Part shown: positions 1 to 64,000 of the stretch, in pieces | Numbering within the stretch: the stretch's first letter is position 1 | Layout of the letters: each line of letters opens with the position of its first letter | Sequence record: OM362897.1 | Strand: one strand, 5' to 3' | DNA: 64,000 nucleotides | Source of the DNA: Escherichia phage SKA64 | Position numbers and translations under genes: made by a program | Notes under the pieces: model-generated | What the model was told of the DNA's origin: nothing | Databases searched by the model: none | What the model saw: only the letters and a program-made list of their open reading frames with translations

Positions 1-23
1 GAAGCCATTTATAAGGAGGATTG

Positions 24-524
24 ATGGGTGTAGCAACAATAGCTATCGGAAGAAGCGGTATAGATGAGTGCTATCAAACGGGACTCGTAAAACCTAACGA
101 ATTTCGTCAAATTTGTGTAAACCATATTGAAAAAGAGATTGCTCTTACTTTAGAGAATATGACCCTCCGAGATAAGCTGGAAATGTTTAAATGTTGGTGT
201 CTAGGAGAAGATTGGCTTTTAAACCATTTTCAAGAACTTTCTGATAGTAAAGAAAGCTTGTTTGATTGTATAATAGGAATAGCTGGCTCCGATCCTAGCC
301 TTCTGCACATAACAGAAGAAGAGGCGAAGTTACTGTTCTTAAGTAATTTGTTTAATAAGAAAGCACTGCTTGTTCGTGATTGCAGTGATCTTCTTAATAA
401 CCCGCTCGCAACGTCTGATCAAATTTTTGTTGACAAAGAGACACTACGTGCGATAGAATACATCTGCAAATATGTGAATGGCGGGAAAGCGGTTCTTAAA
501 ACATTAACAGAGGAGGAAGAATAG
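24..524 (+). CDS. hypothetical protein
   Basis: ORF track 21..524; ATG at 24 after AGGAGG at 14-19; first gene of packed + block. Confidence 0.6.
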   Translation: MGVATIAIGRSGIDECYQTGLVKPNEFRQICVNHIEKEIALTLENMTLRDKLEMFKCWCLGEDWLLNHFQELSDSKESLFDCIIGIAGSDPSLLHITEEEAKLLFLSNLFNKKALLVRDCSDLLNNPLATSDQIFVDKETLRAIEYICKYVNGGKAVLKTLTEEEE

Positions 525-1216
525 TGACGACAATTATTGCAACCAAAAATAAGATTTTGAGTGACGGTAAGGTAACTTTTGGTGGACGTGTAGATTCTAT
601 TAATTTCAAAAAGGTCCGAAAAATTGGAGATTACCTTGTAGGTGGTGCTGGTCGTCTGACCTCCGTGCTTTCTTTCTTTCAATGGTTTGAACAAAATCTA
701 CAGTGCGAAGCAGCACGTGATGCTGTCCCTGGTTTGATGATTCACTCTGATCCAGACAAAGAAGATGAAGAGTTTATTGCACTTGTTGTTCATCCAGACG
801 GACGTATTTTCCTGCACGAGGGTAACAACCCAACACGTGCATATCCGATTGATGAAGAATATTATGCAGTAGGGAGTGGGTCAGACTTTGCTTTAGCTGC
901 TCTTGATGCAGGGGCAACACCAGAACAGGCTATGGAAGTAGCTAAAAAGCGAGATGCTTTTTCTGGTGGTGAAACATTTATTGAAGAACAAGACGAGATT
1001 ATTGAATTAACAGACGATGATTTAGAAAACTTCTCCAAAGAAGAATTGATCAATCTTTTGAAATTCGGTAATCCCTACGGTGAAGAAGAACCTCGTAACG
1101 TGGCAGGTAACGAGGCGGATACTGAAGAAAAATCTGTTGCAGAAAACAACTTGACTTCTAAATCTGAAAATATTAATCTCGTAAATGTGGCGGATTTCGA
1201 AGGAACCGCTATTTAA
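524..1216 (+). CDS. HslV / proteasome beta-subunit-like Ntn-hydrolase peptidase with acidic C-terminal extension
   Basis: GTG start overlapping upstream stop; N-terminus M-TTIIAT (Thr1 nucleophile position), KKVRK, GGAG, AVGSGSDFALAALDAG resemble HslV TTIV / KKVRR / GFAGG / AIGSGG blocks; about 70 aa Asp/Glu-rich tail. Confidence 0.65.
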   Translation: MTTIIATKNKILSDGKVTFGGRVDSINFKKVRKIGDYLVGGAGRLTSVLSFFQWFEQNLQCEAARDAVPGLMIHSDPDKEDEEFIALVVHPDGRIFLHEGNNPTRAYPIDEEYYAVGSGSDFALAALDAGATPEQAMEVAKKRDAFSGGETFIEEQDEIIELTDDDLENFSKEELINLLKFGNPYGEEEPRNVAGNEADTEEKSVAENNLTSKSENINLVNVADFEGTAI

Positions 1217-1261
1217 CAAACTGCCCCTTCGGGGGCATTTCTTAAACATAGGAGATTAATA

Positions 1262-1696
1262 ATGTTACAAGTTCCTGCTAAGTTTGTTGAAGGCGCTATC
1301 CACTCTTACCGTCAAACATGTAAGAGGGCAAGAAACTGTTTAGATGGTCTGGTGGCAAAAACCTATACTGTTGAAAAGAAGAAACGTTGGTTTGGCAAAG
1401 ATGTTTACGAAGTTAATATTTTTGGTGAACATAAACTAAACCACGATACTCCTGAAAACATGTTAGAAATATTTCTAAGAGATGACAAAATATCTCCTAT
1501 GGATTACCAACTTTTAAAATTTTATGATTCTTCTTTGGCTATTGATAAGTTTGTTGAAGATATTCTGTCTAGAAAAACAGATAAAAACACTTATCCTCTA
1601 GAAGCTGATCAAATAGGATTATTAAACGAGATTTCATCCTTTAAAGAGTTGGATAATATTACAAAAGAGGAGATTTTAGATGGCATTAGATTATGA
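1262..1696 (+). CDS. hypothetical protein
   Basis: ORF track; AGGAG upstream; same-strand packing. Confidence 0.55.
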   Translation: MLQVPAKFVEGAIHSYRQTCKRARNCLDGLVAKTYTVEKKKRWFGKDVYEVNIFGEHKLNHDTPENMLEIFLRDDKISPMDYQLLKFYDSSLAIDKFVEDILSRKTDKNTYPLEADQIGLLNEISSFKELDNITKEEILDGIRL

Positions 1697-2189
1697 TCGC
1701 CCAACGAGCGATTATTATCCAACACCGCAAAAAGCAATCAATAGTTTGTTTAGTGTTATAGATTTCAAAAATCTAAAGGAAGAAGGTTGGGTTTTTGCAG
1801 AACCTTGCAGAGGTGAAGCTGAAGCGATTTATCGCCATTTTCCTGAAGGTTCAGAATATTGCGAACTTGAAGAAGGTAAAGATTATTTTAGTCATGAATG
1901 GGAAAATCGTCCCGACATTATAATCACAAATCCTCCATTTAAGTTAGCAATGGAGTTCTTGGAAAAGAGCTTAAAAGAGGCGGATGTTTGTATTTATCTT
2001 CTTCGGTTGGGCTTCTTGGAGTCAAAGAAACGACGAGAGTTCCATCAAAAGAATCCACCAACAAACCTTATAGTCCTTTCAGAACGGCCTTCGTTTGTTG
2101 CAGGTGGAACAGATAAGACAGCATACGCTTGGTATGTATACGACCCAAAGAATCGTTTGGGCCTCTCTCAACCATTTTATTTTGTTTAA
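1680..2189 (+). CDS. short Rossmann-fold methyltransferase-like protein (NPPF motif; N6-adenine/amino-MTase-like)
   Basis: FAEPCRGEAEAI (motif I-like) then IIITNPPF (motif IV of amino-methyltransferases); only 169 aa. Confidence 0.45.
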   Translation: MALDYDRPTSDYYPTPQKAINSLFSVIDFKNLKEEGWVFAEPCRGEAEAIYRHFPEGSEYCELEEGKDYFSHEWENRPDIIITNPPFKLAMEFLEKSLKEADVCIYLLRLGFLESKKRREFHQKNPPTNLIVLSERPSFVAGGTDKTAYAWYVYDPKNRLGLSQPFYFV

Positions 2190-2201
2190 GGAGTGTGAAC
2201 T

Positions 2202-2438
2202 ATGGGTAAACTAATTATGACAGTGGCTATTGATTTTGATGAAGTAGATGAAAGCCTCAACCTTTCACTTTCTACTGACGTAGATGGCGAAATGGATAAT
2301 ATTGAAGCAGCTACTGCTCTTTTCTTCAAAAAAGCCATTGAAGTTTATGCCGAACATGCTGCAAATCAGGCAGTAGATTACGGTGGTATCGTGCGAGCTT
2401 TAGTTCACTCTACCGAGGGCAATGACTGGGAAGATTAA
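2202..2438 (+). CDS. hypothetical protein
   Basis: ORF track; GGAG RBS; acidic. Confidence 0.5.
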   Translation: MGKLIMTVAIDFDEVDESLNLSLSTDVDGEMDNIEAATALFFKKAIEVYAEHAANQAVDYGGIVRALVHSTEGNDWED

Positions 2439-2641
2439 TGGCTTACAATTATTACTGCATTTATGCACATGAAAAGAAAAAAGGTGACACTGGGACTAAC
2501 GTTTATGCGGAGTCCGAATCTCATGCAAAAGAGATTGGTGCTATCCTTTTATCACGCTGGACTGGAAATAATTACAGTGCAGAAGATATGTTTGCAGAAG
2601 TGGATTCTAGAATCCAAGAAGACAACATAACAACTACGTGA
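2438..2641 (+). CDS. hypothetical protein
   Basis: ORF track; ATGG overlap with upstream stop. Confidence 0.5.
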   Translation: MAYNYYCIYAHEKKKGDTGTNVYAESESHAKEIGAILLSRWTGNNYSAEDMFAEVDSRIQEDNITTT

Positions 2642-2650
2642 TATACTTAT

Positions 2651-2676
2651 ACTCCCTTTTCGGAGGGAGTATTTTA
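2651..2676 (+). terminator. rho-independent terminator
   Basis: hairpin actccctTTTCGgagggagt followed by ATTTT. Confidence 0.6.
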
Positions 2677-2686
2677 AGGAGGGATT

Positions 2687-2881
2687 ATGCAGAGCGGAGA
2701 AGAACTTTTAGAGAAACAATTCTCAACGCGTCAACAAGCTTTAAGTTATATGGTTTTTCTAAGCAATCTTGATGTGAATGAGATACTTTTACGGCGCGAA
2801 GGTAATTTCTGGAGCGTTAAATATCATGCAACAAGGTCTGTAATCTACCTGGAAGAGGCGGAATTCTCTTTGGTAGAATGA
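2687..2881 (+). CDS. hypothetical protein
   Basis: ORF track; AAGGAGGG RBS. Confidence 0.5.
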   Translation: MQSGEELLEKQFSTRQQALSYMVFLSNLDVNEILLRREGNFWSVKYHATRSVIYLEEAEFSLVE

Positions 2882-2895
2882 TCCGAGGAGTAGTT

Positions 2896-3468
2896 ATGCG
2901 TTCAACTTTCACTGGCAAAATAAATGCTGGTTTGATTTTTACAGCAGTAAGCATTCTTAGCAAAAAGTTTAAAGTTGTTAACTTACCTGTGTGTGTCGAT
3001 TTCGATCATGTTTTTGATCCTTCGAACCCCACTCGTTGCATAGTAAGGAGTAATGTTGAAAACCCAACAGAAAATCTTTTTTATGTAACAAAACCATCTC
3101 AAAGCATACTTAACCAGGTTGAGGCGAAATTGATACCTAACGGTAAATATTACTCCTTTTTACCTTGTAAGTCGGTTGAAGTAGAGAATAGCAATACTTT
3201 CGCTAATAACTTGTCTGTATTCGTTTTCTTTGTTTCACAGGAAGACGAAACAGATGAAATGGTAGCAACAGTGAGATCACTTTATGACTCTTTAGGGGTT
3301 GTTTATAGTCAACAAGTGTGCGAAAATAATAAAGCCTGTGTAGATTTCATTATCAACGGTATTTGTGTTTGTAGAGTAGAATCTTTTTGGCTGCACGATA
3401 CATATGTGACTGTAGCAGAGGTTATATCTGAACCAAGATTTAGTCATGCGGTTTCGTTAATAATTTGA
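2896..3468 (+). CDS. hypothetical protein
   Basis: ORF track 2878..3468; ATG at 2896 after GAGGAG chosen. Confidence 0.55.
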   Translation: MRSTFTGKINAGLIFTAVSILSKKFKVVNLPVCVDFDHVFDPSNPTRCIVRSNVENPTENLFYVTKPSQSILNQVEAKLIPNGKYYSFLPCKSVEVENSNTFANNLSVFVFFVSQEDETDEMVATVRSLYDSLGVVYSQQVCENNKACVDFIINGICVCRVESFWLHDTYVTVAEVISEPRFSHAVSLII

Positions 3469-3478
3469 GGAGGAAGGA

Positions 3479-3808
3479 ATGGAAATTACTACAGAACAAG
3501 CCCTTATCGATGAGGGTCGTAAAATCTTAGAAAAGTATTTAGGGGAGATTCATAAAACCCCTGGCTATTTGGGTTGGAGAATTGTTGAAGCTGTAGATTT
3601 CCTTCCTCGTAACAGTAAAAACGTCGAAATGCGATCTCTTTTCTTATTAGTAAAGGTGGATGGGGATACGCCTTTTAAAGATGCCGCAGAACATATTGAA
3701 AAAGTTGAAGAGAAAGCTTATGCAGAATTTGCCGATCTTGTTTTAGAACAAGAGATTGAAGGAAAGGTGAATATTTTTATTTTCTTAGATTTTGAGGAGG
3801 ATAAGTGA
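3479..3808 (+). CDS. hypothetical protein
   Basis: ORF track; GGAGGAAGGA RBS. Confidence 0.55.
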   Translation: MEITTEQALIDEGRKILEKYLGEIHKTPGYLGWRIVEAVDFLPRNSKNVEMRSLFLLVKVDGDTPFKDAAEHIEKVEEKAYAEFADLVLEQEIEGKVNIFIFLDFEEDK

Positions 3809-4548
3809 TCATACACAGAGAAATTACTGTTAAAAGCGATCAAGATCTTTTTATAATTGGAGATCTACACGGTTGTTATAATTTGTATGAAAAAGGAAAG
3901 GCAAAGTTAGGTATCCGAGATACAGATGTGGTTGTATCTCTAGGAGATCTTACTGACCGTGGAAAGCAAAACTTTCGTTGTGTTTTAGAATTTACTCGTA
4001 AACACAATCGCTACGCTATTCGTGGCAATCATGAAGACATGATGATTAAAGGTATGCTGGAAGGAGATCGTAGCTACTACGAGTGTTGGTATCAAAATGG
4101 AGGATATACGGTCTTTGAAGAATGTGGTGAAGAAGGAGCTACAGCCTTAGCAATGATGACAGAAGATTTACCTGTTGTTCTCATTGTTAACTACAGAGGC
4201 ATGAAACTTGCGTTTATTCATGGTGGGTATCCATCTTCTTTGGAATATCTCCCTGTAACAGATATTCCAGAATACATTTCGAAGATGACAAAAACACAGG
4301 AAAACCGTTTTGCTGAAGCACTTATGTGGGACAGAGATATGGTAGACTGTGCTAAAGAGGGAATGAAACTTCCTGTTGTGATGGGTGTGGATTATGTGTT
4401 TCATGGACACTCTTATGTAAAAACACCTATTATCAATGCGAATCGTGTTTATATGGATACTGGATCTGTGTTCAATAATAACTTAACATTTGCTTATTTC
4501 GATATGGACGGTGGTCTTCAATTTTATTCAACTCTTGAGGAGGATTAA
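3805..4548 (+). CDS. PPP-family Ser/Thr protein phosphatase / calcineurin-like metallophosphoesterase
   Basis: GDLHG, GDLTDRG and GNHE motifs in canonical order; 247 aa. Confidence 0.8.
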   Translation: MIIHREITVKSDQDLFIIGDLHGCYNLYEKGKAKLGIRDTDVVVSLGDLTDRGKQNFRCVLEFTRKHNRYAIRGNHEDMMIKGMLEGDRSYYECWYQNGGYTVFEECGEEGATALAMMTEDLPVVLIVNYRGMKLAFIHGGYPSSLEYLPVTDIPEYISKMTKTQENRFAEALMWDRDMVDCAKEGMKLPVVMGVDYVFHGHSYVKTPIINANRVYMDTGSVFNNNLTFAYFDMDGGLQFYSTLEED

Positions 4549-4856
4549 TGTATAAGATTACAATTATTCAAAGTGTAGGTAATATCCGTAAAGAAGTTAT
4601 CTTAGAAACAGAAGATGTTAATCTTGTTCGTGAGATTGTTCTTAAGGAAGATAACCTGCAAGCTGTAGAATCAGATGCACCGAATCTTATGGTGGATCAA
4701 GAATATTCTGAACTTCGTCGTATTTTTGAAGAGATTCAGAAGAAAGAAACACAACCGACCATAAAACCTTTTGGTCCTTATGATCCGAGCAATCCTAGCA
4801 GTCCTTGGATCATGAGAAATACGGAACCGTATACACCTTTTGAAATTACTTGTTGA
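4548..4856 (+). CDS. hypothetical protein
   Basis: ORF track; ATGA overlap with phosphatase stop. Confidence 0.5.
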   Translation: MYKITIIQSVGNIRKEVILETEDVNLVREIVLKEDNLQAVESDAPNLMVDQEYSELRRIFEEIQKKETQPTIKPFGPYDPSNPSSPWIMRNTEPYTPFEITC

Positions 4857-4863
4857 GGTGATT

Positions 4864-5445
4864 ATGGCAGAACTGTTCTATACGGGAGTTGGAAGTAGAG
4901 ACATATCCGAAGAAGAGTGGGCTTTGATGGTAGGCATAGGGAAATGGCTTTCAAACCTTGGGTTTAAATTAAGGTCTGGGAAGGCAGAGGGTAGTGATTC
5001 TGCTTTTGAAACAGGTGTCCAAGAGTCTGAAAATCCTACTAACAAGGAGATTTATGTTCCTTGGGAAAATTTCAAAGGTAATCAGATTCCAGGGGATGTT
5101 ATTGTTCTTGCAAAACCAGATACAATGAACTATGCTATCTCTGTGCAATGGATCAAAGATGTTCACCCAGCCTATGAAAAGCTTAAGCAGGGTGCTAGAA
5201 AATTGCACCAACGTAATGTGCATCAAGTGTTAGGTAGAGATTTGGAGAATCCTGCTCCATCATGTTTCTTGTTGGCTTGTGCTAATACTGATAAACATGG
5301 AGATGCAAAAGGTGGAACAGCTACGGCTTGGAAGATAGCTAAAGCCAATAATGTTCCTTGTTTAAATATTCGTGGGAAAACAAAACAAGAGATTTACGAT
5401 TTTCTACGACCTTTGGTAATGAGGGCAATAACAAGTGATTCCTAG
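4864..5445 (+). CDS. DprA/LOG-like (SLOG) Rossmann-fold protein
   Basis: ATG 4864 after GAGGTG; YTGVGSR...LSNLGFKLRSGKAEGSDSAFETG matches GSR...G..L.SG.A.G.D.A pattern of DprA/Smf/LOG fold. Confidence 0.45.
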   Translation: MAELFYTGVGSRDISEEEWALMVGIGKWLSNLGFKLRSGKAEGSDSAFETGVQESENPTNKEIYVPWENFKGNQIPGDVIVLAKPDTMNYAISVQWIKDVHPAYEKLKQGARKLHQRNVHQVLGRDLENPAPSCFLLACANTDKHGDAKGGTATAWKIAKANNVPCLNIRGKTKQEIYDFLRPLVMRAITSDS

Positions 5446-5947
5446 ACGTAAACGTGGTGAACAAAGAACAAACTTGGCAGAAATCTTAGATTACAACATG
5501 GTTAATGATGTGACAAAAGAAATTCTCCCTGTTGTAGAAGATATTCTTCGTAGAGGGTTACGATTCTGCTCGGATCGGGTGCATTTCATGTGGACACATA
5601 AAAGTGACTCCTCTTTGAATTTTTATCCTTTAGACTATACTCTGAACAATACGGAGATGAAAGATATCAACAAATATTTAATGGGATATAAAGATATAAC
5701 CGAAACTGTTCTTGGAGAATTGGCAGAAATCTTGGCTAATGATATCCTTAGAAATATTAATAAGGCTCTTGACAGAAGCCCAGCAGGAGTAGTAGTATCT
5801 TTTGCTGTGCCAGATATGGTTAAATATGAGTCTACAATACCTAATAAAGCTTATGCCTTTCTTCGGAGAGACGTTCGTGGAAATGTGTTGGAGATGGAGT
5901 CAAACTACAAGATTGAGGAGGTTTTATGGCAGAGTTCGGATCAGTAA
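5435..5947 (+). CDS. hypothetical protein
   Basis: ORF track; GTG start overlapping upstream stop; alternative ATG at about 5495. Confidence 0.45.
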   Translation: MIPRRKRGEQRTNLAEILDYNMVNDVTKEILPVVEDILRRGLRFCSDRVHFMWTHKSDSSLNFYPLDYTLNNTEMKDINKYLMGYKDITETVLGELAEILANDILRNINKALDRSPAGVVVSFAVPDMVKYESTIPNKAYAFLRRDVRGNVLEMESNYKIEEVLWQSSDQ

Positions 5948-6216
5948 CAAGTTTTGAAAGTAACTTCGTTACCGCTTGGGAAGCTTGGGATGAAATGGGT
6001 GTTGGGGAACTTTATTTTTACAATGTAACACTACGTCCAGAGTATGCTTACCTGGTACCAGAAGGAACAGTTCAAATTGGCATGTATTTGTCTTCTCAAG
6101 ACGGTGTTGTTCAATTTGAGTTTTATTCTAACACAACGGACAACGAATTTACATACCGCGCATTTCATGTCAACATGTCTTTAGGAGAGGAGAAATTTTA
6201 TGACGACCAAGTTTAA
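5926..6216 (+). CDS. hypothetical protein
   Basis: ORF track; GAGGAGG upstream. Confidence 0.45.
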   Translation: MAEFGSVTSFESNFVTAWEAWDEMGVGELYFYNVTLRPEYAYLVPEGTVQIGMYLSSQDGVVQFEFYSNTTDNEFTYRAFHVNMSLGEEKFYDDQV

Positions 6217-6397
6217 AACAGTAGAAGAAGCCGTAAAAGCAGCTTATGAGGCTTTAGCGGAAGCAGAACAGTTAGCAGACGAGACTGGTGAAGGTTTCAG
6301 TTTCTCCCCTGAATATGGGATGGGTGGTTATTATGATCCAGAAGATGAAAATGAGAATACTGGAACAAATTGGCATCCATCTTCTTTAAGTTGTTAA
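6200..6397 (+). CDS. small acidic protein, member of tandem family with C-terminal W-x-SS-x-SC
   Basis: ORF track; ends TNWHPSSLSC. Confidence 0.5.
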   Translation: MTTKFKTVEEAVKAAYEALAEAEQLADETGEGFSFSPEYGMGGYYDPEDENENTGTNWHPSSLSC

Positions 6398-6408
6398 TAG
6401 GAGGTAAA

Positions 6409-6678
6409 GTGGGAATCGAAGATATCAAAGGTTATAAACCGCATACCGATGACAAAATTGGTAAAGTGAATGCTATTAAAGATGCTGAAGTTCGATTAGG
6501 ATTAATCTTTGATGCTCTAATGTCTGAATTGTGGGCTGAACTGGATGATTGTGAAGATTTGGAAGAGTCTACCAATATATCCACCCGCCTTGACCAAATT
6601 TCAATAGCAAAGACTAAGTTGAAAGAAGCTTCTATGTGGGCCTGTCGTTCCGTTTTCCAACCAGAGGAGAAATACTAA
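6409..6678 (+). CDS. hypothetical protein
   Basis: in-frame GTG at 6409 after AGGAGG (6399-6404) preferred over track start 6370. Confidence 0.4.
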   Translation: MGIEDIKGYKPHTDDKIGKVNAIKDAEVRLGLIFDALMSELWAELDDCEDLEESTNISTRLDQISIAKTKLKEASMWACRSVFQPEEKY

Positions 6679-6896
6679 TGAGTTATCGTAATGTTGAAGA
6701 ATTAACTGAAAAAGCCCAAGCTATTATGGCTTTGGTGGACGAACTTACAAAAGAAGCTGAAGATGCTGGTTTTGGTCTTAGTTTAGAAGATGACGCAATC
6801 TGTTTTGAAGATTGGCAATCCTCTTCTTGTTATGGTGAAGGTGATGATGGTTTCGTTGTTAATTCTCAAGGCGTTTGGCACAGTAGTAGCTGTTAA
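6678..6896 (+). CDS. small acidic protein, tandem family member
   Basis: ATG 6678 after GAGGAG; ends QGVWHSSSC. Confidence 0.5.
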   Translation: MSYRNVEELTEKAQAIMALVDELTKEAEDAGFGLSLEDDAICFEDWQSSSCYGEGDDGFVVNSQGVWHSSSC

Positions 6897-6905
6897 GGAG
6901 AGATT

Positions 6906-7178
6906 GTGGAGTCTGAAGGTGAACTGCTGATAAAAAAGAAAGTTAAAGAGATGGAACAAGCACAAAGAAAGTTTCGTAAGGAAATTGAAGAACTTTGTGA
7001 ACAGTTTCAGGAACAAGCTTGGATAGGTGACTACGGTAACGGAGAAACTTATTACCCTACAGGAACGCCAGCCGCAGATCACTATATTGATTTCATTTGT
7101 GAAGATTATGGTGTAGAGTTGGATGAAAATGGTTTAACCACAAGAGGTGTTTGGATCTCTTCTTCCTCAATGTGTTAG
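6906..7178 (+). CDS. small acidic protein, tandem family member
   Basis: GTG 6906 after AAGGAGAG; ends RGVWISSSSMC. Confidence 0.5.
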   Translation: MESEGELLIKKKVKEMEQAQRKFRKEIEELCEQFQEQAWIGDYGNGETYYPTGTPAADHYIDFICEDYGVELDENGLTTRGVWISSSSMC

Positions 7179-7186
7179 TAAATAAT

Positions 7187-7210
7187 AACCCGCTTCGGCG
7201 GGTTTTTTAT
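7187..7210 (+). terminator. rho-independent terminator
   Basis: aacccgcttcggcgggtt hairpin followed by TTTTTT. Confidence 0.7.
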
Positions 7211-7238
7211 TGACAGGAATCTGGAAGCCTGATAAACT
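7210..7238 (+). promoter_or_regulatory. sigma70-like promoter
   Basis: TTGACA, 17 bp spacer, TAAACT, about 30 nt upstream of gene at 7269. Confidence 0.4.
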
Positions 7239-7268
7239 TAACCTATCAACCAATAGAGGAGAAATATT

Positions 7269-8210
7269 ATGGTGTTAATTGGTAGCCGTGCATTACAAAT
7301 TCATGCTATGGACATGGGAAAAGACTTGTATCGCCCTTGTGTAGATTTAGATTACCTGTGTACAGAACAAGAGTGGGAAGAATTATCAAAAATGTTCTCT
7401 CAAGACGAGTTTGTTGAACTTGTAGAACGTAAAGGGAGCAAAGGCCATGTCAAAATGATAGCTGGTGCACATTTGGAATACGATATTGCTTCTCAAGGAG
7501 ATAGCACAGAAGCTTTGATTAGTTATTGTGAAGATTCTGATGATGTTCGTCGAACTTACGCTGGACATGTTGTTGCTCCTTTAGATGTGCTCTACCTTCT
7601 TAAAATGAGTCATCGTTTTAAAAAGGATAGTCCTCACTTCTTTAAAACTATGAAAGATATTCATTTCATGCGGTCACTGGGCGCAAAGATCCCAGAAAAT
7701 CTTAAGAGTATTTATGAGTTGCGTGAGAAAGAAACATACACTTACTCTCATCCGAACTTAAACGTAAAAAGTAAAGAGTTCTTTAAAGGTGACGAGGTTC
7801 CGTATGTTTATGATCATGATTCTATCCATGAAGCAATCGCGTTAATGGATGCTCCAGCATATAAATCTTATATGAAAGATGGAAGTGAAGTTATGACCAG
7901 CAAAGAAAAGTTTTTTGCTCAACCAAAACATGTGCGGCTGTTAGGTGTTTATGAAGAAGCGTGTGTTTTGGCTTTGGAACGTTCACAAATTCCTTTCGGT
8001 GAAGAGATCGGAGGTCCAACCCCTAAGCAAAGTTTTATAATGGCTTTATCTAAAGTCTGCACATCCATCACTAGTGGTTGGTTTAGGGAATATGCTTGGG
8101 AAAACTTTTATGTTGTTATTAAGCTATATGAAAACATGGGCGAAAACGACTATGTTGAACGTTTTAAAGCTAATCAACATGTAGTAAAGCCTTTTGAAGG
8201 AGGTTATTAA
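7269..8210 (+). CDS. hypothetical protein (313 aa); weak minimal-nucleotidyltransferase-like N-terminus
   Basis: ORF track; AGAGGAG RBS; N-terminal LIGSRAL...VDLDYL loosely resembles GS...DxD NTase signature (spacing atypical). Confidence 0.55.
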   Translation: MVLIGSRALQIHAMDMGKDLYRPCVDLDYLCTEQEWEELSKMFSQDEFVELVERKGSKGHVKMIAGAHLEYDIASQGDSTEALISYCEDSDDVRRTYAGHVVAPLDVLYLLKMSHRFKKDSPHFFKTMKDIHFMRSLGAKIPENLKSIYELREKETYTYSHPNLNVKSKEFFKGDEVPYVYDHDSIHEAIALMDAPAYKSYMKDGSEVMTSKEKFFAQPKHVRLLGVYEEACVLALERSQIPFGEEIGGPTPKQSFIMALSKVCTSITSGWFREYAWENFYVVIKLYENMGENDYVERFKANQHVVKPFEGGY

Positions 8211-8211
8211 T

Positions 8212-8607
8212 ATGTGTGGATATCTTTCAGAAAGTTATTTCAAAGTGACGCATGAGGATTTAGAAAAAGCACGATTGAAACTGACAGCTATTATTGAATA
8301 CTCTAATACTGTTGAACACAGATTAAAGACTACTAAAGTATCTGTTCCTTGTTGGTTAGGTTTACGGCATAAAATAATGTCTCAACATGACCATGTTGTT
8401 CGAGAGATGCATGGTTGGTGTTGGTTTCACGATGTGGCTCTGCATTTTGGTTATATTACAGAAGAAGAGCATAGATTCTGTGAACTAACATATCGTATTC
8501 CAACCCTTCACGATTTAGATTTGTGGAAGAAAGCAAACGAGATTTTTCTTACAGAAAGTGATTGGCGTAAAGTTATGGCTTGTCTTGAATGGAGGGGTAA
8601 TGAGTAA
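8212..8607 (+). CDS. hypothetical protein
   Basis: ATG 8212 after GAAGGAGG preferred over TTG 8194. Confidence 0.55.
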   Translation: MCGYLSESYFKVTHEDLEKARLKLTAIIEYSNTVEHRLKTTKVSVPCWLGLRHKIMSQHDHVVREMHGWCWFHDVALHFGYITEEEHRFCELTYRIPTLHDLDLWKKANEIFLTESDWRKVMACLEWRGNE

Positions 8608-9283
8608 AACAGTTTTGTCTATGTTTGACGGATCTGGGATCATGGTGTTACGTTATGCCGAAGCAGGTCACAAGTGTTTTTGTGTAAACGCTGATGAAGG
8701 GGATCACGGTAAATACGAGGTTAGGATGGAGCACCCAAACATAACCTATGTGAATGCCTGGATAGATTCTACATTCAACCCTGAAGATCATGGGATACCT
8801 AAACCCGATATTATTTTTGGATTTCCACCTTGTACTATGTTAGCAGGTAGTGGTAGCAAACACGAACGTAGCACAGAGGAATTAGATGAAGCTTTAGCTA
8901 ATATTCGTGTAGTGGAAGCTTTGGGTAACAAATATAATGTTCCTTGGATGATTGAGAACCCAGTAGGTAAACTTTCAACCTTATGGCGTAAACCCGATTT
9001 TTACTTTGATCCTTATGAATATGGTGGGTATTTGTTTGAAGAGGAAGGAAGCTTTCATCCTAAAATGCCTACCCGTGATGGGTATACAAAGAAAACTTGT
9101 ATTTGGCACGGCAATGGTTTTGTTCAACCAGTGAAGAAACCAGTAGATCATATAGGCTGCTTCTGGGGTTGGAAAAGCTTAGGTGGAGCTAGTGCAAAAA
9201 CAAAACAACTTAGATCCCTAACCGCACGTGGTTTTGCTCGTGCCGTGTTTTTGTCTAACAATCTTCTAGATAAGGAGAAATAA
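8600..9283 (+). CDS. short C5-cytosine methyltransferase-like protein (catalytic core only)
   Basis: ATG 8600 after GGAGGGG; SMFDGSG (motif I-like), FGFPPCTMLAGSG (motif IV Pro-Cys-like), MIENPVGK (motif VI ENV-like); no obvious target-recognition domain at 228 aa. Confidence 0.45.
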   Translation: MSKTVLSMFDGSGIMVLRYAEAGHKCFCVNADEGDHGKYEVRMEHPNITYVNAWIDSTFNPEDHGIPKPDIIFGFPPCTMLAGSGSKHERSTEELDEALANIRVVEALGNKYNVPWMIENPVGKLSTLWRKPDFYFDPYEYGGYLFEEEGSFHPKMPTRDGYTKKTCIWHGNGFVQPVKKPVDHIGCFWGWKSLGGASAKTKQLRSLTARGFARAVFLSNNLLDKEK

Positions 9284-9933
9284 TGTCAAATTCAAAACCA
9301 GTAGTTGCTTATCAAGTAGATCGTAATGATGGTGAAGGAAGTGTTGTTATTTTCAGTACACACGGTCTTGAGGCTCGTCGAAAAGGTGCATATCGTTTAG
9401 AATGTGAGTTTGAAGACTGCACAAGCCACCGTGTGAAACAATTCGATCAATATGCTGATAAAGGCTTCGTCCCTATCAAAGCCTTACTGGAAGATGGTTG
9501 GTGGGTATATTCTGCTTTTGATGGTGTTAGACTCGACGAACCTGTAGGAGGTCTTGAGGCAGATTTTGACGAATGCGAAGATGGCTTGTATATTGAAGAG
9601 GATCTTGTATTTTCCCTTGACGAGAAAAGCGTGTGGAAGAACTGGGAAGAAATGGAACGTCACGCGCATTTTATCAACAATGCTTTGATTCGTAAAGCTT
9701 GGTTTATGGAGGCGGTGAAGGTAGCGTATCCGCAGTTCACCTTTACAGAGGTTTGGGGCGGTCCACACCACATCACCCATACAGCATTTTTCGACTTCCC
9801 TGGTTCACGTTACAAAGGTAATATAATGTGGGACTGGGATGAGAATAAAGTACCATCTGTTAAAGACTTTCGTTGTTATGTTTGCCAAGGCGATCAAGAA
9901 GCCCTTGACAAATACCTACAAAGTCTGGTATAG
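9283..9933 (+). CDS. hypothetical protein
   Basis: ORF track; ATGTCA overlap with upstream stop. Confidence 0.55.
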   Translation: MSNSKPVVAYQVDRNDGEGSVVIFSTHGLEARRKGAYRLECEFEDCTSHRVKQFDQYADKGFVPIKALLEDGWWVYSAFDGVRLDEPVGGLEADFDECEDGLYIEEDLVFSLDEKSVWKNWEEMERHAHFINNALIRKAWFMEAVKVAYPQFTFTEVWGGPHHITHTAFFDFPGSRYKGNIMWDWDENKVPSVKDFRCYVCQGDQEALDKYLQSLV

Positions 9934-9950
9934 TGCCAGCATCTGAACAA

Positions 9951-9980
9951 AGCCTCCTGTTTCAGGGGGCTTTTCTTTTA
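9951..9980 (+). terminator. rho-independent terminator
   Basis: agcctcctg-tttc-agggggct hairpin then TTTTCTTTT. Confidence 0.6.
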
Positions 9981-9991
9981 TGGGAGGAAAT

Positions 9992-10483
9992 ATGTTTCAA
10001 GTAGAAATTCATGTGCACAACAGTTGTTCAAATTGCGAGACTTGTGGTTACAATAGTTCAACCATGATCACTATTAGCGGAGACTTAGGAGATGCCAAGT
10101 TTGGCGAAGTCGCAAGCTGCTTCAGCGGAGAGGATGCAGATTGGCATGATATTGCACACTGGTTGGTGAGCAAACTAAAAGAAAAAGAGAAACCATTTCC
10201 TACTCTGCTTGATCGTTCTCTTGTGGAAGATGCAGGTAAAGCATATGCAGACTATGCGTATGCAGACGGGAAATATTTGGAAGATGATAAGGCTAACCAT
10301 TTGCTTTATGTTTACTATGAAGCTGAATCTGCCTACGATAATTATTACAGCATGTCCAACATTCTACGTTTGTTTGCGGAGTTTGATATTTACTTTGAAG
10401 TGAGTTATTCTCAAGACGAAGTGTACGATTTGGATGACGAAGATTATGATGATTATGAGGAGGAAGAATGCCAAGACGATTAA
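9992..10483 (+). CDS. hypothetical Cys-containing protein with acidic tail
   Basis: ATG 9992 after GGGAGG; track start 9980 lies in terminator T-tract. Confidence 0.55.
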   Translation: MFQVEIHVHNSCSNCETCGYNSSTMITISGDLGDAKFGEVASCFSGEDADWHDIAHWLVSKLKEKEKPFPTLLDRSLVEDAGKAYADYAYADGKYLEDDKANHLLYVYYEAESAYDNYYSMSNILRLFAEFDIYFEVSYSQDEVYDLDDEDYDDYEEEECQDD

Positions 10484-11268
10484 TAGTGATCAGCGGCGCG
10501 GGTCTAAGCGCCGATAGCGGTGTACGTACTTTCCGCACTGACACAGAAAGTGGCAAAGCTTTGTGGGATGAATACGACCTTTCTGAAGTGTGCGACATTT
10601 TCAACTTCCGTGCTGGATACCAACAAGAACAGTGTGTTCCTGGGGCTGTTGGCGGATTAGATGCAGAGGGATACAACCTCTACCGTAAAACTCATGACTT
10701 CTACAATAAACGTCGCGTAGAGATGGATAGTGTAACTCCTAACGCTGCGCATTACCAGATCGCGGAATGGTTCCAAGAGTACGGCTGTGATCGTGTTATC
10801 AACATCACGACAAACGTAGATGATCTTCTGGAACAAGCAGGTGTTGTTCATGAAGATGTTCTACATGTTCACGGCTTCCTGCCTGAAGTGATCGTAGACA
10901 ATAGAATCATCAAAGATGTTGGCTATGCTGCTATCGATGTGGATGATTACAAGTATGTGAAGCCCAATGTAGTGTTCTTTGGGGAGACTGCCCCATTGTA
11001 TAACGATATGTACCACATCTTAGACGGCTTGACGGCTCAAGATATGGTGATTGTAGTGGGTTGCTCTAATCAAGTTATCAATTTTAACTGGGAGCTTTTT
11101 CCTGCTCTTAACATCGGAACAAAAATGGTTGTAGTTAACCCTGGAGTTAATTACGAAGAAACACTTCTCTATGAAGATCGTGGAGTTTTTGTTTACCGAG
11201 AAAAAGCTGCAACAGCCTTCAGCAATGAAGGTTTCATTAAAATGGTCGAAGACCACTTAAACAAATAA
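10468..11268 (+). CDS. Sir2-family (sirtuin-like) NAD-binding protein
   Basis: GAGLSADSGVRTFR, TTNVDDL, LHVHG, VVFFGE sirtuin motifs; no Cx2C...Cx2C zinc module seen. Confidence 0.8.
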   Translation: MPRRLIVISGAGLSADSGVRTFRTDTESGKALWDEYDLSEVCDIFNFRAGYQQEQCVPGAVGGLDAEGYNLYRKTHDFYNKRRVEMDSVTPNAAHYQIAEWFQEYGCDRVINITTNVDDLLEQAGVVHEDVLHVHGFLPEVIVDNRIIKDVGYAAIDVDDYKYVKPNVVFFGETAPLYNDMYHILDGLTAQDMVIVVGCSNQVINFNWELFPALNIGTKMVVVNPGVNYEETLLYEDRGVFVYREKAATAFSNEGFIKMVEDHLNK

Positions 11269-11277
11269 ACCACTCAA

Positions 11278-11302
11278 GGGGCTTCGGCCCCTTTCTTATT
11301 AG
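11278..11302 (+). terminator. rho-independent terminator
   Basis: aaggggcttcggcccctt hairpin plus T-rich tail. Confidence 0.65.
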
Positions 11303-11311
11303 GAGAATAAA

Positions 11312-11584
11312 ATGACTGAAGAAATCCGTGATTACTACCTTGCACATTACGTTTACTACTTTGCCAATGCTACACAAAAAGGGGAAGGTAATCTTTACTT
11401 GGCAACAGGGCATGGAACAGGCGTTAGGAAATCAAATATTGATAACGCCTTGGCTCAAGTGGCTGCTGGGCTAGAAGATAAACTTCAAACACCTGTAGTT
11501 GTAGTGATGCAAAACATAAGTTACCTAGCAAGCTGTACTGAAACCGAATTTAACGCGTCTGAAACGCAATCTAACGAAGAATAA
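11312..11584 (+). CDS. hypothetical protein
   Basis: ORF track; AGGAG RBS. Confidence 0.5.
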   Translation: MTEEIRDYYLAHYVYYFANATQKGEGNLYLATGHGTGVRKSNIDNALAQVAAGLEDKLQTPVVVVMQNISYLASCTETEFNASETQSNEE

Positions 11585-11587
11585 AAC

Positions 11588-11619
11588 AAAGGCACCCAAG
11601 TGGGTGCCTTTTCTATTTT
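11588..11619. terminator. bidirectional terminator at convergent block boundary
   Basis: aaaggcacccaagtgggtgcctttt with A-run before and T-run after. Confidence 0.6.
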
Positions 11620-11653
11620 AGAGCGTCTCTGTTCGATTTAGGTGGGTTCTAGC

Positions 11654-11884
11654 TTACTTGTGCAGTGCTCTCTCGTATAACTCAATGATCAATTCATCCT
11701 CTACTGTAATACGCGCCATTTGATCCGTCTTGAGTATTGTTGGTTGGTAGTGGTGCATTTCACTATTGATACTACAATCCCATTCGTCATAACCTAAATA
11801 CTCTCCTACATGGACCTTAACCATAAAGGGAAACGGGTTATCTACCAAAAATGCCATACAACCTTCTTCGATTTTATTTAACAC
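11654..11884 (-). CDS. hypothetical protein
   Basis: ORF track. Confidence 0.5.
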   Translation of the reverse strand: MLNKIEEGCMAFLVDNPFPFMVKVHVGEYLGYDEWDCSINSEMHHYQPTILKTDQMARITVEDELIIELYERALHK

Positions 11885-11907
11885 ACGACCTCCTATTGCT
11901 ACAGATA

Positions 11908-11931
11908 TGAAAAAACCCGCCGAAGCGGGTT
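11908..11931 (-). terminator. rho-independent terminator (minus strand)
   Basis: acccgccgaagcgggt hairpin; U-run on minus strand after it. Confidence 0.6.
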
Positions 11932-11975
11932 CTATTGCTACGATAGGATCACTATCCTATAGTATTGTTTCTGTG

Positions 11976-12257
11976 TCAAGCCTTAGCGTAGAAAAACTTC
12001 TCATATTCAGATTTTGTTACGATTGTGGGGCAACCTTTTGTTCCATCCTCGATAACAGGGGCTTCTACCATTCTGGTGTTGAATAAGCAATAAGTTCCAC
12101 GCATGTAAATACCCAGTTTTGTTTCTACGATGTGCTCTTTACTTACGCTTGAAAACTTAATCTCACCATCGGAGTCTCTTATAGCAATAAGCGCATGTTC
12201 GGGCCAATCTTTTCCTTTTGCTCCTAAAGCATTATACAATTCTTGAACGAGTTCCAT
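11976..12257 (-). CDS. hypothetical protein
   Basis: ORF track; GGAGG RBS on minus strand. Confidence 0.5.
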   Translation of the reverse strand: MELVQELYNALGAKGKDWPEHALIAIRDSDGEIKFSSVSKEHIVETKLGIYMRGTYCLFNTRMVEAPVIEDGTKGCPTIVTKSEYEKFFYAKA

Positions 12258-12269
12258 ATGACCTCCTTA

Positions 12270-12443
12270 TTAAATAACAAATTTTTCTTCTTCTGGCTTA
12301 TCGTAATCTGGAGAATAAACATGTGCGGGATTAAAACCTTTAAAATTTCCGCGACCTTTACGTGGACAGTTGAATGTGCGAGCTTGATGATCCCCAAAAG
12401 ATTTCCCACAATGCATACATTTAAAATCAGTGCGTTTAGTCAT
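12270..12443 (-). CDS. small zinc-ribbon protein
   Basis: internal ATG (MTKRTD) with AAGGAG RBS preferred over track start; CMHCGK...NCPRKG cysteine pairs. Confidence 0.5.
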   Translation of the reverse strand: MTKRTDFKCMHCGKSFGDHQARTFNCPRKGRGNFKGFNPAHVYSPDYDKPEEEKFVI

Positions 12444-12495
12444 GCCATATCTCCTTTTAAAAGGCTGCACCTATTGAAGATGCAGCTTTGATAGA

Positions 12496-12597
12496 TTATT
12501 TAGATGAGTCTAAAATGTCTTTTACTTTTGCCGTGATAACGTCTTGATATTTGTTAATAAGATAGCCTACAACTACACCTACGATAAATGAAACCAT
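12496..12597 (-). CDS. 33 aa hydrophobic peptide (not in ORF track)
   Basis: ATG after AAGGAG; MVSFIVGVVVGYLINKYQDVITAKVKDILDSSK; fills gap between flanking genes. Confidence 0.35.
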   Translation of the reverse strand: MVSFIVGVVVGYLINKYQDVITAKVKDILDSSK

Positions 12598-12606
12598 TAT
12601 TTCTCC

Positions 12607-13215
12607 TTATTTAAGTGGTGAGAGAACAATCTCTCGGTTTTTTAAGAACCAAAGCATGTCATCTTGATCATAGTCTGATCCCTCTGTAGTAGAATTTTTG
12701 ATAGAATCAAAAAACCAACGAGGTATACCAAAACAACTTCCAGATGACTGCATGTCTTTCTGCGACATTTTAAATGTGATTGGAAAATCACAATTATCAA
12801 TCTCTCGTATATCTGCTGAAGATAAGATTGTAACTTCAACCAGTTCGTCGTTAGATGTAGTATCGTTGTCTTCCTGAATAATGTCAAATGCTTTTTGCAC
12901 ATCTTTTGCATCTAATGTTAAACCTGTGGCTTTCTGAAAAGCCGAAACAAAAATTAGAGCTTCTTCAGAGCAAGGGGCTTCCAGCAAATGAGCCATAATA
13001 GGTGACAAGCAAATGTTAAGATCTTTGTCATACCAACGAACAATCCACACAGGCGTTGCTCCGTTTTGTTTGTCACGAGCCAAAATTGTAACGTGCTGAC
13101 CTTCTTCTGGTATATGATACAAACCAGAAAAACCAGGGCCTGTAGTAGATTTTTTGACACGTGCTACGTGTCCCACTTCTAAAGGATCTTTACCATCCCA
13201 AATCTTCTCTTCCAT
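12607..13215 (-). CDS. hypothetical protein
   Basis: ORF track; GGAGG RBS. Confidence 0.55.
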   Translation of the reverse strand: MEEKIWDGKDPLEVGHVARVKKSTTGPGFSGLYHIPEEGQHVTILARDKQNGATPVWIVRWYDKDLNICLSPIMAHLLEAPCSEEALIFVSAFQKATGLTLDAKDVQKAFDIIQEDNDTTSNDELVEVTILSSADIREIDNCDFPITFKMSQKDMQSSGSCFGIPRWFFDSIKNSTTEGSDYDQDDMLWFLKNREIVLSPLK

Positions 13216-13223
13216 ATAACCTC

Positions 13224-13487
13224 CTAAATAACATCTTTGAAATAGTGAATCACTTCAATATTATGGTACAAAGTGCTTCGCTCTTTTGTGTACTCTGTTT
13301 TAGTAACAAACACTTTTGCAATACCGTACTTATGTGCTGGTAGGTTTGGATTGGTTTGCATAATTTCTTTCACTACACTTATAGTTTCGTGCTCGGATTC
13401 CCAATAAGTGAAGTAACCCTCACTATCAACGATTAAAGACTCGTTTTCAAGATCTACAAAACAGAAAAATATTGACGGATGGCTCAT
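13224..13487 (-). CDS. hypothetical protein
   Basis: ORF track. Confidence 0.5.
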   Translation of the reverse strand: MSHPSIFFCFVDLENESLIVDSEGYFTYWESEHETISVVKEIMQTNPNLPAHKYGIAKVFVTKTEYTKERSTLYHNIEVIHYFKDVI

Positions 13488-13651
13488 TCTTTTTCTTCAA
13501 CCTTCCTCAAAGCTTTTTGATCGAATATAGCGTGTTGCAACTCGCCGTTTTCATCAAACCAAGTTACTTTACAAGATTCACCATAACTTTCTATTACTGT
13601 CATTTGTTTGTTTGCACCTTTAAGACAAACCACATCACCTACTTGCATCAT
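13484..13651 (-). CDS. 55 aa small protein (not in ORF track)
   Basis: ATGA overlaps with both neighbours; AAAGGA RBS; MMQVGDVVCLKGANKQMTV... Confidence 0.4.
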   Translation of the reverse strand: MMQVGDVVCLKGANKQMTVIESYGESCKVTWFDENGELQHAIFDQKALRKVEEKE

Positions 13652-14097
13652 GATTGAGTTCCTTTTTGTTTTTCAATAGCTGCACGAATTTCTGCTAAAG
13701 GCTCTGCTACCAGATCTTCAACTTCTTGGATTTGTTCATTCATTACGTCACGAACCATTTGAATCCGCTCTTCAAGGGAAACAGCAAGTTCATCTGCATA
13801 AGCCATATTAAGAACGTGGTAGAAATTTTCTTGTGCACTTAAAGCACCAGATAACAAATAATCCTGATCTTCCTCTGGTAAAAGCATGTGTTGCTCATAT
13901 TCAGCAAAAGTGTTTTTGTTAATCTCAAGCAAAGCACCCATCATAACATCATACTGATAATCTTTATGACCAGGGTTGTTTAAAATAACATCTTCAAAGA
14001 TATTAAGAAGAATCTTAGTAACAAAAGCATTGTTTTCGGCACCTTCCATCTGACGGATTACCGTGATTACTTCTTTTTCTTTAGCGTTTTGGCTCAT
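13648..14097 (-). CDS. hypothetical protein
   Basis: ORF track; GAGGAG RBS. Confidence 0.55.
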   Translation of the reverse strand: MSQNAKEKEVITVIRQMEGAENNAFVTKILLNIFEDVILNNPGHKDYQYDVMMGALLEINKNTFAEYEQHMLLPEEDQDYLLSGALSAQENFYHVLNMAYADELAVSLEERIQMVRDVMNEQIQEVEDLVAEPLAEIRAAIEKQKGTQS

Positions 14098-14287
14098 AGT
14101 GTTTCTCCTCTGATTCTATTTGGATATAACCTGTGGTTTTGCACGGGTTACACTCGTAAATTTGACCTACATCCGCCATAACATATCCTGCACCACCACA
14201 ATAGGGGCAAGACATAGGAGGACAAGGTATGGACGTAGTGATTGTTACGACATTATCAATTTTCAACATTTTCGCCATTATTACCAT
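14081..14287 (-). CDS. small zinc-ribbon protein
   Basis: ORF track; CPYCGG...CNPCK. Confidence 0.5.
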   Translation of the reverse strand: MVIMAKMLKIDNVVTITTSIPCPPMSCPYCGGAGYVMADVGQIYECNPCKTTGYIQIESEEKHYEPKR

Positions 14288-14529
14288 TCCGCTATTAACG
14301 TCAAACCAAGTGCATCGTTAAAACGCTCAACATTTGAGTATAGGTATGGAGGGGTTATTTGCTCTAAAATTTGTGCTGCTTCCACTTGGTGCTCTATGTT
14401 TTGAGAAGTTCGGGCATAAACTAAGACACCCATTTTATTCAAAATAAAAACAGAATCAGACCCATCCAGCTTATCAACGGCTGCATACATTTTAGTCATA
14501 TCTTCTCCTGGATTACCATTCAGCAACAA
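14281..14529 (-). CDS. hypothetical protein
   Basis: ORF track. Confidence 0.5.
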   Translation of the reverse strand: MLLNGNPGEDMTKMYAAVDKLDGSDSVFILNKMGVLVYARTSQNIEHQVEAAQILEQITPPYLYSNVERFNDALGLTLIAEW

Positions 14530-14728
14530 GACTAGGATTCATAGCAAAAGCTTTGAAAGTTGTTATATCATGACTAACATTAAAACTAACACCTTTTACT
14601 TTCTCTAGTATTTGAACTTTCGTCTCTCCGTCCCACGGTAGGATGATAACACCATCTTCTGTGATCAACCACCAATGGTTCTCTCCATCTCGTGAATCTT
14701 TTGCTTTGTATAGAAAATTGGAACTCAT
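14513..14728 (-). CDS. hypothetical protein
   Basis: ORF track; GGAGGAAGA RBS. Confidence 0.5.
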   Translation of the reverse strand: MSSNFLYKAKDSRDGENHWWLITEDGVIILPWDGETKVQILEKVKGVSFNVSHDITTFKAFAMNPSLVAEW

Positions 14729-14929
14729 TCTTCCTCCTGTTCGGTATTATTCACTTGTGAGACACAATGTAACACAAGCTTTGTGAGTTTGTCAAGGATC
14801 TAATTACATTCTACAGAAGAAGAGGGTTAATAACTATAGGAATAGTCTTACTATAGGTGCAATACTAGTTAAGAGTTAGATTGATAGGTAAGATTTATCT
14901 TAAACAGATAATTGATAGGTGAATCAGCA

Positions 14930-14995
14930 TTGACTTTTTCAAAAAAATATGGTACCCTAAACATATGTTTACGAGCGATAGCGAGTAGTAGATTT
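14930..14995 (+). repeat. conserved about 65 bp element, copy 1
   Basis: TTGACTTTTTCAAAAAAATATGGTACCCTAAAC, 12 nt variable, GAGCGATAGCGAGTA; near-identical copy at 50073-50138. Confidence 0.45.
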
Positions 14996-15088
14996 CTATA
15001 TAATAATGTTTCATGTTACTCACGATAGTGAGGTATGAAACGTAAGTGAAGGTAGATAAACTATGATCATCTATCTACCATCTATTAA

Positions 15089-15298
15089 TCAATATAGATC
15101 TAATGTTAGACTAACAGTTATCCAACAAACAATAGCAGTCCATATAACAAGTAATGATCTACAAACTACATCCCATTCAAATACATTGTATGTTAACCAT
15201 TCTCCCATCACAACAGAAGAACCCAACCAACATCCAACAACAACTATAATCCAATAAAAGAATCCTACAGTAGAGTATACAGCAAAAGCTTTTAACAT
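15089..15298 (-). CDS. small hydrophobic membrane protein
   Basis: ORF track; GGAGGAAAG RBS; antisense + ORF 15063..15257 judged spurious. Confidence 0.45.
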   Translation of the reverse strand: MLKAFAVYSTVGFFYWIIVVVGCWLGSSVVMGEWLTYNVFEWDVVCRSLLVIWTAIVCWITVSLTLDLY

Positions 15299-15711
15299 CT
15301 TTCCTCCAGAAGTTGTTCAACAGTTTGACGAGTATGATTGTCCCAGTAAACCTTAGTGAAGTCAAGAGTTCCTTGTTCGTTTCTCTTAGTTTCGAAGAAG
15401 TATCCACCTTCTCTTTCTACTCTGTCTCTAATGTGCTCTATGAGATGCTTTTTACAAGGCGCTGATAAACAATAGTCATACTCCCCACGAAGCAATGCTA
15501 TAGCTGCAAGTCTGTTATCCCCAACTTGAGATATTGTCCAAGAAAGCATACTACCTTCTATACCTAAAGGTGTTTGTTTAATTGAATATCCACCATACCG
15601 ACTGATAGAAATTATGGCAAGTGGTTCTCCTGTTAGAGATCTTCCTAATGCACCTTCTGTTGGACTTCCTTCAACAATACGTTTGAAAAAAGCTTTGATC
15701 TTACCTAACAT
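15292..15711 (-). CDS. hypothetical protein
   Basis: ORF track. Confidence 0.55.
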   Translation of the reverse strand: MLGKIKAFFKRIVEGSPTEGALGRSLTGEPLAIISISRYGGYSIKQTPLGIEGSMLSWTISQVGDNRLAAIALLRGEYDYCLSAPCKKHLIEHIRDRVEREGGYFFETKRNEQGTLDFTKVYWDNHTRQTVEQLLEERC

Positions 15712-15728
15712 AAGTCCCCCTTAAAAAT

Positions 15729-15863
15729 TTACTTGTTTAAAGTATCTCTTACTTGTTCTGCTTGACGTTTAGTAATAAAAGTCCCAACCGAAACGTTAAA
15801 CTCATTGACTACAGAGAACGATCCATCACGGTTCTCACGAATATTAAACAATTTCTTACTCAT
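15729..15863 (-). CDS. 44 aa small protein (not in ORF track)
   Basis: ATG after AAGGAGG; MSKKLFNIRENRDGSFSVVNEF... Confidence 0.45.
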   Translation of the reverse strand: MSKKLFNIRENRDGSFSVVNEFNVSVGTFITKRQAEQVRDTLNK

Positions 15864-16059
15864 TTCTACCTCCTTCAATGCTTTGTGCCGTACCATCCCA
15901 AGCCATTAGAATGTTTTCCAATAGTTCACGAGGCTCTTTAAACCAAACTTCCATTTCATCAAGAATCTCGTCCGTGTCGTAAGTATAACCTGGAACACCA
16001 AGTTCACATTTCTTAAGATAGCTTTCTAACCAGCGGTGATAATTCTTAACCCCATTCAT
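15856..16059 (-). CDS. hypothetical protein
   Basis: ORF track. Confidence 0.5.
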   Translation of the reverse strand: MNGVKNYHRWLESYLKKCELGVPGYTYDTDEILDEMEVWFKEPRELLENILMAWDGTAQSIEGGRNE

Positions 16060-16432
16060 ACTGTGCTACCTTTTCTTTTACCCAATCTACACGATCTTTA
16101 TCATAATGTTGAGTGCCAAGGAAAAGACCATTGTGGAAACTTTCCTCACCGAAAGGATAAATTAGATCTAAACCATCTTCTTCAAACAACATTTTTAATC
16201 TGTTTGATGTAGATTTCTTAGTTTCTGAATTGTAGTTTGTGGTTATAAGCCAATCTTCCAAACAACGACACAAGCCTTGACGAGAATCCCAAGGAAAAAC
16301 ACAATCTCCGACAGGAGCTTGTTCCGCCCATTTCAACCAACCTTTAAAAAAGTTATACAATATGTAGTCTTCAGTGTAATACATTAGCGCCTCCTTTACA
16401 TATACAATAACACCCCGCAGAACGGGGTGCAA
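16046..16432 (-). CDS. paralog family A member
   Basis: shares F-x-K-x-WL, GLC-x-CL, PF and C-terminal WV-x-(D/E)-(K/R)-(I/V) blocks with five other ORFs. Confidence 0.55.
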   Translation of the reverse strand: MHPVLRGVIVYVKEALMYYTEDYILYNFFKGWLKWAEQAPVGDCVFPWDSRQGLCRCLEDWLITTNYNSETKKSTSNRLKMLFEEDGLDLIYPFGEESFHNGLFLGTQHYDKDRVDWVKEKVAQYEWG

Positions 16433-16435
16433 CTG

Positions 16436-17047
16436 TTATTTAATCTGTTTGAAAATTTCGTTTGGAACAGTACCGTTTAAAATACCTTCTACGATCTCCT
16501 GTGCAGACGTGTAAGAGAGTCCAAAAGAAGCTACGCCTAAAATTGCCTCCTTCAAAGGATCTGGCAGGGGTTCAAAGTTACCTGCAACAAAGCCACCTGC
16601 ACAAGCAGCGCCTTCATCATCCCAGAAAACAACTGCTACATCGTTACCATGCGAAGTCGTGCGATGTGCAATAACTTCAACTTCGGTGCCTTCTTTAGGA
16701 ACAGAATAAGAACTGTCCCAAGAATATCTTTCCAAATCAGGAACAAAGATAACCTTTTCACCTACTGGCGGCAGTTCACAACGATAATACCAAGAATTTT
16801 TTTCGTTCATTGTTTTATTTTCCTCCACGTCTTCAAAAGTAACGATCCAATCGTAGCCGTAAGAAAACGGATATTTTAGATCTAAAGAATAAGTTTGACC
16901 CAGATCGTCCTCAACAAGAACCATCCTATCAAAGTTTGCGATGTTAGGATTATGTTTAATGACAGGGTATGTTTCCCCTACAGTAAATTGTCCCAAATGG
17001 TAAAGTTCATCTCTCCAAGTAATTTGGATATGAGTGCATTGAATCAT
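16436..17047 (-). CDS. hypothetical protein
   Basis: ORF track. Confidence 0.55.
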   Translation of the reverse strand: MIQCTHIQITWRDELYHLGQFTVGETYPVIKHNPNIANFDRMVLVEDDLGQTYSLDLKYPFSYGYDWIVTFEDVEENKTMNEKNSWYYRCELPPVGEKVIFVPDLERYSWDSSYSVPKEGTEVEVIAHRTTSHGNDVAVVFWDDEGAACAGGFVAGNFEPLPDPLKEAILGVASFGLSYTSAQEIVEGILNGTVPNEIFKQIK

Positions 17048-17051
17048 AAAA

Positions 17052-17324
17052 TCACCCCCAAGAAATATTTATATATCTTACAATGTTTGCACTGTCTAAA
17101 GCCATGTTTGCACCACACCCACGCTCGCGCCAGTAACTAACAATACCTTCACAGATACTCTCTTGTATCTTCTTATCACTTGGCATTTCTAGTATAAGAT
17201 TTGGGTTATGGATGTTTATGTTATAATATCCTTCCTCTGCGGCTTGAGCTACCAATTTACTTACTTTTTCAAAGTACGGGGAATTAGTGGCATCTGCTAT
17301 TGTTTTTAAGGTTTGTCTATCCAT
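17052..17324 (-). CDS. hypothetical protein
   Basis: ORF track. Confidence 0.5.
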   Translation of the reverse strand: MDRQTLKTIADATNSPYFEKVSKLVAQAAEEGYYNINIHNPNLILEMPSDKKIQESICEGIVSYWRERGCGANMALDSANIVRYINISWG

Positions 17325-17722
17325 TATTCTGCCTCATCATAGAAGAAATCCAACTCTTGTTCCAGTTGTTTAACTCGATCCTTAACCCACTGTACACGTT
17401 TTTCATTAAACATGCAACGTTTTTCCTTACACTCTTGCTCAAAAGATTTTGCTGTGTTAAATGGGAAAGTTGTATCTAAGCCAGCGTTTTCAAAACTGGC
17501 TAATTGCATACCATAAACAGAATATGCTAAAGAATGCTCGGCCCGAAATTCATCACTTATATACATACGTAGACCTCGGCATAAGCCAACATCAGCGTAA
17601 CCACTTTCTCTTGGAAAGAGACGGAGGTGTTCTAACCAATTATTATAGAAATCTAAAAGAATCCTCTTACACTTCAAATCGATTGTCATAAAAAGTTTCT
17701 CCTTCATCGAACAAGTTGGCAA
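17324..17722 (-). CDS. paralog family A member
   Basis: LLDFYNNWL...GLCRGL...FPFN...VQWVKDRV. Confidence 0.55.
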   Translation of the reverse strand: MPTCSMKEKLFMTIDLKCKRILLDFYNNWLEHLRLFPRESGYADVGLCRGLRMYISDEFRAEHSLAYSVYGMQLASFENAGLDTTFPFNTAKSFEQECKEKRCMFNEKRVQWVKDRVKQLEQELDFFYDEAE

Positions 17723-18089
17723 GATTGTTCACGGCAATCTGGGTGGAAAGAAGACAACTGTTTGCAGACACATAAGCACGAGCTATTTTGTAAACATAGG
17801 CTTTCGTATTACAATTGTCTAGGATCGGAAGACTTTCGTCGATAGCATCTATAACACTAAACATCACATCTAAAACTTTAATGGTGAGTGTTGTATTTGT
17901 ATCTTCGTAACCTTTTTCAATCCGACCTGAATAGAAAGCATAGTCCTCAACAGTTCGTCGTTTAAACTGGCGCATAAAATCGGAACCATCTGTAGCAGAA
18001 TTGAACAAATTTTCAAAAAATACGTCCCATCCGGCAAAAAGGGCTGACAGCATGATTAAGTGATCTACAGATTCATTTTCTTGTTTCAT
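17667..18089 (-). CDS. hypothetical protein
   Basis: ORF track; GGAGAGGA RBS. Confidence 0.5.
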   Translation of the reverse strand: MKQENESVDHLIMLSALFAGWDVFFENLFNSATDGSDFMRQFKRRTVEDYAFYSGRIEKGYEDTNTTLTIKVLDVMFSVIDAIDESLPILDNCNTKAYVYKIARAYVSANSCLLSTQIAVNNLANLFDEGETFYDNRFEV

Positions 18090-18097
18090 ATCCTCTC

Positions 18098-18775
18098 CTA
18101 TTTAATGTTCAGTCTGGCACACAAACGAGAAACAGTTTTAGCATCCCATTTACCACCACGTGCTGTTGCTATTTTCTTACTATTGAATTTTTCAGCAATA
18201 GTTTTGTAAGGTGTATTTAAATCTCTAAGGATCTCCAAGCGTTCACGGAATGTCTCTGCAAAAGCGTCTGCTTTAACAGAGTTGTATTCCATTTTTCCTT
18301 TTCTACGTGCAGCGGCAGTTTTAGGATTAGCACTGCCTAATAAAACACCTTTGCTTTTTGCTACAGCAAGACCCTTTTTAATACGATCAGCAATACCTCT
18401 AACTTCTTGTTCAGCCAGAACAGACAGAAGCTGTATAACCATTTTATCTGCGTCTGGCATAATGGCTATCTTAACATCGATCATTTCTAGAAGAGTTGCT
18501 ACGGAGGCGTTATTACGACCCAAGCGGTCAACTTTAGCTACCAATAAAGTTGCTCCGGTAGCTTTACACATTTCAACCGCTTTAACCAGTTCCTTACGTT
18601 GCTTCCAATCGCCCTTACCCGAATAGTATTCAGAAAATTGACCAATAACTTCCGCATCAGGCACAGAGTCTAAGAAGTAACGGATATCATTCTCTTGGCT
18701 CTCCATACCATATTGTGCCTCACCTTTTTTCTGTTTAGAAAGACGACTGTAAACAACAAACTTTTTCATAACCAC
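18098..18775 (-). CDS. small serine recombinase (resolvase/invertase family)
   Basis: YSRLS catalytic-Ser context, LLVAKVDRLGRN, E-x-E...I-x-x-RIKKGL blocks; 225 aa, no large-integrase extension. Confidence 0.7.
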   Translation of the reverse strand: MVMKKFVVYSRLSKQKKGEAQYGMESQENDIRYFLDSVPDAEVIGQFSEYYSGKGDWKQRKELVKAVEMCKATGATLLVAKVDRLGRNNASVATLLEMIDVKIAIMPDADKMVIQLLSVLAEQEVRGIADRIKKGLAVAKSKGVLLGSANPKTAAARRKGKMEYNSVKADAFAETFRERLEILRDLNTPYKTIAEKFNSKKIATARGGKWDAKTVSRLCARLNIK

Positions 18776-18839
18776 TCCTAAACCATTGCTGTATTCTCAC
18801 TTTACAAAACGAATAAACACTTGTCAAGGTATTTATTAT

Positions 18840-19052
18840 TTACAGCCATTCTACTCTTAAGCAGTATTCCTCGACATGTTGTTTACGCTTGTTTTTGTCT
18901 ATGTAAGTGTATTCAACAAATGTCCCAAGATAGTCCTTGTCTACAGTGTGTGGGCTATTGATTGGACATTTAGTACGACAAACCCGTTGCCACTGACGAA
19001 GAATTACGGCTTTGTTTTTAGGATCAAATGGATGAGGGTAATGTACCTTCAT
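18840..19052 (-). CDS. hypothetical protein
   Basis: ORF track. Confidence 0.45.
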   Translation of the reverse strand: MKVHYPHPFDPKNKAVILRQWQRVCRTKCPINSPHTVDKDYLGTFVEYTYIDKNKRKQHVEEYCLRVEWL

Positions 19053-19376
19053 TCACGCCCCCTGTTTTAGTCGAAAAATATTTTGAATAACTAGAGATGT
19101 ATAGTTATCACCTAGTCCCATAAGTTCTACTTCCAAGTTTCTAATATCTTCCACCGTAGGAGGATATGTTGGTAAAAATGCTTGAGCATTGCCAGATCCA
19201 ACCTCATTGCTGTAAGCAGTTGTAAAATTGTAAGATACAAAACATGAAACACCTTTTTGTCGGTACCCGATTAATCGACGAATACACCAGATAAGAGCTA
19301 AACCTATGAGAACACCTCCTAAACCAGCTAACAAGAAGGATAAGTTCATAATAGCTTCGTTAACAACTGCTTGCAT
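19053..19376 (-). CDS. membrane-anchored protein
   Basis: ORF track; hydrophobic LSFLLAGLGGVLIGLALIW segment. Confidence 0.5.
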   Translation of the reverse strand: MQAVVNEAIMNLSFLLAGLGGVLIGLALIWCIRRLIGYRQKGVSCFVSYNFTTAYSNEVGSGNAQAFLPTYPPTVEDIRNLEVELMGLGDNYTSLVIQNIFRLKQGA

Positions 19377-19386
19377 TCTTTTCTCC

Positions 19387-19740
19387 TTAGTTATGTAAAC
19401 CCAAATGCGCTACAACTTCCCTACGATAAGATAACTGCATAGCGATTTTATAGCCAGGATGAAAACCATTTACATCAATGTCATCAAACCAAACCTCAAA
19501 CGAACCGTGCTTAAGGGTCATTAAGTTGATATACCATTCGATAGTATAATGATCGTTAGCAATACCTTCGATGTAAAACTCTCGGCAACAATGAGATAAA
19601 TCTTCACTTGTTTCACGTTTCCAGTCTTTGATAGCACCCTTCTCTTTAGCTTTATTCAGAATGTGGATCAGGTCTTCAACTTGCATATTCTCTCCTTTAG
19701 TTCCAACTAATAATGATGTGTTTGATAATCCCAAAAACAC
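19387..19740 (-). CDS. hypothetical protein
   Basis: ORF track. Confidence 0.5.
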   Translation of the reverse strand: MFLGLSNTSLLVGTKGENMQVEDLIHILNKAKEKGAIKDWKRETSEDLSHCCREFYIEGIANDHYTIEWYINLMTLKHGSFEVWFDDIDVNGFHPGYKIAMQLSYRREVVAHLGLHN

Positions 19741-20251
19741 TGTGCTCTGCGGTTGCCAATGTTACATCCAAACCTTTTGCACGTAGCATTGTAGCTACAA
19801 CATTTGCCCCTCTTTTCTGCTCACTTATCTGTTCATAAGAAGAAGGGTTATTGCACAAACCAAAACTGGAAGGTTCAAAGTATTTTTCAAACTTCCCTTG
19901 TTCCGCACAATCTTCAATCTCTAATAGAACGGCGTCTACCATTTCAGTAAAATGGGAATTTGCTTGCAGTGCTTTATTACGCAGTTTATCACGTAAACTT
20001 CCCGTAGATTCTTCCTGCTCTTCTGTCTGTCCATCTTCACAGAAAGGATGAAGTTCAGCCCAGTCCCAAGCATCTCCTTCTAAAGCAAATGGAGTGTTGT
20101 AATTGAAGAAAGTGCAGCGCGGATATTCCCCGTTGAAAGAATCTTTCAGCAGAATATATTTCTTACCGTTTGCATGGAAGAGTTCTCCTTTGATAACCTT
20201 ACCTACAAGGATATCACTGTTAGTGGAACGGGTGCAAATAAATTTTTTCAT
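19697..20251 (-). CDS. hypothetical protein
   Basis: ORF track; GAGGAGAA RBS. Confidence 0.55.
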   Translation of the reverse strand: MKKFICTRSTNSDILVGKVIKGELFHANGKKYILLKDSFNGEYPRCTFFNYNTPFALEGDAWDWAELHPFCEDGQTEEQEESTGSLRDKLRNKALQANSHFTEMVDAVLLEIEDCAEQGKFEKYFEPSSFGLCNNPSSYEQISEQKRGANVVATMLRAKGLDVTLATAEHSVFGIIKHIIISWN

Positions 20252-20313
20252 GATTTTCTCCTCTTTGTTTCGATGAGATGATTATGACAAAGACAGATCC
20301 TTCTGTCAACTAT

Positions 20314-20535
20314 TTATTTCCATTCCCCTTGGTGTTCTTTGATCTCATAAGAGTAGTATTCGAACATGCTCATACAAACCACACCAGACATTTCTAAACA
20401 AAGAGGTTTACTATTATAAAAGGCACTTATCATTCTTCCAGCTTTATCTGCTGACTCTTTAGTATCACATCCGCAAACTGTTCTCACCCAAGGATTAGGG
20501 CCATCATACTTAAGACGCACAATCCACATGATCAT
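20314..20535 (-). CDS. hypothetical protein
   Basis: ORF track. Confidence 0.45.
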   Translation of the reverse strand: MIMWIVRLKYDGPNPWVRTVCGCDTKESADKAGRMISAFYNSKPLCLEMSGVVCMSMFEYYSYEIKEHQGEWK

Positions 20536-20759
20536 TCTTCCATCTCAAACCATTCAGGGAACACTTTGCGGAAGACCCGCGTGTTTTCTAAGAGAAATTC
20601 CAACTCTTTTTCCAAATCTGCGTTCCAACCGTTTATTTTAACACGGATTGCCAATGCACTTGCACGGCGACTCAATTCTTGACAGATTGGATCACGCAGA
20701 ACTATTGAGTCATAAAACTGACAAACAGCCTCAAGTTCATACCAGTTATAATCTGACAT
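20532..20759 (-). CDS. hypothetical protein
   Basis: ORF track; ATGA overlap. Confidence 0.45.
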   Translation of the reverse strand: MSDYNWYELEAVCQFYDSIVLRDPICQELSRRASALAIRVKINGWNADLEKELEFLLENTRVFRKVFPEWFEMEE

Positions 20760-21085
20760 TATTCATCCTCCTCTGCAATACGATCTCTTACCCAATTAAT
20801 CCTGTCCACGTTCAGGTGACATACCTCTGCATCTGATTCTAAGACATATGCATCGTAGTTCTCATTGAAAGGGAGTGCTTGACTCAACCCTTTATAGTGG
20901 AACTGCGCGTGCATTTCATCTGATAAGGTCGTTATAATGGGGTTGTAATTGCCTCTGTGCACATAGTCGAATAAGTTGGCACACAAACCGCAATCCCGCC
21001 GAAAAGGTTTACCATCAGGAGCACCAACATCAATCCATGCTAGATAAATTTTATAAAACTCTATCAACCTTGCGCTTGTTTTCAT
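20759..21085 (-). CDS. paralog family A member
   Basis: FYKIYLAWI...GLCANL...PFN...INWVRDRI. Confidence 0.55.
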   Translation of the reverse strand: MKTSARLIEFYKIYLAWIDVGAPDGKPFRRDCGLCANLFDYVHRGNYNPIITTLSDEMHAQFHYKGLSQALPFNENYDAYVLESDAEVCHLNVDRINWVRDRIAEEDE

Positions 21086-21323
21086 TTAGCCACCTCGTTA
21101 GTTTTTCTTGCTCTTTGTTTGCGCGTTCTAAGCTTCTGAACTTTAAACAGAGGGAACGAGAATCCCTACCCATGCACAAGCTTTCATCTAAGCTGTGCTC
21201 CCCAACCAACCAAAGAGAGTATGTTTGAACATCTAACCCATAGTTTCTGTCTTTCCATAATCTCACCCCAAGAACATCAAAAGGAGCTTCCGTGACTAAA
21301 GAAAGAAACCGATCTTTATTCAT
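21051..21323 (-). CDS. hypothetical protein
   Basis: ORF track. Confidence 0.45.
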   Translation of the reverse strand: MNKDRFLSLVTEAPFDVLGVRLWKDRNYGLDVQTYSLWLVGEHSLDESLCMGRDSRSLCLKFRSLERANKEQEKLTRWLNENKRKVDRVL

Positions 21324-21385
21324 ATTACACCACCTTACTCACGTTGATAATGTATGTATACCATACATAAAATAAATGTCAAGGC

Positions 21386-21586
21386 TTATCGACACAGATA
21401 GTTGTAACGATCTGCTTTATCCTCTGCTTCAGCAAAGTCAGCAATCAAGGAAGTTTTAAGTTCTTCCAACTCTTTCACCCAAGAGTCGTAATCGTCCTGT
21501 GTTTCTCCAATAGTTTGGAGAAAACAATCGTCGTAGCCAATAGACATGGCTAACTCGATAATACGTTCCAGTTTTTCTTCCATCAC
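21386..21586 (-). CDS. hypothetical protein
   Basis: ORF track. Confidence 0.45.
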   Translation of the reverse strand: MMEEKLERIIELAMSIGYDDCFLQTIGETQDDYDSWVKELEELKTSLIADFAEAEDKADRYNYLCR

Positions 21587-21945
21587 TTCTCTCCTTCTAC
21601 AGACTTCTGTTTAACATAAAAGTAAGCACCACGGGCAAGATACAAATCATGTTCAATATCGCTCACAGGAAAACCATCTGGATTTTTAAAACCATCTTCT
21701 ACAGCCAAAATGAGAGATCGTAAACTGATAGCTAACAACTCCATTTGATCTTGTAGTTTTCTATTTTCTGCGTAAAGGTTTTTGCATTTTTGTTCTGCAT
21801 TTTTCCATTGTTCTAATGCATGATCATAGCGGTGCATAAGAATAGCTTTTTCTTGTTCACGCTTAAAAGTTTCTTCGCAAATGAAACCTGTGCCTAAACC
21901 AGTTTCTTCGTCTTTGACAAACACTTCAACAAAATCTTTAGACAT
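21583..21945 (-). CDS. hypothetical protein
   Basis: internal ATG (MSKDF) with AGGAGA RBS preferred so as not to overlap neighbour. Confidence 0.5.
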   Translation of the reverse strand: MSKDFVEVFVKDEETGLGTGFICEETFKREQEKAILMHRYDHALEQWKNAEQKCKNLYAENRKLQDQMELLAISLRSLILAVEDGFKNPDGFPVSDIEHDLYLARGAYFYVKQKSVEGEK

Positions 21946-21946
21946 A

Positions 21947-22210
21947 TTATCTCCTATTTGCTTTCGGATACTCCCAACCCTCTGGGAGATCTTCTTTACA
22001 CATCCACTCAAAAGGCCAGCGACAATAACTGTGCCACTTTCCATTGAGATACAAACAATCTTCATCTATTGGTCCACAAGGGTTGATAACTACAACACAC
22101 CCTTTTGCTCGCCAATATTGAACTATTTCAGGGTAAAAACAAGAAACGTCGGTCCACTCCCAAATACGTTCATCATTCAAACGGTATGCTGCTGGCAATG
22201 TCTCTTTCAT
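21947..22210 (-). CDS. Cys/Trp-rich small protein
   Basis: ORF track. Confidence 0.45.
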   Translation of the reverse strand: MKETLPAAYRLNDERIWEWTDVSCFYPEIVQYWRAKGCVVVINPCGPIDEDCLYLNGKWHSYCRWPFEWMCKEDLPEGWEYPKANRR

Positions 22211-22214
22211 ATTA

Positions 22215-22661
22215 TTAAACCTCTGTCAAAGAGAAACGCCAATCCTTACTACTACCTACGCCAAGGAAGATATAGTCTCCGGTACTAACGGAAATACGCC
22301 AAGCGGGAATCCAATCAGGAATCTCTGGCTTATGGCTGTAACCATAACGATCACCATCCGAGTCTGTTGCAATATAATTAACAAATTCAGGAACATCTAA
22401 AGTTTCACCTTGATACTCTACACGCTTGAAGCCATCTTCCACTTCTTTCTCACCTTCTACCAGACAAGCAAGAAGTTTGATGTGAGGGCAAGTGAAATCT
22501 TGTCCTGGATAACGTGAACGGATATCGGTTAACAATGCGATCACAGCATCCGATAACTCTTTATAATCCTCATATCTTACAAATGTGCCTTCTGTCGGAT
22601 CATCAGGACACAAACGCCAAGCATCGTTGCAGTTTACAGCATAATGTCTCACTTTAGTCAT
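22215..22661 (-). CDS. hypothetical protein
   Basis: ORF track. Confidence 0.5.
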   Translation of the reverse strand: MTKVRHYAVNCNDAWRLCPDDPTEGTFVRYEDYKELSDAVIALLTDIRSRYPGQDFTCPHIKLLACLVEGEKEVEDGFKRVEYQGETLDVPEFVNYIATDSDGDRYGYSHKPEIPDWIPAWRISVSTGDYIFLGVGSSKDWRFSLTEV

Positions 22662-22670
22662 AAATCCCCC

Positions 22671-23069
22671 TTATCGTTGCGTACAATCAGCTTCTAGAGT
22701 AAGAACATTCGTTATTGTTTTATCATTTTTTAGAAATGCAAACCAAGCTAAAGTGTCTCGATACTCTGTGCGCATCATCACAACTTCAGTAGTGCCAATA
22801 AACTGTTGTGAACCGTACATAGCACTACCATCTTTACTTTTTTCTCCTGTGTGTTGCAGAATGCCACTCATCAAAGCACCACCTGAATTTTTAAGGATAA
22901 AGGAGTTATCTTTATTAATGACAACAGAAGCCATTTTCTTAGGACCAGAAATAACTTCACCTTTCAGATTTTTAACAACCACATCTGACACACACTCATA
23001 AACTTGAGACGCATTTGCTGTTCCAAGTGATGCAATGAGTAACAATAAACCTACGATGATCTTTTTCAT
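22671..23069 (-). CDS. secreted protein with Sec signal peptide
   Basis: MKKIIVGLLLLIASLGTANA-SQ signal peptide; AGAGGAG RBS. Confidence 0.55.
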   Translation of the reverse strand: MKKIIVGLLLLIASLGTANASQVYECVSDVVVKNLKGEVISGPKKMASVVINKDNSFILKNSGGALMSGILQHTGEKSKDGSAMYGSQQFIGTTEVVMMRTEYRDTLAWFAFLKNDKTITNVLTLEADCTQR

Positions 23070-23164
23070 ATAAACTCTCCTCTTTATTTACCCGACGCGC
23101 CCCTGTTGGGCGGAAAGGGTTGTACGCAAAATTTTTAGCTCCAATCGTCGGGTGTCCCGACTCC

Positions 23165-23371
23165 TTACGCTTTTAATGTTTTAACAGAATGACAAGCTTT
23201 GCAAACCATAACCGGAACAAGTTCGTCTCCACTATCCGCATAAATCACTGTTTTCTTCATTCTGCCACCACATGAACAATACTCTGTATGATCCACTGGA
23301 ATATTAAATATTCCGTAATCACTTTCATACTGTTTCTTACATATGGACACTGCTTTTGTAAAACAAGACAT
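23165..23371 (-). CDS. small zinc-ribbon protein
   Basis: ORF track; C-x-C...C-x2-C. Confidence 0.5.
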   Translation of the reverse strand: MSCFTKAVSICKKQYESDYGIFNIPVDHTEYCSCGGRMKKTVIYADSGDELVPVMVCKACHSVKTLKA

Positions 23372-23373
23372 AC

Positions 23374-23595
23374 CTACTCCGAAAGAACATTCACTTCATC
23401 AGAGAAAAATACGTAATCACAACCTTCCCAAACATCTTCTTCAAACCACTCCCATCCCTCAACTTTGGACATTTCTTCTATCGTAACAAAGAATGTTGTC
23501 ATGTCATCGCTAACAAGATGTGCTTCAACAACAAAAGGAATCTGAACATTCTCAAAACCAACATAACCCAATACATCACAAACTCTAATTTTCAT
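23374..23595 (-). CDS. paralog family B member
   Basis: shares W-x-WF-x-E...EG-x-DYVFF with 26970..27200. Confidence 0.5.
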   Translation of the reverse strand: MKIRVCDVLGYVGFENVQIPFVVEAHLVSDDMTTFFVTIEEMSKVEGWEWFEEDVWEGCDYVFFSDEVNVLSE

Positions 23596-23596
23596 A

Positions 23597-23797
23597 TTAT
23601 GCTCCTTTGTAGATTATGTTGGTGCGTTCACACTCTGCTACCAGCAAGCGATTAGCAATGTTATCCATAGGAACATTAATCTCTACACTCCAGGCATTGA
23701 TACACACTTCTTCAATCTTTGCTCCCAACATTTGTGCGATCAGGGCAACAGCCCCAGCATATTCAAGTTTAATCTCAATTACCATTTTGCACCTCAA
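23597..23797 (-). CDS. hypothetical protein
   Basis: ORF track. Confidence 0.45.
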   Translation of the reverse strand: MRCKMVIEIKLEYAGAVALIAQMLGAKIEEVCINAWSVEINVPMDNIANRLLVAECERTNIIYKGA

Positions 23798-23799
23798 GG

Positions 23800-24036
23800 T
23801 TATTTATCTTGCTTGTATCTTACAAGGCGATCACACTCTAGGTCAAGAAATTTCTCCGCATTTCGTTCATGTTTGAGCACAATACATTGTTCTTTCCAGT
23901 CTGTAGCTCTTTGCTGCGCTGCTCCTGGGTCAAAATCCCAAAGCCATGCCGCGAAAAGAACAACCATAACAATCACTAAGAAACTAAACACTATTGGCAT
24001 TGCACATCCTCCTGTGTAGCATGGTCTTTTACCCAT
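23800..24036 (-). CDS. small membrane protein
   Basis: ORF track; PIVFSFLVIVMVVLFAAWLW hydrophobic helix. Confidence 0.45.
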   Translation of the reverse strand: MGKRPCYTGGCAMPIVFSFLVIVMVVLFAAWLWDFDPGAAQQRATDWKEQCIVLKHERNAEKFLDLECDRLVRYKQDK

Positions 24037-24305
24037 TTTATACGGGCAGCATTCAAATGCAATAGCCCGTTTCTTTGTGCAAAATCATATTTAAACCAGT
24101 CTCCGTCATCAAACGGGTATTCTTCAGACAATCCTGCCTCACGGAATTGCATTTGCATTTCATAATTTAGATCATCATAACCTCCAGTCCAAAGGTAGAG
24201 GCAACTACATAATCCTTTATCATGCCAGAAAGGATTATTATCTGGAGCACCAGCTAACAGCCAGTTATGATATGCTTGATAAAATTCTTTAAGTTCTTCT
24301 GACAT
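23991..24305 (-). CDS. paralog family A member
   Basis: FYQAYHNWL...GLCSCL...IKWVKDH. Confidence 0.55.
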   Translation of the reverse strand: MSEELKEFYQAYHNWLLAGAPDNNPFWHDKGLCSCLYLWTGGYDDLNYEMQMQFREAGLSEEYPFDDGDWFKYDFAQRNGLLHLNAARIKWVKDHATQEDVQCQ

Positions 24306-24482
24306 TTAACCTCCTGTGTACAGGGTTGAAAGATACACAGCAAAAGCATTCTCGGCTGTTTTCACCTCCTCTTCAAGATCTTCACGCTCTGCTGGCGTTA
24401 ATGCATTCCGCACAGCAGCGTCTGCTTCTCGGATTTTTCTTACTAAACGTGAAACATCTTTCAATTGTTGAAAAGTAGCCAT
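24306..24482 (-). CDS. 58 aa small protein (not in ORF track)
   Basis: ATG after GGAGAAAG; MATFQQLKDVSRLVRKIREADAAVRNALTPAER... Confidence 0.4.
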   Translation of the reverse strand: MATFQQLKDVSRLVRKIREADAAVRNALTPAEREDLEEEVKTAENAFAVYLSTLYTGG

Positions 24483-24497
24483 AATCTTTCTCCTGTT

Positions 24498-24782
24498 TTA
24501 GTGAGTATCACGCCATTCGGCAATCTCTTCGGCTAAACGATCACAAGAATCGAAAGCCACTTTACCTTTAGTCTGATTTTCATATCGCACTTCCTTCAAT
24601 GCGAGTAATGCATTCACCAGATTATCAACACCTTGATCATCCAGTGCGATAACATCGAAGTTAAACCCTGTGTCAGTTGGGACTTTACGTTTTATGGTGT
24701 AATAGTCCCCTTCATGACGTTCAACATACACGTATGGGTAACTGCTGTTCGGATCATGTTTTACGCGAATAGATGTTTTCAT
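24498..24782 (-). CDS. hypothetical protein
   Basis: ORF track; GGAGAACAAAAC RBS. Confidence 0.5.
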   Translation of the reverse strand: MKTSIRVKHDPNSSYPYVYVERHEGDYYTIKRKVPTDTGFNFDVIALDDQGVDNLVNALLALKEVRYENQTKGKVAFDSCDRLAEEIAEWRDTH

Positions 24783-24797
24783 GTTTTGTTCTCCTCT

Positions 24798-25049
24798 TTA
24801 GTCAAACCAGTTGTATTCAGAAGGGTAACGAGCGTAGTTTGGCTTATACCCCAACCTTTTCATCTTAACAGACATACGAGTGAAGCCAAAGGTTGTTTTG
24901 CCCTTAGACATAAACTTCTTCCCGCTCTTCATTGGCTTCTTAGGGTTTTTGATCGTCTGGTGTAACGCTCGCGCAAGCCACAAAGTGTATGCGCTCGGCA
25001 CTTGATTAACTTTCATCTTGTTACCTTTCATCATTTCACCTCGGACCAA
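24798..25049 (-). CDS. small basic protein
   Basis: ORF track; Lys/Arg rich. Confidence 0.45.
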   Translation of the reverse strand: MVRGEMMKGNKMKVNQVPSAYTLWLARALHQTIKNPKKPMKSGKKFMSKGKTTFGFTRMSVKMKRLGYKPNYARYPSEYNWFD

Positions 25050-25330
25050 TCAATAGTGATCCACTCGTATGCCCCGTTCAGATCCATTTCTTTATAAACA
25101 ATAAGCCCACGCTCACGAAGAATTGCTACTGCTTCATCCATCCACTTCACCTGATTGTAGATCTGCTCTGGGTGGGTGGGAGAATTATTCAGACCAAAAT
25201 CAGATGGCGTGAAATTTCTTGAAGAGTTTCCCGCTCGTGCTTCAGCAAAACATGTCTCGATCACTTCTTCAACAGGGAAGTTGAAGGAAGCTTCTTTTGC
25301 AATACGGCGTAACTGTTCGGTCAGATTCAT
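25031..25330 (-). CDS. hypothetical protein
   Basis: ORF track; AAGGAGAA RBS. Confidence 0.5.
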   Translation of the reverse strand: MNLTEQLRRIAKEASFNFPVEEVIETCFAEARAGNSSRNFTPSDFGLNNSPTHPEQIYNQVKWMDEAVAILRERGLIVYKEMDLNGAYEWITIDWSEVK

Positions 25331-25357
25331 CTTATTCTCCTTTCGTTGTGCGAAACA

Positions 25358-25861
25358 TTATAACAGATCTAATGCTTTCAACTCTTCTTTCAATGATTCA
25401 GGCAGGTCACATTCAATGTCAATCAGAGATAACAAGTGACCAACAATGCCTTCCAGATGTTGATACTCACTATAACTTATAAATTCAGAATTGTAAACAG
25501 AAACATCCTTAGTTTCTTTCACAACTTCCCCCGCAGACACGCACATAAAAAAGTTACGCTCTCCGCGAGCTAACAATATCTCCCAACTCCTGAACGGATA
25601 CTGTCCAGCTTCAATAATATCCCCGCTGTCCAATAAAGTCAATGAGCAAACAGACCCTGATTCACTAACATCCTCGACGCGGAAACAAGACCCTTCAATC
25701 AAAGCTGCCATTTTGAAATTTTCATCAGAGATCATAGAGAAAGCTTCACAGGCAGCTTTACTTTTGAAACAATAAACAGCATTAACTTTAAACATAACAT
25801 TCCCCTTTTTAAACAAAAGATACGCCGATGGTAGCAACAACCAAACGTTTATAAACTTCAA
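25358..25861 (-). CDS. hypothetical protein
   Basis: ORF track. Confidence 0.5.
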   Translation of the reverse strand: MKFINVWLLLPSAYLLFKKGNVMFKVNAVYCFKSKAACEAFSMISDENFKMAALIEGSCFRVEDVSESGSVCSLTLLDSGDIIEAGQYPFRSWEILLARGERNFFMCVSAGEVVKETKDVSVYNSEFISYSEYQHLEGIVGHLLSLIDIECDLPESLKEELKALDLL

Positions 25862-26267
25862 CCTCTTCTGTAGGATTAGACATTTTATGCTCTGCTGCCT
25901 CTTTCAAAGCTTCTTCATAACTTTCAAATCCAGAAATACAGGTGTCATCAGTCATTACAACATACCACTCTTCTTTTGTTGTATCAACAGGTTCTTCTTG
26001 TGGTTTTCCACGACCACCACGAACACCACCGTCAACAAAATAATCTATATGAGCAGAATTGATTATGTAACGATCCCCATCACCAGCAGTGATAATACCG
26101 TCTCTCATACCTATTACAACCATTGACAAGATATTACCATTTGCATCAGTGCTCAACACCTCGAAAAAATTCTCTCCAATGATAGCAGCAATACTGTTAT
26201 CAAAGGTAGAATATAATCGCATATAATCCTCATCCTGGAAACGGTAGACATGACCTTCTTTAAACAT
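25809..26267 (-). CDS. hypothetical protein
   Basis: ORF track. Confidence 0.5.
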   Translation of the reverse strand: MFKEGHVYRFQDEDYMRLYSTFDNSIAAIIGENFFEVLSTDANGNILSMVVIGMRDGIITAGDGDRYIINSAHIDYFVDGGVRGGRGKPQEEPVDTTKEEWYVVMTDDTCISGFESYEEALKEAAEHKMSNPTEEVEVYKRLVVATIGVSFV

Positions 26268-26721
26268 TGTTCTCTCCTCCTAACTCATCATACCATTTCA
26301 AAGCGTCTTTTGGAAGCATACCAAAATCTTCTTTTAGTTCTTTTTCAATCTCTTCTTGCATTTCCATCAGCGTTTTCAGTTGACGGACTTTTTTGTGCAT
26401 AGCCACATTCCTTTCATTAAGGTTTGTCACTACATTATTTGCACGACTCGGTGGAAATGACAAAGGTTTCACGGGAAGATAATCTTCGATATTATCTAGT
26501 GCGTTACGAAAATTATGATCCAAGAAACGCACATCTACACGATTGTAATCGGCAGCTACAACAGTGAACACTTTAAACGGCACATTGGATAAAGTATGTT
26601 GCACATAGACAGTACCCATATTGCCTTCAATTTTACTATTAACTTCCAGCAAACCTGTATGAGCACTAACATAATCGTGAACACATTGCACATAAGCTGC
26701 CAGTATAGTGAATTGTCTCAT
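26260..26721 (-). CDS. hypothetical protein
   Basis: ORF track. Confidence 0.5.
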   Translation of the reverse strand: MRQFTILAAYVQCVHDYVSAHTGLLEVNSKIEGNMGTVYVQHTLSNVPFKVFTVVAADYNRVDVRFLDHNFRNALDNIEDYLPVKPLSFPPSRANNVVTNLNERNVAMHKKVRQLKTLMEMQEEIEKELKEDFGMLPKDALKWYDELGGENNV

Positions 26722-26957
26722 TTTCTACCTCCCCATAATGCTAACATTTTATTGAAAATGGAAACGCGTCGTGCGCGAGATGCCATATCATAATTCATTC
26801 TTTCCGTCCCTGCAAGAAATTGATCTACTGTAATCAACGCTTTTGTCTTCTCTTTCAGAGTTTGCATATTCATCCATTCACATTCAGAGTACCAATTATC
26901 GAAATACAAACTATCAAGAAGATCCATTGCTGCTTCGTTCTGCTGTGGTGTGATCAT
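26718..26957 (-). CDS. hypothetical protein
   Basis: ORF track. Confidence 0.45.
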   Translation of the reverse strand: MITPQQNEAAMDLLDSLYFDNWYSECEWMNMQTLKEKTKALITVDQFLAGTERMNYDMASRARRVSIFNKMLALWGGRK

Positions 26958-26969
26958 TGCACACTACCT

Positions 26970-27200
26970 TTAATAGACAATGTTATATTCGTGAGGAAAG
27001 AAAACATAATCTTCCCCTTCTCGTGCATCTATCTCGTCCCAAAACCATTCCTGCACTTCCATCATCTTCGAGAATCGCACATGAGCAAGCCCACTGTATT
27101 CCACCGTAGCTTCCAGCACAAGTGGAAATTTTGCATGTGCCAATCCTTTATAACCACCATCATTCTCAATACGAATTTTCATGCGTTTCATATTATGCAT
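26970..27200 (-). CDS. paralog family B member
   Basis: MEVQEWFWDEIDAREGEDYVFF matches 23374..23595. Confidence 0.5.
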   Translation of the reverse strand: MHNMKRMKIRIENDGGYKGLAHAKFPLVLEATVEYSGLAHVRFSKMMEVQEWFWDEIDAREGEDYVFFPHEYNIVY

Positions 27201-27402
27201 CCTTCAAACCCTTAATAAAGTAACGACCAACCGGATTCCCTCGGAAGTATTCGTTAATGAAATCGATAACACACGTTTCACTGCCTGTCACAACGGACGG
27301 TGCGAAGTTTCGGAACTGCACGAGTACACGACTTGCGTTAGCAAGGGTGTGCACACGATCAGTGTTAGCTAAATACAAGGATACAGTTTTCATATTTGAC
27401 AT
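27193..27402 (-). CDS. hypothetical protein
   Basis: ORF track; GAGGAGA RBS. Confidence 0.45.
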   Translation of the reverse strand: MSNMKTVSLYLANTDRVHTLANASRVLVQFRNFAPSVVTGSETCVIDFINEYFRGNPVGRYFIKGLKDA

Positions 27403-27461
27403 TTCAATCTCCTCATTGGCTATCTGTTATGCGCGGTATGCAAACCACTATACAGACATTT

Positions 27462-27830
27462 TTATTCAATGCAAGCATTATTTGCATCTTCAATTCTGTC
27501 TTTCACCCATTGAAGACGTAACGTGTTGGTATGACACGCCAAGTTTATACACTCTGAAAGGTAATCCATGCAATCTGCATTGAACGGAAGATTGTAGTCC
27601 AGCCCTGCACATGTAAATTGTTTCCTCATTTCATATTTCAAGCGGTCCAACAAACTATCCCGCCATCTTCTATCTTCTTCTCTAGTTGTCTCACCAACAA
27701 AATCATTTACATAATCTACCAGACAACCACATAAGCCACTCGTTGTGCGATTCATTGCAGGATAGTTGGCAATCCATGCTTTATAGAAGCGAAGCAATGT
27801 TGCACTGCTCAACGGAATACTATTTGTCAT
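27462..27830 (-). CDS. paralog family A member
   Basis: FYKAWIANY...GLCGCL...PFN...LQWVKDRI. Confidence 0.55.
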   Translation of the reverse strand: MTNSIPLSSATLLRFYKAWIANYPAMNRTTSGLCGCLVDYVNDFVGETTREEDRRWRDSLLDRLKYEMRKQFTCAGLDYNLPFNADCMDYLSECINLACHTNTLRLQWVKDRIEDANNACIE

Positions 27831-28164
27831 TTTTCTCTCCTTCGTAATCTTGAATTCTATCTAGCACCCATTGTATACGATGTTTGTTTTTATGGCAAAT
27901 ATGTTTTTTATGTTCGAAGGTGTATTCTTCATAACCACCTTCATTAAACGGGAAATTGTAATCCAATCCTGCACCAATAAACTGTGATTTCATCTCCTGT
28001 TGTAGACGAGGTAACAGTTCATCAGGATATGTTCCCTCTACATACTTAATCAAACATATACACAAGCCACTCGTTGTGTGACCTTCTACCTCACCAGCAA
28101 GCCAAGCTTTGTAAAACTTCATTAGACGTAAACTACTCAACGGAACATTTTTACTCTCTTGCAT
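27820..28164 (-). CDS. paralog family A member
   Basis: FYKAWLAGE...GLCICL...FPFN...IQWVLDRI; adjacent to previous member. Confidence 0.55.
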   Translation of the reverse strand: MQESKNVPLSSLRLMKFYKAWLAGEVEGHTTSGLCICLIKYVEGTYPDELLPRLQQEMKSQFIGAGLDYNFPFNEGGYEEYTFEHKKHICHKNKHRIQWVLDRIQDYEGEKNDK

Positions 28165-28891
28165 GATAATCTCCTCTCATCGTTAGCCATCTTTCATGGC
28201 AATCATCAATCACCAACATCATACGATCAATCTTAGGGAATTACAATCGAATTATCATAGGGGATTCCTATCAATTATCCCATATATACCGATTATTTTT
28301 GACACCCCACTCTTGTATAAAAAGTAACCCAAAATATCTACGGGGAGAGATTATTTCGGGACACCCTGTTTCATGGCAATCATGGCAAGAATATCTAATA
28401 GAATCAATATCATATGGCAAAAATCATGGCGCATACGTAAGAAGTGCTTAACGCGAATTTTCGGGCCGTCAGGTCCACGCAGCGACAATTCCCAAATATC
28501 ATGAGAATGAGAATAATTATCATTCGTATTCAATGACTTATGCAAGGCTTATGCCAACGTAGCGACAAGGTGGGCCACTTGATTATAAATCACACAAACA
28601 CTTATTTATCAATGGTTTGGCAACCTCATCATATGACGGAACAATGTCAACTGATCCCGCTCATGACAAGCAGACTATTATTTATATGAGAATGATTATT
28701 ATTTAAACGTTTATTAGCATAAAAACTAAAATAAATCAAGAATTTTCTGATTTTATTTACGTTTAAGAGAAGATGCTCAACATATCGCTACGCGATAGTA
28801 TTCGCCCCCGAAAGATTAGCCTTTATTTTCTTGTATGTTTATACGCTATGTGCACACTATGCAACCTGTCGCTATTCGCTCATGTTGCTAC

Positions 28892-29167
28892 GTGCTAATA
28901 CTTCACCGTGCTAATGATCTTTGAGCGATAGCGATTATTTCATCTTGTAATTACCACAATGATTATTGTTATTGCGCTAATGTTATGATCTTGGTAATTA
29001 CATATAATGCTAATAATAAGCCAGCGCAATAAGTGTAAGCGTATTACGCTTGCAATTATTGCAAGCTACGCAGTAACAAGAAATAACCATCACCGATGGT
29101 TATGATTGTTGGGGTGTAGTTGGCTTATTATTAGCTCGCTATGTGTCCGGCATAGCGTGCTAATGAT
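28892..29167. repeat. iteron-like direct repeats (C)GTGCTAATGAT plus palindromes
   Basis: GTGCTAAT-type copies at about 28892, 28908, 28974, 29008, 29157; palindromes AAGCGTAtTACGCTT (about 29037-29051), TTGCAATtATTGCAA (29050-29064), AACCATCaccGATGGTT (29085-29101). Confidence 0.5.
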
Positions 29168-29684
29168 GACTCTGTGAATGATTCGTTTTGTAATGATTTC
29201 ATTTAGTCACTATTATGGCAATAGTTATTATTTTAATGGTTTCGTTTGTTATTGTTCGTTAGTTGGTTGTTTTGTCGTGTTATCGTTATCTTGCTTAGTA
29301 TTCATCATGGTTTGATTGTTTGTTGTTATCAATCATCTTGCTATTATTCCTTTGATTATGATTAGTTTGCTTATTGTTTTATGTTGTTTGTTGGTTAGTT
29401 GTTGCGAACTATTATCAACATTATAGTTATGCACTTATATTGCATAGATAAACATGGATAGATGATAATGGTTATCATTGCACTAGAAAGGAGGTAAAAG
29501 GGTGTTTTTGATGGTTTGTTGTTGGTTGTTGATCGATTTTAACCGCTTTAAATGGCTCTCTAACAGCCTGTTACCCTGGGAGGTATGGTTATTCATTTAA
29601 TGGTTGATTAGCTCGATACCGCGATCTATTCAGTTTTGTTCTGTGTCGGTTTTTCATAGGCGGAATCTATCAACATTATTCAGG

Positions 29685-29720
29685 CAAAAAGAAAGGGCGC
29701 TTAGTGCGCCCCTTGTTTTG
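29685..29720. terminator. bidirectional terminator
   Basis: GGGCGCttagtGCGCCC hairpin flanked by A-run and T-run; same hairpin recurs at about 30260 and 36052. Confidence 0.6.
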
Positions 29721-29727
29721 TTGTCAA

Positions 29728-30147
29728 TTATAACGCTTCATAGATTGAGTAGATCCGGTTCGCCAGGTCATTACGAAAGCGGAATTTTTCATCACGTTTA
29801 ATCATCAGATCCTTAAAACCGCATTCTTTCAAGGCTTCATTAACTTTACTGCGGCATACTTTCATATTGTCCTGCGCGTCACCAATAAACTTATTGCTAT
29901 GATGCATTGCTTTGATCTCTTCCTCTAATACCAGGGCAACTACACGGACCGGATCAAGCTGATATGCGGTAACATCCATGCGGCATTGTAAACGGCTTTT
30001 AACATCGTTTACCGGATATACTGCAACCTCTTCCCCGTCAACGTTCACGATAACCAATTTACCATCGATTTCGAAGCCTTTGGCGGCGCTACCGTGACAA
30101 AAAGCGTTATCGAAGGAGTAAGCTGGATTATTTGATTTAATGTTCAT
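29728..30147 (-). CDS. hypothetical protein
   Basis: ORF track; AAGGACAACATC RBS. Confidence 0.55.
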   Translation of the reverse strand: MNIKSNNPAYSFDNAFCHGSAAKGFEIDGKLVIVNVDGEEVAVYPVNDVKSRLQCRMDVTAYQLDPVRVVALVLEEEIKAMHHSNKFIGDAQDNMKVCRSKVNEALKECGFKDLMIKRDEKFRFRNDLANRIYSIYEAL

Positions 30148-30287
30148 GATGTTGTCCTTTGTTTCGTTTCGTTGTTTGCTGCCAGTGAGTTAAATATAAT
30201 ATAACGCCGATCCCCTGTCAATAGGGGATAGCGCATTATTTACATTTCTTTACGTTAAAGGGCGCTTAGTGCGCCCCTTGTATAATC

Positions 30288-30656
30288 TTACTTTGTGCGG
30301 TTGTGAACGTTATCGCGTTCAACCATCAAGGCAAGGCGGATCAGTTGATCAGTTGTATCGCGTAAATTGTCGGGCCATGTTTTACTGTTCCAGCTATCCA
30401 TGTTTGATTGTATATAGGTTTCAATGGCTTGATCCATATTATCAAACAAGTTTTCCTCCAGGCTCTCGGCTGTTTCACACTGGAAAGCATTAGCGACACT
30501 ATTAATCAATAAGCAAGCCAGTAAATCAGCATTACGCCAATTTTTACGGATAGTTTCATCTTCCAGATAAGCTACCAAATTAATATTTGCGCCAGTGGTT
30601 GACGTTGCGATCACTTCTTGCGCTTTTTCAACTGCTTTAATTGCCGATTTGCTCAT
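30288..30656 (-). CDS. hypothetical protein
   Basis: internal ATG (MSKSAIKAV) after AAAGAGGAAAAG; track N-terminal extension runs through the promoter hairpin. Confidence 0.55.
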   Translation of the reverse strand: MSKSAIKAVEKAQEVIATSTTGANINLVAYLEDETIRKNWRNADLLACLLINSVANAFQCETAESLEENLFDNMDQAIETYIQSNMDSWNSKTWPDNLRDTTDQLIRLALMVERDNVHNRTK

Positions 30657-30673
30657 CTTCTTTTCCTCTTTGT

Positions 30674-30734
30674 GGGCTTGCTGTATTGCTCGCCCTACGT
30701 GATAAATAATAATAGAAAGGTGATCCGGTGTCAA
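30674..30734 (-). promoter_or_regulatory. promoter + leader hairpin cassette (variant)
   Basis: minus strand TTGACA...TATTAT-like -10, CACGTAGGGCG then weaker hairpin; upstream of 30288..30656. Confidence 0.45.
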
Positions 30735-30864
30735 TAGGTAGAATTGTAAAGATTCGATAGTTTATCTCTTTGATGTTTTGTTGTTTGATAGGTGTTAGCT
30801 ATCAATATATAGCGGGGTCGTCCGGTGATTACCTCCCCCGTTGCCAGTGCCGCCCGTTGAATAA

Positions 30865-30905
30865 GCATAACAAAAAACAGGACAAAAGCAAGCCCTGTTT
30901 TTGTA
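30865..30905 (-). terminator. rho-independent terminator (minus strand)
   Basis: aaacagg...cctgttt hairpin with U-run on minus strand after gene ending 30910. Confidence 0.45.
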
Positions 30906-30909
30906 AAGA

Positions 30910-31113
30910 TTAGATGATTTGCATATCCTCCACGATAATTTCTAATTTCCAAACAAGATGATCTAAGCTCCCTGATAAAAATGATTCCGATACATAACCG
31001 CCATCGGACACCGTAGCAAGGATCTCGCCATTTGCTTGCTCTTTGATTTGAACATCCAGGCGGTTAGCCTTTGCTTTGTTCAGGACGGCGATCAGGCGGT
31101 TAGCTGTAGTCAT
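30910..31113 (-). CDS. hypothetical protein
   Basis: ORF track; GGAAGGA RBS. Confidence 0.55.
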   Translation of the reverse strand: MTTANRLIAVLNKAKANRLDVQIKEQANGEILATVSDGGYVSESFLSGSLDHLVWKLEIIVEDMQII

Positions 31114-31135
31114 GGTGTTTTCCTTCCAGTTGTGA

Positions 31136-31191
31136 GCGGCACCATTGCCGCCCTACGTGATACATCTTACACTATCAGATACATTGTGCAA
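31136..31191 (-). promoter_or_regulatory. promoter + leader hairpin cassette
   Basis: minus strand TTGCAC, 16-17 bp, TAAGAT, then GTAGGG + hairpin gcggcaccattgccgc. Confidence 0.5.
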
Positions 31192-31197
31192 GCTATT

Positions 31198-31389
31198 TTA
31201 GATCTCGTCACCTATATAATCAGATCTGTTCTTCTCTGTCATACGTTTAAACAATTCTTGCATATGGCTGATAGCTTGCAATGTGTCTTCTTCCAGGCTT
31301 GAATCGAGATAATCAGGATCATTCTTTACCTTGCTATGGTTGTGATACCGCAACGCTGCTAATACCTTTCTAACTTGTTCTGCATTCAT
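31198..31389 (-). CDS. hypothetical protein
   Basis: ORF track; AAGGAG RBS. Confidence 0.55.
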   Translation of the reverse strand: MNAEQVRKVLAALRYHNHSKVKNDPDYLDSSLEEDTLQAISHMQELFKRMTEKNRSDYIGDEI

Positions 31390-31401
31390 TTTTATTACTC
31401 C

Positions 31402-31536
31402 TTAAAACCAGGTGCCAACCGTTTCCAATAGGTCACTGACTACCAGAACAACATTGATTAGCACATATTTAATCAGGAAGGGGATAAGCGCCAGCGTCGC
31501 TACTATGATCCCCATTGTGATGATTACCTTTCTCAT
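31402..31536 (-). CDS. 44 aa membrane peptide (not in ORF track)
   Basis: ATG 2 nt after upstream stop; MRKVIITMGIIVATLALIPFLIKYVLINVVLVV... Confidence 0.4.
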   Translation of the reverse strand: MRKVIITMGIIVATLALIPFLIKYVLINVVLVVSDLLETVGTWF

Positions 31537-31538
31537 CG

Positions 31539-31823
31539 TTAGCGGTTTACGTAAGCTTTACCGTTTACGGTCATCGGTATGGCTTCAAGGTCTGGATCTT
31601 CCTTAAGGTCGCGTGCAAGCTCACCGCACCGGACACCCTCGAATCCGTGGTATTCTGTTTCCCCGTCCTTAAAAGTTTTAGCGGCAAGGCATAGGCGATA
31701 ATTAACACCGATCCGGTTTACTGCGTTGATATCGGTTAACGTGATCGATTCCGGCAAATCGTTAGCCATGACAGGCGCGTTAATACCAACAACCAGGGCA
31801 ACTACTGCGATCATCTTTTTCAT
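31539..31823 (-). CDS. secreted protein with Sec signal peptide
   Basis: MKKMIAVVALVVGINAPVMA-ND; GAAGAGGA RBS. Confidence 0.55.
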   Translation of the reverse strand: MKKMIAVVALVVGINAPVMANDLPESITLTDINAVNRIGVNYRLCLAAKTFKDGETEYHGFEGVRCGELARDLKEDPDLEAIPMTVNGKAYVNR

Positions 31824-31858
31824 GTGTCTATCCTCTTCCTATTGCGTTTAATGGGGCG

Positions 31859-32095
31859 TTATTGATTGATGTTATGATGAAAGTTATTTTCTTCAACGGC
31901 TTTTAAAATAAAGGCTGTTACCGCTTTCGTGTCTACTTGTTCGAACGTATCAGAATAAGCCCAATAATGATCATCCCCTACTTTCGGCGGGTAAACCTGG
32001 ACAAGGAGATCGCCACCTGGTTGATCTATAAGCTCAACATGCAAGCCGGATGATTCGGCGGTTTTAACGGCGGTTAATACTGTTGCAATACTCAT
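31859..32095 (-). CDS. hypothetical protein
   Basis: ORF track. Confidence 0.5.
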   Translation of the reverse strand: MSIATVLTAVKTAESSGLHVELIDQPGGDLLVQVYPPKVGDDHYWAYSDTFEQVDTKAVTAFILKAVEENNFHHNINQ

Positions 32096-32140
32096 AATCT
32101 TTTCCCTTCCTGATGTGGGGCGTTGCCGCCCCTTTGTTGA

Positions 32141-32440
32141 TTAGATCGCTGTTTCCAGTAGTTCGGCTAACGTCTTACCGCCTGATAGTTGGTCTAACGT
32201 TTGCTCTTCTGGCAAGAAATTAGCGGATATTAAACCGACCTGGTTCCCTTTGTGCCAGTTAGCCTGACGGGTGATTCCATCCTTCAAGGATTTTACCGCC
32301 ATTGTGCAACCATCGCCAAATGATTCATTTTTATGGTCCATCACTTCATAAGCGCCCAGCTTGCTGCTGTTAGGCACCATTAACGCAAATACATCACCAA
32401 CAACCAGTTTTTCTACGGTAACAATAGCGATAGTTTCCAT
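32141..32440 (-). CDS. hypothetical protein
   Basis: ORF track; GAGGAAAA RBS. Confidence 0.55.
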   Translation of the reverse strand: METIAIVTVEKLVVGDVFALMVPNSSKLGAYEVMDHKNESFGDGCTMAVKSLKDGITRQANWHKGNQVGLISANFLPEEQTLDQLSGGKTLAELLETAI

Positions 32441-32459
32441 TTTGTTTTCCTCATTATCG

Positions 32460-32515
32460 GCGGCACCATTGCCGCCCTACGCATTAAATATAAATTATCT
32501 AAGAGATTAGATCAA
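32460..32515 (-). promoter_or_regulatory. promoter + leader hairpin cassette
   Basis: minus strand TTGATC ... TATTTA ... GCGTAGGG + gcggcaccattgccgc. Confidence 0.45.
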
Positions 32516-32518
32516 GGA

Positions 32519-32710
32519 TTATTTTGTAAAGATTACAGCTTCATCAAAATTTTCAACATAGTAAGCAAGTTTTTCATTTGCTGCAACCAGTTGTAAAAGT
32601 TGGTCGTAAGATAATCCATTGATCCCCTCTTCGTTGTTTAAAGCCTCGATGATTTCATCAACGGGCGCAAAAAACATGTTATTCGATTCCAGGTAGGTGA
32701 TAGTTTTCAT
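32519..32710 (-). CDS. hypothetical protein
   Basis: ORF track; AAAAGGTAAAAC RBS. Confidence 0.55.
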   Translation of the reverse strand: MKTITYLESNNMFFAPVDEIIEALNNEEGINGLSYDQLLQLVAANEKLAYYVENFDEAVIFTK

Positions 32711-32732
32711 AATGTTTTACCTTTTTCGGGGA

Positions 32733-32788
32733 GCGGCACCATTGCCGCCCTACGTGGTAAATATTAGCACACTGGCGATCTGTGTCAA
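32733..32788 (-). promoter_or_regulatory. promoter + leader hairpin cassette
   Basis: minus strand TTGACA, 16 bp, TAATAT, TTACCACGTAGGG + gcggcaccattgccgc. Confidence 0.55.
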
Positions 32789-32794
32789 TACTTT

Positions 32795-33181
32795 TTATTC
32801 AATATAAATCAAATTATCTTCACCAATGTAAGCCGACACGTTCGGCATAAACTTAGCTGCATTGGTTAGGCGGTTCGCCGTGTTAGTGGTGTATATTTCA
32901 GGGCGATCCCAAAAGCCTACGCCGTGACCGTTACGGGTAAAATGTAAATCATTCCCGATCTGGTTGGCTGTTGCGCCGTCGCTCATTGCCTCAGAGATAG
33001 CGGCAAGATTAGCATTAATAAAGGCTGTTACATCCTGGGCGATCCGTTCGTCCGCGCTAGGAGAAAAATCATAATCGTCTAAGTTATCAATAAAATTACC
33101 TTCATGATCCCTTGCTGATTCAGCAAAAATAAAGGCTTCTTTATAGCCGTTGATGATTTCAATAATGATTTCTGTTTTCAT
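32795..33181 (-). CDS. hypothetical protein
   Basis: ORF track; AAGAGAGA RBS. Confidence 0.55.
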   Translation of the reverse strand: MKTEIIIEIINGYKEAFIFAESARDHEGNFIDNLDDYDFSPSADERIAQDVTAFINANLAAISEAMSDGATANQIGNDLHFTRNGHGVGFWDRPEIYTTNTANRLTNAAKFMPNVSAYIGEDNLIYIE

Positions 33182-33195
33182 GTTGTGTCTCTCTT

Positions 33196-33300
33196 TTAGC
33201 CGATACCGTGGGAAGATAGGATCATGTTAGCCATAGTTGCAACCACTCCAACCGATAACGCCAGGCCCACTACTACGACCGTGAAAATTTTCTCTAACAT
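33196..33300 (-). CDS. 34 aa hydrophobic peptide (not in ORF track)
   Basis: MLEKIFTVVVVGLALSVGVVATMANMILSSHGIG between hairpin cassette and next gene. Confidence 0.4.
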   Translation of the reverse strand: MLEKIFTVVVVGLALSVGVVATMANMILSSHGIG

Positions 33301-33318
33301 GATTCTACCCTCATTAAT

Positions 33319-33380
33319 GGGCGTTGCCTTATTGCCCCGCCCTACGAAATACATTCTACCCGATTTATAATTGTTGTCAA
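33319..33380 (-). promoter_or_regulatory. promoter + leader hairpin cassette (variant stem)
   Basis: minus strand TTGACA ... TCGTAGGGCGGGG ... GC stem. Confidence 0.45.
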
Positions 33381-33381
33381 A

Positions 33382-33651
33382 TTATTTTTTCAAGCTTGAC
33401 CACTCAAAACACGGGGCGATCTCGTTAAAACTTGTGCCCTGTAAAGCACATAATTTTTTAGCAATAGCCGCCGTGACCTGGCGCTGTACGCGCGGATCTG
33501 CTACTGATTGGAGAAAGTAGGCGGCTTTATATGTGATCATGCTTTCACCTGTTTCCTTGTTAACATGATGCACTATTTTAGCCTTATCATCTTTTACCAG
33601 GATGTAACCGGATTCGATGGCCTTGATTGCAACGTCTAATGATATTTTCAT
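33382..33651 (-). CDS. hypothetical protein
   Basis: ORF track; intergenic hairpin ggcgggggagtattccccgcc upstream without promoter. Confidence 0.55.
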   Translation of the reverse strand: MKISLDVAIKAIESGYILVKDDKAKIVHHVNKETGESMITYKAAYFLQSVADPRVQRQVTAAIAKKLCALQGTSFNEIAPCFEWSSLKK

Positions 33652-33698
33652 GATTTACCTCTTTATTGACGGCGGGGAATACTCCCCCGCCTCATTAA

Positions 33699-33869
33699 TT
33701 ATTCTTCATCGTCGCCGTTATAGTATTCAATGCCATTTTCATCGGTTACGGTGATGTTAACGCCACCGATAGCAACACGATCACGGGCAAACGTCATAGC
33801 TTCATTTAAATCTTCAGACCAAAAAATATTGTGACCTTTGCGCGATACATAAAACATAGTCGGGATCAT
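33699..33869 (-). CDS. hypothetical protein (56 aa)
   Basis: internal ATG (MIPTMFY) after AGAAGAGAAAC; track extension covers hairpin. Confidence 0.5.
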   Translation of the reverse strand: MIPTMFYVSRKGHNIFWSEDLNEAMTFARDRVAIGGVNITVTDENGIEYYNGDDEE

Positions 33870-33890
33870 GATTTGTTTCTCTTCTGTTGT

Positions 33891-33953
33891 GAGCGGTGGA
33901 CCATTCCGCCGCTCTATGTAATAAACTTTACTACGTTGTTTGCCTACTGTCAA
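33891..33953 (-). promoter_or_regulatory. promoter + leader hairpin cassette
   Basis: minus strand TTGACA, 17 bp, TAAAGT, ACATAGAGCGG + gagcggtggaccattccgccgctc. Confidence 0.5.
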
Positions 33954-33954
33954 A

Positions 33955-34239
33955 TTATTTTTTAATGTTTTGCCCTACAAAATTGATCACTTCCTTAAGC
34001 TGTCTCTCTGTCATGATCGTACCTGGTAACTCTTCTTTAATTTCTTCTGGTAAATAGATATTACCGCGCCAGGTTAACAAACAACCGTTTTGATCTTCGC
34101 AGATAGAATAAGAAAACATCCACTCGCAATCATTCTCAAGCTCCCAAAAACACAAAAAGTCTTCTTTCCCTAAGTTTTCAACGGTTAAGCATAATCCGCG
34201 ACGTGCTGCATAATTAGTTAGGCTTTTTGTAATTTTCAT
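33955..34239 (-). CDS. hypothetical protein
   Basis: internal ATG (MKITKSL) after AAGAGAGAAAAATC. Confidence 0.55.
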   Translation of the reverse strand: MKITKSLTNYAARRGLCLTVENLGKEDFLCFWELENDCEWMFSYSICEDQNGCLLTWRGNIYLPEEIKEELPGTIMTERQLKEVINFVGQNIKK

Positions 34240-34260
34240 GATTTTTCTCTCTTCTTGTGA

Positions 34261-34316
34261 GCGGCACCATTGCCGCCCTACAAGATACATATTATCAGAC
34301 TACGCGGACTTGTCAA
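34261..34316 (-). promoter_or_regulatory. promoter + leader hairpin cassette
   Basis: minus strand TTGACA, 16 bp, TAATAT, CTTGTAGGG + gcggcaccattgccgc. Confidence 0.55.
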
Positions 34317-34317
34317 A

Positions 34318-34428
34318 CTATTTTTTCTTTTTCTTTGCTTCCAACCGTCTAAGGTTACGGCTTGACTTATTGCGCAAGGCGCTTAGATCGTCGTACCCTT
34401 TCCATGCTTGCATATCTTTCGGATTCAT
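34318..34428 (-). CDS. 36 aa basic small protein
   Basis: internal ATG of track ORF 34318..34590 after GGGGGATAAC; MNPKDMQAWKGYDDLSALRNKSSRNLRRLEAKKKKK. Confidence 0.4.
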   Translation of the reverse strand: MNPKDMQAWKGYDDLSALRNKSSRNLRRLEAKKKKK

Positions 34429-34438
34429 GTTATCCCCC

Positions 34439-34717
34439 TTAACGATTATAAACATTATGGATGGCTTCAAAGGCAAGATGACCATAAGCCGCCAAATCGG
34501 GATTGATCCAAGCGTTATCCAACATCGTTTCAAGGACTGTGGAATCATCGTATAAAGCATCATAGAAATCTGCACGGATGATCGTTTCAATGTCGTCCGG
34601 TGTTAGTTTGTCGTTCAACTTGCACACTGTTTCAACGTCAACACCAATTTTCCAATTTTGTAAATTAGTGGTTAACATTGTTTTCATTTCTTCGGTTGTT
34701 AATTTAACGATGGTCAT
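34439..34717 (-). CDS. hypothetical protein
   Basis: ORF track; AGAAGAGAGAAAAAATC RBS. Confidence 0.55.
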   Translation of the reverse strand: MTIVKLTTEEMKTMLTTNLQNWKIGVDVETVCKLNDKLTPDDIETIIRADFYDALYDDSTVLETMLDNAWINPDLAAYGHLAFEAIHNVYNR

Positions 34718-34738
34718 GATTTTTTCTCTCTTCTGTTA

Positions 34739-34796
34739 GGCGGGGCGCTTGTCGCCCCTATGTGATACATCTTATCAGGTTGATTCAGCTTGTCAA
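34739..34796 (-). promoter_or_regulatory. promoter + leader hairpin cassette
   Basis: minus strand TTGACA, 16 bp, TAAGAT, CACATAGGGG + ggcggggcgcttgtcgcccc. Confidence 0.55.
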
Positions 34797-34797
34797 A

Positions 34798-34959
34798 CTA
34801 TTTGTTAGCCGGATTATATGCCAGGACCGCGCCGCTTGCTTTCACACTTTCCGCTTCATAGTTGCGCAGATCGTTTTCTGTAAGATTGAGCGCGATCACT
34901 TCCTCGACTTCAACGCCAGCGACAAGGGCGATCTCTTTGATAATGTCTGTTATTTTCAT
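34798..34959 (-). CDS. hypothetical protein (53 aa)
   Basis: internal ATG (MKITDII) after TAAGGTG. Confidence 0.5.
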   Translation of the reverse strand: MKITDIIKEIALVAGVEVEEVIALNLTENDLRNYEAESVKASGAVLAYNPANK

Positions 34960-34969
34960 GGTGTGCACC

Positions 34970-35089
34970 TTATAAGATGATTGATAAGATAGTGACAACG
35001 AAAGCGATTATACTGATGGCAAATGTCATCTTTTTACCTTCGGATACTGCCGGATTCTCTACCGTGTATTCTACTGTGTACTTGCTCAT
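34970..35089 (-). CDS. 39 aa membrane peptide (not in ORF track)
   Basis: ATG after GAGAGGA; MSKYTVEYTVENPAVSEGKKMTFAISIIAFVVTILSIIL. Confidence 0.4.
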   Translation of the reverse strand: MSKYTVEYTVENPAVSEGKKMTFAISIIAFVVTILSIIL

Positions 35090-35112
35090 CGTGTAATCCT
35101 CTCGTTTGCTTT

Positions 35113-35169
35113 GGGAACTATTCCCGCCGCCCTATGAATTAAATATACACTATCTCAAAATGATTGCAA
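35113..35169 (-). promoter_or_regulatory. promoter + leader hairpin cassette
   Basis: minus strand TTGCAA, 17 bp, TATATT, TCATAGGGCGGCGGG + gggaactattccc. Confidence 0.5.
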
Positions 35170-35186
35170 GCCTTTTTCTAAATTAT

Positions 35187-35471
35187 TTATGCAGTAAACA
35201 AACCATCATTTACAACGGCGGCGATGATCTCCCGTGCCATTGATTCAGGGAAAGGGGCGCTATAGTCCTGGCTTGTCTCATCGGTATCAGTGATCCAATG
35301 ATAAGCTAACGAGTAAAAGCCTTTACTAACTGTTTTCAGTGAGATGATGATCACTCGGTCAAGCTTATTGGTGAATGTTGCCGTTAATGTGTTACCATCC
35401 TGCGTCATGTTGGACAAGTAAGCGGGATCATTAATCAGGGAAAACATTAGCACGGTGTTAGCTTTACTCAT
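35187..35471 (-). CDS. hypothetical protein
   Basis: internal ATG (MSKANTV) after TTGAGGA. Confidence 0.55.
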   Translation of the reverse strand: MSKANTVLMFSLINDPAYLSNMTQDGNTLTATFTNKLDRVIIISLKTVSKGFYSLAYHWITDTDETSQDYSAPFPESMAREIIAAVVNDGLFTA

Positions 35472-35492
35472 GATTGCATCCTCAAAGGGGCG

Positions 35493-35546
35493 CGGCACCA
35501 TTGCCGCCCTACACGATAACTATAACACAATATAAAACAGGATCAA
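35493..35546 (-). promoter_or_regulatory. promoter + leader hairpin cassette
   Basis: minus strand TTGATC ... TATAGT ... GTGTAGGG + gcggcaccattgccgc. Confidence 0.45.
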
Positions 35547-35749
35547 CCTTTATTTTTCCACGGTGTCAGCTTGTTAATCATTGGTGATAAATAGCGTTTA
35601 CCAACGTAAAACAGCACGCCAACTGATGCAACGGCGGCGATCTCATGCATAGCCGACGGGAAACGGGTATCATAATAAGATCCAATAATAGCAATAGCGG
35701 CAACGGCTGCAACGTCGATAATGATTTTTTCTTGTTTTGCGGTGATCAT
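35543..35749 (-). CDS. small membrane protein (68 aa)
   Basis: internal ATG (MITAKQEK) after AAAAAGGTAAA; hydrophobic AAVAAIAIIGSYY. Confidence 0.5.
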   Translation of the reverse strand: MITAKQEKIIIDVAAVAAIAIIGSYYDTRFPSAMHEIAAVASVGVLFYVGKRYLSPMINKLTPWKNKG

Positions 35750-35770
35750 AATATTTACCTTTTTGTATGG

Positions 35771-35829
35771 TGGGGGAACTATTCCCCGCCTGATGTAATA
35801 CAGTTTAACAGGTCCGGTTATGGTGTCAA
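35771..35829 (-). promoter_or_regulatory. promoter + leader hairpin cassette
   Basis: minus strand TTGACA, 16 bp, TAAACT, + ggcggggaatagttccccca hairpin. Confidence 0.5.
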
Positions 35830-35835
35830 CCACTT

Positions 35836-36021
35836 TTAAAGATATTTTATACTGATAACGTTTTCCGGTTTAACCTTGTTGTGATGTGCATCAACATAGA
35901 TCAAACCATCGTCAGAAAAGCCCAGGATCACGCCCTGCGCGATAAAACCGTATTCGTCACGGTAACGCACGGCTATTTTTAATGTTGCGTTGTAGGCTGT
36001 TTTAAGCTCGTTTAAAGTCAT
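35836..36021 (-). CDS. hypothetical protein
   Basis: ORF track. Confidence 0.5.
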   Translation of the reverse strand: MTLNELKTAYNATLKIAVRYRDEYGFIAQGVILGFSDDGLIYVDAHHNKVKPENVISIKYL

Positions 36022-36039
36022 TTTTGTTTATCCTCTACA

Positions 36040-36070
36040 TGTAAAAAGAAAGGGCGCTTGGTGCGCCCTT
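36040..36070 (-). terminator. rho-independent terminator (minus strand)
   Basis: GGGCGCaccaaGCGCCC hairpin followed on minus strand by UUUCUUUUU. Confidence 0.6.
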
Positions 36071-36076
36071 GTTATG

Positions 36077-36223
36077 TTAATTCTCTAAATCCATCCAATT
36101 ATATTTGTCACTCTTCCCGCGCTTTGTTTTATTGCGCTTGTCGCCTTTGCGGATCACTTCCTCATTCCAGGCCTTGCGGATCTTGGAAGATTGAATTTTT
36201 TCTGCACGATTAGATGTATTCAT
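36077..36223 (-). CDS. 48 aa basic small protein (not in ORF track)
   Basis: ATG after AAAGAGGAAAC; MNTSNRAEKIQSSKIRKAWNEEVIRKGDKRNKTKRGKSDKYNWMDLEN. Confidence 0.45.
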   Translation of the reverse strand: MNTSNRAEKIQSSKIRKAWNEEVIRKGDKRNKTKRGKSDKYNWMDLEN

Positions 36224-36243
36224 TTTGTTTCCTCTTTATATGA

Positions 36244-36296
36244 GCGGCACCATTGCCGCTATATTATTAATTTAAACTGTTTTGTAAAATTGTCAA
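36244..36296 (-). promoter_or_regulatory. promoter + leader hairpin cassette
   Basis: minus strand TTGACA ... TAAATT ... gcggcaatggtgccgc. Confidence 0.5.
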
Positions 36297-36302
36297 GGTT
36301 TA

Positions 36303-36656
36303 TCATTCATAAGAGCAAGCAAGGATCACGCCTGCAATATAAAGCCAATAATTTTCCCTTTCTCGTTGGATTTTATCATCGCTGCTATTCTCTTTAATGT
36401 ATCCCCAGGATGTTAACAAGCGATCAATTTCCCAATATTCGAAAGCGATATTAATATCTGATGGCAAACCTTGTAACCATGATGCTATTGCTCTGATAAT
36501 GTTATGATCGTAACGTTTTTGGTTATCGGTATACCAATACTCGGATTTAAAACAGCGCATCAATTCCGCGATCTTCTCTTTATCTTCTGTGATGCCATAC
36601 TTGCTATAATCAATTGAGGCCAGAATATAAAGTTTAATTGCATTTTGTGCTTTCAT
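36303..36656 (-). CDS. hypothetical protein
   Basis: ORF track; AGAGAGACACC RBS. Confidence 0.55.
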   Translation of the reverse strand: MKAQNAIKLYILASIDYSKYGITEDKEKIAELMRCFKSEYWYTDNQKRYDHNIIRAIASWLQGLPSDINIAFEYWEIDRLLTSWGYIKENSSDDKIQRERENYWLYIAGVILACSYE

Positions 36657-36676
36657 GGTGTCTCTCTTCTGTTGTT

Positions 36677-36733
36677 GGCGGCACCATTGCCGCCCTACTT
36701 GTTACATCTTACTGGATTTTTAAAACTTGTCAA
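36677..36733 (-). promoter_or_regulatory. promoter + leader hairpin cassette
   Basis: minus strand TTGACA, 16 bp, TAAGAT, AACAAGTAGGG + ggcggcaatggtgccgcc. Confidence 0.55.
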
Positions 36734-36955
36734 TCATTTTTCTACTATCATTTGATACCCTGTTTCAACGTTAGAAAACACTGTTATCCCGTCCTGGCGT
36801 TCACTCATTAACATACAAGGCGCTAACATCCTTTCTACTGCCTTGCACTCGTTGTAAACGGCGGTTATATCTCCTGCTGCCTTGTCTTCTGTAGTAAATG
36901 TCTCATTTACGTAAACTTGACCAGCGACAACGGCGACAATAGCGAAAGTGATCAT
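36734..36955 (-). CDS. hypothetical protein
   Basis: ORF track; AAGGAAAC RBS; shares first codons ATGATCACTTTCGCTA with gene starting 37196. Confidence 0.55.
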   Translation of the reverse strand: MITFAIVAVVAGQVYVNETFTTEDKAAGDITAVYNECKAVERMLAPCMLMSERQDGITVFSNVETGYQMIVEK

Positions 36956-36989
36956 GATGTTTCCTTGTTAGTAGTGGTTTCTCTTCTCT

Positions 36990-37025
36990 ATAGCGCCCAT
37001 TATAGGCGCTATAACGAAAAGTCAA
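36990..37025 (-). promoter_or_regulatory. promoter + hairpin cassette (variant; -10 inside stem)
   Basis: minus strand TTGACT then atagcgccTATAATgggcgctat palindrome. Confidence 0.4.
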
Positions 37026-37028
37026 CTA

Positions 37029-37196
37029 TTATTTTTTAAGGCTTAAAGTGCCTAGCTTATCAGCGTGACGCAGACCAGGGAAGATCCATTTTCCTGATTC
37101 ATCTTTCACCGGGGCTTTAAAAGTAGCGCCCAGGTTGGCGGCGTTAACTTTACGTGCAACGTTGCGAGCGGCTTCACGGGTAGCGAAAGTGATCAT
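37029..37196 (-). CDS. 55 aa small protein (not in ORF track)
   Basis: ATG after GAGGAAAATATC; MITFATREAARNVARKVNAANLGATFKAPVKDESGKW... Confidence 0.45.
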   Translation of the reverse strand: MITFATREAARNVARKVNAANLGATFKAPVKDESGKWIFPGLRHADKLGTLSLKK

Positions 37197-37220
37197 GATA
37201 TTTTCCTCTTCTCTTTGTTA

Positions 37221-37282
37221 GGCGGTGGACCATTCCGCCGCCTTGATGTAATACAGTTTACTTTATTTTTGCAGTATTGCAA
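37221..37282 (-). promoter_or_regulatory. promoter + leader hairpin cassette
   Basis: minus strand TTGCAA ... hairpin ggcggcggaatggtccaccgcc. Confidence 0.4.
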
Positions 37283-37288
37283 GCGGTT

Positions 37289-37504
37289 TTATGAAATAAA
37301 TGTCAAAGTAAAATCATAATCTTTTGACAGTTTATATTGCACCTTGTTACCGTATATGTCACCTTTACGTAAAGATCCACGGATACCGATAACATCCTTC
37401 ACGTCTTTTAAATTTTTCACGCCTGTAATGTCTTTGTTGAAATACTCGTCATCTGAAAATAAAACTTGCTTTGCATTTTTTAACAAGGTGCGGATATTAG
37501 CCAT
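37289..37504 (-). CDS. hypothetical protein
   Basis: internal ATG (MANIRTLL) after AAGAGAGATTATC. Confidence 0.5.
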   Translation of the reverse strand: MANIRTLLKNAKQVLFSDDEYFNKDITGVKNLKDVKDVIGIRGSLRKGDIYGNKVQYKLSKDYDFTLTFIS

Positions 37505-37526
37505 TTTGATAATCTCTCTTACTAGG

Positions 37527-37584
37527 GGCGGCAATAGTGCCGCCCTATGAATTACATTTTACTAATTTTAGTTGTCTTGTCAAT
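37527..37584 (-). promoter_or_regulatory. promoter + leader hairpin cassette
   Basis: minus strand TTGACA, 16 bp, TAAAAT, TCATAGGG + ggcggcactattgccgcc. Confidence 0.55.
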
Positions 37585-37591
37585 ATTATTT

Positions 37592-37819
37592 TTAGTTTAA
37601 TTGATCCAGGCATAACAGACGATCAACGTTGAGATCGGTCAGGCTAATCGTTGGCACCTGGTAGGATTCGATGTACTCAACGCTCGACCATTGCCCAAAG
37701 TTAGCGACCGCCCAGCTATTCAATGAGGAGTGAAGATCATCCCCTTTCTTCTCGGTGATAACTGCTACTACCTGGGAGATTCCAACCGTGCCGGATACGC
37801 GAACAATAACGATAGCCAT
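37592..37819 (-). CDS. hypothetical protein
   Basis: ORF track; AAAGAAAGGTTATC RBS. Confidence 0.5.
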   Translation of the reverse strand: MAIVIVRVSGTVGISQVVAVITEKKGDDLHSSLNSWAVANFGQWSSVEYIESYQVPTISLTDLNVDRLLCLDQLN

Positions 37820-37841
37820 AATGATAACCTTTCTTTGATTT

Positions 37842-37902
37842 GGCGGGAAACCATTTCCCGCCCTATGCGATAAACTACACCAGATTAAAAAACGTTGTCA
37901 AC
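37842..37902 (-). promoter_or_regulatory. promoter + leader hairpin cassette
   Basis: minus strand TTGACA ... GCATAGGG + ggcgggaaatggtttcccgcc. Confidence 0.5.
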
Positions 37903-37910
37903 TGCTTTTA

Positions 37911-38150
37911 TTACATTCCTACCATAGCGGCACGGATTGCAGTTTTACTATACTTGAAACCATCAGGTGTATGAGTGATTCCATCCTGTTTTAATCTGTA
38001 GCACATCAGATCCGCCGCTTTATCTTTATTGCCGCACTCATTTATTAAACCTACAGCGTATAAGTATAACGATTCATCATTATTAATCCAAAGGCTTACA
38101 TTCCAATGAGTTTTATTTTTGTGACCGTTGTACATTTTAGATTTAGCCAT
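37911..38150 (-). CDS. hypothetical protein
   Basis: ORF track; AAAGAGATTAAC RBS. Confidence 0.5.
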   Translation of the reverse strand: MAKSKMYNGHKNKTHWNVSLWINNDESLYLYAVGLINECGNKDKAADLMCYRLKQDGITHTPDGFKYSKTAIRAAMVGM

Positions 38151-38174
38151 GATGTTAATCTCTTTTTCAGTGAG

Positions 38175-38232
38175 GCGGGAACTATTCCCGCTCTCGATAT
38201 AAGTATTATATGCTTTTTATTCGTGCTGTCAA
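38175..38232 (-). promoter_or_regulatory. promoter + leader hairpin cassette
   Basis: minus strand TTGACA ... TAATAC ... gcgggaatagttcccgc. Confidence 0.5.
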
Positions 38233-38238
38233 TGCTTT

Positions 38239-38604
38239 TTATAAATCTTTTTTACGTTTTACATCGCTTGCATGACTGTATACAGCGATCCCATTATCAC
38301 GGCAAAAGCGGGAAAGGTAGGCATAATTTGAAAACTCTTTACCTTCCAGGTTGATAACCTTGCTAAACTCTTCTAGGGCGACGGTATCAAAATGATCACC
38401 ATAGCCATATTGAAACGGAACGTTAACCACCTCGATCAGTTTACCGCCGATCTCAACGTCAACCATTAAAGAAAAATATGTATTACCGTAGGACCGTTGA
38501 AACCAGCGACGGGCGCTAATATGCACCGCCTCAATGCTGGATAATTCAATTTTAGCCGTGTTAGCCAGGGTAGCATAAGCGGAAACATTAATATTAATAG
38601 CCAT
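38239..38604 (-). CDS. hypothetical protein
   Basis: internal ATG (MAININ) preferred. Confidence 0.5.
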   Translation of the reverse strand: MAININVSAYATLANTAKIELSSIEAVHISARRWFQRSYGNTYFSLMVDVEIGGKLIEVVNVPFQYGYGDHFDTVALEEFSKVINLEGKEFSNYAYLSRFCRDNGIAVYSHASDVKRKKDL

Positions 38605-38636
38605 GATGATAACCTTTTTCATTGTTGGCGGGAAAC

Positions 38637-38696
38637 CACTTCCCGCCCTATGTGGTAAACTATACTAGAATTTTAAACAATGTCAACCGTTTTTAT
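38637..38696 (-). promoter_or_regulatory. promoter + leader hairpin cassette
   Basis: minus strand TTGACA ... TAGTTT ... CACATAGGG + ggcgggaagtggtttcccgcc. Confidence 0.5.
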
Positions 38697-39055
38697 TCGT
38701 AAATTTTACCGCTTTCAGCCCATACCATAACGCGGCGCATACTATCCCAAGTGTTTTGATCCAGGTTTAAGCCGTGCAACTCTTCGGTACTTTCCAGACC
38801 AGGTACCGCCTTGTTGTAAGTCGCATATAAGCGCCCTTGATACTCATACGCCAGAGTAAGATCCGTTTGAATCATCTTTTTAAGCATAGCATTAAGCATC
38901 ATATTAGCGGCATGTTGATCACGTTTTAGCGGTAACATATCAATAAAGGCGCGATAAGCTGAAACATGAATATCAACCGTTTCACGTGGTAAATTTTTCA
39001 TGTCATCGCGGAAAGATACCAGATTAAACATGATAGTATTGATTTGCTTGCTCAT
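38693..39055 (-). CDS. hypothetical protein
   Basis: internal ATG (MSKQINTI) preferred; track extension covers hairpin. Confidence 0.5.
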   Translation of the reverse strand: MSKQINTIMFNLVSFRDDMKNLPRETVDIHVSAYRAFIDMLPLKRDQHAANMMLNAMLKKMIQTDLTLAYEYQGRLYATYNKAVPGLESTEELHGLNLDQNTWDSMRRVMVWAESGKIYE

Positions 39056-39076
39056 TGTGTTACCCTTTTTTGTTTT

Positions 39077-39138
39077 GGCGGGGAAGTATTCCACCGCCCT
39101 ATGTGTTACATCTTATCAGATTAAAAAACGTTGTCAAG
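39077..39138 (-). promoter_or_regulatory. promoter + leader hairpin cassette
   Basis: minus strand TTGACA, 16-17 bp, TAAGAT, ACACATAGGG + ggcggtggaatacttccccgcc. Confidence 0.55.
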
Positions 39139-39155
39139 AATATTTTTAGATAATT

Positions 39156-39437
39156 TTAACTGTATGATCCACATCGTTCGCAGTAGTGATCATCGTCGTC
39201 ATCAGCTACCTGGCTGATAAAGTGATCTACTTTTGCTTTTAGGTTATTATAATTATTTTCTACTTCCTTTAATCGCTCCTGATAGTATCCCAGGGCTTCA
39301 ATATACGCCGCCTCTTCTGTTTTTTCACGCATGGCTAAATTCATGCCGCGCGTATCATCATACAGCCAAAAACCATCGGTGCACTCACTCATTGAAAGGG
39401 TAGGGCTTAACTCTTTATGATTAATTACCTTGCTCAT
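39156..39437 (-). CDS. hypothetical protein
   Basis: internal ATG (MSKVINHK); C-terminal CERCGS. Confidence 0.5.
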   Translation of the reverse strand: MSKVINHKELSPTLSMSECTDGFWLYDDTRGMNLAMREKTEEAAYIEALGYYQERLKEVENNYNNLKAKVDHFISQVADDDDDHYCERCGSYS

Positions 39438-39447
39438 AGTGTGCGCC

Positions 39448-39552
39448 TTATAGAATGATTGAAACAACAATTGCTACAGTGATCCACACTGGAACGGCTA
39501 ACAAAATAGCGTTAATCGTTCCAACCGTCAAACTATTTTCTTTATTAATCAT
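39448..39552 (-). CDS. 34 aa membrane peptide (not in ORF track)
   Basis: MINKENSLTVGTINAILLAVPVWITVAIVVSIIL directly downstream of a cassette. Confidence 0.4.
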   Translation of the reverse strand: MINKENSLTVGTINAILLAVPVWITVAIVVSIIL

Positions 39553-39581
39553 TGTAAGCCTCTTGCATAATTTCACTATGA

Positions 39582-39638
39582 GCGGCACCATTGCCGCCCT
39601 ACGTGGTAAATATTATGCCAGTGGCGGCGATATGTCAA
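39582..39638 (-). promoter_or_regulatory. promoter + leader hairpin cassette
   Basis: minus strand TTGACA ... TAATAT, TTACCACGTAGGG + gcggcaatggtgccgc. Confidence 0.55.
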
Positions 39639-40201
39639 AGACTATTTTCAAAGTTTTCTAGTGCGATCCTTTTTTCTTCCTCTGTTGGCTGATAATCAGG
39701 AAAAGCATCAACACACAACAACGGCGGGATCTCTTCGTACTCTTCCTCTTCCGTTGTCTCCTCGTCTTCCTCCTGGGCTATGGCTGCAATTTTGGCTAAT
39801 TTTCTTTCAGCTTGAATCAATTTACCATCAAGTACGTTTTTTGCCATATTGTAAGCGGTCCAGGTTATGCGCTTACTTTCTAATGCTTCCTCAAGCGCCG
39901 CTATCTTGCTGGGGTATTCATCCAGGACACGAAAAGCCGGATCAACTTTGTACAAAGGATTATCTTTCGCGCCGTCGCTCGCATCTTCCGCACTGGATAA
40001 ATCAGCGTTACCATTTGCCAGCCAGCCAGGGCGCACATAACGCGCTTTTACGTTGCCGTTACTACGTGCTAATCTGTTACCTATTTGCTCACCGCTATAT
40101 CCCGTGGATTCATCGATAAGATGATCGGTAATGATGCGCGGATCATCTGCTTCATGTTTTACCCAAGACTGGATCACATATTCGCGGCCCATATTAACCA
40201 C
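39635..40201 (-). CDS. hypothetical protein with acidic C-terminal region
   Basis: ORF track; AAAAGGTGG RBS. Confidence 0.55.
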   Translation of the reverse strand: MVNMGREYVIQSWVKHEADDPRIITDHLIDESTGYSGEQIGNRLARSNGNVKARYVRPGWLANGNADLSSAEDASDGAKDNPLYKVDPAFRVLDEYPSKIAALEEALESKRITWTAYNMAKNVLDGKLIQAERKLAKIAAIAQEEDEETTEEEEYEEIPPLLCVDAFPDYQPTEEEKRIALENFENSL

Positions 40202-40451
40202 CTTTTTTCAACAATTGGCATACTTTAAAAAGACTTGCTGAATCCTTGCAAGGGTAGAAAGATGTACGATAGTCACGTACGCCAACCTTGCGGATCTCGA
40301 TGTTCTCGCATGTTGTTTGATCAAAGATATTTATTTCATCATGCCCCCTTATATAAACATAGTGGGGATGTATTAACGCATATTTTGCTAATCTGTAAAA
40401 AGCGTTATCTTTGAACGCGATCACGTGACCTTTTAATTTGATGTAAAACAT
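40194..40451 (-). CDS. hypothetical protein
   Basis: ORF track; AAGGTGG RBS. Confidence 0.5.
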   Translation of the reverse strand: MFYIKLKGHVIAFKDNAFYRLAKYALIHPHYVYIRGHDEINIFDQTTCENIEIRKVGVRDYRTSFYPCKDSASLFKVCQLLKKGG

Positions 40452-40468
40452 TCTACCACCTTACAAAT

Positions 40469-40523
40469 AGCGGGAACTATTCCCGCTTTATGTAACATAT
40501 TAACAAATTATTCGTTAATGTCA
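40469..40523 (-). promoter_or_regulatory. promoter + leader hairpin cassette
   Basis: minus strand TTGACA ... TAATAT ... gcgggaatagttcccgc. Confidence 0.5.
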
Positions 40524-40527
40524 AGCC

Positions 40528-40800
40528 TTAAAGCAAAAACGCTACATCTTGCGCTTTTAGTGTAGTATCAACCATTTTCGGGCTTTTATAATCAACAAAG
40601 CGCGCGGTTTTTTCAATAGCGAAACCGAGATAATCTTGTTTATTGAATTTACATTCTTTCTTAAATGTTTCCCGCGCCACGGTGATCGCTGCGTCCAGGG
40701 ATAAACGCCCGTCAATGTTGATATTTGCGAAAGATCCGCCACCGCTCATAGGTTTACCAGTGGTGCCAGTTACGATCATTGTTGCGCTATATGATGCCAT
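40528..40800 (-). CDS. hypothetical protein
   Basis: ORF track; AGAAGAGAGAAATC RBS. Confidence 0.55.
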   Translation of the reverse strand: MASYSATMIVTGTTGKPMSGGGSFANINIDGRLSLDAAITVARETFKKECKFNKQDYLGFAIEKTARFVDYKSPKMVDTTLKAQDVAFLL

Positions 40801-40821
40801 GATGATTTCTCTCTTCTGTTA

Positions 40822-40879
40822 GGCGGGGCGCTTGTCGCCCCTATGTGATACATCTTATCAGGTTGTGGCTTGTTGTCAA
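40822..40879 (-). promoter_or_regulatory. promoter + leader hairpin cassette
   Basis: minus strand TTGACA ... TAAGAT, CACATAGGGG + ggggcgacaagcgccccgcc. Confidence 0.55.
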
Positions 40880-40884
40880 GACTT

Positions 40885-41082
40885 TTATTCTATTCCTGCA
40901 ATCTGCTTAACGCGCTTGCATTTTGCAGTATGCTGATCTTCTGTAATTACTCCCATTTCTAACAGTGAATCAATGAAAGATAAAACCGTTTCATGATCAT
41001 CTTGGGGATGACTGAACTCAGTAAAACCGTTTACTATTACGTTGATTTGTCCAGCTTTCGCCACAATGTGCAATGTTGCCAT
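40885..41082 (-). CDS. hypothetical protein (65 aa)
   Basis: internal ATG (MATLHIV) after GGAG. Confidence 0.5.
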   Translation of the reverse strand: MATLHIVAKAGQINVIVNGFTEFSHPQDDHETVLSFIDSLLEMGVITEDQHTAKCKRVKQIAGIE

Positions 41083-41103
41083 GATCTTAACTCCAAATAG
41101 TGA

Positions 41104-41160
41104 GCGGCACCATTGCCGCCCTACGTGGTAAATATTATGCCGCCACCTGGCGAACGTCAA
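41104..41160 (-). promoter_or_regulatory. promoter + leader hairpin cassette
   Basis: minus strand TTGACG ... TAATAT, TTACCACGTAGGG + gcggcaatggtgccgc. Confidence 0.5.
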
Positions 41161-41268
41161 CCACTTTTTCAATCTTTTTATTTTCTTTTTGCTTGCTATA
41201 TATAAAGGAAAGGGCTATCATCTTTCTACCGCGCCAACCAGGGCGCACAACAAAGAAAGGGCGACACC

Positions 41269-41535
41269 ATGACAAATACTACATTACACCTTATGCACTC
41301 ATTGGGCTGGCAAGGCGGCACGGTGCACCAGGTAGCAAGCGCAACGGGCTTAAAGGTTGAAACCGTTCTCAACCTATCAGATTATAAGGTCGAGGATAGT
41401 TATCAATTACAAAGTTACACGGGCGGTTTTACCTGGGCGCGTGAAGGTGGGAAAGAAAGCAATATACCACATTGGGGAAAAGGTGATATTCATTTTTGGC
41501 TAGGTGTCCTGACCTGGCAAGAAAACAAAAAATAA
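41269..41535 (+). CDS. hypothetical protein (lone + strand gene inside - block)
   Basis: ORF track; AAAGGG upstream; no clear promoter assigned. Confidence 0.45.
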   Translation: MTNTTLHLMHSLGWQGGTVHQVASATGLKVETVLNLSDYKVEDSYQLQSYTGGFTWAREGGKESNIPHWGKGDIHFWLGVLTWQENKK

Positions 41536-41537
41536 TC

Positions 41538-41566
41538 TTGACAAGCCCAGGGATCGGGCTTATACT
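41538..41566 (+). promoter_or_regulatory. sigma70-like promoter (alternatively part of a weak terminator)
   Basis: TTGACA, 17 bp, TATACT; spacer itself is a small hairpin agccc...gggct. Confidence 0.35.
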
Positions 41567-41572
41567 GTTTTA

Positions 41573-41680
41573 CATACAGAAGAGGAAGCGCCACCCCACG
41601 GCGTAAAGGCGGGGCTAACATACCAGGGGCACTGGTTGGAAGGTTGATCGCCGGTAGGCTGGGCGCTATATATTTGTAAA
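41573..41680 (+). ncRNA. candidate structured small RNA
   Basis: GC-rich non-coding segment after promoter; closing stem AGCGCC (about 41587-41592) with GGCGCT (about 41662-41667), internal CCCC/GGGG and CCAG/CTGG stems, then AUAUAUUUG. Confidence 0.3.
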
Positions 41681-41785
41681 GAAATGTAAAGATAAAATAA
41701 TCGCTTGCTTTCCTGGGTGGATCTGTTATTCTTATTACATGGCGAGGGGACACGGGAGCGCGAGACAAACACCGCCCCTGCGCGT

Positions 41786-41903
41786 CATTCTCTAAATGAG
41801 AATGATTATCATTTACCTTATCAAATAAGAATCAATCTCATTTATAAACCTAAATGCGAATCATTATCATTTGCATTTCCATATGAGAACTCTTCTCATT
41901 CCC
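41786..41903. promoter_or_regulatory. cluster of Fur-box-like AT-rich operator motifs
   Basis: GAGAATGATTATCATTTAC (41798-41816; 15 of 19 matches to GATAATGATAATCATTATC), GCGAATCATTATCATTTGC (41856-41874), palindromes CATTCTCtaaatGAGAATG and ATGAGAActcTTCTCAT. Confidence 0.35.
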
Positions 41904-41921
41904 ATCTGCATAAATTTTTGT

Positions 41922-42098
41922 AAACTTTAAATTTTGCTTTTGTACTTTCATTTTTGTAAAAGCAAAAAAACTTTAAATACTGTGGGCGCGCAAAATTTTT
42001 AAAATTTTCCTTGATTTTTGAGTTTTGTTTTGTATCTGACATTTTAAGATAATTTTCCTAAACTTTAAATTTTGGTTTTCAACTTTCACTTTTGTAAA
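41922..42098. repeat. AT-rich 39 bp direct repeat pair
   Basis: AAACTTTAAATTTTGCTTTTGTACTTTCATTTTTGTAAA (41922-41960) vs AAACTTTAAATTTTGGTTTTCAACTTTCACTTTTGTAAA (42060-42098). Confidence 0.5.
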
Positions 42099-42261
42099 TT
42101 CTTAAAAAGTTTAAATAATTTGAGGGATTTTTGAGATAATAGGTAATGGGAATTTGAGATAACCTTTAATCTTATTGGCAGACCTTCAGGAACCCACTCA
42201 GATCGAATCCTAGTGATGCAAACTGAAAAAGACAAGGGTTTGTATAGGACAAAATAATAGG

Positions 42262-42290
42262 CTCTCTACGGTGCTGTAGGAGCCTTATTT
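42262..42290 (-). terminator. rho-independent terminator (bidirectional-capable)
   Basis: ggctctctacggtgctgtaggagcc hairpin with T/U-rich tracts on both sides; downstream of minus gene ending 42341. Confidence 0.55.
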
Positions 42291-42340
42291 CTGTGCTACA
42301 AAGTGACGCCTTTGTTCTAAAAATGAAAAAAGTTAAAATA

Positions 42341-42883
42341 TCACAAATATCGTCTTTGCGGTATTTTGTCTGGGAAAAGTATTTCGATCAGTTTGTTATG
42401 ATATTTACCTAAAAGATTTTGCCCTTTCCAGTTGACCGGATTTAGCACCCCTGGTTCATACATTCCCATTCCAATACCGTAAACCTTATCGTAAGGACTT
42501 GCTTCAACAAACGTTTTGTATTGGTAAAGGTGTAAGTCTGCATACAAATCTGGATTCTGTACATATTTCAAGCATAAACCTCGCATAACAATACGCTCAC
42601 GGTTCTCTTCCCATACATTGTTATCAAAATCCGACACTGCCCTACCCATACGTTTGTAATAAGCCTGGATCTTCTCATCTTTCCGTATCAAACTATGAGT
42701 CAGAATAGCCTGTGCAGTGTTGTGATCATTAAAAAGCAAAGCTTTACGCCACATCATGTATTGTTCGACACAATTAAATGTCTGATTGTAACCTGGTTCG
42801 GTTTCTGTAAAGGGTGCAATATACCAATTACTAAAAACATCTTTATGTGAAAAGAAGAATACATAATCATCAGTTATTCGCAT
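42341..42883 (-). CDS. NADAR (YbiA-like) domain protein
   Basis: FFFSHKDVFSNWYIAPF, VEQYMMWRKAL, LCLKYVQNPDLYADLHLY, FVEASPYDKVYGIGMG match YbiA/NADAR blocks. Confidence 0.8.
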   Translation of the reverse strand: MRITDDYVFFFSHKDVFSNWYIAPFTETEPGYNQTFNCVEQYMMWRKALLFNDHNTAQAILTHSLIRKDEKIQAYYKRMGRAVSDFDNNVWEENRERIVMRGLCLKYVQNPDLYADLHLYQYKTFVEASPYDKVYGIGMGMYEPGVLNPVNWKGQNLLGKYHNKLIEILFPDKIPQRRYL

Positions 42884-43094
42884 TTTTCATACTCTCCAAA
42901 ATTTCACGTTGCCCTTGCTGATAGGCTTTCATCAGAACTACTTTAAGGTTTGTCTCCAAGAGGTCTTCATTGTAATTATACCGCTCCACAACATATGTCA
43001 ATTCATCATAAAGATCAAGAACGGGGTAGAATACAGGGTTATCTGCTAAACGTGCCATAGTTTCTCCTTTGTTAATCCATCCACCAGTAGCCAT
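42870..43094 (-). CDS. hypothetical protein
   Basis: ORF track. Confidence 0.5.
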   Translation of the reverse strand: MATGGWINKGETMARLADNPVFYPVLDLYDELTYVVERYNYNEDLLETNLKVVLMKAYQQGQREILESMKNANN

Positions 43095-43437
43095 AAACTG
43101 CGTCTGCGTCGATGAGTTTGTGTTTGTTGTTCCGCATGTAGTCTAAGATAAGTAGACGTTTATTGTATCTGGAGAGATTATGACCCTCTTTTCCGCCATA
43201 GTCAAAATATTTTGCAAGATCTTTGCACTCAAACAAAATTAGTTCGGGAGTTTCTTCACACTGGTCTGTCTGGTACACTTGACGAATGATCATGTATACA
43301 TCATCGTCTTCCGCTAAATGCTCTACTGGTCCACATCCAGCAGGAACAAATTCATAGTCCCATCTGATCAGATGTTTCTCTACTGCTTCAAAGAAGTCCA
43401 TTCTTTCGTTGCGCATAATTTGAACGTCAACTAACAT
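43072..43437 (-). CDS. hypothetical protein
   Basis: ORF track. Confidence 0.5.
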   Translation of the reverse strand: MLVDVQIMRNERMDFFEAVEKHLIRWDYEFVPAGCGPVEHLAEDDDVYMIIRQVYQTDQCEETPELILFECKDLAKYFDYGGKEGHNLSRYNKRLLILDYMRNNKHKLIDADAVYGYWWMD

Positions 43438-44411
43438 GTTTCCTCCTGTAATATTCCACCATAAAGTTTATAAATGTTTTGTATTGATGCCATGCAAGAT
43501 AACTCTACTGTTTCTGTGTAGCCATCTGGCATAGCATATTTGCTCACTGCTTCCGTATCAAGAATACGCTTACAACGACTCTCTGCATCTTTGCACTGCT
43601 TAACAGTAGGGAAGTGCCACACTTGGTGTTGTTTCATAGTTAACACATTATGGCTATTTTGTTCTTTAATACGCCTATCGCTATCTTTAGTAATGCCAAA
43701 TTTCAAGGCACAGAGAACACCTTGTTCATCATAGACATAGTTAATGTAACATTGCTGTTGATTTTTGTTAGCACAATGCGGACAACCTTGACCCAGGTTT
43801 AATAAGCTATTAGCACTCCCTATATGCTCCCCGTGATCCTTACACCCATATTTAAACTTCCCTATTGATGAGGGTTTACTGATCCACTCTATCCAGATAT
43901 ATCCTTTACTTTCTAAACCTTTTCTCACTTTGTAGGTGATTTGTTCGTCTGTATAATGATAATTTTTAGAACAACGGCAAGGGAGACTCCCTCTTTTAAG
44001 GTTATTCCCTTGTGCATAAAACCTGCCATCACAGACGTGAGCTTGCACATATTCATCATGGGAACATTTAGGACATTCAACCATCCAGATAATACTCTTC
44101 CCTTTACGTTTGCCTGTATTGGTGAAGATAGTTCCAGGCTTAAACTTCCCTGTACTTATGAAATTTTGTATGTGCTGATTGTCTGGAATAGCTTTTGCTT
44201 TACTTATTTTATCATACACACAGGTAGGGCAACCAGTACCCCGTTTAAAGTTATAAAAACAGCATGTATTCCATTCATGACCATGACTACAACGTAGGAT
44301 CATCTTCGTATGCGCACCTTTAAACGGCTCTACGATACCTATAATGGTAATCCCCTTAGTTTCCGCTATTGGTTTACATTCTTCCATGTACTGTTCTAAC
44401 GTCTTTGCCAT
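43431..44411 (-). CDS. multi-zinc-ribbon protein
   Basis: three C-x-H/C...C-x2-C modules (CSHGHEW...CPTC; CPKCSHDEY; CKDHGEH...CPHCANKN). Confidence 0.55.
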   Translation of the reverse strand: MAKTLEQYMEECKPIAETKGITIIGIVEPFKGAHTKMILRCSHGHEWNTCCFYNFKRGTGCPTCVYDKISKAKAIPDNQHIQNFISTGKFKPGTIFTNTGKRKGKSIIWMVECPKCSHDEYVQAHVCDGRFYAQGNNLKRGSLPCRCSKNYHYTDEQITYKVRKGLESKGYIWIEWISKPSSIGKFKYGCKDHGEHIGSANSLLNLGQGCPHCANKNQQQCYINYVYDEQGVLCALKFGITKDSDRRIKEQNSHNVLTMKQHQVWHFPTVKQCKDAESRCKRILDTEAVSKYAMPDGYTETVELSCMASIQNIYKLYGGILQEETC

Positions 44412-44439
44412 CTCTAACGATCCTCTCTCTCTATTAAAC

Positions 44440-44475
44440 TAAAATCAATATAACAAAACCCGCCGAAGCGGGTTT
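44440..44475 (-). terminator. rho-independent terminator (minus strand)
   Basis: aaacccgccgaagcgggttt hairpin with U-rich tail on minus strand. Confidence 0.55.
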
Positions 44476-44491
44476 AATAAATCTCAACTTA

Positions 44492-45631
44492 TTAGAACAC
44501 GCTACCTAATGTGGTGGAACGTTGTGTTACAGGCTCCAGCACCACTCGCAGAGTGTTTCCTGGTGTAGTGCTCATCACCAGAATCTTACCACCTTCAATC
44601 AGATCACAAGTTAGACCATCAGCAGTTGCACATAGATCAATATGTGGATCACCATCTTCATCCAGGATAACATAACTGTTGGTTTCCATTGCTTCCACTT
44701 CATCATCTTTCAAACTTTGTAGATAGATGTTCAGGGAACAAGCACCCGACAAAAACTTAGTAGGGGTGAAGTCGTGCCAGTTATTGATCCAATTCACCTT
44801 CAAGGTTTTGCCATTAGCTACGATAGAAGCCACATTCCATTTAGCATCGTTCCCTAAAGAAATACCCATCATTTCAAGACATTCTTTAAAAGTCATTTTT
44901 GGATAGAAATTCAATTCTTCTACAATGCCTTGAATAACATCGAAAGACAACTCTGTGCTAACATCCCATAAACGTTGGAAGTTATCTACGTGCTTTTTAT
45001 TTACCAAGTTCTTATCCAAGTAATCTAACATAGTTTCACTAGACAGTTTATCGTAATTGAAACTGTAGTAGATACGACTAGGACGGTTTACAAAATATTC
45101 CGAGATATAGCCACTATTTTTAGTGAGGATGTAAAGTTTATTTCCACTTCCTGTTCCATCCAACAAGGTCAACAGTGCTTCCTGATCTTCTTTCTTAGCG
45201 TACACTTTATCAAACTCGTCAAATAAAACAACAGCACGATCTGTAATTTTACTCATAAATTCTAAGAATCCAGCGTCTGTGTAAGGCTGTGTCACCAAAA
45301 TGGTTGGAATACCTAAACCTTCTGTGGACATTAGGGACATGCTAATCAGTTTAGCTAACATCGTCTTACCACTGCCCTTTGTCCCTGTCAGTAACACCCC
45401 AGTATTTTTACCTTCTTTACTACGACGAGCAAATGTTTTAATAACATGTGCGGCGCGGTCTTTAGTTTCCCCATAAAGAGTGTTCGGAAGAGAGAAACTT
45501 TCGCCACGCACTAAAGAGTAGTTACCGTGCGGATCGCAGTTGACAACCCAAACTCCAGCAGGAAGTTTATTAGCTTCAACACCATATTCCTTATTTACAA
45601 CAGCCACATCTCCAAAAATAGTGTATTTCAT
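44492..45631 (-). CDS. AAA+ family ATPase
   Basis: Walker A GTKGSGKT, Walker B VVLFDEFD. Confidence 0.7.
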   Translation of the reverse strand: MKYTIFGDVAVVNKEYGVEANKLPAGVWVVNCDPHGNYSLVRGESFSLPNTLYGETKDRAAHVIKTFARRSKEGKNTGVLLTGTKGSGKTMLAKLISMSLMSTEGLGIPTILVTQPYTDAGFLEFMSKITDRAVVLFDEFDKVYAKKEDQEALLTLLDGTGSGNKLYILTKNSGYISEYFVNRPSRIYYSFNYDKLSSETMLDYLDKNLVNKKHVDNFQRLWDVSTELSFDVIQGIVEELNFYPKMTFKECLEMMGISLGNDAKWNVASIVANGKTLKVNWINNWHDFTPTKFLSGACSLNIYLQSLKDDEVEAMETNSYVILDEDGDPHIDLCATADGLTCDLIEGGKILVMSTTPGNTLRVVLEPVTQRSTTLGSVF

Positions 45632-45987
45632 TAGAACGTTTCTCCTTTTAAAATAATTACTGTAAACTTTGCAGTTTTTTCACTCTTAATATTCTTGATT
45701 AATAAGTACTCTCCTCCAGGTGCATCTTTGTATTGTTTAATAGCTACTATTTCATTTTTGCAAGTAGCTATAATCGAATAAAAAGGACGTTCCGTGTTAT
45801 CTTCTTTTCCTGTATATGCCTCAACATCTTTGCACTCTTCTAGAACACCATTCCCAGGTGTATAGTAAAACTTGTTGCCTGTGATCACAACATCTTTACC
45901 AATATCCGTTTTAACTGCTACAAATTTTTGAGCATAAGTGGTGAAGCTTACGGTAGCCAGCAATGTGGCTAAGATTAATTTTTTCAT
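45631..45987 (-). CDS. secreted protein with Sec signal peptide
   Basis: internal ATG (MKKLILATLLATVSFTTYA-QK) after AGGAGGGAAG. Confidence 0.55.
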   Translation of the reverse strand: MKKLILATLLATVSFTTYAQKFVAVKTDIGKDVVITGNKFYYTPGNGVLEECKDVEAYTGKEDNTERPFYSIIATCKNEIVAIKQYKDAPGGEYLLIKNIKSEKTAKFTVIILKGETF

Positions 45988-45998
45988 AAACTTCCCTC

Positions 45999-46163
45999 CT
46001 ATTCCCACAACATACAAATCGCAGCGACAAACATATTAGCAATAGCCGCACCAAGAACTATAAACATCGCCAGTTCAGAACAATATTCACCAACCAGAGG
46101 GGATACTATTGCACAGAGTAATCCCAATGTCAAACACAAGTTGATGATGAAGTTTAAAATCAT
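45999..46163 (-). CDS. 54 aa membrane protein (not in ORF track)
   Basis: ATG after TAAGGAGAGAAT; MILNFIINLCLTLGLLCAIVSPLVGEYCSELAMFIVLGAAIANMFVAAICMLWE. Confidence 0.4.
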   Translation of the reverse strand: MILNFIINLCLTLGLLCAIVSPLVGEYCSELAMFIVLGAAIANMFVAAICMLWE

Positions 46164-46172
46164 ATTCTCTCC

Positions 46173-46364
46173 TTACAACCAACCTTTTGCCTGATAGCCT
46201 TTAGAAAATCCATCTTCCCATTCTTCGAATTCCTTTTTGTGTGTCATTGGACAATATGGATTTACTTTATTAAACATACCAAACTTGAACCCTGCGGTAT
46301 ACCCCTTCTTAAAAGCTATTGATTCTAAAGAGATCATATTCTTTCTCCTCTTAGAACTCGACAA
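46173..46364 (-). CDS. hypothetical protein
   Basis: ORF track; GAGGAGAAAG RBS. Confidence 0.5.
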   Translation of the reverse strand: MSSSKRRKNMISLESIAFKKGYTAGFKFGMFNKVNPYCPMTHKKEFEEWEDGFSKGYQAKGWL

Positions 46365-46602
46365 TGATTTTGTCTAAGTGTTCTGCTTCAACTTGGGATA
46401 ATGTTAACACCTGCACCAAACCTCTGTCAATACCAATTTTAATGACTTGCAAATAATTACCAAAAAGATCTGATAAAGAAATAGCATGTTCCGTAACTAC
46501 AATAACTTCATTACCTTTAGTGTATTCTTTCCACACCCGACCACATTTATAAATGTAATCTTTTTGATCTTCAGTAATCATTTTAGGTTTGATACTTAAC
46601 AT
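46351..46602 (-). CDS. hypothetical protein
   Basis: ORF track. Confidence 0.5.
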   Translation of the reverse strand: MLSIKPKMITEDQKDYIYKCGRVWKEYTKGNEVIVVTEHAISLSDLFGNYLQVIKIGIDRGLVQVLTLSQVEAEHLDKIIVEF

Positions 46603-46958
46603 TACATACTCCCGTATTCTGGTTCAATATTATGTTTACGACAAATGGTATCCCAACGTTCATTACCAAAACTTCTTCCATGTAGAGCGTTAAATGCGAA
46701 ATGCTCTGCCAACCACAATACTACATCATCAGGATCTGTGTCAAGAGGAATTCTAAACTCTCGATCATAACGCATACGCAGAATAAAATCCTTATCATCT
46801 TCAAGGAGATACATGTGACTTTTAGCCCGTGATGCCAAATCAAAGAAAGGAGGCTCATCTTTCCAAATGTGACGCTCAACTTCAACACCATGATCAACTA
46901 CCAGAGTAGCGATCACCTCTCTCATTTCTTTACTAAACATATTACCTCCATTAACCAA
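46602..46958 (-). CDS. hypothetical protein
   Basis: ORF track; GGAGG RBS. Confidence 0.5.
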   Translation of the reverse strand: MVNGGNMFSKEMREVIATLVVDHGVEVERHIWKDEPPFFDLASRAKSHMYLLEDDKDFILRMRYDREFRIPLDTDPDDVVLWLAEHFAFNALHGRSFGNERWDTICRKHNIEPEYGSM

Positions 46959-47139
46959 TTAGTTCAACCGATTTGCAAATGTAAATCCAAACTGGAGTGA
47001 GCATAAGAGCTATACCGAATACACAATTCCACTTAATTCCCATTTCCTCTATTAGAGACATGATTAAGCCAACAGCACTAATAATCAGATAGATCCCTAA
47101 GAAAGCCATTGTGAAGAATTCAGACATATTTAGCTCCAA
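46951..47139 (-). CDS. small membrane protein
   Basis: ORF track; two hydrophobic helices. Confidence 0.5.
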   Translation of the reverse strand: MELNMSEFFTMAFLGIYLIISAVGLIMSLIEEMGIKWNCVFGIALMLTPVWIYICKSVELIG

Positions 47140-47486
47140 AGATTATCAAAATAACTAGCGAATAAAAGACGGCCCTCTAATCGTGCCTTCCTTTGATCTT
47201 CAGCATACACGATTTCTGGATTACCACTATCAATAAAAGCATTCTCCATCTTTTCTAAAATATTTAACCACTCTCTTCTACCTGTCTCCTCTTCTTCATC
47301 TGTATACGGCGCACTTCTATTTGGATACAAAACACGCATCAGTTTAGTGGGGATCATGACAAACGTGCTATTGTTTGCCTTCTCACGGAAGGCTTTAATT
47401 CCTGCATAGATTACCTTCCCCAAAGCTGCATCCAAATCCATCAGGTCACTTTCTTCTATTTGAATTTCATCGTGTACAATTTTCAT
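47130..47486 (-). CDS. hypothetical protein
   Basis: ORF track. Confidence 0.5.
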   Translation of the reverse strand: MKIVHDEIQIEESDLMDLDAALGKVIYAGIKAFREKANNSTFVMIPTKLMRVLYPNRSAPYTDEEEETGRREWLNILEKMENAFIDSGNPEIVYAEDQRKARLEGRLLFASYFDNLWS

Positions 47487-47869
47487 CGTGCCTTCTCCCG
47501 ATCTGCATCTAATTTCAACAAGAAAGCTGTATACTCTTCCGAACCTTGGTGTAAAAACATGCGATAAGAGCTTACCAGTTTCTTGGTCGTTGTATAACGT
47601 TCCATTTCCCCAACAACACCTCCACCTAGTGTGTAGAGCACAATACCTTCAACTCCAACATGGGTTACTACTTCAACCAAGTCTGTGTTATCCCAATGAT
47701 AGTTAGGTGACACAATAAGATCGCCAACTGCCAGTTTAATGTTTGCTACTTCATTTTGTGAATAATACATTTGGTCCTCCTCTCTTAATTGATGGAAGTA
47801 GTATACCTTACCACATAATCTCGCGCAACTCTTTTTCTTCTTTAAAATTACGTAAGTTTTCCAGTGCAC
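47483..47869 (-). CDS. hypothetical protein
   Basis: ORF track. Confidence 0.5.
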   Translation of the reverse strand: MHWKTYVILKKKKSCARLCGKVYYFHQLREEDQMYYSQNEVANIKLAVGDLIVSPNYHWDNTDLVEVVTHVGVEGIVLYTLGGGVVGEMERYTTTKKLVSSYRMFLHQGSEEYTAFLLKLDADREKAR

Positions 47870-48299
47870 GATTTAGGTCTTCTTCCGTCTCTGCTTTCTG
47901 GACTTTTTCCATCATTTTCGCAACAATATTTTTCTTAACTTGCAAATCTGGAACAGGTATACGTTTTTCCATTTCATAAGCTTCTCGTTTATGACGTTCC
48001 TCCATCTCTGCTTTTTCTTTCACCCAATCCGCCTCGTCCATTGCACCTTTGCAGACACAAGTGTAACCTTTAATAGTATAATCACCATGTTCAATACCAG
48101 GTTGAAGAGCTAAGGCTTCATTACCACAATACGCGCACAACGGACGACCTGGCATTTTCAAAGTTTTGGTAGCCTTAGCGCCACATTGACTATCCCAGCT
48201 TGTTTTATAACTGGAACCGTTGTCTCCGTGAGAACGACCAACCAAGAAGTTACGGAAGAAACCCATAGCACGTTCGTCAATGTAATCAGGGTAAGCCAT
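47808..48299 (-). CDS. hypothetical Cys-containing protein
   Basis: ORF track; CAYCGN...CVCKG. Confidence 0.5.
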   Translation of the reverse strand: MAYPDYIDERAMGFFRNFLVGRSHGDNGSSYKTSWDSQCGAKATKTLKMPGRPLCAYCGNEALALQPGIEHGDYTIKGYTCVCKGAMDEADWVKEKAEMEERHKREAYEMEKRIPVPDLQVKKNIVAKMMEKVQKAETEEDLNRALENLRNFKEEKELREIMW

Positions 48300-48311
48300 T
48301 ATATTCTCCTT

Positions 48312-48605
48312 TCACATTAAGACACGTTTTGTGTCGATGGGTGCATTATCAAACATGTTAAGAACATTGTCAAGCAGTTTTACTAATTCATTTGTAATTT
48401 GTTCTTTTGAACGGGAGGAAGTGAGCACTTTGCTTTCACCAACGATATGCATAACTTTTATAGGAGCGTCTAAAATGATGTTGTGTTGACGATCCTCTTC
48501 AAAAGAAGCCAACCATTTCTCATTGTTACCGTGCAAGGCTACAATCACACCAAAACCGTTAATTGTTTCAGAAATATTCTTAGTTGCTAAAGTAATGTTC
48601 ATCAT
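48312..48605 (-). CDS. hypothetical protein
   Basis: ORF track; first gene of - block after divergent region. Confidence 0.5.
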   Translation of the reverse strand: MMNITLATKNISETINGFGVIVALHGNNEKWLASFEEDRQHNIILDAPIKVMHIVGESKVLTSSRSKEQITNELVKLLDNVLNMFDNAPIDTKRVLM

Positions 48606-48661
48606 CTACCTCTCTTGTTAATGTTCATACATGATACCTGAAAATAATTTCAGATCAAGTG

Positions 48662-48689
48662 TTGACATGCTTTTTAGTCCTGTTAAGAT
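48662..48689 (+). promoter_or_regulatory. sigma70-like promoter in divergent region
   Basis: TTGACA, 16 bp, TAAGAT, about 30 nt upstream of ATG 48720. Confidence 0.5.
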
Positions 48690-48719
48690 CAACTCATACA
48701 AAACGAGAGGAGAAAACAA

Positions 48720-49148
48720 ATGCAAAACATGACTTGGACCGAAGCTAAAGAAGCGATGCAGAATGGCAAACGTGTGAAGCACGAATACTTCTGTAGTGAT
48801 GAGTGGTTTGAGATGCAATACGGTGTTATTCTGGATGAGCATGGCTACAATATGTCAAACTGGTTCCGAGGGGAAGCTTGGCAAGAACAGGGTTGGTTTG
48901 TAATTGAAAAAGAAGACAGTAAGGAAGAAGGCGTGTTGTCTAATGTAGAACGCGAGATGAGGGAAACAAAGATACCTGCTTTGGATTTTGTATACCTGGA
49001 AGAACTTGTGGCAGCATCTTTTGTAGCAGGAAACCTTTGGAATACACCTGTTAGCCGACTGGAGAACCAAAATAACCCGTCTGCTCGTAATCACAAGCTT
49101 TATAAGGGTAAAGGTCACAACAAATTAAAGAAAGGAAAGAAGAAATGA
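48720..49148 (+). CDS. hypothetical protein
   Basis: ORF track; GAGAGGAGAAAAC RBS. Confidence 0.55.
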   Translation: MQNMTWTEAKEAMQNGKRVKHEYFCSDEWFEMQYGVILDEHGYNMSNWFRGEAWQEQGWFVIEKEDSKEEGVLSNVEREMRETKIPALDFVYLEELVAASFVAGNLWNTPVSRLENQNNPSARNHKLYKGKGHNKLKKGKKK

Positions 49149-49294
49149 TCTACAAAAACAAGTTCACTGGTTGTCTCCGTAAATTTATCGATAAGAAAGG
49201 GTTTGTTTCTCTTGACAAGGGTGTTACGTGGGTGCAAAATGGCACTTCAGAACAACTGATCAAGGCTTTACCTTACTATGAGGAGGTTTTATGA
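49145..49294 (+). CDS. 49 aa small protein (not in ORF track)
   Basis: ATGA overlaps on both ends; MIYKNKFTGCLRKFIDKKGFVSLDKG... Confidence 0.4.
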   Translation: MIYKNKFTGCLRKFIDKKGFVSLDKGVTWVQNGTSEQLIKALPYYEEVL

Positions 49295-49551
49295 CACTTT
49301 ATCACGTAACTACAGAAGGCGACTGTGAAGGCCGCACTACAAAAGATTTGGGGTATGTTGAAGCAGATTCACCTGAACATGCTATCAAATACCTGCATTC
49401 CATCGGGAAGTATGCGGGTTATGAGTATACTATCTACGAGGTTGAAATTATTAACCTTATACAAGTGGCAACTCCTATGGCAGAGTTGAAACATCTTAAG
49501 GCAAAAGTAAGACCTGGTGTAGTGTCCGATTACAAAGGGGAAGTAAAGTGA
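49291..49551 (+). CDS. hypothetical protein
   Basis: ORF track; GAGGAGG RBS. Confidence 0.5.
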   Translation: MTLYHVTTEGDCEGRTTKDLGYVEADSPEHAIKYLHSIGKYAGYEYTIYEVEIINLIQVATPMAELKHLKAKVRPGVVSDYKGEVK

Positions 49552-49760
49552 GTGGATGGATTAAAGTATCTGGTACCGAGAATGTTCCTATCGGAGAGTG
49601 GCTTGTAATCATGGCAAACGGCAAGAAGGGATTCTGTGAAGTTAACAAAACACGCAATGGCACGATAGCTGTTATCAATGGTCATTTTTATTTTGACTTG
49701 GCACCTGTGATCGCATACCATGCACTACCAACATATGAAGAGGAGATTAACAATGGCTAA
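49548..49760 (+). CDS. hypothetical protein
   Basis: ORF track. Confidence 0.5.
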   Translation: MSGWIKVSGTENVPIGEWLVIMANGKKGFCEVNKTRNGTIAVINGHFYFDLAPVIAYHALPTYEEEINNG

Positions 49761-50076
49761 CAAAGAACCACACGTATATACTGCACTGGTAAAGCACTTG
49801 AACAAAGAACGTAACAGGATCATTGCAGATTATCGTAAATTTAAACGTAGTAGTCTAAATCGTAAATACATGCCACATGCAGCTTTTGACGCTACACGTG
49901 CAGTATTTCGTGCAAAGATTGCGGAAATGGATAATCTGCTTAAGCTTGCACGATTATCTATTCAGGCATCCAAAGTAACAGGGGTCACTCACTTCTTTGA
50001 CTTCGATACTAAAGCACTATATGCACCAGAAGCAGGTGAACAATTGATTTATCTACTTACCAAAAATAAGTGTTGA
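49753..50076 (+). CDS. hypothetical basic protein
   Basis: ATG 49753 after AGGAG preferred over track start 49720. Confidence 0.5.
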   Translation: MANKEPHVYTALVKHLNKERNRIIADYRKFKRSSLNRKYMPHAAFDATRAVFRAKIAEMDNLLKLARLSIQASKVTGVTHFFDFDTKALYAPEAGEQLIYLLTKNKC

Positions 50077-50138
50077 CTTTTTTCAAAAAATATGCTACCC
50101 TAACCCCGAAGGGTCGAGCGATAGCGAGTATAGATTAT
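50073..50138 (+). repeat. conserved about 65 bp element, copy 2
   Basis: TTGACTTTTTTCAAAAAATATGCTACCCTAAC, 12 nt variable (ccccgaagggtc hairpin), GAGCGATAGCGAGTA; same spacing as copy 1. Confidence 0.45.
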
Positions 50139-50245
50139 GTAATAGATTAATCTCTATCGTTAGATGTTCGAAGAATAGAGATTTAAGTACTTGTTCTTAT
50201 CGGTAGATGATCGTAAGATCAAGAACAATAATAGGAGAGTATGTT

Positions 50246-50443
50246 ATGTTAGTCAGTGAAATACTACCTGACTCTAATGGTAATCAGATCACTGTTGATT
50301 GGTTTCCTGGTACTGGTACACTAGATCTAACTGCTGAATGGTCTGGTGATATTTATGGAGAAGGTGTATTATCATTGTCTACAGAACAAATGATCATCCT
50401 TCGTGACTTCTTAATTAGTTTAGATCTAGGAGAAAACAAATGA
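50246..50443 (+). CDS. hypothetical protein
   Basis: ATG 50246 after AGGAGAG preferred over track start 50207. Confidence 0.5.
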   Translation: MLVSEILPDSNGNQITVDWFPGTGTLDLTAEWSGDIYGEGVLSLSTEQMIILRDFLISLDLGENK

Positions 50444-50709
50444 GTAAAACTTCTGTTGAGTTTATCGAGAAATCCCCTGTTCCAAAGTTATACCGTTTAT
50501 CTGAAATTGAACCTATGTCTGTTTTCTACTACTACGATTCAGAAGTAAGTGAACAAGAACGGGACTACTACTTAGCTACAGATACAGGTGCAGTGTGCTT
50601 AACAGGTTCTCGTGCAGGAGAATACATTGTGACTAGTCGTTTTAATGAAGCAGATTACTGTTGGGCTAAGGTTGAAACTAAGATTGTCATCAACATCACT
50701 AATCATTAA
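50440..50709 (+). CDS. hypothetical protein
   Basis: ORF track; ATGA overlap. Confidence 0.5.
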   Translation: MSKTSVEFIEKSPVPKLYRLSEIEPMSVFYYYDSEVSEQERDYYLATDTGAVCLTGSRAGEYIVTSRFNEADYCWAKVETKIVINITNH

Positions 50710-50791
50710 GACTAATCTGACAAAGAGTTACTTGACATGTGCAAAGCTCTTTGTGTAGAATAAAGATTCACTTACTAAGGAGATTTTATAA

Positions 50792-50989
50792 ATGGCTACA
50801 AAGAAACAGAAAATGAAATGTCTTACTCTCACTGAACTGGGTCAAGCTTCCAACTGCGTTACTGTTGGTAAGATTTATTCTACAGTTCTTGATAAAGACA
50901 ACAACAGTTTTACTTTCAAAGATGATAACGGAAACCCTCAAGTTGGAATCTACCCTTCCTGTGCTTTTGGTACTTGGGAAAAAGTGTAA
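50792..50989 (+). CDS. hypothetical protein
   Basis: ORF track; AAGGAGAT RBS. Confidence 0.5.
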   Translation: MATKKQKMKCLTLTELGQASNCVTVGKIYSTVLDKDNNSFTFKDDNGNPQVGIYPSCAFGTWEKV

Positions 50990-51032
50990 CTAATTAGAGG
51001 GTATACTTGTAAACAAGATTAAGGAGGCATTT

Positions 51033-51206
51033 ATGGGAGATAAACAAAGTAACATCCGTTACGCGCTTTATGGAAGAATGGGTGCAGATTGTGAATGGAT
51101 GCTTCTGTCGCAACGTATACCCTCTTACAAAGAGGCTCTTGAAAAAAGAGACTATTATAAACAAACATGGCGTTTTGTCATTTGTAAACACTATTTGGAG
51201 GCGTGA
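51033..51206 (+). CDS. 57 aa small protein (not in ORF track)
   Basis: ATG after AAGGAGG; MGDKQSNIRYALYGRMGADCEWMLLSQ...; track ORF 51070..51294 is alternate frame. Confidence 0.4.
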   Translation: MGDKQSNIRYALYGRMGADCEWMLLSQRIPSYKEALEKRDYYKQTWRFVICKHYLEA

Positions 51207-51514
51207 TGAGTACATTATCATTAGCAGTTACGGTGCACCAGTATTACGAAGAAGCTGTAAAAGATTCAGAAAACCCATCTACATTAGTATTTGAAGATCG
51301 GACTGGTCTTAAATGGGTAGAATATGGGGATGAACTCTACTTTTGGTATCCACAAGGTTGCACAAGTAATTCTAATTTGTATAGTTATGAACTGGAGTAT
51401 CGTGCGCCTGTAGACGAAGATGACAATTACATCATGTATTATGTTAATAATGGTTGCGGTGAAACGTTTAATGTAGTATTCTCTAAAGCCTTGAAGTCCG
51501 ACGAGGAGATGTAA
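51203..51514 (+). CDS. tandem paralog 1
   Basis: TLSLAV..H..Y...VKD...P...F, YELEYRAPVDEDDNYIMYYV shared with next gene. Confidence 0.5.
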   Translation: MMSTLSLAVTVHQYYEEAVKDSENPSTLVFEDRTGLKWVEYGDELYFWYPQGCTSNSNLYSYELEYRAPVDEDDNYIMYYVNNGCGETFNVVFSKALKSDEEM

Positions 51515-51819
51515 TGCAGCACAATACGACTTTAAGTTTGGCAGTTGCAGCCCACATGCTGTACAATGATTCTGTGAAGGATGAGTTGTCGCCTGTGAGT
51601 TTAGCTTTCTATCTGATAGACAGGGATTGGATGTTCTCTGGTGAGGATGAAATCTACTACGTAAATTCACGCGGTTTTATTGAAAGTTTTGAACTTGAAC
51701 ATCGTGCACCAACAGCAGAAGATGATCGTTTTATTATGTTTTGTGTAAAAGATGGTTACGGAGAGGTATATGACGTAGTATTCTTCAAAAACCGACAGAA
51801 GACTGAAGAGGAATTCTAA
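51514..51819 (+). CDS. tandem paralog 2
   Basis: TLSLAVAAHMLYNDSVKDE, FELEHRAPTAEDDRFIMFCV. Confidence 0.5.
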   Translation: MQHNTTLSLAVAAHMLYNDSVKDELSPVSLAFYLIDRDWMFSGEDEIYYVNSRGFIESFELEHRAPTAEDDRFIMFCVKDGYGEVYDVVFFKNRQKTEEEF

Positions 51820-52182
51820 ATGAAAAGGCTACTTTGTGTCCTGATGTTGATGATTGCCACCAATGCTACAGCCGCCCGTGATGGTTTCAAGATTGGGGTG
51901 GAAGGTAGCCAATTCTTCACTTGGTATGGTGGTGAAGCTGTCTACCAAGTGGATGATAAAAAGTATAACTGCAAGTTTGATCGTATAGATCGTGGAGTGG
52001 ATAATTGGGGTGACGCTTACAAAGCCACAGGTTTCTATTGCACAAAAGATTTATATATTACAGTCAAAGAACCACAAGACAATAGAAAGGTGTTGTTCAT
52101 TGTGGTAAACCCTGCTAAATTTGAAGAACGTAAAGCTTACTATGCAGATATGTTCATTGAATACAAAAAGGAGGAAAAATGA
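51820..52182 (+). CDS. secreted protein with Sec signal peptide
   Basis: MKRLLCVLMLMIATNATA-AR. Confidence 0.55.
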   Translation: MKRLLCVLMLMIATNATAARDGFKIGVEGSQFFTWYGGEAVYQVDDKKYNCKFDRIDRGVDNWGDAYKATGFYCTKDLYITVKEPQDNRKVLFIVVNPAKFEERKAYYADMFIEYKKEEK

Positions 52183-52541
52183 GAGAAACAATCGTAGATG
52201 TTGTTATTAATGGTCAACGTTATGTGCCTGTTGTAGAGAAAGCTGAACCAGATGCTTTAGATGTTGTTTTTGAAGACGATGATCTTGGCACTGTTACTGT
52301 ACGTGAATATTTCAGACGACTGCTCTCTACGCTTTGGGAAGAAGAAGATAGTTTCAGTGGAAAACGCCCTTTCGGTAACTCTTGCTGGCAGTTCGATTTG
52401 ATTATTGGTTTGATCGATGCTGGGTACCTGGAAGGTAAAGTTTATCGTGACGAAGATGGTGGTATAGAAGATACCGACTATGATCGTGAAGAAGCAGATA
52501 AGCTCATCCAGGGTCTGATCGCACGTATGTGTTTAGGTTAA
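52179..52541 (+). CDS. hypothetical protein
   Basis: ORF track; AAGGAGGAAAA RBS. Confidence 0.5.
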   Translation: MRETIVDVVINGQRYVPVVEKAEPDALDVVFEDDDLGTVTVREYFRRLLSTLWEEEDSFSGKRPFGNSCWQFDLIIGLIDAGYLEGKVYRDEDGGIEDTDYDREEADKLIQGLIARMCLG

Positions 52542-52542
52542 T

Positions 52543-52911
52543 ATGAAGGTATTAAACTTTTACCATTTAGGCAAAACAATCCCAGAAGGTGCTGTTTATA
52601 TTGGTAGAGCAATGCCACACATGGGGCTAAAAGCCTCCAAGTTTGCAAACCCTTTTAAGTTAAAAGATGATGAACCACGAGGATCAACTATACAAAGGTA
52701 TAAAGAGTGGTTGTGGGAGCAAATTCGTTGTGGTAAGATCACTCTTGAAGATTTATTAGAGTTAGAAGGGAAAGATTTAGTTTGCTTCTGCTCACCTCAA
52801 CCTTGTCATGGAGATGTATTGGTAGCAGCCGTAGCTTGGGCTAGAAAAGAGTGGGACAAAAGGCATCCTACTTATGTAGACAATTATTGGATTTGGGAGG
52901 AGAATTTTTGA
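52543..52911 (+). CDS. DUF4326-like protein (conserved FANPF and C-x-C...CHGD motifs)
   Basis: GRAMPHMGLKASKFANPF...LVCFCSPQPCHGDVL; family assignment from memory of the CHG signature. Confidence 0.45.
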   Translation: MKVLNFYHLGKTIPEGAVYIGRAMPHMGLKASKFANPFKLKDDEPRGSTIQRYKEWLWEQIRCGKITLEDLLELEGKDLVCFCSPQPCHGDVLVAAVAWARKEWDKRHPTYVDNYWIWEENF

Positions 52912-53261
52912 AAAATATTATTGATGTGGATGTGTTTGGTATCACAACACTACAAGACAAACAAGCAACATTGTATTATCATAAAAAAGAGGACCAAGCT
53001 TACATCTACATCGGGGCAGAAAAGTTTGGTGTCGGAGATATGGTTTTAAATGTTGAAGGAGATCTTCCTTTAGAACAAAAGTTGAAAGTTTTTCGTTTCA
53101 CAGGAGATGTTAAACTAGACGGCGTTATCGCAATCCTACAAGAAGACCATTATTATATGGTAACTTTCGTTACTCCTGCTTTCTCTGGCCTTAATGGAGA
53201 AGAAGCTCTTAATGATGTTATTATCTTAAAGATTGGTAATGCTTTAAACGATGTAAACTAA
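52851..53261 (+). CDS. hypothetical protein (start uncertain)
   Basis: ORF track; 5' end overlaps upstream gene, real start may be TTG near 52909. Confidence 0.4.
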   Translation: MGQKASYLCRQLLDLGGEFLKNIIDVDVFGITTLQDKQATLYYHKKEDQAYIYIGAEKFGVGDMVLNVEGDLPLEQKLKVFRFTGDVKLDGVIAILQEDHYYMVTFVTPAFSGLNGEEALNDVIILKIGNALNDVN

Positions 53262-53269
53262 AGGAGGGA

Positions 53270-53785
53270 GTGAGTATGTTCTTTGATGCAAATTCTCTTT
53301 TTGTATCTACAGCAGGGCAGTCTGCTGTTAATGCAGAATTTGAGGAAAGAGAAGAATGGATTGATAATCACAACTACGATCCAAGTAATTTAAACTGGTG
53401 CAGTTTGGATGTTGGTAATCTTAGTAGAGATAATGCACTTAGAGCATACTACTCTGTATATACTGTTGACAATCTTTATCAATACTACGTGTTTCGTAGT
53501 CTTATTGTTAATCTTAATTTAGCTGGACGTTTAAAGAACAATAAGGCATTCACATTGGGACATTATATTCCCTTCCGTAAAGGTGGTGTGCATTTCCCAT
53601 GTAATTGGATTATTCAAACACGAAAAGAAAACAGTTTAGCAGGAGACACCATGCCAAGATTTAAAGATAAGTGGACATGGGAAAAACAAATGGGGTACAT
53701 TAATGCACATTTGCCACCTAATCTAAAAGAACCTTACGCCAGCAGAGCTAAGGAAATGATGAGGATTGTCAAGAGTTTTTATTAA
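53270..53785 (+). CDS. hypothetical protein; weak HNH-like motif
   Basis: GHYIPFRKGGVHFPCNWIIQTRKEN resembles H-N-N core of HNH nucleases. Confidence 0.45.
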   Translation: MSMFFDANSLFVSTAGQSAVNAEFEEREEWIDNHNYDPSNLNWCSLDVGNLSRDNALRAYYSVYTVDNLYQYYVFRSLIVNLNLAGRLKNNKAFTLGHYIPFRKGGVHFPCNWIIQTRKENSLAGDTMPRFKDKWTWEKQMGYINAHLPPNLKEPYASRAKEMMRIVKSFY

Positions 53786-53799
53786 GAGAGGAGAAATAC

Positions 53800-55392
53800 G
53801 TGTCTACACAATTGAGTTTTACACCTACTGATGAACAATACGCTATTGAAAGCGGGTATAAAGAAAATCGTTTCGTTACAATTCAAGCTAAATCTGGATC
53901 AGGTAAAACGTCAACACTGTATATGTTGGCTAATGGCACAAATGATAGTATTCTATATTTGGCATTTAACAAAAGTATGGCAGAGGAAGCTCGACGTAAA
54001 ATGCCACCCAATGTTATGTGCCGAACGCTACATTCTATCTGTTACCAACGTCTTCCACAAAACCTTCGACACAAATTGTCTCGTCCAGAAGGTCAATATG
54101 TTAACGTAGCTGGAACTGGTAGCGAGATTGCCAAAAAATTCAAGATTCAGAACTTGATTGATAAGAATGGTAAAGTGCTACTGACTCGTGCAATGATCGG
54201 GTTAATGGTAAAACAAACTTTAGCTAAATATGAGTTTTCTGACGATGAACATATTGGACATAAACATTTTCCTAAAGTGCATATGTCAGATCTTAAACGT
54301 AAGAACATCAACGAACAAAAACTTATTAACGAAGTTGTTAAATATGCGAAGCAACTTTGGCGTGAGCGTATCGATCCTAAATCAGAAACCATTATGACTC
54401 ATGACACCTATGTGAAACTCTTTGAATTGAGCAAAGAAGACTTAGGATACGATATTATTTTTGGAGATGAATTCCAAGATGTTAACCCTGCATTCCTGTC
54501 TATCCTTCGCAATGCTAAATCGGCTAAACGTATTGTTGTTGTGGGTGATGAATTTCAGAGTATTTATCAGTTCCGTGGAAGCCAGAACATGATGAAGCAA
54601 ACGGCTACATATGGGGTTGAGTTGCCTCTGACAGCTTGTTTTCGCTTTGGTCCTAAAGTTGCGGACATTGCTAATGCGATCCTTTCTGATCGTTCACCTC
54701 TGAAGCATCCGCTGGTAGGCAAAGGTTATGATACTGTCACTGGAAGTTTTCATTCTGATGTGGTAGATTATAGTAAACCTTACACCATTATTTTCCGTAA
54801 GAATTTGACTCTGTTGCTCGAAGCTATGGACCGAATCGCTAACGGAGAAGAGATTATTATTAACGTAGATACCAAAGATTTCATTTCTATGGTTGATAGT
54901 GTTAATGCTTTACGTAGAGGCGATTTGGACAAAGTTAAGCATGAGACAGTTCTCCCTTACACTTCTTGGGAAGAATTTGTAGAGTGTGCAGAATCAGATC
55001 CTGATGCAAAAAGACTTTTAAACATTGTTGTTTCTGGTAAAGCTAATAATATTGCATACACTTTACGTATGCACCGTAACTCTCCAACAGCTAAAGTTAC
55101 TTTAACTACAGCCCACAAATCAAAAGGTTTGGAGTGGGATCAGGTTATTGTTGCAAATGACTTCCCTTCCAATTATGATAAGAAGGGTGAGTGGGTAGGT
55201 CTTGAAGAATCAGAACGAAATCTTCTGTATGTTGCACATACACGTTGTATTAAATGTCTGCAATGGAACCGGACTGTTCAAGAGATTTTAGACATGCATC
55301 GTTTAGGTAAGAGCACGGCTCCTGTATCCGAAGAAGATAAGCTTATAGCTGCCCTTGCTCGTAAGATTAATCAAATCAGAGAGGATCGTTAA
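53800..55392 (+). CDS. UvrD/Rep-like superfamily 1 DNA helicase
   Basis: GTG start after GAGAGGAG; Walker A QAKSGSGKTS, motif II FGDEFQD, motif III VVVGDEFQSIYQFRG, motif VI TAHKSKGLEWDQVIV. Confidence 0.8.
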   Translation: MSTQLSFTPTDEQYAIESGYKENRFVTIQAKSGSGKTSTLYMLANGTNDSILYLAFNKSMAEEARRKMPPNVMCRTLHSICYQRLPQNLRHKLSRPEGQYVNVAGTGSEIAKKFKIQNLIDKNGKVLLTRAMIGLMVKQTLAKYEFSDDEHIGHKHFPKVHMSDLKRKNINEQKLINEVVKYAKQLWRERIDPKSETIMTHDTYVKLFELSKEDLGYDIIFGDEFQDVNPAFLSILRNAKSAKRIVVVGDEFQSIYQFRGSQNMMKQTATYGVELPLTACFRFGPKVADIANAILSDRSPLKHPLVGKGYDTVTGSFHSDVVDYSKPYTIIFRKNLTLLLEAMDRIANGEEIIINVDTKDFISMVDSVNALRRGDLDKVKHETVLPYTSWEEFVECAESDPDAKRLLNIVVSGKANNIAYTLRMHRNSPTAKVTLTTAHKSKGLEWDQVIVANDFPSNYDKKGEWVGLEESERNLLYVAHTRCIKCLQWNRTVQEILDMHRLGKSTAPVSEEDKLIAALARKINQIREDR

Positions 55393-55644
55393 ATGGCGGG
55401 GTATCACATAACAGACATTAAGAAACAACCTTATGGCAGCATAGAAAAGATTAAAGAGGAAGTAGAAGAACTTTTTGATGCTGTTGAGCAGGATTGCAAA
55501 ATAATGCAACTTGTTGAATTGTCAGATATTATAGGTGCTGTCGAGGGAGTTTTAGAACAACAGTTCCCAGATATGACTTTACAAGATTTAATCATTATGT
55601 CCAACATTACTAAACGTGCGTTTCGCACAGGAGGAAGGTCATGA
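55393..55644 (+). CDS. small acidic helical protein (possibly MazG-like NTP pyrophosphohydrolase)
   Basis: EKIKEEVEELFDAVEQD...ELSDIIGAVEGVLEQ Glu-rich helical pattern; weak. Confidence 0.3.
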   Translation: MAGYHITDIKKQPYGSIEKIKEEVEELFDAVEQDCKIMQLVELSDIIGAVEGVLEQQFPDMTLQDLIIMSNITKRAFRTGGRS

Positions 55645-56198
55645 ATACAGGTGTGATTGCCGAAGCCATCCAGAGTTATGGACGCTTTGCTGAAATGTTA
55701 GATGTTCCTTATTTAGTGGATGCAGATATTTTGGCATTCACACTGCCACCTGGCAAAGAAGATGCTCCTTTGGGGCATCCTAATGGGAAGTTTTATGTTG
55801 CCAGTGCCGAGCAATCATTCTTGCAAATGGAAAAGGATGGCTACGAGTTTATCGCTGGTCATCCCTACATGGCCCTGACACCATGTTACCGCACAGAGGA
55901 AGTGTTGGATGATTTTCACTTCAACATCTTCTTGAAGCTGGAGTTGATTGAGTTCTATCCCAGCTTTGGTGAAGTGAAAGAGTATGCCGAAGAAATGCGA
56001 TACTTCTTCTGGACCTACTACAAAGTCCAAACAAGAATTGTAGAAACAGAAATAGGGCTTGACGTGGAAGACATGAATGGTTTAGAATTAGGGTCATTCG
56101 GAACAAGATTGTCCCCACAAGGTCATCCATATATTTATGCAACAGCCATAGCCGAACCTCGTGCATCTATGGCAATTAACAGGAGGAATCATGATTAA
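55641..56198 (+). CDS. hypothetical protein with three GHP motifs
   Basis: ORF track; LGHPNGKFY, AGHPYMALT, QGHPYIYAT. Confidence 0.5.
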   Translation: MNTGVIAEAIQSYGRFAEMLDVPYLVDADILAFTLPPGKEDAPLGHPNGKFYVASAEQSFLQMEKDGYEFIAGHPYMALTPCYRTEEVLDDFHFNIFLKLELIEFYPSFGEVKEYAEEMRYFFWTYYKVQTRIVETEIGLDVEDMNGLELGSFGTRLSPQGHPYIYATAIAEPRASMAINRRNHD

Positions 56199-57579
56199 TA
56201 AATTTGCCCGTAAACAGGAAGTTGCTGAAGCAGCACGTCGCGCTGGTGTGTATGACAAATTGTGTGAAGGTATTGTGAAGGTGTATGGCTGGGAGGGAGA
56301 AGATGATCCAACCTGTTCAGGTGATTTTGCAATGAACGATATGACCTTCCCATATATTTCCTACAATGCCTCCACTGGTGAAATAAACGGTGTAACCAGC
56401 ACCAGTGTTGATCGTTATCCAGACGCAGAACAAACCACAGGAGGTTACATGTTAGATCTGATTCTTAAGAAATCAGGGTTATTGGGAATCGAAGACGTTT
56501 TCGTAGATGCAGATAGTTTATCATTAGGAGATGTTGTTAAACTACTGGTAGACTTTAGATTTGCAACAGGTAAAAGCTTCTGGAAGCCAGAAGATGCTGA
56601 ACGTTTGAAGACAATCGATCCAAGTATGTATGAACTGCCACAATATAAAGATAAACAATTCCGCAAGGTTATCTTCTTTGATCGTCAAGCAGGCTTAGAT
56701 GCAATGCATATTGAAGTTGGGGATTTACCACGCCCACACTCTGCTGCTACTGGTGATCGCGGCCTTGTAGAAGTCACGGCTCAAGAATTTAAAAATATGT
56801 TTGCTGCGAAATACGATGAAGCTGCGCCTGTGCCAAGTATTGAGGAGCAAGAGGAAGAACAGTTTGTAGCGGAAGATACTGCATTTGAATATCTGCCGAA
56901 CACAGGTGTTATGCCTTCAGAAGATTTCGTGCAGGTTCGCTTCAACAATGGTCAAACAGATGTTGCTAAGGGAACAGTATTCACTTGGAATATCGACAAT
57001 CTGGAAGAGTGGGCGATTAAAGAATACTTCATTCTCCCGCGCACGGCAAAATACAACTATAATAATGGTGGACACCGCCCTTGTGGTGGTCACGTAGAAG
57101 TTCTCTTTCGTGACGGAACTACGGATAGTGGATCGGCTACGCATTTCACTTGGGGTCATGTTGGATATGATCGGGATATTGTTGGTTGGCTTCCAACTAA
57201 CAACCCTAAACCACGTTACCGTAAGCCTCGTAAGAAGCCTCCGGTAGGTAAGAAGAGTGTCGTTCGTGTCCTCTACACTACACAACAGACATACACATTT
57301 AAAAATGTGGTTGATGTGCAAGTAACCGAGGAGCGGGTTTATATTCAATATGATCGTGAAGTTACAGAGGGTATCAAAGAATCGGTTACTACCGAAATTG
57401 AAAATAAGCTTGTTATGGCTATCATTGTGGAAGAAAGTAAAGTAGAGAACGGTAAAGCCTATACTGTTCGTGATAGCTTCTTGCGTAATATCGATGGAAC
57501 TTGGGATTATAATGGACACGATGGGACCGCTGTAAAGAACGGTAAGATCATGGGAAGACAATTCCTCTCCAAACGATAA
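56191..57579 (+). CDS. hypothetical protein (462 aa)
   Basis: ATG 56191 after AGGAGG preferred over track start 56161. Confidence 0.55.
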   Translation: MINKFARKQEVAEAARRAGVYDKLCEGIVKVYGWEGEDDPTCSGDFAMNDMTFPYISYNASTGEINGVTSTSVDRYPDAEQTTGGYMLDLILKKSGLLGIEDVFVDADSLSLGDVVKLLVDFRFATGKSFWKPEDAERLKTIDPSMYELPQYKDKQFRKVIFFDRQAGLDAMHIEVGDLPRPHSAATGDRGLVEVTAQEFKNMFAAKYDEAAPVPSIEEQEEEQFVAEDTAFEYLPNTGVMPSEDFVQVRFNNGQTDVAKGTVFTWNIDNLEEWAIKEYFILPRTAKYNYNNGGHRPCGGHVEVLFRDGTTDSGSATHFTWGHVGYDRDIVGWLPTNNPKPRYRKPRKKPPVGKKSVVRVLYTTQQTYTFKNVVDVQVTEERVYIQYDREVTEGIKESVTTEIENKLVMAIIVEESKVENGKAYTVRDSFLRNIDGTWDYNGHDGTAVKNGKIMGRQFLSKR

Positions 57580-57587
57580 AACTTAAA

Positions 57588-57609
57588 GGCGCACTTTGCG
57601 CCTTTTTTG
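57588..57609 (+). terminator. rho-independent terminator
   Basis: GGCGCA-ctt-TGCGCC hairpin followed by TTTTTT. Confidence 0.75.
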
Positions 57610-57679
57610 ATTTTCCTCAAAGCTTTTTTCGGTTGGAAGAGGTAGAATAATAGTTCTACTCACAAAATAAGGATTAATA

Positions 57680-59494
57680 ATGAAAGATTTGTACCAAGAT
57701 GTTTTTTCTTTTTTAGATCGCACTTCAGAAACATACACTAGAGAGAATGCAAACAAACCTTCCCACCTCGTTAACACACATAGGGATCTCTTGGCGGGGA
57801 TTTTAAGCAAACATATGGCAATGACACAGATACTGCCAAAAAACTTGTCAGAATGGCATACAGAAGGTTTTGGACATATTCACGACTTGGATTATCTGCT
57901 CTCTCCTCTTACAAACTGTTGTCTTGTTAATTATCAAGATATGTTAGAAAATGGTTTTAAGATCGGTGCCGCACAAATAGAAAAACCAAAATCTATTGGA
58001 GTAGCTACCACAGTGCTAACTCAAATCATCCAAGCTGTTGCCTCCAGTCAGTATGGAGGTCAGACGTGTGCGCACATTGATAAAGGTCTTAGTCCTTATG
58101 TTGAAGCTAGTTTCCTTAAAAACATGGAGATAACCAAACGTCGCTACGGTTGTTATGCAAGGAAAGAAGCCCTAGAAATGACCGAACAAGATGTATACGA
58201 TGCTATGCAAACTCTCTTGTATCAGGTTAATACTTTAATGAGTGTTAATGGACAATCTCCTTTTATTACAATCAGTATGGGTCTGGATACCTCTGTTTTT
58301 GGCAGAATGATCACAGCTAACTATCTTAAAGTGCATAGTAATGGTCTAGGCAAAGATCATGTAACGCCTGTATTCCCTAAAGTTATTTTCTTTTTACAAG
58401 AAGGTGTTAACATGAAACCTAGTGATCCTAACTATGACCTTAAGCAACAAGCTTTGGCATGTTGTGCTGATCGTATTTATCCAGATTTTATTTCTGTTCC
58501 TTTGAACAAAGAAGTTACGGGATCAGCAGATGGCACTGTTACGAGTATGGGTTGTCGTTCCTTTTTGTCGTACTATGCCACCGAACAAGGAGAAAAATAC
58601 GATGGACGATTCAACCTTGGAGTAGTTTCTATCAACTTACCTCTGATCGCTGCGGAAGCGAGAAGTAAAGGAGAATCTTTCACCGATCTTCTTAATAAAC
58701 ATATGGAGATAGCCTACGATGCTCACATGCTACGTGTAAACCGTATCAGACATACCAAAGCATCTGAAAACCCTATTCTTTTCATGGAAGGGGCTTTAGC
58801 TCGTTTAAATGCCAACGATGAAATTGGTGTTTTGTTTGAAGGTGGTTATGCTTCTATTAGTATTGGTTATGTAGGTCTTGCCGAAGCTTTGGAAATCCTT
58901 TATCCAGAAGAAAAAGATAAAAAGGAACTTGGTAAAAACATTCTGCAACATATGAAAGATGTGTGTGCTGTGTTTAAAGAACGATCTAATTTGGCGTTTA
59001 GTCTCTATGGAACTCCAGCAGAATCTTTGTGCTATAAGTTTGCAACAGCTTTAAATGAAAAATACCCAGGTTTGGTAGAAAGAGACTATCTTACTAACTC
59101 TTTTCATCAACCTGTGTGGTTGGTAACAAACCCTTTTGAAAAATGGGATTATGAAGCAGGTTTTGCACAGATTAGTAATGGTGGTAACATAAGTTATGTC
59201 GAAACACCAAACTTAAAGAATAACTTAGAAGCTTTGGAGACTTTAGTAGACTACGCTTATGAACATATTCACTATTTTGGTATTAATCAGCCCGTGGATC
59301 AATGCTTTAAGTGTGGTTTTCATGGGGAATTTAAGGCAACGGCTAAAGGGTTTGAGTGTCCTGATTGTGGCAACCATGAAGAAGAAACTATTTCTGTAGT
59401 TAGACGTGTGTCAGGGTATCTTTCTGCCCCTAACTCACGCCCTTACAACAAAGGTAAAATGCAGGAAGTTTTGCAAAGGGAGAAACATCTTTGA
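57680..59494 (+). CDS. nrdD: anaerobic ribonucleoside-triphosphate reductase (class III) NrdD
   Basis: 604 aa; C-terminal glycyl-radical motif RVSGYLSAPNSRPYNKGK; AAQIEKPKSIGVAT...QYGGQT blocks. Confidence 0.9.
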   Translation: MKDLYQDVFSFLDRTSETYTRENANKPSHLVNTHRDLLAGILSKHMAMTQILPKNLSEWHTEGFGHIHDLDYLLSPLTNCCLVNYQDMLENGFKIGAAQIEKPKSIGVATTVLTQIIQAVASSQYGGQTCAHIDKGLSPYVEASFLKNMEITKRRYGCYARKEALEMTEQDVYDAMQTLLYQVNTLMSVNGQSPFITISMGLDTSVFGRMITANYLKVHSNGLGKDHVTPVFPKVIFFLQEGVNMKPSDPNYDLKQQALACCADRIYPDFISVPLNKEVTGSADGTVTSMGCRSFLSYYATEQGEKYDGRFNLGVVSINLPLIAAEARSKGESFTDLLNKHMEIAYDAHMLRVNRIRHTKASENPILFMEGALARLNANDEIGVLFEGGYASISIGYVGLAEALEILYPEEKDKKELGKNILQHMKDVCAVFKERSNLAFSLYGTPAESLCYKFATALNEKYPGLVERDYLTNSFHQPVWLVTNPFEKWDYEAGFAQISNGGNISYVETPNLKNNLEALETLVDYAYEHIHYFGINQPVDQCFKCGFHGEFKATAKGFECPDCGNHEEETISVVRRVSGYLSAPNSRPYNKGKMQEVLQREKHL

Positions 59495-59961
59495 ATTTTG
59501 CAGGATATGAACCTGTAGATCTTATTAATGGCGAGGGAGTTAGGTGCTCCCTCTGGGTTAGTGGTTGTAGCCACGGTTGTCGTGGCTGTTTTAACCAAAA
59601 AGCCTGGTCTTATTCTTATGGGAAACCGTTCACTCACGAAAATGTAGAGCAAGTTTTAAAAGATTTGTCAAGACCGTTTGTAAAAGGTTTAACAATTTTA
59701 GGAGGAGAGCCATTAGATCCACAGAATATTTACAATGTTAAAAACCTTATAGAAAAGGTTAGAGACGTTTATGGGTCAAGCAAAGATATAATGGTGTATA
59801 CAGGGTATACTTTTGAGGAAGTGCCTTTGTATATTAAAAATCTTGTTGACATTATTGTAGACGGAAAGTATGAAATAAACAATCCAACTACAAAACCTTT
59901 CAGAGGGTCAGATAATCAAAGATTATGGACCAAAACGGCAAGTGGTTGGCAATCAGATTAA
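59491..59961 (+). CDS. nrdG: anaerobic RNR activating protein NrdG (radical SAM)
   Basis: TTGA overlap with nrdD stop; CSHGCRGC C-x3-C-x2-C cluster; 156 aa. Confidence 0.8.
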   Translation: MNFAGYEPVDLINGEGVRCSLWVSGCSHGCRGCFNQKAWSYSYGKPFTHENVEQVLKDLSRPFVKGLTILGGEPLDPQNIYNVKNLIEKVRDVYGSSKDIMVYTGYTFEEVPLYIKNLVDIIVDGKYEINNPTTKPFRGSDNQRLWTKTASGWQSD

Positions 59962-59974
59962 CTTAGGAGGTTTC

Positions 59975-60166
59975 ATGGTTACATATTTTGCTGTAGGAGA
60001 TAGAGTAGGGACGGCAGGAGAACTTTTGAAGAACAGTGATCGGGACGTTAAGGACATTCTTGCAACCCTTGTGGATATTTTACAAAGAAAAGAGTTGCTT
60101 TCTGATCGAGATGTTGCTAAATTACTTGATATCGGAGGAGATGAACTTCAAAGACTTCCATTTTAA
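59975..60166 (+). CDS. hypothetical protein (64 aa)
   Basis: ATG 59975 after TAGGAGG preferred over track start 59942. Confidence 0.5.
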   Translation: MVTYFAVGDRVGTAGELLKNSDRDVKDILATLVDILQRKELLSDRDVAKLLDIGGDELQRLPF

Positions 60167-60181
60167 GTGAGGAGATAAGTA

Positions 60182-60787
60182 ATGCAACATAGTGTAGTAG
60201 TCAACATGCCGAATAGTGGGGATAAATCTTTTGGTGTCCCTGCTAAAAAAGTGTGGAAAGCCCATTTTCATCTTACTTTATCTAACGTTAGTTCTGAAGA
60301 GTTGATGAAAGCAGCTAAGATTATTGGTGCCAAATGCACAACAATTGATTTACATCGGGATACAAAGTCTCAACGTGATCGTATGTTAACAAAGTATCAA
60401 AGCGATCTCGACACTACTTTAATGTTGCAGTGTGTAGAAAAACTTGAGAATGCAGGTTTCAATGTTGTTCGTTACAAACTGGAACGAATGTTTAAACATG
60501 TTGCCTGTGTTCTTTTCATGGATCTAAGTAAAGAAAATTACGGAGAAGTTCACATTAAGACTTCAGCAAGTGATCCCGAAGTAGAAACAAACTTCTTCCG
60601 TATTTCTTCTAATGCTGAAGAAATTGATTACCGATTTTATAATGCTCGCTTATATTCCGCAGAAGATAAGTTGCGTTTCAATGAAGCGTATGATATGCTC
60701 TTGAACAGTGGGATACAGATAAAAGGCTACCACATAGAACAAGTGGTAGTGGACAGTAATCTTAACTTAGACGCATGGTGGGCTTAA
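60182..60787 (+). CDS. hypothetical protein
   Basis: ORF track; GAGGAGATAAG RBS. Confidence 0.55.
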   Translation: MQHSVVVNMPNSGDKSFGVPAKKVWKAHFHLTLSNVSSEELMKAAKIIGAKCTTIDLHRDTKSQRDRMLTKYQSDLDTTLMLQCVEKLENAGFNVVRYKLERMFKHVACVLFMDLSKENYGEVHIKTSASDPEVETNFFRISSNAEEIDYRFYNARLYSAEDKLRFNEAYDMLLNSGIQIKGYHIEQVVVDSNLNLDAWWA

Positions 60788-60788
60788 T

Positions 60789-61445
60789 ATGACTATTAAA
60801 CATATCTCTTTTGATGTATGGAACACACTGATCACAGCAAACTCCAATTACGCAGACATGCGAGCCTGGACTATCGCAAAATATGGAGATATTACGGAAG
60901 TTGAAGCAAGAGCAGCTTATAAAAAGATCAAAAAGGAACTGGATAATGCAGCACTTCAAGGCAAAGCCGAGTGTGCAGCATACGCCTGGGAAAGACTTGG
61001 TTCTGAACTTGGGATAACGCCTTGGAAGTCTGCAAAGCTTCGTTTCGAGTGTGAACAGTGGTTCCTTAAGTTTCCACCACACGTAGCCGTAGATCTGCCG
61101 ATGTACTTGCTGTATCTTTCTGGGCGTTATGATTTGAGTATTAAGAGCAATACCAACTTCATATCAGGGGATATTCTGCGTCGTGCTTGTAAGTTTGATA
61201 GTTGGAATTGTTTTGAGTTCACCCATTTCTCGGATGAAGCTTTACTTTGTAAACCAGATCCGCGATTCTTTGCTCGCACGCTCACGTATTCTCCGATCCC
61301 TCTGTTAGGGCACGAAGTGTTGCACGTAGGCGATAGTGAAGAATATGATGGAAAATGTGTTGACTTAGGGTTTAACTTCTGTCATATTAAGAACCCTAAC
61401 GACTTACTAGAGAAACTTAAAAGAGGAGAAATTGTAAATGCGTAA
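60789..61445 (+). CDS. HAD-superfamily hydrolase-like protein
   Basis: ISFDVWNTLI (motif I with Asp nucleophile position), SIKSNTN, HVGDSEEYDGK (motif IV-like). Confidence 0.6.
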   Translation: MTIKHISFDVWNTLITANSNYADMRAWTIAKYGDITEVEARAAYKKIKKELDNAALQGKAECAAYAWERLGSELGITPWKSAKLRFECEQWFLKFPPHVAVDLPMYLLYLSGRYDLSIKSNTNFISGDILRRACKFDSWNCFEFTHFSDEALLCKPDPRFFARTLTYSPIPLLGHEVLHVGDSEEYDGKCVDLGFNFCHIKNPNDLLEKLKRGEIVNA

Positions 61446-62265
61446 TCAAACTCAAATTTTTGCAAATAAATTTGATGACCTGGAAACTGCTACTTTTGAT
61501 ATCCAAGATTATTCAAAATTGAAATTTGGTAGTAACCAAGCTGCGCGTCGTATGGGTAAAGAATTGGCACTTCAGTTTTTTGCTCAAGTGGCAATGAAAC
61601 ATATTGGGGAACAATTTGTTATCATTCCTTCTCCTTACAACCATGTGCATAATGCTGCAACAATGATGACAGATCATTTTATTAATTACTTCAATATGTT
61701 GCAAGCACAATATGATCAAGGTCGTTCAGCAGAACTGGACATTATTCATCGTAAAGTTAGCTATATCAACGATTATGGTTTCTTGGATAAAGCTAGTCGT
61801 AAGAAACTTATTGATGGGGATACATTCTACTGTAACAAAGAATTCTGGGGTGATAAGAAGCTTGTGTTTATTGATGATGTAAATATCACTGGAACTCATG
61901 AAGACAAACTGATTGAGATCCTTGATGAAAATCAAGTTAAAAATGATGTTTACTTCTTGTATTTTGCAAAATACGAAGGTAATCAAGCAGATACCGAAGC
62001 TAAACTGAATTTTAATTATATTAATACACCAGAAGCGTTTGTTAAAATGATTAATGAAGAACGTGATGCACAGTGTCTTGTTCGTCCTATTAAGTATCTT
62101 ATGGGCCAAAATCACGAAGACTTCAAAATCATTCTTAGCCAATTACCACACTACTATGTAGAGCAACTTTTCTTCGGATGTTTGGGAGAAGGTTACAACC
62201 GAATTTCAAAGTATGCCGAAAACTTTGAATTCTTGGATCGTTACACAAAACAACACATTCTGTAA
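61438..62265 (+). CDS. type I phosphoribosyltransferase-fold protein
   Basis: KLVFIDDVNITGTHE matches PRPP-binding loop; overlaps HAD gene stop. Confidence 0.6.
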   Translation: MRNQTQIFANKFDDLETATFDIQDYSKLKFGSNQAARRMGKELALQFFAQVAMKHIGEQFVIIPSPYNHVHNAATMMTDHFINYFNMLQAQYDQGRSAELDIIHRKVSYINDYGFLDKASRKKLIDGDTFYCNKEFWGDKKLVFIDDVNITGTHEDKLIEILDENQVKNDVYFLYFAKYEGNQADTEAKLNFNYINTPEAFVKMINEERDAQCLVRPIKYLMGQNHEDFKIILSQLPHYYVEQLFFGCLGEGYNRISKYAENFEFLDRYTKQHIL

Positions 62266-62278
62266 TAAGGAGCTAAAA

Positions 62279-62752
62279 ATGCTTAAAATGAAAACAGGTA
62301 ATCTTATTGATGCCGCTAAAGCAGGTGAAGTAACTGTTATTGCTCATTGTTGCAATTGTATGTGTAATATGGGGGCAGGTATTGCCCCACAAATCAAACG
62401 AGCATTTCCTTACGCATATGCAGCAGACTTAGACACAATGGCTGGTGATCAAAGTAAACTAGGTTGTTTTAGTTTAGGGGTGCCAGACGAACAATCAGAT
62501 CCTTTGGTATATAATCTATACGGGCAGTATCGTTATGGATACAATGCTAAAGGTCGTCAGTTGGACTATGATGCACTTTACGATGCACTAATAGCTATGG
62601 CTAACGATTTGCTTCTCCGTGACCAAAAATGTAAGATCGGCTTACCTATGATTGGCGCTGGATATGCTGGAGGTAATTGGGCTATCATCCAAGTGATGAT
62701 TGAAGAAACTTTAGTAAAAACAGGTCACGATGTGACTATTTATAAACTTTAA
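62279..62752 (+). CDS. macro domain protein
   Basis: ATG after TAAGGAG; VTVIAHCCNCMCNMGAGIAPQI and IGLPMIGAGYAGGNW macro-like blocks. Confidence 0.7.
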   Translation: MLKMKTGNLIDAAKAGEVTVIAHCCNCMCNMGAGIAPQIKRAFPYAYAADLDTMAGDQSKLGCFSLGVPDEQSDPLVYNLYGQYRYGYNAKGRQLDYDALYDALIAMANDLLLRDQKCKIGLPMIGAGYAGGNWAIIQVMIEETLVKTGHDVTIYKL

Positions 62753-62764
62753 GAGGAGATTAGT

Positions 62765-62986
62765 ATGGGTGTTTTTGCAGGTATTGTTGCAGTGGTAAGC
62801 TTTTTTGTTATTGCTTTTATGCTTAGTTTGATTCCAGCTTGGTTACTGTTGCTGGCTTACAACTATGTTGCTGAAGTTATGGGTCATGCAGATATCACTG
62901 TCCCAGTAACCTTCTGGACCGTGGTTTGTGTTTCGTTTATTCTGGCTGTATTACGAGGAATCTTTTCCTCTCATTCAACAAAATAA
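62765..62986 (+). CDS. small membrane protein
   Basis: ORF track; GAGGAGATTAGT RBS; two hydrophobic helices. Confidence 0.5.
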   Translation: MGVFAGIVAVVSFFVIAFMLSLIPAWLLLLAYNYVAEVMGHADITVPVTFWTVVCVSFILAVLRGIFSSHSTK

Positions 62987-62989
62987 GTG

Positions 62990-63048
62990 TTGACATAGTT
63001 CTTAAAAAGAGTAAGATATATCACATGAAGCGGGGAATAGTTCCCCGC
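62990..63048 (+). promoter_or_regulatory. promoter + leader hairpin cassette (only + strand copy)
   Basis: TTGACA, 16 bp, TAAGAT, then gcggggaatagttccccgc hairpin, then GAGAGGAGAAAAG RBS and ATG 63066. Confidence 0.55.
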
Positions 63049-63065
63049 AAAGAGAGGAGAAAAGA

Positions 63066-64000
63066 ATGCAACTTGGTTTCCCCATTATTGATGTAGTTGT
63101 TTTAGTTGGTATTTTAGCATTGTCTATTGGTATCGATTTCTTTGGTCACAAAGAAAATAAAGAAATTTCATTCAAATCCGCAGTTGATTGGTCGATCTTT
63201 TGGATTGGTGTATCATTAGCTTATTATGGTTTTGTATACTTCCAACATGGTGCCGATTTTGCTAACTTGTTTTTAAGTGGATATGTGTTGGAAAAATCTT
63301 TGTCGGTAGATAACTTAGTAGTATTTGTAGCAGTATTCGCAAGTTTTGGTATTAAAAGCACACACTTGCAGCACAAGATTCTACTTTGGGGTATTGCAGG
63401 TGCGATTGTCTTCCGAGGTGTGTTTGTAGCAGTAGGCACTTACTTGTTAAGTTTGGGCTGGTATGTTAATATCTTCTTCGGTGCGGTCATCCTTTTCTGT
63501 GCAGCTAAAATGGTATTTGCTGGAGATAATGACGCAGAAGTTGATTACTCTAAACACTGGGCTACCCGTATTGTTCGTAAACTGTTCCCTGTATCTAATA
63601 AAATGGATGGGGAGAAGTTCTTCACAATCGAAAATGGTGTTCGTGTAGCAACTCCAGCTTTGGTTTGCGTATTCGTGATGGAAATGGTGGATGTAATCTT
63701 TGCAGTAGATTCGGTTCCAGCGGTGATCGCAGTGACACAAGAACCCCTACTTGTATTCTCTTCGATGTTATGTGCAATCTTAGGTCTACGTGCTCTGTTC
63801 TTTGTTCTTAGTGTCGCACTGAAGTATCTGGTTCACTTGGAGAAAGCAGTTATTGTGGTTCTGGTGTTTGTAGGCGTTAAACTGATGTATCACCCGTTTG
63901 CAGAAACATTGCATGAGAAAATGAGTTTCCTGCCAGCACATATTGATCCAACTATTAGTATGTATATCGTGCTTGGTACTTTGGCCCTTGGTGTTATTGC
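63066..64000 (+). CDS. TerC-family integral membrane protein (partial, runs off window end)
   Basis: open frame from ATG 63066 with no stop to 64000 (absent from track because incomplete); EKSLSVDNL and DVIFAVDSVPAVIAV motifs; multiple TM helices. Confidence 0.75.
   Translation, partial: MQLGFPIIDVVVLVGILALSIGIDFFGHKENKEISFKSAVDWSIFWIGVSLAYYGFVYFQHGADFANLFLSGYVLEKSLSVDNLVVFVAVFASFGIKSTHLQHKILLWGIAGAIVFRGVFVAVGTYLLSLGWYVNIFFGAVILFCAAKMVFAGDNDAEVDYSKHWATRIVRKLFPVSNKMDGEKFFTIENGVRVATPALVCVFVMEMVDVIFAVDSVPAVIAVTQEPLLVFSSMLCAILGLRALFFVLSVALKYLVHLEKAVIVVLVFVGVKLMYHPFAETLHEKMSFLPAHIDPTISMYIVLGTLALGVI

Follow-up and report, generated by a model that had tools for sequence, protein, structure and literature searches.

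Two described groups of proteasome homologs, PPH and RPC, together with the HslV descendant BPH, provide the closest points of comparison for a proteasome-like peptidase encoded by Escherichia phage SKA64. Proteins of the PPH group (reference sequence WP_042125023.1) are borne by tailed phages, comprise ~140 residues, and keep helices H1, H3, and H4 along with the β-sandwich while lacking H2; those of the RPC group (reference sequence WP_140207863), reported only from Proteobacteria, join to a PPH-like core a C-terminal extension of unknown fold, and the C-termini of homologs of this kind point outward from the ring (PMC8665760). Connectase, another homolog of the proteasome, acts as a ligase (PMC8665760). 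BPH descends from HslV and no longer depends on HslU; its pore loop is acidic, it is made without a propeptide, no unfoldase can be identified for it, and standard peptidase assays detect no activity despite its intact active site (PMC5777263), so that conservation of the catalytic set is no guarantee of conventional proteolysis. In HslV itself, Phe54, Phe57, Ala79/Lys80, and Gln114 form the pocket for the C-terminal tail of HslU, and a basic cluster at the pore, Arg86/Arg89/Lys90, is remodeled by HslU and cripples HslV when mutated (PMC6429459, PMC5777263). For the phage HslV-like or PPH proteins, a literature search found no functional study.

The stretch of SKA64 DNA analyzed here, referred to as the window, comprises 64,000 nt and represents a phAPEC8-like Escherichia myovirus. 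The peptidase reading frame near its beginning (Table 1) is 99.6% identical to RefSeq gp175 of phAPEC8, which carries the name “peptidase HslV family” (phrog_1040). The profile of this cluster, whose name is inferred from sequence, gives a full-length match (E 1.6e-63) in which residues 1-229, tail covered, align with profile positions 14-247 of 277. The reading frame is a genuine gene that had been catalogued before, and no new entity is added by its description here. Of the local signals, the promoter-like site lies in the 3'-terminal part of gp174, the upstream gene, 94 nt 5' of the peptidase start codon; some diverged relatives retain it at the equivalent position, and in others it is degenerate. 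Hairpins also occur in diverged relatives at the place equivalent to that of the terminator-like hairpin, with stem sequences that differ, and in an Aeromonas phage the element takes the form of a classic terminator. The upstream gene has a counterpart at 17 of 80 viral loci, all from close relatives, and is confined to the Stephanstirmvirinae; with conservation limited to this subfamily, gp174 was rejected as a candidate partner. In phage VEcB, a deletion has produced a PhoH::peptidase fusion from which Thr1 is gone, and the peptidase is for this reason taken to be dispensable.

Table 1. Positions of the peptidase gene, its functional elements, and associated features in the SKA64 window
Feature	Position	Strand	Remarks
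Upstream gene gp174	21..524	+	167 aa, phrog_14834; stop/start overlap of 1 nt (TAGTG) with peptidase
Sigma-70-type promoter-like site TTGACA-18-TAGAAT	430..459	+	11/12 consensus match only
Shine-Dalgarno-like GAGGAGG	510..516	+	7 nt 5' of GTG start; AGGAGG-type sites retained in relatives
Peptidase CDS	524..1216	+	230 aa, GTG start, MTTI N-terminus; phAPEC8 gp175, YP_007348462.1
Ntn/proteasome-fold core, aa 1-157	524..994	+	predicted; AlphaFold pLDDT >90, Foldseek, residue mapping
Thr2 codon (Thr1 of mature enzyme once Met removed)	527..529	+	predicted N-terminal nucleophile; invariant in 29/29 aligned homologs
Asp14 codon	563-565	+	equivalent of HslV Asp17
Lys30 codon	611-613	+	equivalent of HslV Lys33
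Loop aa 68-83 (VPGLMIHSDPDKEDEE)	725..772	+	predicted to stand in for HslV helix H2 and basic pore motif; coil, pLDDT 64-78
Ser118-Gly119 codons	875-880	+	equivalent of HslV Ser124-Gly125
Conserved tail motif, aa 161-181 (ELTDDDLENFSKEELINLLKF)	1004..1066	+	two short predicted helices adjoining core
Acidic predicted-disordered stretch, aa 182-230	1067..1213	+	sequence and length vary among homologs
Terminator-like hairpin TGCCCC-TTCG-GGGGCA then TTTCTT	1222..1244	+	6 nt past stop codon
Classical AAA ATPase (phAPEC8 gp014)	44492..45631	-	379 aa; PF00004 29.9 bits, cut-off 21.2

By sequence and predicted structure, the gene product is a proteasome/HslV-type Ntn threonine peptidase at the superfamily level, with an intact catalytic set. 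A preliminary description of this DNA had remarked on a threonine directly behind the initiator methionine and on several conserved HslV blocks, and both observations hold. The N terminus reads MTTIIATK, with Thr2 mapping to Thr1 of E. coli HslV, and the residues that do not vary among 29 homologs, the most distant of them 27% identical, are Met1, Thr2, Thr3, Ile4, Asp14, Lys30, Gly43, and Gly117-Ser118-Gly119. The protein scores above the cut-off of the Pfam Proteasome family (PF00227; 25.6 bits against 22.4), matches T. maritima HslV (1m4y) in phmmer at E 4.9e-9, and is recovered at E 2.4e-7 when E. coli HslV is used as the query; a family profile searched against the PDB finds HslV (E 3.6e-12), and the phmmer match to BPH (5ovs), at E ~1, is weaker than that to HslV. 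Structure prediction likewise yields an Ntn fold with a confidently modeled core. The prediction is one single-chain AlphaFold model built from an alignment of 29 sequences, which is also the basis for the placement of the tail helices and for the absence of H2 discussed below. HslV provides the nearest solved structures, with 1m4y the best Foldseek match (E 8e-11) and proteasome β subunits and BPH following; the TM-scores (TMq) are 0.53 for HslV and 0.45 for BPH.

The features shared with HslV thus comprise the Met-Thr-Thr-Ile start, the predicted Ntn fold, and the Thr1/Asp17/Lys33/Ser124-Gly125 site, and HslV is the best-matching solved family. On both sequence and model, however, the phage peptidase is not a canonical HslV. 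The protein reaches 32.2 bits with the NCBIfam HslV equivalog NF003964 (cut-off 137) and 31.4 bits with TIGR03692 (cut-off 157.75), a shortfall of more than 100 bits in each case, and for every one of 79 bacterial HslVs the match to E. coli HslV is far better than that to the phage protein. In the model, helix H1 (residues 45-67) is followed by coil (68-83) and then by H3 (120-128) and H4 (133-143), and a deletion of nine residues relative to HslV follows H3; the apical helix H2, which in HslV bears the pocket residues Ala79/Lys80, is absent. Within the coil, Arg86, Leu88, Arg89, and Lys90 of HslV correspond to Lys79, Asp81, Glu82, and Glu83, and this acidic K-E-D-E-E loop is kept across the family, with Asp81 near-invariant in the 29-homolog alignment. 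As an acidic loop appears to take the place of H2 and the basic cluster, the docking surface and pore used by HslU would be altered. Other differences from HslV include the 70-aa tail and the lack of an hslU neighbor.

These differences bear directly on the proposal, made in the preliminary description, that the protein might recruit the host unfoldase. According to this explanation, the phage peptidase would dock host HslU (ClpY) and divert ATP-dependent proteolysis during infection, an arrangement made conceivable by the possession of HslU by E. coli, by the lack of an HslU gene in the phage, and by the standing of HslV as the closest solved family. In addition, Phe57 and Arg35 of HslV are conserved in the phage peptidase, so that part of the HslU-facing surface persists. 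Against it, Phe57 is the only residue of the HslU C-tail pocket that remains: Phe54 is replaced by Leu and Gln114 by Arg, and H2 with Ala79/Lys80 is missing from the model. Lys28, a contact that binds the HslU carboxylate in the H. influenzae HslUV structure, is replaced by Ser. Furthermore, the basic pore cluster remodeled by HslU (PMC6429459, PMC5777263) is reversed in charge in a conserved manner, the HslV equivalog thresholds are missed by the wide margin given above, and BPH, a comparable descendant of HslV, shows no binding of HslU in pull-downs (PMC5777263). With no pointer to host HslU in the sequence, its recruitment is unsupported, and we consider it improbable.

The same altered surfaces bear on a further suggestion, namely that the protein, its own catalysis irrelevant, is a decoy or inhibitor of the host protease and acts by titrating away the host's HslU or by poisoning its HslV rings. 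The fold held in common with HslV and the presence of an acidic tail could be accommodated by such a role. The surfaces required to mimic HslV toward HslU are nevertheless precisely those that are altered, and with identity to the host HslV of only ~22-25%, mixed rings are implausible. Moreover, Thr1, Asp17, Lys33, Ser124, and Gly125 do not vary in a deeply diverged family, and their retention below 30% identity indicates selection for catalysis, for which a decoy would have no need. The suggestion is therefore without support and seems extremely improbable.

A second departure from canonical HslV lies in the C-terminal region. The acidic extension of ~70 aa noted in the preliminary description is borne out in composition, as residues 155-230 contain 21 Asp/Glu among 76 (27.6%, compared with 15.6% in the core) and five Lys/Arg, for a net charge of -16. 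It is not plain low-complexity sequence, however; its first ~20 residues constitute a conserved helical motif, with helices predicted at 164-169 and 172-181 (pLDDT ~85), beyond which confidence falls below 50 at residues 192-214 and 226-230. A profile of the tail motif detects it in 50 of 150 family representatives and in 49 of the 70 with a length of at least 178 aa, and across the family the mean content of Asp/Glu in the 25 residues behind it is 38% and that of Lys/Arg 6.5%. Judged from the alignments and the model, an amphipathic motif followed by an acidic, presumably disordered stretch is a family trait. A Pfam search with the phage tail and nine homolog tails gave no domain match, and with Pfam support thus nil for all ten, assignment of the tail as a HeH/SAP/Rho_N-like domain was rejected. 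The extreme C terminus was likewise rejected as an HslU-tail mimic or degron because close homologs do not conserve the residues there. The tail helix (D-D-L-E-N-F-S-K-E-E-L...) bears a loose resemblance, at three positions only, to the C terminus of HslU (E-D-L-S-R-F-I-L).

Homologs of the peptidase are found in 233 phage records, and 45 viral structure clusters share its fold. Among 1.84 billion representatives, the closest non-self relatives are tailed phage proteins, followed by solo proteins of ~140 aa and not by HslVs of ~175 aa. The nearest relatives outside the tailed clade are solo phage proteins of 128-160 aa, in agreement with the published PPH/RPC group. A scan of bacterial species-representative genomes returned canonical HslVs and, apart from these, a single contaminant contig, and the tailed clade was found in phages only, a distribution that matches PPH and not the reported range of RPC. 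Compared by published description, the phage peptidase resembles PPH in being phage-borne, and PPH and RPC alike in having a compact core of group I (HslV/BPH-like), no propeptide, and a predicted loss of H2, and it shares with RPC the possession of a C-terminal extension. It differs from PPH in the size of the core (~157 aa versus ~140 aa) and in its 70-aa tail, from the short forms in keeping a 16-residue acidic loop where these are deleted, and from RPC in distribution, RPC being reported only from proteobacterial genomes. BPH represents the nearest functional analogy, given the acidic pore loop and the lack of a conserved partner in the phage family; this is a matter of resemblance and not of membership, as BPH retains H2 and has an elongated pore loop, heptameric rings, and no C-terminal tail.

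The observation in the preliminary description that no HslU-like ATPase accompanies the gene is upheld: phmmer with E. coli HslU against six-frame segments found no homolog in the 64,000-nt window (best E 2.5), nor did it find one in the whole reference phage genome. Across 80 viral loci, neither an hslU gene nor an AAA gene of the gp014 type described below occurs within 10 kb of the peptidase (0/80), as against an adjacent hslU at 65 of 79 bacterial control loci, and unbiased clustering of neighboring reading frames at these 80 loci identified no broadly conserved gene, any one neighbor being kept in at most 6 of 28 locus groups. A PhoH-like ATPase does lie a few genes upstream at 20 of 20 loci of the tailed clade and at none of 60 short-form loci. 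It is not of the unfoldase type, and as the whole block of NrdAB, lysozyme, PhoH, peptidase, and DprA-like genes is syntenic in phAPEC8 and an Aeromonas phage, shared ancestry explains the linkage no less well than a functional tie would; the PhoH-like ATPase was accordingly set aside as a partner. A protein of Aeromonas phage 2L372D designated “ATPase” proved to be of the MoxR type and unrelated to gp014.

The absence of HslU does not extend to every AAA ATPase, and to say that no unfoldase-like ATPase is present in the window would be an overstatement, since the classical AAA ATPase gp014 had been overlooked there. This protein, which Pfam, PHROG, and PDB comparisons, an alignment, and a model place in the classical AAA clade, contains Walker A and Walker B motifs; its second region of homology reads “RPSR,” and its predicted fold is nearest to Bcs1 and YjoB, followed by proteasomal Rpt subunits, FtsH, Mpa, and Cdc48 (AlphaFold and Foldseek). 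These properties could suit it to form with the peptidase a phage-encoded two-component ATP-dependent protease, the more so as both proteins are present in all Stephanstirmvirinae examined, with 106 Escherichia-phage records for each. The two genes are, however, on opposite strands with ~43 kb between them, and their distributions diverge, with no co-occurrence seen beyond the subfamily: the gp014 family is frequent in phages of Enterococcus, Bacillus, Staphylococcus, and Lactococcus and in jumbo phages that lack the peptidase, its ten leading host genera do not include Vibrio or Caulobacter although phages of both have the peptidase, and Aeromonas phage 2L372D, scanned in full, has a tailed-clade peptidase and no gp014. 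Nor does gp014 contain the conserved aromatic-hydrophobic-Gly pore loop, and, as noted, a gene of its type is never close to the peptidase in the viral loci. A dedicated unfoldase partnership for gp014 is unlikely, and a two-component protease built from the pair is to be regarded as very doubtful.

Taken with the intact catalytic set, these comparisons suggest that the protein is a phage-lineage proteasome-like Ntn peptidase of the HslV/BPH group I, nearest to PPH/RPC, and that it is most likely active and independent of HslU, a reading to which we assign a probability of roughly 0.6. The oligomerization of the protein, its proteolysis, what its tail does, and when it is expressed are inferred along the following lines. 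The initiator methionine would be cut off by host methionine aminopeptidase, an event permitted before threonine, freeing the Thr1 nucleophile, around which the equivalents of Asp17, Lys33, and the Ser124-Gly125 loop would complete the active site and render a propeptide unnecessary. By analogy with BPH and with HslV, the latter a dodecamer of two hexameric rings activated by HslU and ATP, the subunits probably form stacked rings with the active sites inside and with an entrance lined by the conserved acidic loop in place of H2 and the basic cluster. The C terminus would be directed outward from the ring, presenting first the two-helix amphipathic motif and then the acidic disordered stretch, and the tail most plausibly serves to dock or recruit substrates or partners. 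The position of the gene within what appears to be an early/middle nucleotide-metabolism block, apparently as its own small transcription unit, would fit an accessory, dispensable function.

Two further readings assign more specific roles to the tail. In one, the enzyme would retain an Ntn active site and apply it to non-degradative chemistry, either as a connectase-like transpeptidase/ligase or in single-site processing, with the tail selecting the target. Connectase proves that ligase activity is possible in proteasome homologs (PMC8665760), BPH with its intact site is inert on standard substrates (PMC5777263), no unfoldase partner was detected, and a conserved tail could serve in target recognition. 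Yet the phage peptidase keeps a compact HslV/BPH-like core, unlike connectase, from which H1/H2 are missing and into which helices have been inserted, and among the genes around the 80 viral loci no conserved candidate for a substrate was identified; we consider this version quite improbable. In the other, also given little weight, the tailed clade would constitute a self-sufficient unfoldase-free protease in which the tail helix docks in the inter-subunit groove as a built-in activator and the acidic, DNA-mimic-like stretch captures basic host proteins (nucleoid, defense) for early degradation. As an observation against a built-in activator, the tail motif is internal, with no free C terminus, and Lys28, the presumed binder of the HslU carboxylate, is missing.

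Large phages commonly encode proteasome-like peptidases, whose roles there are at present putative. One useful outcome of the present comparison is negative, in that these proteins are not to be read as an “HslV that borrows host HslU.” Phages of the SKA64 type are under development for therapy and food safety, and the function of an accessory protease that they carry is for this reason of practical value. If the preferred reading of an active, ATPase-independent enzyme with a built-in recruitment tail is true, the phage peptidase would offer a compact model of unfoldase-free substrate selection by a self-compartmentalizing protease, and how substrates are selected without an unfoldase is equally a question for the bacterial BPH and Anbu.

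From sequence comparison and structure prediction, the product of the peptidase gene is judged, with a probability of roughly 0.6, to be an HslU-independent, catalytically competent, proteasome-like accessory enzyme of the type designated PPH or RPC among phage proteasome homologs. The gene itself is not new. It corresponds to gp175 (YP_007348462.1) of phAPEC8, which with its relatives (Phapecoctavirus, Stephanstirmvirinae) is 99.6-99.7% identical to the window over its first 6 kb. Its annotation is "peptidase HslV family" in RefSeq and "ATP-dependent protease subunit HslV" elsewhere, and earlier bioinformatic work has described the family. The PHROG family phrog_1040 covers the entire protein, tail included (E 1.6e-63), and the score against the generic Pfam Proteasome family is marginally above the cut-off (25.6 versus 22.4 bits).

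A preliminary description that noted the HslV resemblance, the threonine directly following the initiator methionine, and an acidic extension was largely correct. By sequence, the nearest proteins with solved structures are HslVs (1m4y, E 4.9e-9 with the single sequence and 3.6e-12 with a family profile), and 1m4y is also the best structural match (E 8e-11, TM 0.70 on the target) of an AlphaFold model for which 29 homologs were aligned. The core of the model exceeds a pLDDT of 90 and adopts the Ntn fold, so that the missing Ntn fold named in the preliminary description as a refutation does not apply. Proteasome beta subunits, archaeal and eukaryotic, and the Betaproteobacteria proteasome homolog (BPH) are the next structural matches. 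The protein begins MTTIIATKNK, and Met1, Thr2, Thr3, Ile4, Asp14, Lys30, Gly43, and Gly117-Ser118-Gly119, which correspond to Thr1, Asp17, Lys33, and Ser124-Gly125 of Escherichia coli HslV, are invariant among homologs down to 27% identity. Methionine aminopeptidase accepts threonine after methionine, so that the nucleophile could be exposed without a propeptide. The invariance of the catalytic residues argues for an active enzyme, leaving the suggestion of a decoy without support from sequence features.

Despite these similarities, the peptidase is not a canonical HslV. Against the NCBI curated HslV equivalog models it scores 32.2 and 31.4 bits, versus cut-offs of 137 and 157.75, and bacterial species-representative genomes yielded 79 HslV-type proteins, all of which match E. 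coli HslV at 1e-48 to 1e-74 and the phage peptidase at 1e-6 to 1e-11. In the model, helix H1 (residues 45-67) is followed by a 16-residue coil (68-83, pLDDT 64-78) in place of the apical helix H2. In HslV, the pocket for the HslU C-terminal tail is formed by Ala79/Lys80 on H2 together with Phe54, Phe57, and Gln114 (PMC6429459); the pore entrance carries a basic cluster, Arg86/Arg89/Lys90, which HslU remodels and whose mutation cripples the enzyme (PMC5777263). The corresponding pocket positions in the peptidase are His74/Ser75 of the coil, Leu49, Phe52, and Arg105, and those of the cluster are Lys79/Glu82/Glu83. Lys28 of HslV, which contacts the carboxylate at the C-terminus of HslU, is replaced by Ser25, and Leu88 by a near-invariant Asp81; the acidic K-E-D-E-E is kept across the family. 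The loop is reminiscent of BPH, which descends from HslV, has an acidic pore loop as well, and lacks an unfoldase (PMC5777263). Recruitment of host HslU, as earlier proposed, thus finds no support in the sequence features.

Nor does a partner emerge from the phage genomes. A search with E. coli HslU detected no homolog in the entire phAPEC8 genome or, with a best E of 2.5, in the window, as the preliminary description had stated for the window, but a classical AAA ATPase, gp014, had been overlooked. Its model (pLDDT 83.6) resembles Bcs1 and YjoB most closely, followed by Rpt subunits, FtsH, Mpa, and Cdc48. Walker A and B motifs are present in its sequence, as is a second region of homology reading RPSR, and a conserved aromatic-hydrophobic-Gly pore loop was not found. 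Conserved beta-rich domains occupy both of its termini. As a dedicated partner it was rejected because its distribution does not track that of the peptidase. Its family is frequent in phages of Gram-positive hosts (Enterococcus, Bacillus, Staphylococcus, and Lactococcus) and in jumbo phages, with Vibrio and Caulobacter outside the ten leading host genera. Of 80 viral loci, 0 have this ATPase within 10 kb of the peptidase, and it is missing from Aeromonas phage 2L372D, which was scanned in full and carries a peptidase with a C-terminal extension (the tailed clade). In the bacterial HslV loci used as a positive control, hslU lies within 500 nt in 65 of 79. Phage 2L372D shares with rV5/PVP-SE1-like phages a MoxR-type ATPase unrelated to gp014; no homolog of this MoxR-type protein was detected in phAPEC8. 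Beside gp014 are a CapR-repeat endonuclease and a NADAR-domain protein, the latter of a family tied to ADP-ribose/NAD-related metabolism.

In an unbiased clustering of neighbors, none was shared by more than 6 of the 28 locus groups. In 20/20 viral loci, covering every lineage examined, a PhoH-like ATPase does lie upstream of the tailed-clade peptidase at a distance of 1-6 genes; it is near the short, ~140-residue forms in 0/60. As PhoH is not an unfoldase-type ATPase and the entire surrounding block is syntenic between tailed-clade phages, it was set aside as a partner and the linkage is read as inherited gene order.

Coordinates of the features discussed (window unless a compared locus is named)
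Feature	Coordinates	Strand	Remarks
Promoter-like site	430..459	+	TTGACA-18-TAGAAT, near-consensus sigma-70; inside 3' end of upstream gene
Peptidase ORF (gp175)	524..1216	+	GTG start, 7 nt after GAGGAGG; 230 aa
Terminator-like hairpin	1222-1237; 1222..1244 with T-tract	+	GC-rich; directly after peptidase stop codon
phrog_4806 ORF	2878..3468	+	196 aa; named "histidyl tRNA synthetase"
NADAR-domain protein	42341..42883	-	
GIY-YIG/T5orf172-like endonuclease	43431..44411	-	three CapR-homology repeats
gp014, classical AAA ATPase	44492..45631	-	379 aa; PF00004 29.9 bits; phrog_2376
PhoH-like ATPase	L001 18707-19465		just upstream of window
2L372D proteasome-like gene, first	L005 2932-3483		183 aa; starts MTCIIAL
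2L372D proteasome-like gene, second	L005 3501-4385		294 aa; tailed clade
2L372D MoxR-type ATPase	L170 25688-26839		

The tail (residues 155-230; Asp/Glu 27.6%, Lys/Arg 6.6%, net charge -16) is heterogeneous, with two short helices predicted at 161-181 (ELTDDDLENFSKEELINLLKF, pLDDT ~85) and disorder from about 186 to 230. Among 150 family representatives clustered at 50% identity, 50 carry the helical motif, with the consensus L-T-K/R-E-x-L-x-x-M-S/T-K-E-E-L-L-x-x-L-F-G (49 of the 70 with at least 178 residues), and the 25 residues that follow it average 38% Asp/Glu; this recurrence indicates that the tail architecture is under selection. Many homologs carry a further C-terminal module ending in L-G-V-K-Y-A-H-N-I-G-x-E-K-L or a Cys-rich domain, neither of which is present in the phAPEC8 protein. 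Neither this tail nor those of nine homologs match a Pfam family, and at the extreme C-terminus conservation is lost even between close relatives. The tail is probably an outward-facing docking or recruitment element that mediates interactions.

Fuchs, Alva, and Lupas described PPH and RPC as members of HslV/BPH group I that lack H2 and a propeptide, and noted that C-termini of these homologs point away from the rings as possible interaction sites (PMC8665760); the phAPEC8 peptidase appears to agree with that published description. An exhaustive search of 1.84 billion representatives gave 2334 matches at E <= 1e-3 and 123 at E <= 1e-10. The ~60 best are tailed proteins, 180-350 residues long, whose alignments extend through residue ~180-210; solo proteins of ~128-160 residues come next, rather than HslVs of ~175. 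Homologs from this widespread enzyme family are present in 233 GenBank phage records, with hosts including Escherichia, Vibrio, Caulobacter, Aeromonas, Klebsiella, and Rhizobium, and the fold is common to 45 viral structure clusters in BFVD. In phage 2L372D two proteasome-like genes are adjacent; the first product has weak matches to HslV models and none to the phAPEC8 peptidase, and the pair might form hetero-oligomers or be two separate Ntn enzymes. A 425-bp contig of a Lysobacteraceae bacterium assembly (JAPMLR010000072.1, L090), 100% identical to the gene over residues 68-208, is probably phage contamination.

The gene sits within a long plus-strand block, where small early/middle genes are found together with nucleotide-metabolism genes: NrdAB, thymidylate synthase, lysozyme, and PhoH, then a methyltransferase, a NinI-like phosphatase, and a DprA-like protein. 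The head and tail modules are far away, making a role in capsid maturation unlikely. The promoter-like site and the hairpin, which recurs in diverged relatives with differing stem sequences, suggest that host RNA polymerase may transcribe the gene as a self-contained unit. Downstream, the name of the phrog_4806 ORF, an annotation with a second copy in phAPEC8 (gp042), is doubtful for a protein under 200 residues. In Escherichia phage VEcB, in the region that corresponds to ~18707-20693 of locus L001, a natural deletion joins the first ~113 residues of PhoH to a peptidase that begins at residue ~63, removing Thr1 and the upstream gene, so that the peptidase appears dispensable for propagation. 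A literature search found no functional study of phage HslV-like or PPH proteins.

Follow-up and report, generated by a model that had tools for sequence, protein, structure and literature searches.

The 169-aa protein encoded near the beginning of the analysed DNA of Escherichia phage SKA64 (OM362897.1; 64,000 nt, hereafter the window) is predicted to be an active enzyme with a gamma-class-type adenine methyltransferase core and without a target-recognition domain (TRD). This prediction follows from a confident class-I fold, collinear profile matches, and motifs that are invariant or nearly so. We favour, with a probability of about 0.6, a stand-alone SAM-dependent N6-adenine methyltransferase consisting of a trimmed gamma-class catalytic domain, which would have a short or degenerate DNA specificity and serve as an orphan phage modification enzyme. 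The assignment to the methyltransferases is sound, and the gene belongs to a very common phage family in which it has already been catalogued and annotated.

Gene and Upstream Region

The window comes from a phAPEC8-like Escherichia myovirus of the genus Phapecoctavirus; vB_EcoM_UP17 is 99.7% identical to it over 6 kb. The methyltransferase ORF starts with ATG inside the 3′ end of the upstream ORF 1262-1696, with an overlap of 17 nt. The coordinates of the gene, its ribosome-binding signal, and its motifs are collected in Table 1. A terminator-like scan detected, on both strands, a GC-rich hairpin, TGCCCC-TTCG-GGGGCA (1222-1237), directly after the HslV-like peptidase gene, and this hairpin probably marks the beginning of a transcription unit that includes ORF 1262-1696 and the methyltransferase.

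Table 1: Coordinates of the methyltransferase gene and its features in the window.
Feature	Position	Strand	Remarks
CDS, 169-aa TRD-less amino-methyltransferase	1680-2189, including stop codon	+	ORF list; PHROG 799; identical annotated phage proteins; AlphaFold2 model
Shine-Dalgarno sequence AAGAGGAG	1665-1672	+	Strong; 7 nt before the methyltransferase ATG; read off the sequence
Motif X-like, DYYPTP, D11-P16	1710-1727	+	T15 unchanged in all 43 sequences of the first alignment
Motif I, AdoMet-binding loop FAEPCRGEAEAI	1794-1829	+	Core E41-P42-C43-R44-G45 at 1800-1814
Motif II-like, end of strand 2, Y60-C61-E62	1857-1865	+	E62 nearly invariant
Motif III-like, D68-Y69-F70	1881-1889	+	DY nearly invariant; aligns with "DFL" of M.TaqI
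Motif IV, strand 4 and catalytic loop, D79-IIITNPPF-87	1914-1940	+	NPPF at 1929-1940
Motif VIII-like, R136-P137-S138-F139	2085-2096	+	R136, P137, and F139 unchanged in all 87 aligned sequences
Loop S134-A148 between the last strands	2079-2123	+	Least confident part of the model; pLDDT 74-86 for residues 131-150

Fold and Motifs

The AlphaFold2 model was obtained from an alignment of 43 sequences (A1) and reached a pLDDT of 90.4 and a pTM of 0.86. The model has the class-I SAM-methyltransferase fold in a trimmed form, in which the Rossmann-like seven-stranded sheet and the AdoMet-binding loop after strand 1 are present and several Rossmann helices are missing. HsdM, M.TaqI, and CamA occupied the top ranks in Foldseek. 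The best single structural neighbour was the rRNA m6A methyltransferase PH1948/METTL5, and Erm/KsgA scored near the DNA enzymes, so the fold alone leaves the substrate unfixed. Family members and other phage methylases made up all the results of the fold search in BFVD. The alignments to catalytic domains take up 141-159 of the 169 residues, which leaves no room for a TRD and bears out the remark of the initial annotation that none was obvious.

When the A1 profile was compared with the PDB the matches were marginal (best E=0.016). The profile of a broader alignment of 87 sequences (A2) was the one that reached significance: it matched M.TaqI (1.7e-6), HsdM StySJI (2e-6), PacII (1.5e-5), ErmAM (6.6e-5), and BseCI (2.3e-4), and its matches with M.TaqI and HsdM were collinear through motifs X, I, and IV, in the order of the gamma class. 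The complete order in the protein is X (DYYPTP), I (EPCRG), II (E62), III (DY), IV (TNPPF), and VIII (RPSF), with neither a TRD nor a partner specificity subunit. Motif I occupies residues 39-50 and NPPF residues 84-87, exactly as had been read in the initial annotation.

Residues D11, Y13, T15, and P16 are conserved in at least 90% of A2, and in the profile search DYYPTP aligns with "ETP" of M.TaqI and "YFTP" of HsdM. In motif I, whose counterpart in M.TaqI is LEPACAHG, E41, P42, and C43 are invariant and G45 is at least 90% conserved. By what is generally known of class-I methyltransferases, E62 would bind the ribose of AdoMet. T83, N84, P85, and P86 are invariant in A1 and are followed by F or Y, which corresponds to the (D/N/S)PP(Y/F) motif of amino-methyltransferases. 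W151 is also invariant or nearly so in the alignments. By analogy with F196 of M.TaqI, F139 would stack on the flipped target base.

Family Membership and Distribution

The PHROG 799 "DNA methyltransferase" HMM matched residues 4-163 of the protein with E=2.8e-59 (202.5 bits), which places it in that family. Proteins 100% identical to it occur in many deposited phage genomes, for example, AV126 and ECML-183-2, under labels that vary from "hypothetical protein" to "DNA methylase," "putative DNA methyltransferase," and "DNA N-6-adenine methyltransferase." The PHROG 799 and GenBank annotation "DNA (N-6-adenine) methyltransferase" is itself a motif-based one. Single-sequence searches of Pfam, NCBIfam, and the PDB gave nothing significant or above threshold; EcoRI_methylase had the best Pfam score, 14.7 bits, where the cut-off is 26.4, and across the 43 members N6_Mtase (PF02384), Eco57I (PF07669), and EcoRI_methylase (PF13651) gave only sub-threshold matches. 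The segment of motif IV is the only part that weakly matches the Pfam models EcoRI_methylase, MTS, Eco57I, and Dam. The protein was also considered as a component of a known defence system, and this was rejected, since PADLOC returned just a weak generic MTase_II match (E=3.6e-4) around motif IV.

Homologs were found by tblastn in 543 phage records, among them rV5-, PVP-SE1-, and phi92-like myoviruses, Vibrio K139-like and Aeromonas temperate phages, and phages of Campylobacter, Listeria, Staphylococcus, Streptococcus, Geobacillus, and Microbacterium. The family is found in phages that infect Proteobacteria, Firmicutes, and Actinobacteria. A profile search against 1.84 billion cluster representatives retrieved 13,740 clusters (50% identity) at E<=1e-3, of which 7,176 remained at the stricter E<=1e-10. 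Almost all of the best 150 clusters have lengths of 158-226 aa, so 169 aa is the norm for this family: the protein, which had been described as unusually short, is short with respect to classical DNA methyltransferases and not within its own family.

In the records MG065644-MG065684, labelled as Campylobacter jejuni phages ("Campylobacter phage" A138, A12a, C2, C7, and others), the gene is 98-100% identical to the methyltransferase of the E. coli phage rV5, and the genomes are of vequintavirus-like size. It is likely that these are E. coli phages that were given the wrong label or entered as contaminants.

The PHROG 799-type family has no Pfam or NCBIfam model and no solved structure, and in the literature on phAPEC8, rV5, Phapecoctavirus, K139, and phage methylomes we found no measured target specificity, methylome, or enzyme assay for any of its members. 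Defining its target would reveal how some 170 residues, with no recognition domain, suffice to pick a substrate, and would aid the reading of phage methylomes and of the interactions between phages and restriction-modification (RM) systems; a compact methylation tool may also come from it. For the SKA64 window itself the methyltransferase matters little, being a routine annotated gene.

Nature of the Substrate

The substrate is probably DNA, with methylation at N6 of adenine. DNA is favoured by the top profile relatives, which are DNA enzymes, by the presence of homologs in replication, recombination, and nucleotide-metabolism modules, and by their clustering with canonical DNA methylases. In the Vibrio phage VPUSM 8 the homolog lies immediately upstream of rep, and in a Streptococcus prophage it is near RecT and a Holliday-junction resolvase. 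Among the divergent loci, one has the homolog adjoining ERF, another has it with a RuvB-like gene on one side and GIY-YIG, DnaB, and PolA genes on the other, and in another a dCTP deaminase is nearby. At locus L008 it clusters with two MethyltransfD12 genes and a PF05869 Dam gene, and at loci L014 and L016 it is found with PF00145 C5 methylases.

It is unlikely that the protein is instead an RNA N6-adenine (or N2-guanine) methyltransferase of host or phage tRNA or rRNA, which would tune translation or guard tRNAs from anticodon-nuclease defences. The rRNA methylase that is its best single structural neighbour points in that direction, as do the RNA-related genes near some homologs in large myoviruses: a tRNA nucleotidyltransferase and Trna.2 in PVP-SE1, RtcB at locus L006, and, in the SKA64 window itself, the gene matching a "histidyl tRNA synthetase"-like PHROG. 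However, these neighbours are not conserved, the DNA enzymes TaqI and HsdM head the sequence-profile ranking, and the family is common among small temperate phages, within replication and recombination modules and beside bona fide DNA methylases. METTL5 requires TRMT112, and we know of no Trm112-like partner.

Considering that the same (D/N/S)PP(Y/F) chemistry is used by N4-cytosine DNA methyltransferases and by protein (Gln/Lys) methyltransferases of the HemK/PrmC type, these activities were also weighed. Both are very unlikely, because such enzymes rank well below the adenine enzymes in the structure and profile searches and the gene context is one of DNA replication and modification.

Target Choice without a Recognition Domain

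No gene was conserved beside the homologs across ten divergent loci (phAPEC8, rV5, PVP-SE1, Vibrio, Streptococcus, and metagenomic), and since no neighbour is shared by phAPEC8-, rV5-, and PVP-SE1-like phages and the other loci, an HsdS-like partner is absent. The two adjacent genes were considered as a separate specificity subunit and rejected: neither the upstream ORF 1262-1696 nor the downstream ORF 2202-2438 has a homolog beside the rV5 gene.

In two metagenomic proteins, P0215 (560 aa) and P0243 (448 aa), the whole domain is duplicated in tandem, a natural arrangement that is rare. In the latter, motif IV of copy 1 is degenerate (IHPPSEY, with NPP(Y/F) lost), while copy 2 keeps TNPPY. These duplications, one of them with a degenerate copy, suggest that the working unit may be a dimer. 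Both proteins have ahead of the domains a hydrophobic, signal-peptide-like N-terminus (MRLKKLLMSTLLAVLELSSVCNA...), which is odd for a nucleic-acid enzyme. In the search for informative domain fusions, the long members found were tandem duplications of this domain only, apart from zinc-ribbon or low-complexity tails, and there was no fusion with a nuclease, ParB, an RNA-binding domain, or another domain that would point to a function.

A Cys4 zinc-ribbon is inserted in the loop after motif VIII in P0038, P0083, and P0105, and a zinc-ribbon tail is present in some members. Taking into account that the insertions fall at the position of loop 134-148, we infer that this loop is a candidate for the minimal substrate-recognition element. 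A bolder proposal is that of a truly minimal adenine methyltransferase that chooses its target without a TRD, either as an obligate dimer reading a short site through loop 134-148 or by acting on a substrate other than double-stranded DNA (single-stranded replication or packaging intermediates, or tRNA). We consider it a long shot. If true, it would mean a new recognition mode in a family that is among the largest of the phage enzymes yet to be characterised (>13,000 clusters), and tRNA methylation might blunt tRNA-targeting defences.

Restriction and Palindrome Content

The initial annotation had proposed a minimal anti-restriction methylase. In its strong form this would be a non-specific adenine DNA methylase of the EcoGII/Hia5 style, whose broad methylation of adenines, exerted with no TRD, would act as a general shield against restriction. 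The absence of a TRD and the phage-borne, orphan condition of the gene agree with it, and there is a prophage precedent: M.EcoGII is a prophage-borne non-specific adenine methylase (PMC5778455).

The behaviour of related phages points the other way. In the BASEL study the Vequintavirinae and their relatives were "exceptionally susceptible" to RM systems, apparently without effective protection (PMC8594841). The BASEL vequintaviruses RudolfGeigy, JohannBauhin, and DrSchubert encode the rV5-type homolog, with at least 99.4% identity to the rV5 protein; since these RM-sensitive phages carry it, no protective phenotype is seen. This argument is indirect, as it concerns phages other than SKA64, whose protein is ~48% identical to the rV5 homolog. 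The RM panel of that study reportedly includes type II enzymes sensitive to m6A, such as EcoRI and EcoRV.

The composition of the window argues in the same sense. GGCC, GTAC, CCGG, and CTAG are strongly avoided (observed/expected 0.29-0.41 by Markov expectation), and CTGCAG, CGATCG, CCATGG, CAGCTG, and AGCGCT, with 6-12 copies expected, are absent. If the whole genome were methylated, there would be little reason for it to avoid restriction-type palindromes, among which are the adenine-containing GTAC and CTAG as well as CTGCAG, CCATGG, and CAGCTG. We therefore regard a non-specific shield as very doubtful; of the earlier proposal, the broad form is weakened by the susceptible vequintaviruses and the methyltransferase assignment stands. 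GGCC and CCGG are avoided although the phage carries a C5-type methylase gene.

The palindrome pattern fits a narrow specificity that would stay hidden in assays with E. coli K-12, rather than an EcoGII-like activity. GATC, with 342 sites and a ratio of 1.10, is the least avoided 4-bp palindrome in the window. The one experimental hint is that DNA of phage CB7 resists ClaI (PMC7344957), a result that could be explained by host Dam, whose effect is inseparable from that of the phage enzyme. On the basis of the non-avoidance and of this ClaI result, a Dam-like GATC target is one candidate, given that the host already methylates GATC; the palindrome statistics are compatible with GATC methylation and do not amount to a demonstration of it.

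A protein that is no longer an enzyme, being an inactive remnant or one that binds or sequesters SAM, would agree with the trimming of some canonical Rossmann helices and with the lack of a reported phenotype. This is extremely improbable, as purifying selection acts strongly on all the AdoMet-binding and catalytic motifs in thousands of clusters.

Proposed Mechanism

According to the N6-adenine methyltransferase reading, AdoMet would be held by motifs I-III, and the target adenine would be flipped into the pocket formed by N84-P85-P86-F87 and F139, where its N6 would be methylated. The substrate would most likely be phage and host DNA during infection. The enzyme, probably a homodimer, would contact it through loops of the catalytic domain, notably 134-148, and through the conserved arginines R109, R118, and R136. 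Contacts of this kind would give a short or degenerate specificity, Dam-like GATC being one possibility. Its role would be that of an orphan phage modification enzyme and not of a broad-spectrum restriction shield.

Other Genes of the Window

A second short methyltransferase gene is located at 8558/8600-9283 (+) and encodes 227-241 aa. It matches PHROG 757 "DNA methyltransferase" (E=1.8e-84), has no Pfam match, and shows weak similarity of the C5-cytosine type (M.HaeIII, E=0.08; PADLOC DruM, 3e-4); its protein contains the motifs FDGSG, FPPC, and ENPVG. Like the 169-aa protein, it looks too short for a normal TRD.

ORF 2878-3468 (+), of 196 aa, matches PHROG 4806 "histidyl tRNA synthetase" (E=3e-64). 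The label, inherited in RefSeq, looks doubtful, since this length is far too short for HisRS and there is no Pfam match. The small acidic ORFs 6200-6397, 6636-6896, and 6906-7178 (+) have similar C-termini (...WHPSSLSC, ...VWHSSSC, and ...VWISSSSMC), which points to a group of local paralogs that share a conserved Trp-x-Ser-rich-Cys tail. ORF 7269-8210 (+), of 313 aa, is composed of two recently defined domains, DUF7277 (E=1.8e-13) and DUF7275 (E=1.2e-75). ORF 10468-11268 (+), of 266 aa, begins with MPRRLIVISGAGLSADSGVRTFR, which resembles the NAD-binding motif GAGxSxxxGxxxFR of Sir2-family deacetylases; judging by this motif, it may be a phage-encoded sirtuin-like protein.

Comparison with Known Systems

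The 169-aa protein is distantly related to the gamma-class DNA adenine methyltransferases and would work like them. The members of that class (M.TaqI, type I HsdM, MmeI, BseCI, PacII, and CamA) have 380-1500 aa and a C-terminal TRD or HsdS, whereas the phage protein has neither; its motif I loop is shortened (EPC-RG), several Rossmann helices are absent, and it falls below all Pfam thresholds. It thus departs from gamma-class membership in two features, the TRD or S subunit and the Pfam gathering scores. METTL5/PH1948 and Erm/KsgA are cellular housekeeping or resistance enzymes that act on rRNA, while the PHROG 799-type family is phage-borne and located in DNA replication and modification modules.

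The PF05869 "Dam" proteins (~170 aa) are likewise small, phage-encoded, and poor in TRD, carry NPPF/Y after a TP motif as the 169-aa protein does, and share loci with the family. Membership in PF05869 was rejected: hhalign gave a probability of 11% against a member of that family, PF05869 was not reported for the 169-aa protein, and sub-threshold matches appeared in 12 of the 43 homologs, the best of them (E=0.0046) below the cut-off. M.EcoGII is similar in being an orphan, phage-associated adenine methylase and offers a conceptual precedent for reduced sequence specificity, but no sequence relationship between it and the SKA64 protein was detected. In comparison with the PHROG 799 and GenBank N-6-adenine methyltransferases of rV5-, PVP-SE1-, phAPEC8-, and phi92-like phages and of temperate phages, the protein is equal in length and motifs and shows no structural difference.

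Follow-up and report, generated by a model that had tools for sequence, protein, structure and literature searches.

The main finding obtained in this work is the genomic linkage, in phages and phage-like contigs, between genes of small acidic proteins that have a Cys-terminal tail in common and a nucleotidyltransferase (NTase) gene located directly downstream. At the level of sequence, the tail array and the MenT-like NTase point to a conserved, phage-specific two-component module that was previously undescribed; no paper, Pfam family or solved structure was found in the literature for the small family or for its pairing with the NTase. The window, that is the whole stretch of 64,000 nucleotides analyzed here, belongs to a phAPEC8-like myovirus (Phapecoctavirus), and its region 5400-8300 shares 99.6% identity with Dompiswa phage TSP7_1 and 98.6% with phAPEC8. 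The genes matched across this region are almost all annotated as "hypothetical", with one overlapping gene annotated as DprA-like in some records.

A family of small acidic proteins with a conserved tail

An earlier note on this DNA had described three tandem ORFs encoding small acidic proteins with similar endings, and the three ORFs are indeed present, all on the plus strand. Paralog 1 (6200..6397, 65 aa, "AYGMGG" subtype) ends in TNWHPSSLSC, with the tail WHPSSLSC-stop at 6371..6394. Paralog 2 (6678..6896, 72 aa, "SSCYG" subtype) ends in GVWHSSSC, with a short terminal tail WHSSSC-stop at 6876..6893, and contains in addition, at 6813..6830, a second, internal motif (WQSSSC). Paralog 3 (6906..7178, 90 aa, GTG start, "DYGxGxTYYP" subtype) ends in GVWISSSSMC, with the tail WISSSSMC-stop at 7152..7175. 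Each of them is preceded by a Shine-Dalgarno sequence 5-9 nt upstream, and their acidity, which the note had also claimed, is pronounced (pI 4.0-4.4; net charge -11, -13 and -10, with pI of 4.05, 4.05 and 4.40 for ORF1, ORF2 and ORF3, respectively). When all stop-to-stop ORFs of at least 35 aa in the whole window were searched with the pattern W.{1,2}[SA]S.{0,3}C$, exactly these three were matched out of 867, against a chance expectation of 0.05 per window obtained by composition-preserving resampling. A chance origin of the three tail endings is excluded.

The proposal that these ORFs are tandem paralogs drew its support from profiles, while pairwise BLASTP among them was marginal (E 0.014 and 0.013, with no match for the third pair). 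All three matched PHROG 899 (E 1.4e-13 for ORF1, 7e-6 for ORF2 and 5.1e-14 for ORF3), the alignment covering the C-terminal end of the profile in each case, as well as the family HMM built here (E 4e-18, 6e-8 and 6e-17, respectively). Because the matches to PHROG 899 and to the family HMM, and not pairwise similarity, unite them, the three ORFs are best interpreted as anciently diverged paralogs and members of PHROG 899. Beyond this family, nothing was found for them in Pfam, NCBIfam, PADLOC or, using the family profile, among PDB sequences. The two further paralog pairs listed in the note, 23374..23595 with 26970..27200 (minus strand; BLASTP E 2e-14) and 51203..51514 with 51514..51819 (plus strand; BLASTP E 2e-22), are true paralogs, but they belong to unrelated families without the tail.

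Tandem arrays also occur elsewhere, with three copies in the Mosigvirus Bas46 and five in a Kanagawavirus; over 78 loci, 225 members were counted, in arrays of one to six. The order of subtypes recurs within lineages (e.g., DYGxGxTYYP...WISSSEMC, AYGMGG...W-x-SSS-x-C and ...SSCYG...W-x-PSSC), and the array of the window holds one member of each of these three subtypes. This recurring order of recognisable subtypes suggests therefore that the duplications are old and the copies non-redundant. Between paralogs 1 and 2 lies a gene of the Acb2/Tad1-hairpin family (6409..6678, plus strand, 89 aa, GTG start; PF24729, E 1.2e-19, 70.7 bits for a cutoff of 27), which is not a member of the tail family; in a Pfam search that included Acb2_Tad1_hairpin, it alone was matched and the three tail ORFs were not. 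Its product is likely an anti-CBASS/Thoeris nucleotide sponge, and its insertion appears to be lineage-specific, since in the nearest IMG/VR relative (L008) no gene interrupts the row of three paralogs. The presence of this sponge gene inside the array marks the locus as a hotspot of counter-defence genes. A nucleotide-sponge role for the tail proteins themselves was also considered and thought unlikely in view of their strong negative charge. Other neighbors of the array are a DprA-like/SLOG-type protein encoded 5' of it (4864..5445, plus strand), the sole further neighbor that recurs in a few of the enzyme clades described below (four of 28), and, in T4-like phages, a conserved Cys-containing ORF of 83-89 aa (MENKMIYYESIG...) that is no member of the tail family and separates the array from the enzyme gene (4840..5091 in L001; 5584..5853 in L002).

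The tail family is large, phage-restricted and composed of small, strongly acidic proteins. Homologs were found in at least 439 phage records, mostly of T4-like Straboviridae (Escherichia, Klebsiella, Enterobacter and Aeromonas) plus Phapecoctavirus, and all members are annotated as "hypothetical". No description of the family was found in the literature on PHROG 899, RB69ORF139c or C-terminal-cysteine partners. The median length is 81 aa and the median net charge -9. An exhaustive profile search of 1.84 billion representatives yielded 217 metagenomic clusters at 50% identity, and among the best 150 of these 217 cluster representatives, which share less than 50% mutual identity, 143 end in Cys and 142 in the strict motif, defined as W-x-[S/A/P]-S-S-x-x-C-stop (eight residues, as in ORF1 and ORF3) or W-x-[S/P]-S-S-C-stop (six residues, as in ORF2), two forms that together cover all three ORFs of the window. 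The earlier note had named a lack of this C-terminal similarity in other genomes as what would refute its proposal, and this refutation clearly fails, 142 of 150 representatives keeping the strict motif; the interpretation given in the note is supported in part. The eight-residue tails (n = 275) have the consensus G-G-W-[VQILM]-[S/A/P]-S-S-x-x-C-COOH, with Ser(-4) in 100% and Ser(-3) in 97% of them, percentages that partly reflect selection because the set was partly gathered by motif pattern; the independent measure of conservation is thus given by the profile-derived values of 143/150 and 142/150. The short form, W-x-[S/P]-S-S-C, was found in 37 tails. The tail is conserved more strongly than any other feature of the family, in phages of Proteobacteria as well as in contigs binned with Bacteroidota, cyanobacteria and Saccharibacteria. 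The invariant serines are encoded by all six Ser codons, from both codon boxes, so that selection acts on the tail at the protein level and a DNA- or RNA-level cause of the motif was ruled out.

Part of this conservation appears to be structural. In the AlphaFold model of paralog 3 (pLDDT 93.1), a helix at residues 4-34 is followed by strands at 38-40, 47-50 and 82-85, and it is because the V-W-I-S segment of the tail is placed in a core beta-strand that pairs with the YG-hairpin that a structural contribution is proposed. Family members would accordingly combine a long helix at the N terminus with a small beta-sheet and a strand at the C terminus, a fold that seems to be family-specific, no solved structure matching it having been found. 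These predictions invite the alternative that the motif is purely structural, with Trp, Ser-Ser and Cys folding or capping the domain or joining subunits through a metal or a disulfide, and without any recognition of a partner. In line with it, the terminal Cys is the sole cysteine in 163 of 328 members, which would permit intermolecular chemistry only. A structural role fails, however, to explain why about 95% of proteins with less than 50% identity stop exactly at the Cys, why 41 of the 328 members carry extra W-x-S-S repeats within acidic linkers, and why the family tracks one enzyme gene, and we consider it quite improbable. The free carboxylate is apparently not required in every copy of the motif, since the ORF2 subtype keeps an internal, non-terminal one.

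The downstream nucleotidyltransferase and its linkage to the array

In the window, the array (6200..7178) lies on the same strand as the NTase gene (7269..8210, plus strand), within about 5 kb upstream of it. The two are separated by an intrinsic-terminator-like hairpin with a T-run directly after the array (7187..7204, plus strand), annotated as "terminator" in the phAPEC8 and ASO2A records, and by a sigma-70-like promoter, TTGACA, 17 nt, TG-n-TAAACT (7210..7238, plus strand), identified by consensus match only. With these two elements in between, the array could be transcribed separately from the NTase.

The NTase has 313 aa, comprising DUF7277 and DUF7275, and 2,209 homologs. Residues G5-S6, D26-x-D28 and E70, corresponding to Pol-beta motifs I and II and the third carboxylate, are invariant in 35 diverse homologs, and the predicted fold is nearest to MenT1, MenT3 and MenT4. 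By its predicted fold the protein is a MenT/AbiEii-like Pol-beta nucleotidyltransferase, and its catalytic signature is intact. Enzymes of the MenT/AbiEii type are known from bacteria, where they act on tRNA ends as toxins and as effectors of abortive infection. The NTase described here differs from MenT1 in showing no DUF1814/AbiEii sequence match, including the C-terminal motifs III and IV, and in carrying a large helical domain, DUF7275. No sequence match to the PDB was found for the NTase, nor any extra Pfam signal across the 35 members. The DUF7275 domain (residues ~105-300), for which no fold match was obtained, has the invariant residues H115, H123, H161, H183-D184, H187, K112, K126 and R152 as well as an invariant C264-T-S-I-T-S-G270 motif, which suggests a second catalytic or substrate-binding site. 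In the literature, no description of DUF7275, DUF7277 or phage MenT-like enzymes was found.

The linkage was observed from both directions. Starting from the enzyme, 71 of 80 IMG/VR loci chosen by the NTase alone carry one to five motif ORFs within symmetric 5-kb flanks. All 204 motif hits lie on the NTase strand, against none among 6,641 opposite-strand ORFs, and 203 of the 204 end 5' of the NTase start, even though the flanks were symmetric. When the enzymes were grouped at 60% identity, the tail family was present in 26 of 28 clades, and the runner-up among real neighbor families in an all-against-all clustering of the neighboring ORFs reached 4 of 28; since no other real neighbor family exceeds four clades, general synteny is ruled out. 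Five distant phages picked by the NTase alone, of Pseudomonas, Acinetobacter, Stenotrophomonas, Xanthomonas (jumbo) and Aeromonas, each have one to three tail ORFs within 3 kb. In the reverse direction, 13 loci of the small proteins were found with a degenerate DNA pattern derived from the peptide, and the NTase lies directly 3' in all 10 of those with enough flank. It is also found 0.2-1.3 kb downstream of three divergent representatives (P0165, P0168 and P0261), and in one locus (L105) the last small ORF runs into the start codon of the NTase. Fusions of the small domain to the NTase, or to another informative domain, were searched for and none was found.

Among 185,579 species genomes, the NTase is encoded on only nine contigs, all of them MAG contigs (binned with Saccharibacteria, Chitinophagales, Bacteriovoracales, Thermosynechococcus or Flavobacteria, and one in an unclassified bin), and in eight of the nine the small family lies upstream. 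The module was found only in phages or phage-like contigs. As to other genes around it, NUDIX, NAMPT and peptidyl-tRNA hydrolase PTH2 genes occur 5' of the module in one locus (L114, 186..3535), and a PRPP-synthetase-like ORF lies directly 3' of the NTase in another (L106, 5632..6543).

The NTase can exist without the tail family, since no member lies within 4-5 kb of the enzymes of one long-form clade (L012-14 and L021), nor of the short-form enzymes (~255-265 aa) encoded in Gordonia, Arthrobacter and KVP40 phages. Among these short-form DUF7275 relatives are those of Gordonia phage Miskis (L110, 3812..4603) and Arthrobacter phage Atuin (L112, 3860..4627). The short-form genes of the Gordonia and Arthrobacter phages, which lack a tail-family neighbor, adjoin or sit in phage tRNA gene clusters, and this hints that the enzyme lineage acts on tRNA. 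An association of the module itself with tRNA clusters was judged weak, tRNA genes being present in 17 of 113 stretches examined and absent from the 64-kb window.

Possible functions of the tail

Our findings suggest the NTase encoded directly downstream as a candidate for the shared partner of the tail, which the earlier note had proposed in general terms. A phage-encoded partner is favored over a host one, since the tail does not vary among phages that infect hosts of different phyla, and an element engaging the NTase is favored because this enzyme is the only universally co-inherited protein. Therefore, we hypothesize, tentatively and at a level that falls somewhat short of probable, that the tail is a shared element that engages the NTase active site, as acceptor or as pseudo-substrate. 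The Trp would anchor the last strand of the small-protein fold, and the Ser-Ser-x-x-Cys-COOH end would be offered to the active site as a substitute for an RNA 3'-OH end. As an acceptor, the tail would undergo Ser-O-nucleotidylylation by the NTase; alternatively, as a pseudo-substrate, it would gate the action of the NTase on tRNA or RNA 3' ends. Specificity would differ among the paralogs through their diverged bodies. Physical contact, the residue used and the role as substrate, regulator or adaptor are, in this hypothesis, what we infer.

Pol-beta NTases with a protein as substrate are known from GlnD-PII, from MNT-HEPN (type VII toxin-antitoxin systems) and from CitX/MdcG-ACP, and they modify a Ser or Tyr hydroxyl of a small partner, often acidic, whose gene lies nearby. 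No sequence or fold relationship of the tail proteins to the partners in these systems was found. A bolder version of the acceptor hypothesis, "tag-and-writer", holds that the NTase nucleotidylylates, or primes on, the Ser-Ser of the tag W-x-S-S-S-x-x-C-COOH, and that the small proteins are adaptors aiming it at different host or RNA targets; we regard it as doubtful. If it were true, it would represent a protein-directed use of a fold known so far for tRNA-end modification, in phages of several phyla.

A different interpretation is that the small acidic proteins are independent early effectors of anti-defence or host takeover, such as nucleic-acid mimics or decoys, that share with the NTase only the island and the timing, the tail binding a host factor or a metal. 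The strong acidity of the family fits this interpretation, as do the position of the array among sigma-70-type early genes, the Acb2-family anti-CBASS sponge gene inserted within it, the terminator and promoter that separate it from the NTase, and the lineages in which the NTase occurs without the tail family. The NTase is itself acidic (net charge -11, pI 5.6), for which reason a charge-driven complex between the array proteins and the enzyme is not favored. Like the tail family, Ocr, Arn, Acb2 and Tad1 are small, acidic and located among early genes, but no sequence or structural similarity to it was found, and those families are not known to have a conserved Cys-terminal tail or an obligate NTase neighbor. 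Independent effectors are, in our opinion, a rather unlikely explanation.

The spacing Ser-Ser-x-x-Cys is reminiscent of the Ser/Ser/Cys motifs found in class III lanthipeptides. This resemblance, the invariant terminal Cys and an adjacent gene that is predicted to encode an enzyme able to activate hydroxyls would agree with a RiPP-like role, in which the tail is cross-linked or its Cys processed (Ser activation and elimination with subsequent Cys addition, lanthionine-like, or decarboxylation), the NTase being the activating enzyme. Nevertheless, no gene for a dehydratase, cyclase, LanD-type flavoprotein, radical-SAM protein or protease recurs nearby, the structure prediction gives folded domains (pLDDT 93) rather than leader-core peptides, the sole lanthipeptide match is sub-threshold and lies outside the tail (NCBIfam, E 0.05), and the six-residue tail has no spacer between Ser and Cys. 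A role of this kind is therefore very improbable.

Relation to known systems and significance

Previous studies offer a precedent for a small partner that blocks an NTase, since MenA1, a helical protein of 68 aa encoded beside MenT1, blocks the MenT1 active site (PMC10435456). MenAT1 of Mycobacterium tuberculosis has a single antitoxin, whereas the module described here has one to six diverged paralogs, and antitoxins of the MenA1 type are found in bacterial genomes, whereas this module is confined to phages and phage-like contigs. Moreover, the C-terminal part of MenA1 is disordered and dispensable (PMC10435456), in contrast to the invariant Cys-terminal tail of the family.

RlaP (PF10127), a Pol-beta NTase encoded by phages, extends damaged RNA or tRNA 3' ends by 1-2 NMPs (PMC12776372). 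In two 1.4-kb contigs (L115, 94..1352; L116, 1..965), a tail-family member overlaps the stop codon of an RlaP gene by 4 nt, and these members end in FWYSSSMSC and GWFSSSMGC, respectively; with contigs this short, a DUF7275 gene may follow beyond their ends. They appear, from this overlap, to be translationally coupled to an enzyme of a second RNA-3'-end NTase family, one that has no profile similarity to the DUF7277/7275 enzyme (hhalign probability 0.1%). T4 has RlaP (NrdC.11), and both the tail family and the DUF7275 enzyme are absent from its first 58 kb. NrdC.3 of T4, suspected by synteny with Aeromonas phage Aes508, was rejected, neither the enzyme nor the family being found in T4 1-58 kb.

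The phages with the tail family include phAPEC8-like ones and most of the non-T4 Tevenvirinae employed in phage therapy and represented in the BASEL collection, and its pairing with a MenT-like NTase offers a first function to test for these "hypothetical" genes. If the tail serves as a tag for nucleotidylylation or docking, it would constitute a new short protein tag with experimental handles. If the small proteins gate a tRNA-end enzyme, the finding would be relevant to the ways in which large lytic phages protect or reprogram translation. The pairing would also extend MenT/AbiEii-type biology to the phage side of the conflict.
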